From: Octopus bimaculoides
Taxonomy: Eukaryota
DNA: 46,602 nt
Direction: 5' to 3'
Assembly (NCBI RefSeq): GCF_001194135.2
Contig: NC_068987.1
Coordinates: 38,129,132 to 38,175,733, forward strand
Part shown: one piece after another, positions 1 through 46,602 of the stretch
Position numbering within the stretch: the stretch's first letter is position 1
Layout of the letters: each line of letters opens with the position of its first letter
Notes under the pieces: generated by a model
Database searches by the model: none
What the model saw: only the letters and a program-made list of their open reading frames with translations
Told to the model about the DNA's origin: nothing
Program-made: the position numbers and the translations under genes

Positions 1-335
1 GAAAAACTTTCAAAATACAAAGACCTGGAAATAGAGATAACTCGAATGTGGAATCTAAAAACAGAAACAATTCCTATCATAGTAGGTGCCTTAGGTATAA
101 TAAAAAAATATTCAGACAAATACATAACAAAAACACCAGGACTTACAAATATATATAACATACAGAAAATTGCACTACTGGGTACTGCACACATTCTACG
201 CAAAACACTTTCAATACAGTAAACATAAGAGCACCACAGCAAACCACAGCACATACCCAAGGCGCACAGAGCTGCGCTCGGTAGTGAAGTGAAAGCACGT
301 TATAAAAATAAAACTACTGAATAATAATAATAATA
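1..335 (+). mobile_element. 3' end of R4/Dong-clade non-LTR retrotransposon (RLE domain C-terminus, 3'UTR, (TAA)n tail)
   Basis: Frame 1 (1-222) reads EKLSKYKDLEIEITRMWNLKTETIPIIVGALGII...IQKIALLGTAHILRKTLSIQ*, the typical RLE C-terminus. It is followed by a ~95 bp UTR and (TAA)n at ~318-335. Confidence 0.9.
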
Positions 336-726
336 AAGAACTTTAGAAATTCAAAATTTCAACAAGGGGAACATCTCTTCCTCCTACTATTCCCAAAGAC
401 TAGAATATCTACAGTTTCCAGTGAATATTTTAAATCTCCCTCAAAATAACTTAGGAAACTTACGTACCTACAGCTTTCGAACACACATACGATCAGTTTT
501 AAAAAAAAAAACTTTAATATCTACAACTTCTGTGAATACCTATTCTTTCTTTTCTCCCTGAGTATTCGAAAATGTAAACCTCCCTTTCATTGCAAAAGCA
601 CTACTGTATTCTCCAACTGGATAGACAAACGAACATCTCAAGAAAACTTCTATGAAATGTATACCCGACTACCCAAATATGTAAACACACCTTTTATTGC
701 AACAACACAATTGAATTCAGTATATA

Positions 727-735
727 TTATTATTA

Positions 736-795
<60 letters not shown>

Positions 796-812
796 CTGTT
801 GTTGTTGTTGTT
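727..812. repeat. Compound (TTA)n/(TTG)n microsatellite
   Basis: Directly visible trinucleotide tracts. Confidence 0.95.
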
Positions 813-1288
813 TTCTCTAACAGTGATTACAAATAGAGCAGGTTTAATTGCCTCTTCTCAAGGCGAAGGACAGCACTGGTAGTAGTAAACACATTTGATC
901 TCTGCTGACCCAAAGGGTGCGAAGATTCTTTTGTCTCTATGGCTAGCCTCCTCACCAACTGCCGAATCTATTTATAGACCTGTAGAATTTGATCTATTCA
1001 CCAAGCTGCTACTTCCTCCCCCACCAACTATTTCTTTCAACAACCACATATTTATGATTATCTCAAGTATAAGACAAAATTTGAAAATAAAGAACATTTA
1101 ACAAAATATTTTAATAAGAAATGGAAATAGTAATAATGATAATAACAATAGTAGTGGTGGTCATGGTGATAAAAATAAAGATAATGATAATATGCTGTAG
1201 CTGCTAATACTACAAATACAACAACTACTAGTATTCTGATAGCACAGGAATCTGAGGCCCAAACAATGATTCCAGTGATATTAGTGAC

Positions 1289-1344
<56 letters not shown>
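1289..1344. repeat. (AAT)n microsatellite abutting the 5' end of an R4/Dong LINE
   Basis: Pure AAT tract ending where the LINE 5' region starts. Confidence 0.95.
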
Positions 1345-1346
<2 letters not shown>

Positions 1347-3975
1347 GAAAGGAGCAGGTAGAGTATCCCCATGTCCTGATTAATGATACATCTAATGATG
1401 GTGTCACAATAAAACACTGGTAATTGCGCAACCTGATAATCGCTACTTCATAATTATATGACAATGAATAAACGAAATATTGTGAATAACGGTGGTAATG
1501 AAACTGGAGCCATTGATGGTGACAGTGTTGCACCCGGCAGGCTCAGAGATTCTGGTCCGGCTCCAGCCTGTCGATATCCAGAAAGGGACCACTACACACG
1601 GCGTAGATGGAGCAAGCAAATTAATGCTGTGGTCATGGAGTGTTACTACCTGAGCAATCCGGTAGATGAACATGGTGCTCAAATCAGGGGTTACCGACAA
1701 CGTATGTATGATCATTGGAGGGAAAAGGGATTGTTTCAACTCATAGAACAAAGACTATGTGATCAAGCTAGAGCAATAAAAAAAAAATAGTTGGTTCACA
1801 GAAGTAGAGCTCGAAGTTATCAAAAGACGGCTTGGAAAATAGTGGCAGAGATAACAATGAAAATAGAGTTCTTACTAATAAAAATAATCTCATAACACAG
1901 GAAAGGAACAGTGGTAGTTTACTTGATGTGAGACATATAGATGATCTAAAAGAAGACAACAAAACTAATGGCGACATGACAGATGAACAAAAGGCAATCT
2001 ACGACAGAATAAAGGCTAGACTACAGGAGAACGATAGCGACATTATTTGCAACTTTAAAAAGGTTGACCGATGGAAGTTGAACCAAGAAACGAAAAATGT
2101 CAATGATATTCTGAAATACATCAGAACGAACAACATCACAGAAACAAATCATTTGATTATGGAAGTAAGTATTGTTATAGCAGAAAATGTGGGTGTTGAT
2201 ATCAAGAAAAAGAAATATAACGGGAGTGTCAAAAGAAAAGACCCATGGTGGAAAAAAAGAATACAGCTGGGTTAGATATACTCTCGAAGGAAATTTCTGT
2301 GAAAGAAAGGGCCTGAAAGTGATAATGGAGGAACTGAAATGGCGCCTCGTTGCAAAGAAAGCAAAGATGGTAAGATACGACCAAATAATGAAGGGTTACC
2401 ACCAGAATAAGTTATTCAGAGTAAATCAGAAGAGATTCTATAAAGAAAAGTGGAGAGTGTACAGATGAAAATTTGATACCAGATAACAATGAAAGTCAAA
2501 AGTTTTGGAGTGACATCTGGAGTTCAAGGCTACTGGATCAAAAGATTTAGTGAATGTCATGTACGAATAGCTGCGCAACTCAACACCTTCTTAAATGCCG
2601 ATCAAGTAACACCAGAGTGGTTGACATTGGGTAGGACAGTACTGTGTCTGAAAAACATCGAAAAAGGCAATACAGTAGACAGTTACAGGCCGATATCCTG
2701 TTTGTCACTTATGTGGAAATTATTAACTAGAATACTCGCAGAGTCAATGTACAAACATCTGGAAAAAATGGAGTCCTACCACATGAGCAGAAGGGTTGCA
2801 AGCGCAAGTGTAGAGGTACCAAGGATCAACTCCTGATAGACAAAACTGTACTTAGAGACTGCAAGAGGAGGAAAGGTAATCTTGCCATGTCATGGATCGA
2901 CTATCGTAAGGCGTACCACACTCTTGGATAATGGAATGTATGAACTTATTTGGTATTGCATCGAATATTGAGCGATTGCTTGGAAAAAGTAGGGCGAATT
3001 GGAGGAGGGACCTGATAGCATACGGAAGAAGTTTAGGGGCAGTAGAAATCAGGAGGGACTGCCTGTCCCCACTGATCTTTGTACTGTGCTTGATACCACT
3101 AACACTGATTCTGAGAAAAGCAAAAGCTGGGTATGTATTCAAAAGCCGCCAACAAAAAGTCAACCATTTCTTATTCATGGATGACCTCAAACTTTATGGT
3201 AAAGATGAAGCCCAAGTCGCTTCCCTCGTTGATACAGGGTATATTTTCCGTGCTGATATCAGAATGGAGTTCGGACTGAGAAAGTGTGGAGCGTTAGTCT
3301 TGAAGGAGAAGCAAAATCAAATGTATGGATGGGCTATCGATACCGTCGGGGGAGGTTATAAAGCAGATAGAAGAGACGGGTTATAAGTACTTGGGGATTT
3401 TGGAAAGGGATAAATTGATGGAGAAAGAAATAACAGAAAAATTCAAGGTGGAGTACTTGCGCAGACTGAGACTGATCCTTAGTCGAAATTAAACAGACGG
3501 AATAAGATTGAAGCTATCAACACCTGGGCGGTTTCACTCCTTAGATATGGAGTAGGGGTAATCGCATGGACAGTAGACGAACTAAACAGCTTAGACAGAA
3601 AGACAAGGAATTTGCTAACTAGATATGGGTCACTCCACCCAAAAAGTGACACAGACAGACTATATGTACCAAGAAAAAGAGGAGGAAGAAGACTTATTGG
3701 ATGCGAACACAGCATTAGAGCAGAAATTTAGAAAGAAAGGAAACTATGCTGGATCATAGAAATAGCATGCCCAGCTGACAGGGTATGCGATAAGGAAGAA
3801 AGAAAAGTCGATAAGTATGACAAGTTAGCTTGGGAGATAAAGCAGTTGTGGTCGATGAAAAAGGTAGTAGTGGTACCAATAATTGTCTGAGCCGTGTGAA
3901 CAGTGAGTAAAACCTCGAGAAGTACATGGAACAAATGGGGGCTGCAATAAGGGTGGAGCACTTGCAGAAAATAGC
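1345..3975 (+). mobile_element. Decayed R4/Dong-clade LINE (single ORF: N-terminal domain, RT, RLE) with frameshifts and internal deletions
   Basis: ORF fragments: RRWSKQINAVVMECYYLSNP...RGYRQRMYDHWREKGLF...QRLCDQARAI (N-terminus); [38 protein letters not shown] (RT); YKYLG; WIIEIACPAD...KYDKLAWEIK...VVVPIIV...EHLQK (RLE). The CCHC knuckle region is deleted near 3725. Confidence 0.92.
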
Positions 3976-4063
3976 ACGATTCTGCCAGCTCGCCGCCTTA
4001 ATAATTAAAATGATGATGATGATGATGATGATGATAATAATAATCCCTTCTACTATAGGCACG

Positions 4064-4258
4064 AAGCCTGGAATTTCTGGGGAGGGGAACAGTCAATCAC
4101 ATCGACCCCAGTACTCGACTGATTCTTAAGTTATTGACCCCGAAAGGATGAAAGACAAAGTCGACCTCGGGGGAATTTGAACTCAAAACGTAGCGGCAGA
4201 CGAAATACCGCTAAGCATTTCGCCCGGCTTGCTAACGATTCTGCCAGTTCACTGCCTT
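4064..4258 (-). mobile_element. tRNA-derived SINE, family A (Deu/Nin-like central domain)
   Basis: Minus strand has head AAGGCAGTGAACTGGCAGAATCGTTAG (A box), GAGTTCAAATTC (B box) and body GGTCGACTTTGTCTTTCATCCTTTCGGGGTC. Many copies in the window. Confidence 0.88.
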
Positions 4259-4418
4259 AATAACAACAACAACAACAACAATCATGAGGTTCGGTTTCGA
4301 TTCTGCAACAGGGCGTTCTCGATAAGAAAAGATTTCGGGTCAAACCAAGCGTTGTGAGTACAATTACGTAGATGGAAACTACGTGAAAGCCGATTTGATG
4401 GATTATAANNNNNNNNNN

Positions 4419-4620
4419 AAGGCACAAGGTCTTGAAATTTTAGGGAGGGGGACGAGTCGATTACATCGACCCCAGTGTTGCACTGGTATTCAATTTATCG
4501 ACCACGAAAGGATAAAAGGCAAAGTCGACCTCGGTAAAGGTTTAACTCAGAACGTAGCGGCAGATGAAATACCGCAAATTTTTTTCCTGGCGTTCTAACG
4601 ATTCTGCTAGCTCACTGCCT
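4419..4620 (-). mobile_element. tRNA-derived SINE, family A
   Basis: Same head and body motifs as 4064-4258, diverged. Confidence 0.85.
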
Positions 4621-4704
4621 TAATAATAACAATAATAATAATAATAATAATAATGATAATAATAATAATAATAATAATATTAATAACAACAACAACAACA
4701 ACAA

Positions 4705-4830
4705 TCATGAGGTTCGGTTTCGATTCTGCAACAGGGCGTTCTCGATAAGAAAAGATTTCGGGTCAAACCAAGCGTTGTGAGTACAATTACGTAGATGGAA
4801 ACTACGTGAAAGCCGATTTGATGGATTATA
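4705..4830 (+). mobile_element. Degenerate family B (CORE-like) SINE fragment; identical copy at 4281-4408
   Basis: GGTTCGGTTTCGATTC...TTGTGAGT...GTAGATGGAAACT resembles the family B copies at 21838-22200 and 42435-42775. Confidence 0.5.
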
Positions 4831-5998
4831 ACAGTAATTCAAAGGATACAGTCATGTTACACTGTACCACAGCTGATTATCTATGAGAATTAAAGCTACA
4901 TGTTTTGTGGAATATTCTGCAACATGCTAATTCAAAGAGTTTAATTGATCGAACGACTGAAACACTTATTGCTTCCAATATTGTACGCTACAACAGACGC
5001 AGACACGCACCCAAACCGCTTCACTTTTCTCTTCAAACTGAAACTGCCGAAATCCTATCAACTACCAGTTGGAAAAATCCTACTTTTCAAGGGCCGTTGT
5101 CTATAAAACTGACCTCATGCTATACAATGGTATCAACACGCTTCCTTTAAATCGATGACTTAAAAGAAAATTACATGCAACACGTTTTTCTGATGTAGGG
5201 ATAGGGAAAACACTACCTCCTTGTTCCGCTTCATCTAGAGACTTCACAACCCTGAAAATGTCTTCCCAATATTACCTGAAGTATCTTTGACAGATACCCT
5301 CTTTACTTGCCTGAAGCTCGTAATTGATAATTCTGCCTCCATGAGAAACTGCACATACGCCACCAGCATGTAGTATCCACTTTATTGCTGTCACCTAATG
5401 TAAGCCCTGTTAATGAAGTTCAATCTTGTCGCCGCTGATAAATCTAATATACTACCCTAGGACTAGCAGGTCCATACGCAAAGCAGAAGACACAAATTCT
5501 CGCTGTTTTGGAGATTAGAGTCTACTCATGTTGGTCACGCTAATTTGTAACTTGACACCCATGAGATTACCGTGGTTACTAAAATACCACAACCTATGGA
5601 ATGATGAGTAATTAACTGATTGACACCAACATTCTATCCTAACACGTGCAGTACCCGTTGAAAAGAACAGGTGTCGTTGATGGTGCTATTCTGTTGAATG
5701 CCAACAAAGGGATGCCAACATCCTGTCTGCGCCAGGATGATAGCATAACAACCACATGACCAGAAGCGACCAGTTGAGGCCTTACACCTAGAAGCTTCTA
5801 AATTTCTTTTACATCATCTCCTCTCTGTTCCAAACAACTGATCATGTAGGCGTCCCCTTCGCCCACGAAACTGTAAGTAATGTGGAGCCGAGTCAAACTG
5901 TTATTAAATATATGTAACTCCAACAGATTGTCTTGTGTGGTACTTTCTTCCGATTGCTCACTCACATGCGCGTGTAGTGTATGTATGCGTGTGCATAC

Positions 5999-6067
<69 letters not shown>

Positions 6068-7218
6068 NNNNNNNNNNATATATATATATATAGTGCACTT
6101 GAACTTAAGCAGTGCAATTTTTACAATTTTAGTTCACCTAAGTGAGGTATTTAATCACTGACAACGGAGAGTGTATAATGACGCAAACGATAGATGGTGC
6201 GAAGATTTTAGTCTATACTTAATAACATGACCGCAGTTCTTGAAAGAAGAAATATGAATTATACAGAAGAAAGAACCTCAAACAAATCGCATAAAAAGAA
6301 ACATGGAGTATTTACAAATTAAGCTGTGATACATCTAAATGATTACACATGCCAACAGATGTGTGTGCATGTCTTATCTGACTTTGGGAAATCAAACAAC
6401 GTTACATGTGCAGACTTGTACATGGTCGGCTGGGCGAGGTTGTTTTATTGCAAACTTTAATGTCAAATTTATTATATTCTTTATAACGGAAGAGATTGGA
6501 ATTACTAATGTGGATTTTATAGAACGTGTCATGTGCCTCTCTTTCCTCTCTCTTTCTTGTGGAAGCGACGACTTCCTTTCTTCTTCTTTACATTGTTGTT
6601 GTGGTGGTGGTGGTCTCTCCTTCCTCTCCTTTTAGCATCATTCATTCCTCTTCTTTAACATGTTAATGTTTTTTATAGTGGAGTCGTCCCTCTTCTTTAT
6701 ATTTGTTCTTCGCCGTTACTCTGTCGCTATCATGATTGGGTCTGTCCTTCTTTATTTTGTTGTTTTTGCCGTACTGATGTCTCTCTTTTCTCTCAGTTAA
6801 CACAGCTGTTATTGTGGTGGTGGTGGTGGTGGTGGCTGCGGCGTCGGCGGCCTGGGAATGACATCTTCTTCGGGGTTATTGATGTTGTTGTGGTGGTGGT
6901 TGTCTCTCTCACATAGTGGTTTTTTCTTGATGACCATCTTTCACAAACTTTCGGCTGCAGTTGTTGTGTTTGTGTCACTCCTTACTCTCCTGTACACAGA
7001 CCATCAATGTAACTGCTTCCTTCCTTCTGGTGTTGTTTCAAATTGAATTGTAAAATAGAGAACAATCTCCACTTGTTTTTGCACAATCTAAACTAAAACT
7101 TCTTACGATTAAACACACATACATACATTTGTATATATAAATGTATGTANNNNNNNNNNNNNNNNNNNNNNNNNNNNNNNNNNNNNNNNNNNNNNNNNNN
7201 NNNNNNNNNNNNNNNNNN

Positions 7219-7257
<39 letters not shown>

Positions 7258-8160
7258 GTCTTGATGAACAATTGTATTTACAAACAAGGAAATGTACTCA
7301 ATATATAAAGGAGAGTGTGTATATTTTAGTAGAAGCTGAAATTTATTGAATCGTAATTCTGTATTTCATCTTATCGTTTATTGTAGTGATTGAAATAGGG
7401 AAGCGGTGAGACAACATATAAGAAAAATGTACACAAACGCATCATAATAGGAGTGGTTAACAGAAAAAAGAAGTTTGCTTGGCTGCCGACTCGTACATTC
7501 ATCAACTCATTCGTCTTTAGTTCAAACGTGTGCTTTAAGAAACTATAAAGTTTTCTATTGTTATATTTGCCTGCAGCAATTTGTATATCTGCAGAAAGCG
7601 TGTTGTGCTAGTTATCTCGCATAACATGAAAAAGTCTTTACACCTCAGCCATTGAGGTGTTTATGCTTTTAAAGTACGAGTTGAAGCTATTAGAACAACT
7701 TGCAGATCTATTTGTTTCTGATAAGGAACTGGATTATCTCCCTCTGTTACTCTTGTCTAATCGATCTTTGGTGCCCTGTAATTTTGAAACCGAGAATTTT
7801 AGTTGATAGTGCATACAACTAGTCATATACAGCATTTCATGAAGAGGTGACTATCTGTCAATTTTACCTTGAAGAAGGACTCGGTCCGAAACTTTAGACT
7901 TTCTACTTTCTACGGCAATTTCTCTGTACTCTTTCTGTCAATTATTATAGATAATCATGTCCTGCAGACACTGACCACCACGAGTCACGTCACGATAAAT
8001 TTCTACTCCTGTTGAGATGTATCAGATTTAGAAGAGAAATATCAATAGTGCTGATCAGCTCATCCATGCATATGAATATGAGAGGTGCAGTGTGTGAAAG
8101 TGAATAAAGTGAACTCCTTTTATTCTTATGATTATATTTCCAAATCTCCATTTGTTGCAG

Positions 8161-8259
8161 GCTACTGGCGAGAAAACTAAAATTCAAATTACTACCGCAG
8201 CCACAGTTCAATGTTCCCCAGAACGTACTTGATCTCGTTTACGTCCAATCTTTATGCTG
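8161..8259 (+). CDS. TMC: TMC (transmembrane channel-like, TMC7-like) coding exon; start of TMC domain / TM7
   Basis: Acceptor ttgttgcag| and donor |gtaagc, phase 2-2. Encodes LLARKLKFKLLPQPQFNVPQNVLDLVYVQSLC(W), matching the TMC motif EF.I..NVL.L.Y.Q...W. Confidence 0.92.
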
Positions 8260-8461
8260 GTAAGCTATGCTTATATAGTTCGTGTACAAAGCTTCGAATC
8301 TGGACATACATACGCATATGAATAAGAAATTTGGAATATTAATGGAATAAATCACATCGAGCAAAGGAATATACTACACACTCACACACACGCACATGCA
8401 TACACATAAACACACACACACATACACACACGATGTATGTATGTGAATGGTTATATATATA

Positions 8462-8836
8462 ATTATTACATTAAGGGCTGTTACTAAAAGTAAAGCCAAA
8501 CGCTTGAAAGGGACGCTAAAGTCAAACTACTTTATCAAAATATACACACGCGCTGAAGCCGAGGAAATGAACAAAGAAAAACTTCTTTTAAAAAGGTTCA
8601 GTTGAATATCGAAACGATTTCACGGTCAACACTGTAACACTCTCTCCACTCGTCAGTGCAAACATAACCAAAAATATAAAATCGTTTCGATATGCAACTG
8701 AACCATTTTAAAAGAATTTTTTTCTTTGTTCATTTCCTCGACTTCAGCGCGTGTATATTTTTATAAAGTAGTTTGACTTTAGCGTCCCTTTCCACCGTGT
8801 GGCTTTACTTATAGTAACAGCTCTTAATGTAATAAT
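8462..8836. mobile_element. Foldback MITE with ~159-bp inverted arms
   Basis: 8462-8620 (ATTATTACATTAAGGGCTGTTACT...GAAACGATTT) is the near-exact reverse complement of 8679-8836, with a 58-bp spacer. Confidence 0.9.
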
Positions 8837-9099
8837 GTATTTTTAAAAATTATATACTTAGTATTAATTTCTTTGCCCTAATTGGTTTTACACGCTGGCT
8901 ACTAGATACAATCTTATATAGATTTTATCCTTATATTTAATTGAGATACGCGCGCGCGCGGGTGTGTATGACTGTGTATAGAATATTATATTAAAAGAAA
9001 TTCCAAATATATAAGTGTGTGTGTGTGTGTGTGTGTCGGAGTTTCTTTCTTAACAGTACAATCAACAGATATCCGACTAGGCTTTCTTTCTGCTTCATA

Positions 9100-10033
9100 C
9101 GAGGGATGCTGAAAAGTTCTCGGTTTGGGTAAAAGAAAATACAGGAGGATCTGTTAGTTATGAGTTTATTTAACATGTCCCCCTCTCAGATTGCAGCGGT
9201 CCGTCAGTTTTTCTAAGCCCAGTAAAAAGAACTCGGAAGATTGGGCCTCCAACCAGGTCGTTGTAGTAGCGATCACTTTCGAATCGAAGTGAGACTTTGT
9301 TTCCTTGAGATGTTTCTTCAATTGTAGCTTGAGTCGGAGGGGGCCAAGTCAGGAGAGTAAGGTGGGTGGTCTACCAATTCGAAGCCAAGGTTGCGTATTT
9401 TCCACAGAGTTTCATGTGTTGTGTGTGCTGGTGCATTGTCCTGCAAAAACGGCTCAGATTTCCGCAGTGGAAAGCTTTCTCATCACCAGAACGTTGTAAA
9501 TGATATATAGGCTTAGTTTCTTCTTTGTTCCTTTAATTATATGTATGGTACTTATGTCAGAATTTATCACTTTCTATTTGAAAAAGGTAAGTGAAAATCC
9601 CTAGTCTCAGCTATGACTTTAGCTGAAATCTGGCGATCCTCGAGAATCATGACGTGCACAGCGTCAGCTTTCTCCTCTATGGTGGCGGAAGTTGGCCATC
9701 CTGACCTCGAAATGACCAGTCTGAGACCTTAACACCCAGATTTTCACTGTGGGGTAAGATGGGCAGCCATCCTTCAAGTATTCCTTCATCCCGCCATAGA
9801 TTTCCACCGTTCCTTTGCCTTGCAAAAAGAAGAACTTCATGGCCGCTCGTGCTTCAGTTTTACCAAAATCCACCGTAGGAGCTGTCATCATGCGTTAAAT
9901 CTGCAAAATAGAGGAAGACATGTGATTTTTGGGGATATCTTCACCTAAATAGTTGTCCTACCTCCCCTATAAAGGCAACAGCTCTACTCTTTCGCGATAC
10001 CCTTAAAACCCGGAACTTTTCAGCACTCCCTCG
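9100..10033 (-). mobile_element. Mariner (DD34D) element, internally deleted, carrying a captured host exon
   Basis: TIRs CGAGGGA-TGCTGAAAAGTTC (9100-) and its reverse complement (-10033), with TA TSDs at 9098-99 and 10034-35. Minus-strand transposase remnants: EARAAMKFFFLQGK...PSYPTVKIW, SGWPTSATIEE...EDRQISAKVIAET, LQDNAPAH, ELVDHPPYSPDLAP, stop at 9166-9168. Confidence 0.93.
9511..9586 (+). pseudogene. TMC: Duplicate TMC exon (copy A) inside the mariner; pseudo-exon or mutually exclusive exon
   Basis: 69/76 nt identical to exon 10097-10172, retains AG| and |GTAAGT, open in the same frame: (W)LSFFFVPLIICMVLMSEFITFYLKK. No polypyrimidine tract. Confidence 0.85.
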
Positions 10034-10096
10034 TACTTATGAGTTCCATTATGAAATTAAATGTGAAAATACCTTTCTTTTTCTCTTTCTCTACAG

Positions 10097-10172
10097 GCTT
10101 GGTTTCTTCTTTGCTCCTTTAATTACATGTATGGTACTGATATCAATATTTATCACTTTCTATTTGAAAAAG
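10097..10172 (+). CDS. TMC: TMC coding exon (copy B; end of TM7 and TM8)
   Basis: Strong acceptor ctttctttttctctttctctacag| and donor |gtaagt, phase 2-0. Encodes (W)LGFFFAPLITCMVLISIFITFYLKK, matching W.G.FF.P...FY.K. Confidence 0.93.
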
Positions 10173-10251
10173 GTAAGTGAAATATTTGACAATGAATTAT
10201 TAAACATTTCGTGTGTGTGTGTGTATGTGTGTGTGTGTGTGTGTGTGTATG

Positions 10252-10283
<32 letters not shown>

Positions 10284-11436
10284 TGTTTGTGGTGATGACT
10301 CCGTCTTCTTAGATGATTATCCTCTCCTTGTGCTTCTTCGTCGTCAATGGTATTTTTGACGTTCTGATGTAACTTCTCAAAAGATTATTCAGTCCCAATG
10401 TAGAGTTGTTTTAAACATAGATCGGTCAAACATAGATCGGTCAAAAGTTGTAACTTTCAATGGATTGATCAGTTCGTTTTGTAGAATAAGCAGTTCCCCG
10501 ATCANNNNNNNNNNNNNNNNNNNNNNNNNNNNNNNNNNNNNNNNNNNNNNNNNNNNNNNNNNNNNNNNNNNNNNNNNNNNNNNNNNNNNNNNNNNNNNNN
10601 NNNNNNNNNNNNNNNNNNNNNNNNNNNNNNNNNNNNNNNNNNNNNNNNNNNNNNNNNNNNNNNNNNNNNNNNNNNNNNNNNNNNNNNNNNNNNNNNNNNN
10701 NNNNNNNNNNNNNNNNNNNNNNNNNNNNNNNNNNNNNNNNNNNNNNNNNNNNNNNNNNNNNNNNNNNNNNNNNNNNNNNNNNNNNNNNNNNNNNNNNNNN
10801 NNNNNNNNNNNNNNNNNNNNNNNNNNNNNNNNNNNNNNNNNNNNNNNNNNNNNNNNNNNNNNNNNNNNNNNNNNNNNNNNNNNNNNNNNNNNNNNNNNNN
10901 NNNNNNNNNNNNNNNNNNNNNNNNNNNNNNNNNNNNNNNNNNNNNNNNNNNNNNNNNNNNNNNNNNNNNNNNNNNNNNNNNNNNNNNNNNNNNNNNNNNN
11001 NNNNNNNNNNNNNNNNNNNNNNNNNNNNNNNNNNNNNNNNNNNNNNNNNNNNNNNNNNNNNNNNNNNNNNNNNNNNNNNNNNNNNNNNNNNNNNNNNNNN
11101 NNNNNNNNNNNNNNNNNNNNNNNNNNNNNNNNNNNNNNNNNNNNNNNNNNNNNNNNNNNNNNNNNNNNNNNNNNNNNNNNNNNNNNNNNNNNNNNNNNNN
11201 NNNNNNNNNNNNNNNNNNNNNNNNNNNNNNNNNNNNNNNNNNNNNNNNACTCCGAGAAGAGTGTTGAACCAGCAGTTAGGAGTCTATTGTTCCCTGTGGT
11301 TTTACAGCTGGACACCAATGTGGTTGGAAAAAGACAAGAGAAACAGGACATCGATGGACCTTTGATAAATAATTTGCAAATCCAACGCCAAAGATGCAGT
11401 TTCAGTTTTATATCTATCATTATTGAAGTAACGAAT

Positions 11437-11650
11437 GCGGCGAGCTGGCAGAATCATTAGCACGCCGGGCGAAATGCTTAGCGGTATTTCGTCTGTCGCT
11501 ACGTTCTGAGTTCAAATTCCGCCGAGGTCGACTTTGCCTTTCATCCCTTTCAGGGTCGATAAATTAAGCACCAGTTGCGTACTGGATTGATCTAATCAAC
11601 TGGCCCCCTTCCCCTACAAGTTTCAGGTATTGTGCCTGTAGTAAAAAAGA
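11437..11650 (+). mobile_element. tRNA-derived SINE, family A
   Basis: GCGGCGAGCTGGCAGAATCATTAG...GAGTTCAAATTCCGCCGAGGTCGACTTTGCCTTTCATCC. Confidence 0.9.
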
Positions 11651-11883
11651 TTATCATTGTAGTAATAGCATATGAACCAACCCGCCTAGAGCAAAATATG
11701 GCTGAACTTGGGTTCGTGGGGAAAGATGACATGCGTTTACATGTTTTGCAACCTCCTAATTATTTGATTTGTTTATTGTTTTTAATTTTTGTGTGACGTA
11801 GGTATGTATGTATGTTTGTTTGTTTGTACACGCATGCATGTATGTATGGAAGTTAATATGTATATAACTTTATATGTCTACAG

Positions 11884-12014
11884 TTATCAGCCTTACATTG
11901 GTGTGCCGCCTCTGTGAAACCGTACAAAGCATCTAAGTCACAGTCTTTATTTGCTTCAGTACTGATGGTGTCTTTCTTCCTATGCTGCCTTCCAATAGGT
12001 TATGTTATTTGCAA
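11884..12014 (+). CDS. TMC: TMC coding exon (KAS motif, TM9)
   Basis: Acceptor gtctacag| and donor |gtaagt, phase 0-2. Encodes LSALHWCAASVKPYKASKSQSLFASVLMVSFFLCCLPIGYVIC(K), matching C.P...F[RK]AS.S..FF. Confidence 0.92.
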
Positions 12015-12056
12015 GTAAGTATATCATATTGTTTCATTAATTTTTGCGTTGGCTCT

Positions 12057-12430
12057 AGGCGGCGAGCTGGCAGAAAAGTTAGCACGCCGGGCGAAATGGT
12101 CAGCGGTATTTCGTCTGCCGTTACGTTCTCAGTTCAAATTCCGCCGAGGTCGACATCCTTTCGGGGTCGATAAATTAAGTACCAGTTACGCACTGGGGTC
12201 GATATAATCGACTTAATCCGTTTGTCTGTCCTTGTTTGTCCCTTCTGTGTGTAGCCCTTTGTGGGCAGTAAAGAAATAAGAAACGTTAGAACGCCAGGCG
12301 AAATGCTTAGTCTGTCTTTACGTTGTTAGTTCAAATTCCGCCGAGATCGACTTTGCCTTTCATCCTTTTGGGATCGATATATTAAGCACTAGTTGTGTAA
12401 ATATTTCGGGCCTTGTGCTTAGAGTAGAAA
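12057..12430 (+). mobile_element. Family A SINE, full-length (12057-12280), followed by a 5'-truncated second copy
   Basis: Complete head, body and AAGAAATAAG tail, then a partial repeat of the body. Confidence 0.88.
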
Positions 12431-12744
12431 AGAATTTTTGTGTTGGCTCTGACAGTTGTAGGACAAAAACTGAGGGACTGAGAGATAGCAGTGATAGTAA
12501 TGGACGCTGATAATAATAATGTTTGTGTTAGTCGATGTAGGAATGCAATATTGGTCATGGTATATGCAGTGTACAAGAGTGTGTATTTCGTGCGTGCTGG
12601 CATTAAGGAAATACATTTCAGAGATGTCCAAATGATGCTTGTATTACAACGTTGCTTGAAATTGTAGTGCATGAACCTCGCTGACTAAAATTGGAGCATG
12701 CACATTCATATATATATCACTTGACTGTTGCTAATAATCTTTTC

Positions 12745-13465
12745 AAGGTCTGAGAATTTGGGGGAGGGGCTAGTCAATTACATCTACCCCAGTACGTATC
12801 TGGTACTTATTTCGTTCACTCCAAAAGGATGAACGGATCTTTTTTAAAACGGGGGCCACATTTTTCATTAATGTTTTACGTAGTGTTTTTGGTAGCGAAA
12901 GACTTTCAAACTTCGTATCTATTTTGTGTTATAGAACAGAAAAATATTTTTGTATTCGAATTTATTTCATGTAAAAAATTGTCTTATTTCGATAATTTCA
13001 ACCAATCACTGACAAGTATTCAGTTGTTTACATTTACTCCTTTGGCTCACTAAGCGATGTAAAGCGTATTTAATCTCCATACCTTCGTTTTATTTGCTTT
13101 TTTCATTTTAAATTTGCTTTAACCCTAACCCTAACCCTAACCCTAACCCTAACCCTAAGGTTAGGGTTAGGGTTAGAGTTAGGTTTAGGGTTAGGGTTAA
13201 TTGTTTCAGAATCGTTTGTTTATGTAGTCGGCACTTAATGTATATCGGCTGAATGGACGTCAGTGATTGGTTGAAATTACAGAAATACGACAACTTTAAC
13301 ATGGAATAATTTATGGATTTCTTTTTTTTTTAAGAAGACTAAGAGAAAAAGATGTTTTATATGACACATTCTACCAGTGTTCCAAGTTTCAAAGTGTTTC
13401 GTTAATGAAAAATGTGGCCCCCGTTTTAAAAAAGATCAGGATGAACGATAAAGTCGACCTCAGCA
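12745..13465 (-). mobile_element. Family A SINE split by a MITE insertion
   Basis: ...CCAAAAGGATGAAC at 12834 resumes as GGATGAACGATAAAGTCGACCTC at 13439. Confidence 0.75.
12835..13438 (+). mobile_element. Merlin-like non-autonomous DNA transposon (MITE) with central (CCCTAA)n(TTAGGG)n palindrome
   Basis: 37-bp TIR GGATCTTTTTTAAAACGGGGGCCACATTTTTCATTAA (terminal base mismatched on the right) and 8-bp TSD GGATGAAC. GG termini plus an 8-bp TSD fit Merlin. Second copy at 39112-39678. Confidence 0.85.
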
Positions 13466-14830
13466 AAAGGTTGTTGGTAATAATACTGAAAACGTGTTGG
13501 TTGGATTCTTGGCATTAGCAACGTAAAATGCAAAAATTACTTTTAACCGGGAATTGAAGCTGGTTTGCCTATTTCATTCACTGCACTATTATCCTATGAT
13601 GTACCATGTTTCATTGATAGTGATTATTTATCCTCACTTAAAAGTGGGCGTTCTTTTATACTACGGTAGACAACTGTGCAAGAAATTCTCATGGTATCTG
13701 CCACTGTATAAATTGTTCTAAGAGAACATCCACATTTAGAAGGGATAAATATTAGCTCTCGGTATTAATACTGTCTCTGTCACTAGTATATATTACATGG
13801 TGAGCAAGAGAAATAATATTCTTAACATTGTAAACCTGAAAAATTACAGGACAAGTTGTTACACTTTGAAAAGTTCAGGACAATTTATTACATCTAGTAA
13901 AGTACAGAACCAAAAAATTTTTACTTAAAATATTGCAGCTAAGGATAAAATTTCAAATAAATATTTAGAGTTAGAAAATATTAGCTTTTATTAAAACTAA
14001 AAATTTCATTACAAGTTATTACTTGTATTTATTACTCAATTCTTTTATGCCAAAATATAGCTAGGGACCAGTCCGCTTTAAAAATGTTAACAGTCTTTAA
14101 TTTGGTTAAGAACTGAATTAGCAACAGACTTTGAAAGATGCTGCATGTGAGTAAATTGCAGCCTTAAGAATATTATTCTACTACAGTTGTAGTTGAATGA
14201 TAGATAGTAATTATGCTTAAAAATAGTTTGCATCTGAAATGTATTTATCTTCTTAACTTGTTTCATTTATAGATAAATTACTTTGTAAAAAGTTTTGTCA
14301 ATATTTTTTCCAAACAGAATAATAGAATCAATGCTAGTTGGCATTTGATAGTCTTTCTCTTCAATCATTTTCTATTGACTGTGTCACCTTAAATTTGGGA
14401 GAACTGTAAATTAAGTGTAGATTTTAAAGGGATGGTGATTTAAGAAAAGTAGTTTTCTTATTTAAATGAAAAATATTTACAGAGGCTACAGTGAAAATAT
14501 ATCTTCACAACCTGATATTAAGCATTACATAACTCTGAATCAATGTTAAAAATTGACTGTCACCACTAGAGAAGAGACATGTCAGATAAAATGTTACAGT
14601 TGTTTACATTGTAGGTTCAAATCCTGCTGAGGTGGGTTTTAGGTTGTTTTTTTTAAATTTTTGCTCATCATAAGCTAAATACCAACAACACTAATCATGT
14701 TGATTACAAAGACCTTAACCTTTTCTTACAATGAATGTCTTTGTGGTAAAGTTTAGAAATTAATTTTACAGTGAACACTCTCACATGGCAGCAGAGAGGA
14801 AACAGAATTTGAGAGTGGCAATGGGGTGCC

Positions 14831-14958
14831 AGTGGAGTGAAAATAGAATGTGGTAATGGTGTGACAGTGGAGTGGAAATAGAATGTGGTAATGGTGTGAT
14901 AGTGGCATGGAAATAGAATGTGGTAATGGTGTGACAGTGGAGTGGAAACAGAATGTGG
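14831..14958. repeat. 35-bp minisatellite, about 3.5 copies
   Basis: AAATAGAATGTGGTAATGGTGTGACAGTGGAGTGG units start at 14841, 14876, 14911 and 14946. Confidence 0.9.
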
Positions 14959-15458
14959 TGGAGGGGCATTGGAGAGGTGATAGAATGTGGGACTAGAACA
15001 TGAGAGTAGAGTGTAACAATGAAACAGTAGTGGAGTGTAGAAGTGAGTGACAATGGTTTGACAGTGGAATGTGATAGCTAAGTAGCAGTGAGCAGATAAT
15101 GGTATGACTGCAGAATGACACTCAAGTGTAGCAGTTGAATAGTACTTGACTAGAGTGACAGTATTTATATTCCACATACATTCTAGGAAAATTATTGCCA
15201 AAGTAGACTTAGCATTTAATTTTTATGAGCTTTGTCAATCTTGATTGAGTAAGAATTACAGTCAAAGAAATTCTAGCAATGACTATCTCATCTATCTCAT
15301 CCTACAATTCTGCACTCCTTATTTAAAATGATGGAGAATTGGTTGTTATTTCTAGCAATCCGGGTGCTATTTGATTAAATGGGATAAACAGAATCTCCTT
15401 TCTACTGCAACTAGATATTTGACCCTTTGTCACAAAATATTTTTATTATTTATTGCAG

Positions 15459-15614
15459 AGTTCCACCATCCCGAAGTTGTGGTCCATTCCGTATTTATAA
15501 ATACATGTATGAAATTTTAACAGTTACCTTGGAGTTCTGGCCTATTTCAGCAGCAATAACAATCAGTTTTCTTACATCGGGAGCCTTTGTTCTCACAATG
15601 ATCATAGTATTACT
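15459..15614 (+). CDS. TMC: TMC coding exon (CGPF motif, start of TM10)
   Basis: Acceptor ttattgcag| and donor |gtaagt, phase 2-2. Encodes VPPSRSCGPFRIYKYMYEILTVTLEFWPISAAITISFLTSGAFVLTMIIVL(L). P.PS..CGPF is diagnostic of TMCs. Confidence 0.95.
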
Positions 15615-17781
15615 GTAAGTAGAATATTTTTTTCTGTATCTCATTTCTGCTTTTGATCTTCTTACAATATATTGTGGGCCATGGCTGATAGATCTGATTA
15701 ACTTTAAAAAAATCTTTATCGTATGCCTTTACAATTTTGCTATTGAATTGCAACTGTTCATTGTCAATCAACATTCATTTACGTTTCACATGCATTATTA
15801 TAGCCACTTCACCTTGTCAGTACTTCGCACAGAGAAAAACAAGTTTTGTTCATTAGGTAATCAACAGTATTTTTAAGAATCAATAGTAATCAGATATACT
15901 ACCTGTCCTATGACAAAATCCAAAAAGCATTTTTTCACAATATGGGAAAATGGTAGACAGTAAGAGATGTAGTAGTCAAAATCACAAGACAATTTATCAA
16001 ACAGGACCTAAAATTTGTGTTTCTGTTGATAAATAGCAAAAAATACGGAAAATACAATAAGAAGAATTAATTAAACTGTGAACATTGAAGAAATTAGATT
16101 TTCAAAAATATCAAAAGTTTTGCTAAAAATTAATAAGTTGTCTTCAAATGAAATGGCGGTGGAACAAATAATATCTTTCATTCATGATTCGAATGCTTCA
16201 TTCAATGGTTTTATTTCCCTCTCTTCTCTTCAATGTGAAAGTTTGCTAATTTTTTCAACACTGGCTCAACACTTTGCTAAGCAATGCATGGTTTATTAGA
16301 ATGTCGTGGATGGCAGAATCGGTAAAACACGAAACAAAATGTCACGTATGCATATTTACTTGCATACAATTAGGTCCTGGGTTCAGATCCTACTAAGATC
16401 AATAACATAAGCACAAAATATTTCATCTTTATTCAAATTTCTCTGCCTATATTAGAAATATATATTTAGTTTCAGTTTTAATGTTAAAAATTTTCATGTA
16501 TTAATTAGGCACACTAGTTCATGAGGTTGTGGTTGTGTTATGATTAACATGCTGAATAATCAGCAGGAGAAAGAATTATCTTCAGCATTGCTTATTAATA
16601 ACACTAAATATTTTTATATAGATAATGTACATTTTGTTCTATGCAAGTTATGTGTGTGTGTGAATAAATAATGAAATTATTGAAAAATGAGAGCTGAAGT
16701 ATTTAATACAAAGAGGTAAAATAGCCTCTGGTTACAACAAAAATAAACCAAGCAATGAAAATTATCCTTGGGTCTAAATAAACTTAGCCCTCAGGTGTAA
16801 CAAGATATATAATTTCAGAGAGCTGAATTCCAGAGATTTTAAAAGCTATTTAAAAAGTTCTAGAATGTTCCATGAAATTTTTAGGGGCAAAAATTTACCT
16901 TTTCTCTTAAACAGCCAATACCTGTCAAATACTGGTGATGGGCAGGAAAAATTCAGTAGGTTTTATAAGAGAGTTCAGGAATATAGTCTTATAAATATAA
17001 ATAAACTCTAGTCAACATTACCAGATATAAATTATTATTTGGTTGTGGCAATTACCTATGGTCAACAATATCGAATATAACAATATAATTTACCATGTGG
17101 CTTTGGCTTTCAAACATAAACATTCTATGTTCAAATTAGAGGAAGACTACCTGTTACAATTAATGAGGCACACTAGTTAGTAAGGTGTACTAGTTAATGT
17201 TGCATACAAATTAATGAGACACACTAATGAGACACTACTTAACGAAGTACTAAAGTTAATAAGAGGCATTATGATCTTTGCCTGGTATATTCCAGTGACA
17301 ACATCACATTTGAATAATCAGATGATGAAAAACTTCAAACAAAAGACATCTTTTTCAAAACAAAACAAAAGGGATGTAAATAAAAGTAACTTTTGTATAA
17401 GGCCATGATGGTTGGTGTGTTCAGGGGTGAAACGAATTTAATAAATCCCTGTTTTTAACCAGTAGGTGTTTATACATTGTAAAACACGAAGAGCAATGTT
17501 AACTTCAGCGGGACAGAAGCAAGGTATTTAGACCAGCACTCTATAGTCTGTGCCAGTCCACTAATATTTTTTAAAAACTATTGGCAGTATAACAATCACA
17601 CAATAACAATGGTTTCATTCATAATATTTTACATAATTTATATGAATGATTTCTTAAAATGAGATTTGGTGTGTATTATATACTATACATTATGCGTCTT
17701 TACTGTGTTATTTACAGATATAATCTGTAAAGATATATAAAGAGAAATTGGTATATAAAGCTATACATATGTGTATATATA

Positions 17782-18124
17782 TATATATATATCATCATCA
17801 TCATCATCGTTTAACGTCCGCTTTCCATGCCAGCATGGGTTGGACGATTTGACTGAGGACTGATTAAACCGGATGGCAACACCAGGCTCCAATCTAAATT
17901 TGGCAGAGTTTCTACAGCTGGATGCCCTTCCTAACGCCAACCACTCAGAGAGTGTAGTGGGTGCTTTTACGTGTCACCCGCACGAAAACGGTCACGCTCG
18001 AAATGATGTCTTTTATGTGCCGCCCGCACAAGAGCCAGTCCAGGGGCCCTGGCAACGATCTCACTTGGCTTGCCGGGTCTTCTCACGCACAGCACATTTC
18101 CAAAGGTCTCGGTCAGTAGTCATC
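17782..18124 (-). mobile_element. 3' end of an RTE-type LINE or derived SINE with (ATG)n tail
   Basis: (CAT)n followed by CGTTTAACGTCCGCTTTCCATGC...GGATGCCCTTCCTAACGCCAAC, a common RTE-related 3' module. It runs into an N gap. Confidence 0.6.
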
Positions 18125-18788
18125 NNNNNNNNNNNNNNNNNNNNNNNNNNNNNNNNNNNNNNNNNNNNNNNNNNNNNNNNNNNNNNNNNNNNNNNNNNNN
18201 NNNNNNNNNNNNNNNNNNNNNNNNNNNNNNNNNNNNNNNNNNNNNNNNNNNNNNNNNNNNNNNNNNNNNNNNNNNNNNNNNNNNNNNNNNNNNNNNNNNN
18301 NNNNNNNNNNNNNNNNNNNNNNNNNNNNNNNNNNNNNNNNNNNNNNNNNNNNNNNNNNNNNNNNNNNNNNNNNNNNNNNNNNNNNNNNNNNNNNNNNNNN
18401 NNNNNNNNNNNNNNNNNNNNNNNNNNNNNNNNNNNNNNNNNNNNNNNNNNNNNNNNNNNNNNNNNNNNNNNNNNNNNNNNNNNNNNNNNNNNNNNNNNNN
18501 NNNNNNNNNNNNNNNNNNNNNNNNNNNNNNNNNNNNNNNNNNNNNNNNNNNNNNNNNNNNNNNNNNNNNNNNNNNNNNNNNNNNNNNNNNNNNNNNNNNN
18601 NNNNNNNNNNNNNNNNNNNNNNNNNNNNNNNNNNNNNNNNNNNNNNNNNNNNNNNNNNNNNNNNNNNNNNNNNNNNNNNNNNNNNNNNNNNNNNNNNNNN
18701 NNNNNNNNNNNNNNNNNNNNNNNNNNNNNNNNNNNNNNNNNNNNNNNNNNNNNNNNNNNNNNNNNNNNNNNNNNNNNNNNNNNNNNNN

Positions 18789-18823
<35 letters not shown>

Positions 18824-18884
18824 TATAAAGATACACAAGATATATTGATATATTACATAGAGTTTTATTCCTTTTGCTTTTCAG

Positions 18885-18963
18885 ATTGTTTCTCTATTAT
18901 TTCTATAAGAAAATTGTTTCTCAAAGTGAATCTATCAAAATACTGTCTAACAAACTGAATTCA
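18885..18963 (+). CDS. TMC: TMC coding exon (end of TM10, amphipathic helix)
   Basis: Acceptor cttttgcttttcag| and donor |gtaagt, phase 2-0. Encodes (L)LFLYYFYKKIVSQSESIKILSNKLNS. Confidence 0.88.
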
Positions 18964-19214
18964 GTAAGTACCGTCTAAATTATATTGTATTATGTTACAG
19001 AATGACCAGCCGAAAGATCTGGCATCTGAATCTTGACTCCACCTAACTCGGGCCTCGGATGCTACACTGCGTTATGTTACAAGTGAACATTTTTAGCAAC
19101 ACTGCCATATCTGCATCAATGCATATTGAAATAACTAACTCACAAATTGATAATGGCACTTTGTTGTGAATGGTTATTTTATGTGTTTATGCTTTCCAAG
19201 TTCTCCTTTTTTGA

Positions 19215-19655
19215 ATATGTATTTGCTGACTGTGTTGGATATGTATCACTTAGCTGCTGAACATTCGAAGTCACTGTTTCGTCCTTCACCAAGCAGCTTC
19301 TTGGTAAAACCAGAGTGGTTCGAAAGGAAGACTGCACGCTGTTTTGCCCCTTTTCTACTTCATCTTCTGTGCCCTTCTACTCTATGGAGAGAGATCAACT
19401 ACTTTTCTAGAATGTCTCACAGCTCTGCATGTGGTTGACATTCCTTTTCACGGGCTCCCTTGTATTGCTTCTTGAGGGGCCTCAATTCCTACTGAAGTTA
19501 TATTTTGGTAGGTCCGCGGTTTTGGCTATGAGGCTTTTTGTTATTTCCTACTTCTGTGCTGTTGAATCTGACAGACACAAAGCTAACAATGATTGTTGTC
19601 ATTGCCTTCAGTTAACTGTCAGCATATCTTCTTCAAACTGCAGTCAAACTGTTGT
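19215..19655 (-). mobile_element. Fragment of a HERO-like RLE non-LTR retrotransposon
   Basis: Minus strand reads HRVEGHRR*SRKGAKQRAVFLSNHSGFTKKLLGEGRNSDFECS, resembling the pre-RT motif RAE.HRRR..ERARKR.AF..NPF.FTK.LLG.KRSG.L.CS as I recall it. Confidence 0.6.
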
Positions 19656-19960
19656 GTTCCCTCACATACTCATATGGTAGTTCATTACCTCACATACCTC
19701 TACAGTAGTTCATCACTAAACATGCCTCTATAGTAATTCTTTCCCTAACATAATTACTTATCAGTCTGTCCTCAAACATGCCCTTGTAGTAGTTCTCCTT
19801 ACATATCATGTAGTAATCCAACCCATAATATACCTATATAGTAGTCCCTCCCATAATATATTCTACATTACTTTAGTTTATCTAACACCATTATATTGTA
19901 CTGCCACCCTGTACCTATATAGCAGTTCATCCTTTAACATACCCATATATTTACAGTTGT
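19655..19960. repeat. Degenerate ~28-bp minisatellite
   Basis: Repeated CCTCACATACCTCTA(C/T)AGTAGTTCAT-like units. Confidence 0.55.
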
Positions 19961-20911
19961 TTGTTCCATAACATACTTATTGTCATTGATTCCCTTTAAA
20001 ACCAACAGTTAGAAGTGCAGAGGTTATATTGTTAAGAATTTCGCTTTCTGCCTAAATGAGTAAATTCTAGACATACTTAGAGAAAGGTGTGTGGTTTTAA
20101 TGCCGTCCAGTGAACTTTTGTCACATAAATGCTTAGAGTGGTACCTAATATCATATACAGTTATACCATCCATTTTTCTTTGTTCCAGACCCTTATTAGA
20201 TTATCTTTTGCCACATTAAAAGTTGAATACCCAAAAGACTATTGCTGTGTTTTAAATAACATTTTCGTTACTAAATCTTCATGAGACACCTTTGTTTATG
20301 CACAATAAAGCTGGAAACATTCTCCCAACACTTCAATTATTATAATATGAAGAGCAAACATTTAAAATAAAATTTAATACCACACCCTAATCAATGAGGG
20401 CCCACCAGAACTCCTCTTGAAACATAACTTTGAAAGGAATATTTTTACCTTTTTGTCTTTCATGCTGTATTCTCTGTAATGAAATTAAGTTGTCTATTAA
20501 TTTACTTTCCACAAAGACAGGATCTTTAAGGGGCAAGAATGTGGTTTTAGATTTGGTTATAAACATTTGCAGCTTCATATTGTTATGGTGAGCTACAAAG
20601 GGAGCTTTTCTGCTTTTAGGATATGTTACTAGTCAATAAATAAATGTCTGTCATGGAAAATTGATAGCGAAAAAATTAATAATGATTTCGGAAAATTTAA
20701 TTGTCCTCACATAATTAAGTCCAAGTTAAAATATCTTTTCATCAGTTACTGGAAAATTAGTTGCATACTTGTATATTAAAATCTTAGCTGTTAATTTATA
20801 GTTTATATGTTTTAAGAAAAAGAACAACAGTAAAATAGTCTAAATTCTATTTCAGAGATATTTGTATTATCTGAAAACATTCATGAAATTCAACTGTTTT
20901 ACATTTGATAG

Positions 20912-21043
20912 GAGCGCAAGGAAAAATATTACTTCATGGTGGAAGCAAGTAAATCGTTGAAACAAGGTCAAGAAAACAGGGAACACCCAACACAAGCTAG
21001 AGAACCTGACTCAATTGAAGTGCTCGGCGAGAACAAATCTTGA
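20912..21043 (+). CDS. TMC: TMC terminal coding exon
   Basis: Acceptor tttgatag|, phase 0. Encodes ERKEKYYFMVEASKSLKQGQENREHPTQAREPDSIEVLGENKS*. ERKEKYYF matches the TMC E..DK..L motif. The six exons total 673 nt and are in frame. Confidence 0.85.
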   Translation, partial: ERKEKYYFMVEASKSLKQGQENREHPTQAREPDSIEVLGENKS

Positions 21044-21087
21044 ATCAGAAATTGCAACTATTATTAATGTTGTTGTTATGTTTATCA

Positions 21088-21122
<35 letters not shown>

Positions 21123-21135
21123 TATTGTGTTTATT

Positions 21136-21345
21136 AAGGTAATGAGCTGGCAAAATCGTTAGCATGCTGGTCAAAATGCTGAGCAGCATTTCGTCTGTCT
21201 TTACGTTCTGAGTTCAAATTCTGCTGAGGTTGACTTTGCCTTTCATCCTTTCGAGATCGATAAAATAAGTACCAGTTGAGCGCTGGTGTCGATGTAATTG
21301 ATTTACCCCTCCCTTGAACTTCTTGGCCTTGTGCCAAGATTTGAA
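21136..21345 (+). mobile_element. Family A SINE in the presumptive TMC 3'UTR
   Basis: AAGGTAATGAGCTGGCAAAATCGTTAG...GAGTTCAAATTC...CCTTTCATCC. Confidence 0.85.
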
Positions 21346-21429
21346 ATCATTGTTATTATTGTTGTTGTTAACAGTACCAATTGAAATGCCACAATTATTT
21401 TGAAAACTATAAGATGATTGGATTCATGA

Positions 21430-21435
21430 AATAAA
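21430..21435 (+). promoter_or_regulatory. Candidate polyadenylation signal for TMC
   Basis: AATAAA followed by a T-rich tract, about 390 bp after the stop codon. Position only. Confidence 0.3.
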
Positions 21436-21837
21436 CTTCTTTCAATTTTTTTTTTTTTTGACATTTTATTTTTTAGATGGTATAAAAGTCCTCATAGATA
21501 GGACTGAATGTACATTCTTTGCGATATCTCTGAAAGCTATATTCCTTGTACAGATGTCACCTTTTCTATCTATTATTTTTCACTTTACATCAAGAAGTAA
21601 ACAACCTTAACCACAAAACAAAACTGAGGAGACAAGTAATCAGCAGTATTATTCCGCTACTGTATGATTACATTGTTAAAGCTTTAACAAATCTTAATAC
21701 ACTGTATTACATCCATATTTTCGTATTAAAGAAATGTTCATAGGGCTGGACGTGAACCCACTACCCCAGTGAATGAAGTGTAGTAACTGCCCGATTTAGT
21801 TGTGGATTCTAGAAATACCCTTAGGCCAATTGTGACT

Positions 21838-22200
21838 TTGTGGTGTGAAGATTTCTTTCGGACCACATGGTTCCAGGTTCAGTCCCACTGCATGGCATTT
21901 TGGGCAAGTGTCTTCTACTATAGCCTCTGGCCTACCAAAGTATTGTGAGTGGATTTGGTTGACAGAAACTGAAAGAAGCCCATCATATATATAAATGGGT
22001 GTGTGTGTGTATTTATCCTCCACCATCAATTGGTAACAGGTGTTGGTTTGTTTACGTCCCTGTAACCTTGCAGTTTGGCAAGAAGAGACAGATAGAATAA
22101 GTACCACGCTTAAAGAAGCAAAGAACTGGGGTCGATTCATTTGACTAAAAAGCTCTTCAAGCGGTGCCCACAGTCAAGTAGCTAAGACAGATAAAATATA
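21838..22200 (+). mobile_element. tRNA-derived SINE, family B (CORE-like), with a second partial copy at ~22215-22370
   Basis: GGTTCAGTCCCACTGC..GGCATTTTGGGCAAGTGTCTTCTACTATAGCC...TTGTGAGTGGATTTGG...GAAACTGAAAGAAGCCC. Confidence 0.8.
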
Positions 22201-23236
22201 AAAGGTATCAGTATTACAGGTGCATGGTTAAAAAGTTTCCTTTGTAACCATGGTATTCTGGGTTTGATTCCACTGCATAACATCTTGGACAAGTGTTTTC
22301 TACTGGATGTAAAATTTATTGAACAGAAACAGTGTGGGAGCCCATTATATGTATATATTTAAGCACACACGCACACATTATCATTAGTACTAGCAGAAAG
22401 ACCGCCCTCCAGACGGTTTTCTGCTAGCCCCTTGATAATATTTTCCCATTTGATTCCCAATTCTTATAATTTTTATATTTTATGTCTAATTATTTCTTTG
22501 TATAATAGCGCTCACTTGCTTAGTAAGTATTGTTTTCATTATCTTATCAGTCATAATCTCTCTTTTTTAAACAAGCATCATGGTAGTCCAACGACAGAGG
22601 GAAAAGCAGTTTGTCAAGTATTATCTTCCCCTGAAAGCAACATAGCGATTTTACTTCAGCAACCCTTCTGTAAGCTTTGCAGTGTGTGTGAGAGAAAGGG
22701 TGGGGAGAGAGAACATTGCAAACAATGTATGAAATAAACATGAAATGAAAAAATCGTATAAATAAAAGGGCATTACTACAGATGTATATGCCCCTGACTT
22801 TGTTGCTTCATAATATCCAGAAAAATGGATACTTTTTAACAAAATTTTCTAAAAATACTGCTTAGATGTTAAGCTTCAGAGTATATATATAGGGATTTAT
22901 GAGAAAGAATTTTTCCGAGGGGGCGGAGAGAAGAGTTTTAGAAAATTCACACGATCTGACTTTTTTTCTTCACAACTTTCAGGAAGATGGGTATCTTTTA
23001 ATGAAAATTTATACAAATCCCTTTCAAACGACATAGATTACGATTTTAAAGAAAATTGTGGAGAAAATTTTTTCTGGGATTTTTCTCATTTTTTTTTAAA
23101 ACCACAGACTTCGAAATGATGGGGTGGGGGGCATCTGTATGAAAAATGTTTTGTAAACTTTTTTTTGTTGTTTTGCACCCCCTCCCTTATCATCCCACTC
23201 TAGACCTATTTTGGCCAATTTCCTTTTGCTCTTCAG

Positions 23237-23257
23237 AACCATGGGAAGAGCGGAAAA
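23237..23257 (+). CDS. Candidate 21-nt start-codon exon (ACC-ATG-G; MGRAE[K/N]) of an unidentified downstream gene
   Basis: Acceptor tttccttttgctcttcag|, then AACCATGGGAAGAGCGGAAAA, then |gtaagt. No partner exon found. Confidence 0.3.
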
Positions 23258-23636
23258 GTAAGTGATTTAAGGGCGATTTGGCTGTTGTTTCTAGCATATC
23301 CAAAGACAACCCTCCTCGTTTCTTTATCACTCTCGCATGTATTGATGTTTTCAATATTTTTTCCCCATAAATACATTTATATGCCATAAAAAGATTTGAG
23401 AACTTAAGAATTTTTACAACTTCACTCCCTACCCCTGATTGTTTCTGTTTAGAAATTAAAATATTGGAGAGCCTGTGAAGGTCATTGCTGGCATTTATCC
23501 ACAGTGATTTTAAAAAATCATGGAGATGTACTTGCATAGCAAGTGACTTGATCTGAGATTGTGTGCTGAAACAAAAACAATTGCAGCGTAGATGTTTATA
23601 AGCCATTCAAGAACACACAGAAACCGTTAGTTTCAC

Positions 23637-23889
23637 GGCACCACTTAAATACAGAGGTCCTGATGCATCTATGTAACGATATGAAGGGGAGGGTTAGTTT
23701 TAGAATTAGTTTTTAGGGTTAAGGTTAGGGCAAGTTTTAGGGTTAATTAGGATTAGGGTGTCATTGCACGTACAATGTTTTGTACATAACACCTGTATTT
23801 AAGTAGTACTTCTGTATTTAAGTAGTACCATTAAGGGACCTCTGTATTTAAGTAGTACCATTAAGGGACCTCTGTATTTAAGTAGTACC
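23637..23889. mobile_element. Second Merlin-like MITE with degenerate TTAGGG repeats and a multiplied right TIR
   Basis: TIR GG(C/T)AC(C/T)ACTTAAATACAGAGGTCC (22/24 match) and 8-bp TSD AGTTTC(A/G)C. TTAGGG-like tract at ~23692-23759. Confidence 0.75.
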
Positions 23890-24659
23890 AGTTTCGCTTC
23901 AACATTAAAATTTCATTTGTGTCAAAATATTATCTTCGCTTTATCTTCACTGATAAAACTTCGCAAAAGTAATGCAGCACGAAGTTTTGTCAGTGAACAT
24001 TGCGCGCGAGCGCGCGCACACACATTCATTGCCTTTCATTTGTTTATATGTGTAACTGTGTGTTCGCGACTGTGTCACTGTTGAAGTCGCTTGTGCCACT
24101 TGCTTGTTTATATATTGGCTTAGTAGTACAGAGTGTTTGGAAACTGTAAGTTGCAAGTTTCGAGTTATTGTCGGTAACTTTTTTTTTCTCCTCGTCTTCT
24201 AATAGTAATTACCCAACTTTTTAGGCTCTTCTCACAGTTATCTCACATTCAAAAATTATATGGGTATTTAAAAAAATTTTCATTCACTAAATAATAAATT
24301 ACGTATACATTAATAGAAGAAACTGACGGTTTTCCAAATAGCGAATGAAAACTTAAAAGAGAAAGTGAGACTTTGCAAATGAGAATGGAATATTCCACAG
24401 TGAATGCAATGAATATTTAAATTTGTGAACTGGACGCAGTGAAAGCAATGAATATTTAAATTTACGAGAAATTGGAGTTTAAAAAATTCAAGAAACTTGA
24501 GAAATCGAAATTATTAAAAAAAATTTTTTTTATTTTATCTAGTTTCAGCTCACGAGCAGTGGCCATGATGGGACAAGGTCAATCCTTTAATAATTGCTTT
24601 CTTTTAGTATTTTTATTAATTATTACACACCTAATTAATAAGAAGCTTTCTCCGTTATA

Positions 24660-26727
24660 GTATAGATTATTTAAGACGTCGCGTGATACAATTGCGCGAT
24701 GCTGTTGATTGAAGATATTGTATCTACCGGGGGTTTGTACTGTCTGTCACAAGGATCTCAGACAGACAGTACTTTATGCAATATATATGCAGTTCCAAGT
24801 AATGCCGACTTTTGCAGTACACCTAGATTGTAGGGTATTTCTAAAGTTTCCAGATGTTTTTTTTTTTTTTCGAGTTGGATGGTATTAAACTCAATGCTCT
24901 GATGACAATAGGGACGACTTTTATGTTTGACTCACGTAGCTGTCACATCTTAATGATGTCAATTTTCAGGTCTCCATCTTTACCAATCTTTTCTCTTTCT
25001 TTCATGACGATATGTTGATCTCCTAGCACTACCACGTCGATTATTAGGCACTCTTCTTTGTTCCTCCCAAAGGTTACTATATCCGGTCTTCGGTGCTCTA
25101 ACACCTTGTCTGTTTGAAAGTCAAAGTCCCAAAAGATTTATACCTTCCCTTTTTCGTCCATTACCTTTTCCGGTGTATGTTGGTATCAAGCACTCGTATC
25201 CATACTTCCGGTATAGTAGCCAGTGAAGGTTTTGGGCTACCATGTCGTGTCTGCGCTTGTACTCTTTCTGCGCAAAACTTTCACAAACACTAACAATGTG
25301 AGACACGCTTTCAACCCTCTTCCGACACGGTATGTATCCCTCTTCACTGAGTTGGCATTCAATGCCTGATCCTGGGAAGCGATGATTAGGCTTTCAATAT
25401 TCTTTTTTAGGTCACCCTTGCTGAGCCACCTCCATGATGCTTCCTGGTTTTTTAAGTAGCCAGTTTTACAGTGTAACTGACCATGTAATTCTATGCAGAG
25501 TAGGGTTTCTTCTATCTCGTTGGCTGTTCGCGATCGGAATTCATGATCACTCTCAAGTTTATTTTTGGAAAATCTTTCTGCATTAATAGCATACTGTAGC
25601 AGGTCTTGTTTGTTGTTCACCAAATATTCTGCCATGTTTCTTCTTTCACTGCTGGTGCACTCCCTACGCTAATCAGCCCACGTCGACCTTTACCCCTCTT
25701 CATAAAGAGCCTGTGTACATTCACTTTAGGGTGGAGGGCACCATGCATTGTCATTGTCTTTCGAGTAGTGTGATCAAATTGGTTAATCTCCGCTTGCGTC
25801 CATTCCAGAATGGGTGCACTATAGCGGACTACAGCTACAGCCCATATGTTGAGATGAGTTTTGATTTCAAGAGAAGTTTGAGGCTCTTAAAATATGCAGT
25901 GATGATCTTGTCTTTCATTTCCATCTCCAGCAAGATATTGTCCAGCTCCAGGATCCCAAGGTGCTTGTACCCATCATTATCGGGGTCTTCCATTCTCTCT
26001 CCGTTTGGCAATTCTATGCCCTACAATCTTCTCTTTTCCCCCGTTTCAAAGTGAGCACCACACACTTCGAGATGCCAGATTCCATCCCTGTATCCTTGCT
26101 GCACATCTGCACAGTTTCAGCCAGCCTCTCCATTTCAGGCTCTGTTTTTGCGAACAGTTTTAAATCATCCATGAAAAGAGCGTGGATGAGACAGGGTCCA
26201 TTCTTTCTCAGCTCATAGTGCGCATTGACTTTGCGTAAGACTACAAAAAGTGGGATCATGGCTATAACAAATAACGAAGGTGAACAAGTCTCCCTGGAGG
26301 CGACGAGCTGGCAGAAACGTTAGCACGTTAGAAATGCTTAGCGGCATTTCGTCTGCTGTTACGATCTGAGTTCAAATTCCACCGAGGTCGACTTTGCCTT
26401 TCATCCTTTCGGGGTCGATAAATTAAGTACCAGTTACGCACTGGGGTCAGTGTAATCGACTTAATCCGTTTGTCTGTCCTTGTTTGTCCCCTCTATGTTT
26501 AGCCCTTTGTGGGCAATACAGAAATAAGAGTCTCCCTGGAAGATACCTCTTTTGATTGTAACCTAGTTGTTACAGAAAAGACGTGTTTTCCAACTAGGCA
26601 TGCTGCTCTTAATCAGTGCACAACGTTCTCAGCAAGTCCACACATGTCGAGTGTTTCCAAAATCCACGAATGCGGCAACATGTTGTAAACCTTTTTAAAA
26701 TCTTTCCAAGCCATGCACAAGTTTATC
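24660..26727 (-). mobile_element. 5'-truncated, decayed R4/Dong-clade LINE interrupted by a SINE
   Basis: Minus strand: NLCMAWKDF, RGIFQGD, HALFMDDLKLFAK, SLIIASQDQAL, HIVSVCESFAQKEYKRRHDMVAQNLHW, RRPDIV, LQKSALLGTAYILHKVLSV* (stop 24758-60). Confidence 0.92.
26299..26528 (+). mobile_element. Full-length family A SINE with 12-bp TSD
   Basis: AGTCTCCCTGGA at 26287-26298 and 26529-26540 flanks a complete SINE. Confidence 0.92.
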
Positions 26728-26745
26728 ATTGTTGTTGTTGTTATC

Positions 26746-26935
26746 AAGGTGGTGAACTGGCAGAATCGTTATCGCGTCGGGCAGAATGTTTAGCCGCTTT
26801 TCATACGTCTTTACCTTCTGAGTTCAAATTCAGCCGAGGTCATCTTTGCCTTTCACCCTTTCGGGATCGATGAAATAAATACATGTTGAGTGCTGGAGTC
26901 AATGTAATCAACTAGCCCCCTTGCACCAGATTTCG
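26746..26935 (+). mobile_element. Family A SINE
   Basis: AAGGTGGTGAACTGGCAGAATCGTT...GAGTTCAAATTC. Confidence 0.85.
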
Positions 26936-26949
26936 GTGCATAGTAGTGG

Positions 26950-27290
26950 CGTGAAAGAAGGGAGAAAGGAACAGAGGCAATAGGTGTATAGTGATACAAA
27001 AAATAAGATTGTGGGAAGAATTTAAACTGAAAGTTGTATAAGGTGGGTTGGGTAAAAAAAAAATGAGGTGGAGTAATTCAAACCGTAAGTCGTGTAAGTT
27101 TGAGATATAACATAAGGTCTATTTCCCTCAAGAGGCGAGTGATGTTTGGTAGAATGGTCAGTAAAGCGGAAATGTCGAGAGATAGGTGACCCGTTGCAAA
27201 GTCGGATGCCGGTTTGCTTGATATAGAAAAAATTAGAGGCATATATTAGTTTATTAGAAGTGCAGCAAAAAGGAATCTCTAATGTGAACA
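26950..27290 (-). mobile_element. Penelope-like element remnant (GIY-YIG endonuclease C-terminus)
   Basis: One minus-strand frame reads CTSNKLIYASNFFYIKQTGIRLCNGSPISRHFRFTDHS, with YGLN downstream. This fits the PLE GIY-YIG pattern CTS.N.IY...YIGQT..RL...P++RHF...H...GLN. Confidence 0.7.
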
Positions 27291-28887
27291 GTGCGGTTAT
27301 GTATGTATGTATGTATGTATGTATGTATGTATGTATGTATGTATGTGTGTATATATATGTATCAAAAGAGCAAGGTAGCTTGCTTGATGCATTGTGATAA
27401 AGAAGTAAATGAGTAAGAATAGAGAACTTCTTACAATGCGGATAAAGGAATAAACTTTAAAGTCTTGTATAGTTCGAGCACATCAGCAGTAAACAAAGAA
27501 TTATCAGTCTATTTAGATGTCGGTTATGTTGGTTGTGGTGCTGACAACTGAAGTAGAAGGGCTAGTAGTAGTGGTGGAAGTTGAACAAGTTGCATCCATA
27601 CTTCGCGACGTACGTGTAAGTGCTGTTAACACTAATGAACGATTAGAGATTATAATAGCAGCGACCAACAATAGCAGCAGTGGTTGTAGCTTCCGAAATG
27701 GTCAGTGGTCGCAATGATTATAGTGAAGGCAATGGCGAGTAGCTAGCCATTGGTTTGTGGAACTAGTTGTGGAAGTGACTATCACCTATATAGAAATTAG
27801 CGGCGGTGATGGTCGATGTAGAATTGGGATGTCGGCTAATAATATCGGTATTGGAACAGTTATTAAATTATGATCGTGCTGATATTAGTAGTAGAAGACA
27901 CGAATTCGACTACAGTGAGGAGATTTTACAAATCATTGGTCTACCACCGTTCAATCATTGATCTTCTGGCTAAGTTAATGCGTAATCAAAATTTCATTGA
28001 TTCAAAGATTTTCAATATTTCTTTATGAAAGCGTCTGTGCCGTTGGTAGAGTTATTGCATTTCAGGATGTTTGCGGAAAGAAGACTGGCCGGTTCACAGT
28101 ACCAATGTAGTGATTCCTGCATTAAGAACATCATAGCTGGTTGATTACATAGGCCCACTAACACTTGCATGTGTCGCAAATGGAATAGTTAGCTAGTGTG
28201 CTGGTGTGTCGTTTAAAGTGGAGGGGGAGTTCTCACTGACACGTGGTCTTACAGATAGCAGTGGTGGTCCTCTAGTTGAAATGAGGTAACTTCGAAAAAG
28301 GTTTTGGGGCTTCTAGACCTGGAGATACTGGATACCCATTGATTTCTAAAACTTTTAGGAAATACATAGTTCGGGTAATCTGGCTAGCTGTGACACTACA
28401 TCTGTTATGGATACGGGTGGTCTCGTTCTGTACGTAGCAAGTTTATGCAGAGACGCCGGATTTAAAGATTAAGTCAATTATATTGACTTACCCACTATTT
28501 GTTGGATGGTAAATATTTTGTCCAATTCAGAAAAATGGACGTCAAAGTCTGCTAGGGCAGGATTTGAATTAATAACACAAAGAGCCATAACCATAAGATA
28601 TTTTGATCGACGCTTTACCGATTCTGCTATATACATGTGAATTTGTATGTCTACGTGTGTCTTTGGGTGTGTATAAAACTGCACATAAGAAAGCTAATTA
28701 GTGGTAGATTAAATATAAGAACACAGGTTAAAATTTTTTCCTACAAATAATTACTCGCGCGCGCACGTGTGTCTGTGTGTGTCTTTCTGTTTATCCATCT
28801 TGACAACCGCACATATCACATATACATGCGTGTATATATATATATATACAAATAGATAGATAATAGATAGATAGATGGTTTTATATA

Positions 28888-29110
28888 TATACTTGCAGTA
28901 TAGCTCGGCTTTGCCCGGGATTAAGTTAGGATTATTAAGCTGATCAAGTTCTTTATTTCAAACCAAACTAAGTAACATCATCGTCAAATTTGGGCAGAAT
29001 AAGTGTCGCGACGGGAGCGCATGGGTTGGGAGTTTGATCGGCAGAGGCGATCAGGTTACACATGCCACCTCTTTGAAAACATCACCCCCATCATTTAACC
29101 CCTCTTTATA
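28888..29110 (+). mobile_element. Possible non-autonomous Helitron/Helentron-like element end
   Basis: TATACTTGCAGTATAGCTCGGCTTTGCCCGGG resembles the TATACTAGC...CCCGGC.TTGCCCGGG ends of such elements. It runs into an N gap. Confidence 0.35.
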
Positions 29111-29569
29111 TATATATATATATATATATATATNNNNNNNNNNNNNNNNNNNNNNNNNNNNNNNNNNNNNNNNNNNNNNNNNNNNNNNNNNNNNNNNNNN
29201 NNNNNNNNNNNNNNNNNNNNNNNNNNNNNNNNNNNNNNNNNNNNNNNNNNNNNNNNNNNNNNNNNNNNNNNNNNNNNNNNNNNNNNNNNNNNNNNNNNNN
29301 NNNNNNNNNNNNNNNNNNNNNNNNNNNNNNNNNNNNNNNNNNNNNNNNNNNNNNNNNNNNNNNNNNNNNNNNNNNNNNNNNNNNNNNNNNNNNNNNNNNN
29401 NNNNNNNNNNNNNNNNNNNNNNNNNNNNNNNNNNNNNNNNNNNNNNNNNNNNNNNNNNNNNNNNNNNNNNNNNNNNNNNNNNNNNNNNNNNNNNNNNNNN
29501 NNNNNNNNNNNNNNNNNNNNNNNNNNNNNNNNNNNNNNNNNNNNNNNNNNNNNNNNNNNNNNNNNATAT

Positions 29570-30000
29570 ATAACGGAGTAAGCACATAAATGTGAAACAA
29601 AGTGGAAAAAAGAGTACTCAAATACCAGAGGTAGAGTAATATGCTTTATTTAAAAGCAGCAGAAATATAACAAAAGCTGTTACTCAGAGTTTCCCGTTCC
29701 CGTTCGTTGGGCAGTTTTGTTAAAATAGAACAGAAATAACGATATGATCAAAACTAGTTAAAGGATACATCTTTAAAAATGGATTTGTTTCATTGGTCCT
29801 TTCAATTAACGGTCTTAAGCATGCAATGAAAAAAATAAACAAAATGAGTGAATTCAATATAAATTCATCCTATCATAAAAATCGAGGAAAACCTTAAATC
29901 GAAGAGCGGATTCAAAATACATATTGCAAATAATTCTATACGAACTATAATTCGATTAATAGATTAAAAATTAAGATTATAATTAAAATTTCCACGTTGT
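29570..30000 (-). mobile_element. Penelope-type terminal repeat region with a hammerhead-like vestige
   Basis: Minus strand has CTGCCCAACGAACGGGAACGGGAAACTCTGAGTAACAG followed by a T-rich tail-like region. Confidence 0.5.
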
Positions 30001-31722
30001 ATTACATAAATATTTTACATCAGTATATACGCATACTAAACCATTAATATACATATATGCATCAAAATACGCAGATGGATGCACACAGACTATATACATA
30101 TACAGACATATATATGTGAAACGTAAATATACACACAAATACACATACACATGTGTATACATATGTACGCAATCATGCTCGTATGCAAAAATCACTTGTT
30201 GTATACATATAGACGCTAGGTCCACAATCACATATAGAAAAATTTAATAAGTAAATATACTAAAAAGACCTATAATAAAAATCAAAAAAGTACAAAGTAA
30301 TGAATATTAAAATAATAAAATGACTACTCGTGTTTCATAACCACATTTTCAAATAGAAATAAAATAAAAATCAAATCGATTCAAAATAAATGACATCTCA
30401 CAAGTTGATTCAATAAATTCAATAGAGGGCAGATCATTTGTCTGTCACCTTTGCTGCAGACCGTACAAATCTAATGCTAGGCTTAAAAGCCACCCAAGGG
30501 GTCATGGACGAACGTTTGGAGCTGATGATGGTTGATAGGGGTACATGAGGAGACGGCAATCATCTGCAAAGATGAAGCAATCAACATATGTATATGTATA
30601 TGTATATGTATGTGTATATATATATATATATATACATATATATAGGGAGAGTTCACAAAAAGAAACAACAAAAGACGAAGACAGGTGGTGTAGATAACAA
30701 ACAGATGTATTAGTTTAACGCTCGGGAAGTGAAGAAGACTTTAAGGTTTCGAGCCTACGCTCTTCCACAGAAAGGAACAAGGAGAGAAAATAAAGAACGT
30801 GTAGTGGCTAGCGATCTATCATGGCGAATATATCTATATCTATCTATCTATCTATCTATCTCTCTCTCTCTCTCTCTCTCTCTANNNNNNNNNNNNNNNN
30901 NNNNNNNNNNNNNNNNNNNNNNNNNNNNNNNNNNNNNNNNNNNNNNNNNNNNNNNNNNNNNNNNNNNNNNNNNNNNNNNNNNNNNNNNNNNNNNNNNNNN
31001 NNNNNNNNNNNNNNNNNNNNNNNNNNNNNNNNNNNNNNNNNNNNNNNNNNNNNNNNNNNNNNNNNNNNNNNNNNNNNNNNNNNNNNNNNNNNNNNNNNNN
31101 NNNNNNNNNNNNNNNNNNNNNNNNNNNNNNNNNNNNNNNNNNNNNNNNNNNNNNNNNNNNNNNNNNNNNNNNNNNNNNNNNNNNNNNNNNNNNNNNNNNN
31201 NNNNNNNNNNNNNNNNNNNNNNNNNNNNNNNNNNNNNNNNNNNNNNNNNNNNNNNNNNNNNNNNNNNNNNNNNNNNNNNNNNNNNNNNNNNNNNNNNNNN
31301 NNNNNNNNNNNNNNNNNNNNNNNNNNNNNNNNNNNNNNNNNNNNNNNNNNNNNNNNNNNNNNNNNNNNNNNNNNNNNNNNNNNNNNNNNNNNNNNNNNNN
31401 NNNNNNNNNNNNNNNNNNNNNNNNNNNNNNNNNNNNNNNNNNNNNNNNNNNNNNNNNNNNNNNNNNNNNNNNNNNNNNNNNNNNNNNNNNNNNNNNNNNN
31501 NNNNNNNATAGGAAGGCAGGAAGTAGAAAGAATCCCTTTCGTCACGTGTCAGCGACGAGATGGTCAAGGAGGAGGAGTGAGAGAGAGGGAACGGTGAAAG
31601 GAAGAGAAGAATAGAGGAGGGCTGGGAGAGAAAAACAGAAAGGATGAAGAACAAGAGAGGGAGAGAGATAGACAGAGAAGTGATAGTAATAGTAGTAGAG
31701 TGCGCAGTAGTAATTAATATAA

Positions 31723-33082
31723 AACTTACTTGGAAACAGTGCGTGGCGTTCGATCATATAATAATGTAGATAATATATAAATATATGCATATATCCATAC
31801 ATATATGTACATACCTACATCTATATGTATACATACATACATGTAGTGAAACCACCTCTCTCACGGTTATTTATTTACAAATGCGAACGTAGCAGGTAAC
31901 ATCTCTTTCCCACTTTGGACCCGGCTGTTGTCCATCACCTGACTGACTCTTATTTGCGCGGCAATTGTCACCTGTCCTGTTCGCGCCAGGGTGCAAACCG
32001 ACCAATCGTGGCCATCTAATAAGGTCACATGAGAGAGTGTTTTTCTGATCTTTCTGGAGCCTCCTTGTACCTATAAATAGCCTGCTTTATACGCGCCAAT
32101 AGGTCTCGGCTTCAGACCTGCTAAGGTCTGGTCGTAGACCACACAGCACCAACCAGCCAGTTTCCAGCGACGACATCAACACCATCGTTCAACTGTTTAC
32201 TACAAGCATCGTCGCCAGCGTCAACACGACTCTACGTACACAAGCAACCAAGCAGCAACCGCAGCTTCTCTTCTCAACCCTGTTTGTGTGAATTGTTCAC
32301 CACGAAATAACAGCCAGAATTCGACACCTGCGAGAAACCATCTGTATCAAGTAGCCCGGCCCGGCATAAAAGCCTCAACTGCACGACAAGTGACTTAGCT
32401 CTGCCTCAACGCCTCAACCTCTTATATACAGACTTTCAACTACTGTGTACTTTAACTGAGAACTGATATTTCACATCCTGGTGTCTGGACTTACTTTTAA
32501 CGTCCTTATTACAGACTCTTTTCTATCCTCTGTATCNNNNNNNNNNNNNNNNNNNNNNNNNNNNNNNNNNNNNNNNNNNNNNNNNNNNNNNNNNNNNNNN
32601 NNNNNNNNNNNNNNNNNNNNNNNNNNNNNNNNNNNNNNNNNNNNNNNNNNNNNNNNNNNNNNNNNNNNNNNNNNNNNNNNNNNNNNNNNNNNNNNNNNNN
32701 NNNNNNNNNNNNNNNNNNNNNNNNNNNNNNNNNNNNNNNNNNNNNNNNNNNNNNNNNNNNNNNNNNNNNNNNNNNNNNNNNNNNNNNNNNNNNNNNNNNN
32801 NNNNNNNNNNNNNNNNNNNNNNNNNNNNNNNNNNNNNNNNNNNNNNNNNNNNNNNNNNNNNNNNNNNNNNNNNNNNNNNNNNNNNNNNNNNNNNNNNNNN
32901 NNNNNNNNNNNNNNNNNGGAAGAAAAATGTTCAACGTTCTTTTTATGATGTCCTGTACTCATATATGCATGTATGTATACATATAGATGTAGGCATGTAT
33001 ATATATGTATGGATATATGCATATATTTACATATTATTTGCGTTATCATATGATCGAACGCCACGCACTGTCTCCAAGTAAG

Positions 33083-33084
<2 letters not shown>
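31723..33084. mobile_element. Inverted-repeat (foldback) element with ~120-bp arms enclosing an LTR
   Basis: 31723-31841 (AACTTACTTGGAAACAGTGCGTGGCGTTCGATCATAT...) is the reverse complement of ~32969-33084. TA-rich flanks. Confidence 0.75.
31842..32536 (+). mobile_element. LTR (probably solo; 3' end uncertain, possibly in the N gap)
   Basis: Starts TGTAGTGAAACC. CCAAT at 32002, GTCACATG at 32024, TATAAATA at 32072. Homologous to 36183-37180. Confidence 0.7.
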
Positions 33085-33115
<31 letters not shown>

Positions 33116-36100
33116 CAACGGTGGGTTTTCCTCCAGTGTCGACGATGACCATGCAATTGTTTAACAAGCTGAATTTTTACTCGTGAAATTAGCGTGTAAA
33201 TGGTTGAGTATTCCGCATATATGTGTATCCTTAATGTACTTTTCAGGTCGAATGAGTGTGACACAAGTTGTGTTTTGTACAATATGAAAAAACTAAGTGA
33301 AAAAGAAAGGTTGAGAGAGAAACACACACACACACAGAAAGTGACATAAACAGAGGATCTGATACCATAGCTGGACTGATGGTTTCTGTATCTATTCCGA
33401 AACGATGGAAAGCAAAATGTGACCTGAGCTCAGGATGTTGTGGTTTCGAATAAATACTGCAAGACATTCTATACAACGCATTAACAATTCTGCCAGATCA
33501 TTGGCATTGACCATCAATATAGCTGAGAGAAAATAAGTGAGGGGAGAAACATATGGTTTGGTTTCACGTATGATTCGGTCTCTTATTGGTAGAATCGTTA
33601 ATGACTCATATAAATGCGCTACGATATTTGTTCCCGCTCTCTGCGTTCTGAGTTCAAATACCCCTGAGGATAACTTCGCCTTTCATTCTTTCAAAATCGT
33701 CCACAAAGAAAGTGCGAGCTACGTGCTTGTATAGCTCTCTCTTTCTCTCTCTCTCACACACACACATACTCTCTCTCTCTCTCTCTTTCTCTCTCTCACC
33801 CATACTCACACTCTCTTTTACTCTCTCTTTCTCTCTCTCACCCCCCTATCTCTCCCTCTCTCACTTTCAATGTGACATATCCTAGATGTTTGCTGGGTCA
33901 AAGGTTTGGAGAGTCGGGAGAGTGCTTTTCTCTACTCACGACTACATAAGCTCTGTTTGAGATAAAGGTAAATTTAAAAGCAATAAGCAAGATAGTTAAC
34001 TTTAATGATTATCAGCTTACGAAATTTTTGGAAATAAAGTCGATACATTTTAAGGGTAGGTCTTTAAAACTAACAAATGGAAACAACAAACATGTTTCAA
34101 TACTATTAGATTTCATCAGCGAACCATATGCAGTTTAGTTAGGAAGACGAATAAGTGGTCACTGTATGTATGTGCGTGTGTATAGTTACGTATGCATGCA
34201 TATGTGTGTACATACATACATACATACATACATACATACAATGTAGTCGAGAAAGTAGTGTCACTGTTTCTGATTCAACACTTTTTTCCAAAAATTTCGA
34301 TTGGCTCATAGCATTGGAGCTGTTTTTAAATTAACACGCATGCAAGGAGATTTTGCCAACAAATTACAAAATTGATTAGTCGCACCGGTATCAAGACAAA
34401 GAAATACGTTAGTAAATAGCAAGAATATGCAGTTTAATTTTTACATAGCTTTGTATATCTCCATGGAAATAGGTTAAAATGAAAATATTCTAAAAACAAC
34501 TGATGCAAGAGTTATTGCCCTTAAATTACGCAGCAAACTTTTAGGCAAGTTATAAAGATGAATCAAGTTATCATGCCTTTGTTAAAAAAATCATTCTCAA
34601 TATGTTAATACGATGTCATGATTAGTCGAAGGGAAAGGCAAAGAGCGAGAGAGAAAGAGGGAGTAAGAAAAAGAGGGAGTAAGAAGAAGTGGGAGAGAGA
34701 AATGTTCATGACGTGAGGTAGGAGGAACGTAATATCTACTACGTGGCTAAAAAGTTAATTGAAGGGAGTGATACAGAGAAAGAGGGTTAGAAATACAATA
34801 TTTAGATGTTCTGGTTGTGGTGTTAAACAAAGCAAATAGAGATAGAAAGTGAGAGAGAGAGGGGGGGAGTAATGGCGTCATTGCCAGCCGATGGAAAAAT
34901 TGGAGTGGGGCATGCGTTAGCGTGGATTTTGAAAATTTTTACAAATGATTTGAGCGCACATTTGTCGACCCTAAGCCTATCTTTGGACATTGCAATGAAA
35001 AAGAAACATCGCCATGTAATATTTATACTTAAACCATGGGAATCGATGTAGCTACGACCAATCAGTATACCGAGTGAGGTATCTGCATTTGTTAGACATT
35101 TGTTTTTCTGTTTCAATATTTATTGTCCAGTGTCAAGCGTTTATAAAAGTTGTAGTGAACTTCGCTCACTGTCGAGTCGAGGTATCCGTCAGCCAGGTAA
35201 TTCAATTGAAGATCGTGTTTCTATGTTTTAAAAAAAATGTTGGTAGGTACCAGACTTTTTAAAAAGTGGGACACCGGAAAATTTGTTGTTAAAGAGTGGG
35301 GTACCGGAAAAAATGGTTGGGATACACAGATGTAAAGAGAAGCTGAGAGTCGAATCACTAGAACAAGCATAGGAACGTCAGTGTGTAGAAATGAAAATAT
35401 GAATCAAAGAGTATTGAGTGAGTATTTACAACAAATAAGGAGGCGTGTTCTAGATAAATATAAAATGAAAATGTGAGAAAACGGAAAATAAAACTGTAAA
35501 CACAGTTGAAAGTTACAACATTAATGACATGACTATTCTCTGTAATCATTGCGGAGCTCTTAGATTTGTAAATGAGCCTCTGGACTGCTGAGAGAATTGG
35601 AAAGTGAAGCTCCTTCAATTACAACCTTATCCAGAAGAACTGAAAGGTGTTTTGAAATGGAAATGATGCAGAATATACAATTTATAAGGGAACACTAATT
35701 TTTATGGCTCTAAACTTACAACCATCTCTCGTATTTACCGTGGAATTTCCACAGGTGCTGCTAGGCCGAAATGCGTTACGCTGTCATATGGTTAGCTGGA
35801 GGGAGAGGTGAAGAGAGAGAAAAAGAGGAAGAGAGTTTAACGACGTGAGGTGAGGGCAAAGTAATAGTTATTAGGCTAAGACACTTTCAAGTGGTTTGTT
35901 CAAAAGAGAAAGAGAGAGCACTGGCGCCGAGAGACAAGAGAAAGGGTATTGCTGCTACGGTGTGGTTGGTTAGTTGAAGAAAGTAGAAAGAAAGATATAT
36001 AAACATCTAAAGTACAGGGGTATGTGGTGTACTTGAAACGAGATGTAACGAGAAAGAGAGTGAGTAAGTGTTCACTGAAATGAATGTGGGAATGGAAAGC

Positions 36101-36182
36101 AGTTACATGATGTTAAAAAAATGTCGTATAATAGAATATTGTGACGCAATAAAAAGAAGTTTAGTTGTTGAAGATTTTAATT

Positions 36183-37180
36183 TGTAGTGAAACCTCTCTC
36201 TCGGGCATTCAATCATAAATGATAACGAAGCTGCTAACATCTAGCCTTAGGCTGCCTTGGACCCTTCTGTCCACCATCCTGATTGGTTCTTATTTTTTCG
36301 GCAATTGTCCCCATGTTCTGCTTGCTAGGGGTGGATTACGTCCAATCGTGGTTTTCAGATAAAGTCACGTGAGATAGAGTTTTTCTGGGTTTCCGGTGAG
36401 CTCTGTTTCAGCTATAAATAAGCCCGATCCAACGACGGTAGTCGTCTTCGATTCCAGATCTCTCACAGGTCTGGTCGCTGACCACACATACAGAACACAG
36501 CTACAGCCAGTTCCAGCGCCGACGTCTTCACCACCTATGTACTGTCTACCACAATGTCGTGCGCCAGCAACCCCACCACCAGGTACACACCAATATCAAC
36601 ACACTCAGTTTTATANNNNNNNNNNNNNNNNNNNNNNNNNNNNNNNNNNNNNNNNNNNNNNNNNNNNNNNNNNNNNNNNNNNNNNNNNNNNNNNNNNNNN
36701 NNNNNNNNNNNNNNNNNNNNNNNNNNNNNNNNNNNNNNNNNNNNNNNNNNNNNNNNNNNNNNNNNNACTTGTAGTCTATGTTACAGACACTCTTTCTATG
36801 TTCTGTGTTCCTCTCATTCACATGCACACTTGTACTCTCACATATTGTACACACACTATTGTTTATACGACTGTCCGTTACTTCACATTGTTGTATACAT
36901 TCTCCTGTACACGAAGGCCTGACTTATCTACTGTGTTATTTATATATGTTGCATGCACGCTCACAGACACAAACAGTTTCACTATGTTAATAAACTTACT
37001 CTCTCTATATATATCGGTTGTCTGTCCTAAGTTCTTTTACTGACACTATGGCTCGTATCTCTCACGACGAGCCTTCTATCTTATATATCTTATTTTGTGT
37101 TCGACCATGCGACATGGTAAAAAGGAGCCTTTTCCGTCTACGTCGCCATCTCCTTTGGTTCGCACGGTCGAATTATTACA
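36183..37180 (+). mobile_element. Solo LTR with 4-bp TSD (Gypsy-type)
   Basis: TGTAGTG...TTACA flanked by AATT on both sides (36179-82 and 37181-84). CCAAT at 36342, GTCACGTG at 36364, TATAAATA at 36413, AATAAA near 36989. Confidence 0.8.
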
Positions 37181-37545
37181 AATTATTTGATTTGTTTGTC
37201 TGTATTGTTAGAGTAGACAGAAACATACATTGACAGAAATTTAAGTAGAATATGATAGATACATAGACAAACAGACAGACAGATCGAGCGATTGATTGAT
37301 TGATTGCCCCTTCAATACTGCCTCTGTGGAATTTTACATTTTCTCAAGAATCAAATGTATCAGAAAAATATACAATTTCATCATGCAATTTTCAAATTAA
37401 CTGCGGAAATTCTATGGGTATTGCTAGTTTTTTATTATTATCCTTCTTGTGTCACCAAAAATTAGGTCATTTGATTCAACTATCAAATTTAGTCGTATTA
37501 TTTCCTTCCCATGCATAAGGGCCATGCTAATCTCTGTATCGAAGC

Positions 37546-37755
37546 AAGGTGGTGAGCTGGCAGAATCGTTAGTACGCTGGACGAAATGTTTAGTGACATT
37601 TCTTCTGTCCTTTTACGTTCCAAGTTCAAATTTTGCTGAAGTCGACTTTACATTTCAATCTTTTGAGTCGATAAAATAAGTACCAGTTAAGCACTAAGTA
37701 ATTGACGTCTCCACTCCCTCAAAAATGTTGGGCTTTGTGCCTATGGTAGGAAAAA
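37546..37755 (+). mobile_element. Family A SINE
   Basis: AAGGTGGTGAGCTGGCAGAATCGTTAG...AAGTTCAAATTT. Confidence 0.82.
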
Positions 37756-37959
37756 TTATTTCCTGTTCATGAGTAACAATTTAAACCCATATGTGTGCGT
37801 ACGTGCACATAAATACATACATACACACACACACACACACTCACACACACACACACACACACAGGCATATAAATATATATGCACTATACATATGTATACG
37901 TAAATACATACATACATGCAGGCAGGCAGGCAAGTAAACAGAGGGAATGACGACAGATC

Positions 37960-40290
37960 GTCAGTCAATCGTAGCTTCAACAAAAATAATATCAGTAAAA
38001 AGCATCCCAACAACAGAACAAGTTGAAAACTACTGGAGATCAACAAGGGAAAGGAATGATGAATTCAACAAAAACTGAATGGATAGACGAATTAGAACAA
38101 GAAAACTGTAAGTTTGTTGTATAAAAACTTTACAAAATTGATGGTGCAGTATAAAAAACAACCTTGAAAAAATACCAAAGAGGAAATCCTTAGGCTCAGA
38201 TCTTATAGGATATTTGTTCAAAAATTTAAACTTTTATCTGCGAGATTTTAATAACACCTATTAGAAAGGTATCAAGGGCACGTTCACGTACTCACATGGA
38301 TATCAGCGATCATTACTCTTTTAGGAGAGTGGGTTATATATCTTCAGATATACACCTAACTTTCCTATATTAAATTGGAAGAGAACTGAACGCAGAAACT
38401 CCAAACTGATCAACAACAACAAATATTTATTGTACGGTGGAAAATAAAACAGCTACCAATCGTCCGGTTTTAGAGTAGCCTGAAATGTAGATATACGGTT
38501 CCTCGAGCTTGTGTCGTTGTGGAGACAACTTGGTTCAACCACAACTCAAATGGGAGAGCCTGCTTAGACGTCTTGCTTGGTCGCTCTCTGGCTTGGTAAA
38601 GAGACAGTCTAATAGCGGGAACGCTTCGATGTTGAAAACCCACGCATGCGTGGTTAAGGATTCAGCAATGGTGCCTATGCCTTTTGGCGCCAATATGACG
38701 TCACTACACTCTTCTTAGCCCCACATATAGCCAAATAGCCAAAACTAGGTGCCTCAGTCTGTTTCTGCATGATTAATATGGTTTCGACAATATAACTCCT
38801 GAACAAGCTGGATAAAAAAAGGGAGTATGAGATTCAATTATTTAATTAATAAAATGATACAAGAAAACACTATAAAGAACTGTAGAAACTGAGAATGGTA
38901 TGACTGGACAACCAAAAACCCTTTAACAATATACGACACGGATTATCAAAACAATGCAATTAACTGAAATTCTACCACCTTTAGTAGCTGTCATCCACCA
39001 CCTAACCAAAACTTGGCGCACATCCCTACTGACAAGCGACAACGAATACATTAAATCTGACATCAAACACTACAAAAGAAGACCAGCAAGAGTGATGCTG
39101 ATATAAATGTGGGATCTTTTTTAAAACGGGGGCCACATTTTTCATTAACGAAACACTTTGAAACTTGGAACACTGGTAGAATGTGTCATATAAAACATCT
39201 TTTTCTCTTAGTCTTCATAAAAAAAAAAGAAATCCATAAATTATTCCATGTTAAAGTTGTCGTATTTCAGTAATTTCAACCAATCACTGACGTCCATTCA
39301 GCCGATATACATTAAGTGCCGACTACATAAACAAACGATTCTGAAACAATTAACCCTAACCCTAACCCTAACCCTAGGGTTAGGGTTAAAGCAAATTTAA
39401 AATGAAAAAAGCAAATAAAACGAAGGTATGGAGATTAAATACGCTTTACATCGCTTAATCAGCCAAGGAGTAAATATAAACAACTGAATACTTGTCAGTG
39501 ATTGGTTGAAATTATCGAAATAAGACAATTTTTTACATGAAATAAATTCGAATCCAAAAATATTTTTCTGTTCTATAACACAAAATAGATAAGTATACGA
39601 AGTTTGAAAGTCTTTCGCTACCAAAAACACTACGTAAAACATTAATGAAAAATGTGGCCCCCGTTTTAAAAAAGATCCTAAATGTGACCTATCAGTGGTT
39701 GGTTGTGTCTGATCTTAAATCAGAAGCAGAGGTTTTCATTATAATAGCTTAGCATCGATGCTTACTAGCGAGAAATTATTGAGCTGGCATATTCAAAAAT
39801 GTCACTGGCCCTTTCTGTCGCTTTTGTGGTATACACAGAGAAGAATCAACCACCAGGCCTTTGGCTATGGTTCGTTTAGTCTCGACTGAGTACACTAATA
39901 GTTTTGTTAAACTTGGTTAGTACTGACACTGGATCATATGCCGTCAGTTTCGACTTCCATATGAAAAGAACTAGAACTAAAGTGATCAGGCTATTGAGAC
40001 TATTAGACCAAATACTGTGATGAAACATCATAGGAACAAAACATTCCAGCAGACTGAAAAAAAAGACCTCTCTGAAAACATTCGAAAAGCAGAGCAAATA
40101 TAAGGACATTGAAACAAACAGAGATCTCAAAAATACGGCATCGAAAACCAGCTAATGTATCTGTGATCATTGGGACTTTGTGGGATGATATCAAATGGTG
40201 CTCTTAAACACTATGATGAAATGCCAGGAAAATCAAAACCTCCAGAACAACAAAAAATTGGTCCCATAGGCATAGACCACATTCTAAGAA
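37960..40290 (+). mobile_element. Highly decayed R4/Dong-clade LINE fragments interrupted by other insertions
   Basis: IPTTEQVENYWRS, KRKSLGSDLIG, and an RLE end (KYKDIE...SVIIG...HILRKSLS) across frameshifts. Confidence 0.6.
39112..39678 (-). mobile_element. Second copy of the telomere-palindrome Merlin-like MITE, inverted relative to 12835-13438
   Basis: GGATC...GATCC TIRs and 8-bp TSD TAAATGTG (39104-11 and 39679-86). Shorter central CCCTAA/TTAGGG array. Confidence 0.9.
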
Positions 40291-40670
40291 AATCCCTGTC
40301 AACACGAAAATATGAAAACCTTTAAAATATTACAATTGATAAACATGATTTTCACCCAGTGGCTTGGGTGTAAATGCAATTTGCGAGAAGTTTGCGTAAC
40401 AGAAACGTGCGTCGGACACATTTTAAATTAAATATGCAGTATAAATGTATTAATCTCCGTATTCATTTGATATACGCTCGGTATACTATAAGTAATCCTG
40501 TGAAGCGAACCCAGGATTTACCCATCGGATGAAATACATTGAGATTGCCAACATCAAGTAGTCCTAAGTGCTCCTTACCACTCGATTCGGTTAGCCACAA
40601 CCTGGATTATAACTGAGAGCTGGAACGGTACCTATCTGGTTAATCTAGCCCTATCTATTCACTATATTGC

Positions 40671-40696
<26 letters not shown>

Positions 40697-40701
<5 letters not shown>

Positions 40702-41084
40702 TGTATGTAGCACTCCGTCGGTTACGACGACGATGGTTCCAGTTGATCCGATCAACGGAACAGCCTGCTCATGAAATTATTGTGCAAGTGACTGAGCAAT
40801 CCACAGACACGCGTACCCTTAACGTAGTTCTCGGGGAGATTCAGCGTGATACAGAGTGACAAGGCTGGCCCTTTGAAATAGAGGTACAACAGAAACAGGA
40901 AGTAAGAGTGAGAGAAAGTTGTGGTGAAAGAGTACAGCAGTGTTCGCCACCACCCCCTGCTGGAGTCTCGTGGAGCTTTAGGTGTTTTCGCTCAATAAAC
41001 GCTCACAACGCCCGGTCTGGGAATCGAAACTGCGATCCTACGACCGCGAATCCGCTGCCCTAACCACTGGGCCATTGCGCCTTC
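40697..41084 (-). mobile_element. tRNA-derived SINE, family C
   Basis: Minus-strand head GAAGGCGCAATGGCCCAGTGGTTAGGGCAGCGG...AGTTTCGATTCCCAGACCGGGCG (A and B boxes), ending at a (ACAT)n tail. Confidence 0.85.
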
Positions 41085-41399
41085 ACTGTGTGTATGTCAT
41101 TGTTCAGTTTTATTTCAAGATTCCTTACCAATAGAGAAAGAGCTGGTTTCTAACCTAGATCCAAAGCTCCTTCGTTGGAATTTCAATATCAACATGGTAT
41201 TTTTGCATGTATGTGTGTATATGTGCAGTATTTGGAATCAGTGCATGTGTAGATTTGTATGTTTTTGTTTTACGTATGTCTTCTCATGCATATACTTGCA
41301 TATCTGGACATGCTCATACATACGTAGATAATAAATGTCTGGAAAGTTTTACAGATTTGTACAGTTCCAGTGATGGATTGGATCTGTAGTCTTCGAATC

Positions 41400-41935
41400 A
41401 GTTTTCCCCTTTCTGATTTTAAGAAGCCTAATTTCTCAAGATCCATGATAGACTGCTTTCAAGATCAATGTTACTATGATTCCGGAGATTTCTAATAACA
41501 TATCCAGGCATGGTCTTCTACTGCTATACGCTCTGATAATACGTTGCGGTAGAGTCGTGCGACTTCTTTGGGAATGTATTCAAGGTTACCAGACATGGAA
41601 TGCTGCTCAAGGAGCTGCTTTCCAAGTCTCATGATGTTATCTGCCTCGTGTGTGCAAACTTGGTCAAATGATGCACTTCGACACTTGTTGGTTAAAAGAT
41701 GTTGCCAAAGAAATATATGACATTCAAAGGTAGTCTGGATCGATGTTAAGCCTATGTCTCCTTGTCTTCGTTTTAGGTAGAGGCGGTCTATGTCACTGTT
41801 GACGTGGAAATTATGTGTGCTGCTTGGTATCTTCCGGATTTTTTACATCAGTGGCTCGGATCTCATCAAGCAGCCCAAATGATGATATGAGTACTGGTAC
41901 TGCAAACACATCGTGAGTCACTGTTTTATTGAATG
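41400..41935 (-). mobile_element. R4/Dong-clade LINE fragment (post-RT region)
   Basis: Minus strand: DVFAVPVLISSFGLLDEIRATDVKIRK...FHVNSDIDRLYLKRRQGDIGL. Confidence 0.75.
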
Positions 41936-42434
41936 CAGATAGTTACGAGGTTCATATTTTCTTTATCCGGCTGTAATATTCTTTAGTGATACGTATCTTG
42001 TTAGAAAGATATATTTTTACCAATTCATGAAGGGTCGAAACGATCGTAGTAAATGATAAAGAGTCCCGTGAATTCCATTTTCATACTCTCATATTTTATA
42101 AACTCTACGGACATGAAGGAATTCCTGAAGTAAATTTAGTGGCAAATACCTTCATACCACTTATGACATCAGGTAGCCGAATACTGTGAACAGGCTTTAA
42201 ACGGCATTCTACAAGGTGTGTACCCGAGTATAGAATTATTAGCATGTATGTATGTATGTATGTATGTATGTATGTATGTATGTATGCATGCATGCATGCA
42301 TGTATGTATGTATGTAATAAATAAATAAATAAACATCTATTGTATTAATGGCTCAGCAGAAATTCAATTTACTACTCATTATTTGTAGTTTGTACTCAAT
42401 ACTTCAACCAATTGTTTGAAAAATAATTTGAAGA

Positions 42435-42775
42435 AGTGACTGTGTAGTAAGCAGCTTGCTTACCAACCACATGGTTCCGGGTTCAGTCTCACTGCATGGC
42501 ACCTTGAGCAAGTGTCTTCTATTATAGCCTCGGGCCGACCAAAGCCTTCTGAGTCCGGAAACTGAAAGAAGCCCGTCGTGTGTGTGTGTGTATTTGTCTC
42601 CCTAACATCGCCTGACAACCGATGCTGATGTGTTTACCGAAGAATAGAACAGAAATAAAAGAACGATAGAATAAGTACTAGGCTTACAAAGAATAAGTCT
42701 TGGGTTCGATTTGCTCGACTAGGCGCTGCTCCAGCATGGCCGCAGTCAAATGACTGAAACAGATAAAAGAATAAT
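42435..42775 (+). mobile_element. Family B (CORE-like) SINE
   Basis: GGTTCAGTCTCACTGCATGGCACCTTGAGCAAGTGTCTTCTATTATAGCCTCGGGCCGACCAAAGCC...GAAACAGATAAAAGAATAA. Confidence 0.88.
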
Positions 42776-44091
42776 AGGAATATTTGCAATAAAAATTTAA
42801 TTTCGNNNNNNNNNNNNNNNNNNNNNNNNNNNNNNNNNNNNNNNNNNNNNNNNNNNNNNNNNNNNNNNNNNNNNNNNNNNNNNNNNNNNNNNNNNNNNNN
42901 NNNNNNNNNNNNNNNNNNNNNNNNNNNNNNNNNNNNNNNNNNNNNNNNNNNNNNNNNNNNNNNNNNNNNNNNNNNNNNNNNNNNNNNNNNNNNNNNNNNN
43001 NNNNNNNNNNNNNNNNNNNNNNNNNNNNNNNNNNNNNNNNNNNNNNNNNNNNNNNNNNNNNNNNNNNNNNNNNNNNNNNNNNNNNNNNNNNNNNNNNNNN
43101 NNNNNNNNNNNNNNNNNNNNNNNNNNNNNNNNNNNNNNNNNNNNNNNNNNNNNNNNNNNNNNNNNNNNNNNNNNNNNNNNNNNNNNNNNNNNNNNNNNNN
43201 NNNNNNNNNNNNNNNNNNNNNNNNNNNNNNNNNNNNNNNNNNNNNNNNNNNNNNNNNNNNNNNNNNNNNNNNNNNNNNNNNNNNNNNNNNNNNNNNNNNN
43301 NNNNNNNNNNNNNNNNNNNNNNNNNNNNNNNNNNNNNNNNNNNNNNNNNNNNNNNNNNNNNNNNNNNNNNNNNNNNNNNNNNNNNNNNNNNNNNNNNNNN
43401 NNNNNNNNNNNNNNNNNNNNNNNNNNNNNNNNNNNNNNNNNNNNNNNNNNNNNNNNNNNNNNNNNNNNNNNNNNNNNNNNNNNNNNNNNNNNNNNNNNNN
43501 NNNNNNNNNNNNNNNNNNNNNNNNNNNNNNNNNNNNNNNNNNNNNNNNNNNNNNNNNNNNNNNNNNNNNNNNNNNNNNNNNNNNNNNNNNNNNNNNNNNN
43601 NNNNNNNNNNNNNNNNNNNNNNNNNNNNNNNTTCTTCGGTAAAAATAAATATTTTAGTGTTTCATGTATTTTTGGCTGATAAATTCAGTTGTCTTGCACT
43701 TGTAATTGCAGATATAAAATAGGATTACGATGAAATAAGTTGAAGATAAAACTAACACAATTAAATTATTGTTTCTAATTTTGGCACAAGGCCTGCAATT
43801 TCTGAGGGGGAGGGGTTAATCGATTGCATCAACTATATTTTATCGATGCCGAAAAGAAGTGAAGCAAATTTGTCCTCAGTGGTGATTTGAATTTAGAATG
43901 TAAAGAGCCAAAATAAATAACGCCAGGCATTTCCCCGCCGCTTCATGAATTAATAATAAAAATAACAACAATAATAAATATTTTGGCATATCTTCGCTAT
44001 ATTTTTTAATATTCGTGTTTAAATACTTAGGTATTTATGATTTGTTCGTTTTTTTTTGGTTTTTTTTTCTCTTCTAATTTTTATACTATTA

Positions 44092-44258
44092 CATCCGTCT
44101 TGTGAGACAATGTAATAGTAAAAATTTACGGGAAAAGGGTACGGAATTGGGGGACTAAAATTCTGTCGTAAAAGGGAAGAACCACCCAGCTCCTTGCTCT
44201 TTCCCATGGAGTAGTGACAGCTATTCTGACAGTTTGCCACGCTCTCACAAGACGTGTG
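44092..44258. mobile_element. Small MITE with ~17-bp TIR and TA flanks
   Basis: TA|CATCCGTCTTGTGAGA ... TCTCACAAGACGTGTG|TA. Confidence 0.55.
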
Positions 44259-45149
44259 TAATTTTAAGATTACCTTTTGTTGTTAGTAGTAGTAGTTGCT
44301 TCGGCACCACATATAATAAACTTATTATAATTATTTGCATTAATTGATTGTTATTTTTTTTTTAACTGTTAAATTTTCTGTTTCCCGTTTCTGTACTTGC
44401 TAATGTCACTGGGAGTAGCATTAACATCACAACCTCCTATTTCTGTCTGAGAGTCCTTAGGTATTAAAATTGCACTGATCATATGCATATCTGAGTGTAT
44501 GTCTCTTGTAAAAGGGGTGCTGTCTACAACACGTGTGTGTGTATAGTGGAAGTCGACTTGTGATTTACTTAAGACTCACTTCTTAAACTCATTTCATTCT
44601 AAGAAAATATTGACATTTGGTTTCTTTATTGCTGATAATGTGTCATATGGCTCTTAAGGCCTGCAAGGACTTGCAAATCATTCTACATTGATTACAATTT
44701 TGTCAGGCTACTGCTAGGAAACTATTTCAATGTTGACATTATAAAGCTGTATGAGTCTACTGGCTGACCTACACACTTATATGAGAAATCGTGCTGAATA
44801 TCACATTGGTAGACGAGAGTAACGCCACCATAGAAACATGGTTACCCGAGTCGGACAGACAGAGATGGTGGCGACATAACAGAGTGTACCCTCAAAATAC
44901 AAGGCGGTGAAGGTAAATGGAGAGGTAGGGTTAGACAGTGTACGTCAACAGGGTGTTCACGATAGGGCAAAGGTGGGGAGGAGAGGGAAAAGGGAATGCA
45001 GTGAGTGGTGAAACACAGATATATAGGTGAAGCGACAGGATAGCAATGATACAGATGGCAGGGGGAGGACAGGAGAGAGAGAGAGATGACAGAATGAGTT
45101 GGGCTTCAGAATTAGAAGAGGGAGACAAGGGGTTTGTGAATTAATATAT

Positions 45150-45300
45150 TAATATAAAGTTGGTTTCAAATTTTGGTACAAGACCAGTAAGTTCGGTGGG
45201 GAGAGGCAAGTTGATTACATTGACCTCAGTGCTCAACTGGTACTTATTTTATTGACCCCATAAGGATGTAGGGCAAAGTCAACCCCAGCAGAATTTGATA
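45150..45300 (-). mobile_element. Degenerate family A SINE
   Basis: TGGTACTTATTTTATTGACCCCATAAGGATGTAGGGCAAAGTCAACC. Confidence 0.7.
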
Positions 45301-45399
45301 AGCATTTCAATATTAATATTAGATGTGGGTGGAAAACTCAACGCTTCCAGGATTCATTTTTGCTGAGGTAGGCAGGTCTTCTCAAGAACCTTATATTAC

Positions 45400-46305
45400 C
45401 TGACGTCTCAGTCTATTGTCGTCTCCTCTATGAGGCTCTCACTATTTAATTTCATGCCTTCTTGTATCATCCTCATCAGTTTTAAACAATTGTCACTTTA
45501 TACTGCTGTCTTCATATGCATCACATGTCCAAACTATCATAATCTCTCTTGTGTGCTACATCTGATTTCTCTTATACCCAACTTTTCACTCAGCACATTT
45601 GCGCTTTGTTGTACATGCACACCGATGTAGCACATCCATTGTAGCATACTAGCATCATTTATTCTCTAATCTACACATGTCCTCTGTATTCGCGGCTCAC
45701 ATCTCACTACAAGCATCATATCTACCTTCTACTCTGAATGGGATGCCGTTTGTTGCCAAGAGAGGTAATAGCTCTCTAAATTTCCTCCATCCTATTATTC
45801 TAGGAACAACACTTTCTGAACATCCTCCTCCACAGCTGATATATTCACCAAGGTAACAGACACTGTCTACAACCTCAAGAGAGTCTCTTAGGCATTTGAG
45901 AAAGTCTAATTCCAATGTGTTCTTAGTGCTTATGTTCATGCACATCTGCTGTATAAGAAAGATGGTTTTCCCTGACAACCTGCCTGTGATTCCACCTCAT
46001 GTGTCCATAGCTTAAAATAATTGCAATGAATGGAATTCCTTCCAACACCTTTCCTACAAATGGAGCAGGGCCAGTTACCTGAGGAAAAGTCTTATTTGTT
46101 TTTTGGCTAACAAGAACTTTGGTCTTCAGTAGATGCTTTAAGGCCCTTTGATTCCAGGTTTTGCTTCCATCCCCAGAATTTCTTTTCTTGTTCTACTACA
46201 GATCCCACTATAAGAGTGAAGTCATCAGCATATAGTAGTTCCTACAAGCAATCAATTTAAAGTTCTTCTGTTATGGCCTGGAGGACTATCATGAGTAAGA
46301 GAGGA
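45400..46305 (-). mobile_element. RTE-clade LINE fragment (RT and post-RT)
   Basis: Minus strand: SPLLLMIVLQAITEEL, ELLYADDFTL, LEVVDSVCYLGEYISCGGGCSESVVPRIIGWRKFRELLPLL. Confidence 0.88.
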
Positions 46306-46570
46306 CTGAGAACTATATTTACACACACATACACACACACACACATGCATGTTCATAAATATATATTCTTTTACTTGTTTCAGTCATTTCACTACAGCCA
46401 TGCTGAAGTACTGCCTTAAAAAGTTTTTAATCAAAGAAATTCATCTGAGGACTTCTTATTCATAAGCCTAGTACTTATTTTATCAGTTTCTTGAACTCAA
46501 CTGCTACATTATAGGGACATACACACACGAACATCAGTTGTCAAGTGATGGAGGAGGGGAACATACACAC

Positions 46571-46602
<32 letters not shown>

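Follow-up and report, generated by a model that had tools for sequence, protein, structure and literature searches.

A mariner transposon in a TMC intron of Octopus bimaculoides that holds a copy of the adjacent host exon

Among transposons that carry host gene fragments, the Pack-MULEs, CACTA elements and Helitrons of plants are multicopy, have demonstrably moved away from their parents and are often transcribed. Classic filler DNA, in turn, is located at the deletion junction itself. For animals, Tan et al. (2021, Nat Commun 12:4280; PMC8277862) reported 370 Pack-TIRs in 100 genomes, 115 of them TcMariner elements. In that collection, 56.9% of the intrachromosomal cases analysed have their parent no more than 15 kb away, in most instances no more than 5 kb, and microhomology is present at a breakpoint in 67.6% of Pack-TIRs; the median gap is 4.6% of TE length, and small gaps are argued there to be a sign of internal breaks. 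Two neighbouring literatures are also pertinent. In transposon filler DNA, known from P element gap repair, from Ac/Ds-del (PMC3260210) and from rice DNA transposons (PMC4423477), nearby DNA is brought into a repair junction by template switching with microhomology; miniaturisation of Tc1/mariner elements into MITEs (PMC3814204) involves internal deletion between short direct repeats.

The locus presented here, in which a mariner within an intron of a TMC gene contains a duplicate of the exon beside it, is real and well resolved, and it adds an unlisted case to a class already known, that of single-copy Pack-TcMariner elements, or of filler captured through templated break repair. Both terminal inverted repeats (TIRs) and the TA duplication are kept, a host duplicate lies inside and the parent lies elsewhere, which makes the element a Pack-TIR in the sense of Tan et al. 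2021; the marks of gap filling are likewise present: the parent is in cis at 586 nt, the microhomology extends over 5-7 nt (P <= 0.006), and the gap amounts to ~15 nt (1.2% of the TE). It resembles the animal Pack-TIRs of PMC8277862 in its intact ends, internal host duplicate, cis parent at no more than 5 kb, breakpoint microhomology, small loss of TE sequence and exonic capture. It differs from them in the unusual proximity of the donor, which is 586 nt from the copy and just 61 nt beyond the end of the element, and in that the copy is a whole exon with both splice signals, placed in sense orientation within the intron that immediately precedes its parent. At ~9% divergence, it is also older than the "young" set targeted in that work. 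The main text of PMC8277862 and the supplements searched do not mention cephalopods, the group to which the host belongs. An earlier note on this DNA had described gene-fragment capture as rarely shown for mariner, a view overtaken by the 115 animal Pack-TcMariner elements, typical cases of which share the anatomy seen here (PMC8277862).

Comparison with the remaining systems is similarly mixed. As in transposon filler DNA, nearby sequence appears to have been template-switched into a repair junction with microhomology; unlike classic filler, the octopus insert and the large deletion occupy separate junctions, 36-45 nt apart. That deletion, 367 bp between CGC triplets, recalls the formation of MITEs (PMC3814204), although here the deletion derivative has no second copy in the window and three octopus relatives are without the deletion. 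The element holds a host gene fragment, as Pack-MULE, CACTA and Helitron carriers do, and is seen here as a lone copy beside its parent. BLAST found no second copy of the chimeric element in the 46.6-kb window, and the lone copy abuts its donor. With one TIR bearing an indel and three octopus relatives retaining only truncated called ORFs, the earlier proposal of an exon-shuffling cassette that could be mobilised in trans is speculation.

The window, that is, the whole 46.6-kb stretch of DNA analysed, belongs to a gapped scaffold of Octopus bimaculoides and contains 10 N-runs; the mariner, the exon copy and the parental exon all fall inside a single gap-free contig, 7219-10504. A TMC (transmembrane channel-like) gene lies on the plus strand of the window, with exons at 8161-8261, 10097-10172, 11883-12014, ~15458-15613, ~18880-18963 and 20912-21040. 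Direct mapping against P0045, the TMC protein of Sepia pharaonis, placed five of the six, in colinear order with residues 467-620 and 647-669 of that protein; the remaining one (~18880-18963) was positioned through an O. bimaculoides model (P0195). The window exons are 100% identical to the corresponding part of UniProt A0A0L8I5I5. An exhaustive search of representative proteins returned 425 TMC-like matches, a word-indexed protein search with a 58-aa two-exon TMC peptide returned none, and the matches to a 154-aa TMC query were confined to the UniProt entry of O. bimaculoides and L005, a transcript resembling that of a cuttlefish. Neighbouring ORFs compared with Pfam gave only reverse-transcriptase matches, all weak.

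Judged on its sequence, exon 10097-10172 is a genuine TMC exon, in frame with its neighbours. Its product, (W)LGFFFAPLITCMVLISIFITFYLKK, matches positions 70-94 of Pfam TMC (PF07810) with E 6.2e-5, just under the gathering score because the fragment is only 26 aa long, and the exon is colinear both with cuttlefish TMC and with the flanking exons 8161-8261 and 11883-12014. This match and this colinearity uphold the original identification of the source of the insert as a host TMC exon. The parental sequence as a whole occupies 10092-10182 on the plus strand and comprises the acceptor at 10095-10096, the 76-nt exon and the donor GTAAGTGAAA at 10173-10182. The upstream exon (8161-8261, plus strand; ..PQFNVPQNVLDLVYVQSLCW) has TG as its last two bases, and the W codon that they begin can take its third base from G10097 or, just as well, from G9511 in the copy. 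The downstream exon (11883-12014, plus strand) reads LSALHWCAASVKPYKASKSQ...

Upstream of the parental exon, in the TMC intron and antisense to the gene, lies the TA-flanked element, which extends over 9098-10035 (938 bp) on the minus strand. Its target-site duplications are at 9098-9099 (left) and 10034-10035 (right), a boundary read from the sequence and shared by the relative L001, which also has TA at both ends. The inverted repeats, ~30 nt long and 90% complementary, are placed at 9100-9127 for the 3' end of the transposase (minus strand; 1-nt deletion relative to the other repeat; element 909-938 corresponding to L001 1351-1386) and at 10006-10033 for the 5' end (minus strand), so that one TIR pair with TA duplications does enclose the whole, as first reported. 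Two transposase remnants on the minus strand, likewise anticipated, are confirmed by their domain matches. The N-terminal remnant (9595-9891, MMTAPTVDFGK...AKVIAET) matches HTH_48 (E 5.6e-5) and carries a 17-nt deletion and a frameshift. The C-terminal remnant (9166-9468, KRRGKLS..FLQDNAPAH..YSPDLAPSD..stop) matches DDE_3 (E 1.2e-4) and retains the second and third catalytic D; its frame is shifted in places, 10 nt are deleted at ~9449/9450, and there are additional small deletions. Both scores are just under the curated Pfam cut-offs because the fragments are short. On the combined criteria of TA duplication, TIRs, Mos1-type helix-turn-helix and catalytic triad, the element is classed as a mariner of the Tc1/mariner superfamily (DD34D). 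Since the first catalytic D is deleted and the frame broken, it is a dead, non-autonomous mariner; small deletions, of 17, 15, 12 and 7 nt, are scattered through it.

The family was characterised through relatives. A protein search yielded one of full length, P0001 (356 aa), with HTH_48 (PF17906) and Transposase_1 (PF01359) domains; 34 residues separate the D of QDNAPAH from the last D of APSD, the DD34D spacing. P0001 is encoded on L001, a 1518-nt Tara Oceans metagenome contig in which the element, TA-flanked and with TIRs, covers positions 89-1386 (1298 nt). Among the relatives retrieved, only this contig has an intact ORF. The degenerate relatives L002 (O. vulgaris), L003 and L004 (both O. 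sinensis) have truncated called ORFs (132-179 aa), and these three octopus elements lie ~15% from the consensus (n=3). Alignment to family relatives, suggested earlier as a check, was assembled from BLAST segments and a MAFFT fragment alignment of L001 and L002-L004 (n=4), and it places both the insert junctions and the deletion. When the junction zone was instead aligned globally with L001 alone, the path ran spuriously through the deleted middle, and that alignment was set aside.

Within the window, the direct repeat 9506-9596 versus 10092-10182 is 91 nt long and 83/91 identical (91%; BLAST E 5e-32), and it spans TA.AG, the full 76-nt exon and GTAAGTGAAA. The captured host copy, 9506-9596 on the plus strand, thus has an AG at 9509-9510, a pseudo-exon at 9511-9586 (76 nt) and GTAAGTGAAA at 9587-9596; the frame of the pseudo-exon is open (WLSFFFVPLIICMVLMSEFITFYLKK) and matches Pfam TMC with E 0.032. 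Because the copy has intron bases on both flanks, it was templated by DNA, not by mRNA. The donor exon begins 61 nt past the right TA, which is 63 nt past the inverted repeat, and the repeat offset is 586 nt. Two statements of the earlier note hold up here, namely that the insert copies TMC exon 10097-10172 together with its AG and GTAAGTGAAA, and that the genuine exon lies 63 bp beyond the right TIR. Its phrase "near-exact exon capture" fares less evenly: acquisition of the adjacent exon by a TIR-bounded, internally deleted mariner stands, and "near-exact" does not, given 91% identity and 8 differences. The comparison supports the reading that a single TIR-bounded, internally deleted mariner gained a copy of the adjacent host exon.

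The direction of copying follows from the distribution of the differences. At residues conserved in cuttlefish TMC the derived states (G>S, A>V) sit in the copy and the parent retains G and A, which identifies exon 10097-10172 as the donor; the Pfam TMC score is 15.2 bits for the copy versus 23.9 bits for the parent. One of the 8 differences is intronic and 7 are exonic, 6 of these falling in five changed codons and 1 being synonymous. Among the changes, G>S, A>V and I>E affect a transmembrane stretch; the pattern of substitution fits neutral decay. Copy and parent differ at 8/91 positions (8.8%), and the element differs from the consensus of its relatives at 61/644 (9.5%), figures with wide confidence intervals; on these values the capture is old, roughly of the same age as the insertion. 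The locus had been called a snapshot, a description at odds with a copy 8.8% diverged and about as old as the element itself.

Colinearity with L001 is retained along the whole element, read in reverse complement. Element positions 1-441 (window 10035-9595) equal L001 89-561; 442-531 (9594-9505) are the exon copy; 532-567 (9504-9469) equal L001 582-617; 568-586 (9468-9450) equal L001 ~984-1003 (16/20 matches); and 587-938 (9449-9098) equal L001 1014-1386. The third of these segments is a mariner island between the exon copy and the large deletion (9469-9504, minus strand; IIHNILDMRKLS), which aligns with L001 over 36 nt (86%, E 2e-6) and with L003 over 38 nt (84%). The exon copy substitutes for only ~13-17 nt of mariner (L001 ~563/566-578, ~1.2% of the TE). 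The 367-bp deletion has its own junction at 9464-9470 (L001 ~617/620 to 983/986; likely microhomology CGC, now CAC), 36-45 nt further along, and a 10-nt deletion (L001 1004-1013) follows ~20 nt past it. That ~0.4 kb including the first catalytic D is absent is therefore right, the deletion measuring 367 bp against L001; that the ~90-bp insert bridges the two transposase halves is not, as mariner sequence resumes at 9469-9504 and the deletion lies elsewhere.

The junction between exon copy and mariner at 9591-9598 consists of 5-7 nt of microhomology, GTGAAAT, plus one extra A. GTGAAAT is the reverse complement of ATTTCAC in the mariner "G I S" codons, for which the relatives have GGGATTTC[A/C/T]; the earlier observation that GTGAAA(A)T at the right junction doubles as these codons is in agreement with the relatives. 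Over 9591-9598 the host reads GTAAGTGAAATATTT, the mariner family (reverse complement) GCG[T/G/A]GAAATCCCC and the element GTAAGTGAAAATCCC. The microhomology would be 7 nt if the serine codon of the progenitor was TCA, as in L002, and 5 nt with the states of L001, L003 and L004. In simulations that drew breakpoints at random within the actual flanks and the actual relatives, chance alone gave at least 5 nt with P 0.006 and at least 7 nt with P 0.0006-0.0007. At the second junction (~9503-9510) microhomology is 0-3 nt and the exact breakpoint is ambiguous. An alternative breakpoint there, with GGC/GCC microhomology and the AG arising by chance, is less probable, being less parsimonious: 4/5 bases past the exon start match the host, an agreement expected at ~1.6% by chance.

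From this anatomy we infer a break, its position, an order of events and a repair pathway. A DD34D mariner would have inserted at a TA in the TMC intron, antisense and 61 nt upstream of the exon, and a double-strand break would later have occurred in the resident element, between family positions ~563 and 579. A resected 3' end may then have primed, with little or no homology, on the exposed strand of the same molecule ~0.59 kb away, just upstream of the exon acceptor, and copied 88-91 nt, from the AG across the entire exon of 76 nt to the tenth base of the following intron. Re-annealing of the released strand to the other break end through GTGAAAT (5-7 nt) would complete the exchange of ~15 nt of mariner for a direct copy of the exon, by the route to single-copy Pack-TIRs termed transposition-independent gap filling. 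The 367-bp (CGC microhomology) and 10-nt deletions, no more than 60 nt from the insert, could belong to the same messy repair or be separate later deletions; afterwards the copy would have decayed neutrally while the element stayed in place. An origin of the copy in situ, through template switching while a break was repaired, is very probable in our estimation, and with respect to mechanism the earlier note was right about capture by template switching at microhomology, though not in treating the insert as filler at the 0.4-kb deletion, where only ~15 nt is replaced. We put even chances on a break inside the resident element, as opposed to excision, having been the trigger.

Several other accounts of the same anatomy must be set against this one. 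The evidence base is one gappy short-read scaffold, and an assembler might have misplaced an exon-like stretch inside the mariner, a concern fed by the 10 N-runs, by an exact gap-flanking duplicate elsewhere in the window (4257-4408 = 4680-4831, 100%) and by a 35-nt identical run common to copy and parent. Such an artefact is nevertheless highly unlikely: with 8 differences between copy and parent the repeat is not a duplicated read pile, mariner sequence is present on both flanks and overlaps by no more than 0-7 nt, which would not suffice for an assembler to make a join, and 7219-10504 is one gap-free contig. Still more remote, to the point of being negligible, is an origin of the mariner halves from different insertions, or of the exon copy from an earlier tandem duplication later hit by mariners. 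All that speaks for it is that two exon-like copies exist at a distance of 586 nt, and it is opposed by flanking mariner that is colinear, in the same orientation and interrupted for only ~15 nt of family sequence (L001 ~563-578), by the single TIR pair with its TA duplication, and by arms of similar divergence from the relatives' consensus (30/363 versus 31/281). Homology between the repeats ends after 91 nt, which disposes of a 586-nt tandem duplication, and two independent mariner insertions are ruled out by colinearity and effectively refuted by the consensus alignment; the single-element origin first proposed holds on the same grounds, both arms being in one orientation, colinear with L001 and enclosed by one TIR/TA pair.

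A more serious competitor is excision by transposase, followed by synthesis-dependent strand annealing on the sister chromatid that aborted with several template switches (from mariner to mariner over 367 bp, from mariner to the flanking exon, and back again); a single event would then account for the deletion, the exon insert and the 36-nt island between them. Four junctions (9449/50, ~9467, ~9505 and ~9597) do crowd into 150 nt of the 938-bp element, microhomology is present at two or more of them, and microhomology-mediated internal deletion is known in Tc1/mariner (PMC3814204). The similar ages of capture and insertion (8.8% versus 9.5%) could also place the event in the active period of the family; the capture is not clearly later than the insertion, and the internal-break model predicts a waiting time. 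The 367-bp and 10-nt deletions, 36-60 nt from the insert, likewise count against an internal break, as their clustering suggests one complex multi-switch event. Excision is held back, however, by the departure and return points of the mariner, only ~15 nt apart, a proximity not expected (roughly 3% by chance) of a microhomology-guided return anywhere in 1.3 kb. This proximity is explained by a local break and not by a free switch in sister-templated gap repair. Tan et al. (PMC8277862) expect large, terminus-biased gaps from excision; an insert gap of only ~13-17/1298 nt is as expected for a local break, and it matches the small gaps from which those authors argue for internal breaks. The small deletions elsewhere in the element (17, 15, 12 and 7 nt) indicate in addition that deletions accumulate here independently. 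The cis donor in direct orientation 586 nt away, together with the significant microhomology at the exit junction, favours gap filling after an internal break, and we consider excision a distinctly less likely trigger. Of the abortive gap repair envisaged originally, then, the template switch is borne out, and the small gap tends to favour an internal break over excision.

Whichever mechanism produced it, the copy might be functional, exonised as an alternative first, poison or mutually exclusive TMC exon, a proposition compatible with either origin. The copy has the sense orientation and lies in the intron just before its parent, its frame is open, and it has an AG and a strong donor, the same as that of the parent in the bases compared (AAG|GTAAGTGA; AAG|GTAAGT). 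Both exons are 76 nt long, so that joint inclusion would shift the frame, an arrangement that enforces mutual exclusivity, and the gene model A0A0L8I5I5 takes M9545, inside the copy, as its start and is spliced from the donor of the copy. We nonetheless think exonisation improbable. The 3' splice site is without a pyrimidine tract (40% pyrimidines versus 95% in the real exon), five codons are changed, including G>S, A>V and I>E in the transmembrane stretch, and the Pfam score falls from 23.9 to 15.2 bits. The gene model itself omits the genuine upstream exon and translates antisense mariner TIR and intron (ATALLFRDTLKTRNFSALPRTYEFHYEIK...), which have no TMC homology: it joins 9587 with an acceptor within the mariner, at 9973-9974, and then continues across antisense TIR and intron to enter the real exon. 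TMC homology in its N-terminal 53 residues is confined to the pseudo-exon part. The start of A0A0L8I5I5 in the captured copy is probably an artefact of annotation or prediction, and the 53-residue N-terminus, derived from pseudo-exon, antisense mariner and intron, is probably spurious.

The octopus case leaves mechanistic knowledge unchanged. What it offers is a clean, fully mapped example in which templated break repair would have supplied a resident DNA transposon with an entire host exon, splice signals included. Across Octopus species, the locus could serve as a three-state marker (empty site, mariner, and mariner with exon copy and/or deletion) for ordering these events, and it provides a natural test of whether sense-oriented exon duplicates turn into alternative exons. 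Should the copy prove to be spliced, break repair in a transposon would be a route to tandem exon duplication.

The public O. bimaculoides TMC gene model, UniProt A0A0L8I5I5, carries the captured exon copy into its predicted protein. Over positions 9545-10172 of the window, the model begins with MVLMSEFITFYLKK, which comes from the captured pseudo-exon, and, after this partial exon, makes a splice from 9587 to 9975 that lies inside the mariner; it then translates the antisense terminal inverted repeat (TIR) together with intron sequence (ATALLFRDTLKTRNFSALPRTYEFHYEIKCENTFLFLFLYR), running into the real exon. The genuine upstream exon at 8161-8261 is left out. The N-terminus of A0A0L8I5I5 is probably mis-annotated.

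A warning of local errors in the assembly itself comes from an exact duplicate of 152 nt (4257-4408 and 4680-4831, 100% identity), one copy of which adjoins an assembly gap, the run of Ns at 4409-4418; the duplicate probably arose as an artefact of scaffolding or of the gap.

Microsatellites of the (GT)n type lie on either side of the mariner and exon pair, at 9015-9036 (about 60 nt to the left of the mariner) and at 10210-10290 (about 38 nt to the right of the exon), and no link between these flanking tracts and the rearrangement was found. The TMC intron that holds the mariner also contains an element of about 375 bp (8462-8836) that is palindromic, with nested inverted-repeat arms of 90 nt at 92%, 57 nt at 86%, and 44 nt at 93%. 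Across 384 aligned positions this element is 82.6% self-complementary, and it resembles an insertion of the foldback or MITE type.

Further repeats are distributed across the window. A SINE-like interspersed repeat of about 150-270 nt is present in at least 10 copies on both strands, at 70-87% identity (4034-4272, 4420-4688, 11415-11658, 12054-12281, 12279-12399, 21068-21359, 26298-26529, 26723-26922, 37545-37760, and 45161-45298), several of them within TMC introns. Two copies of another repeat, of about 600 bp (12835-13437 and 39113-39678), are inverted relative to each other and 91% identical, and this repeat includes the ORF-like motif RGPHFSLMFYVVFLVAKDFQTSY. On the plus strand at 1440-3900, ORF fragments of a degenerate retroelement give weak RVT_1 matches (E-values of 2.6e-4 and 9.4e-3, under the gathering score); the region is probably a decayed non-LTR retrotransposon.

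A Tara Oceans metagenome contig (TARA_SAMEA2731665 scaffold_12721) holds at 89-1386 an apparently intact mariner of 1,298 bp with an ORF of 356 aa, to which the octopus copies are about 80% identical in DNA sequence. The translated transposase remnant of the window mariner is 77% identical to a protein of the mantis shrimp Oratosquilla oratoria. The family seems to be common to a wide range of marine animals, and this apparent breadth hints at horizontal transfer.
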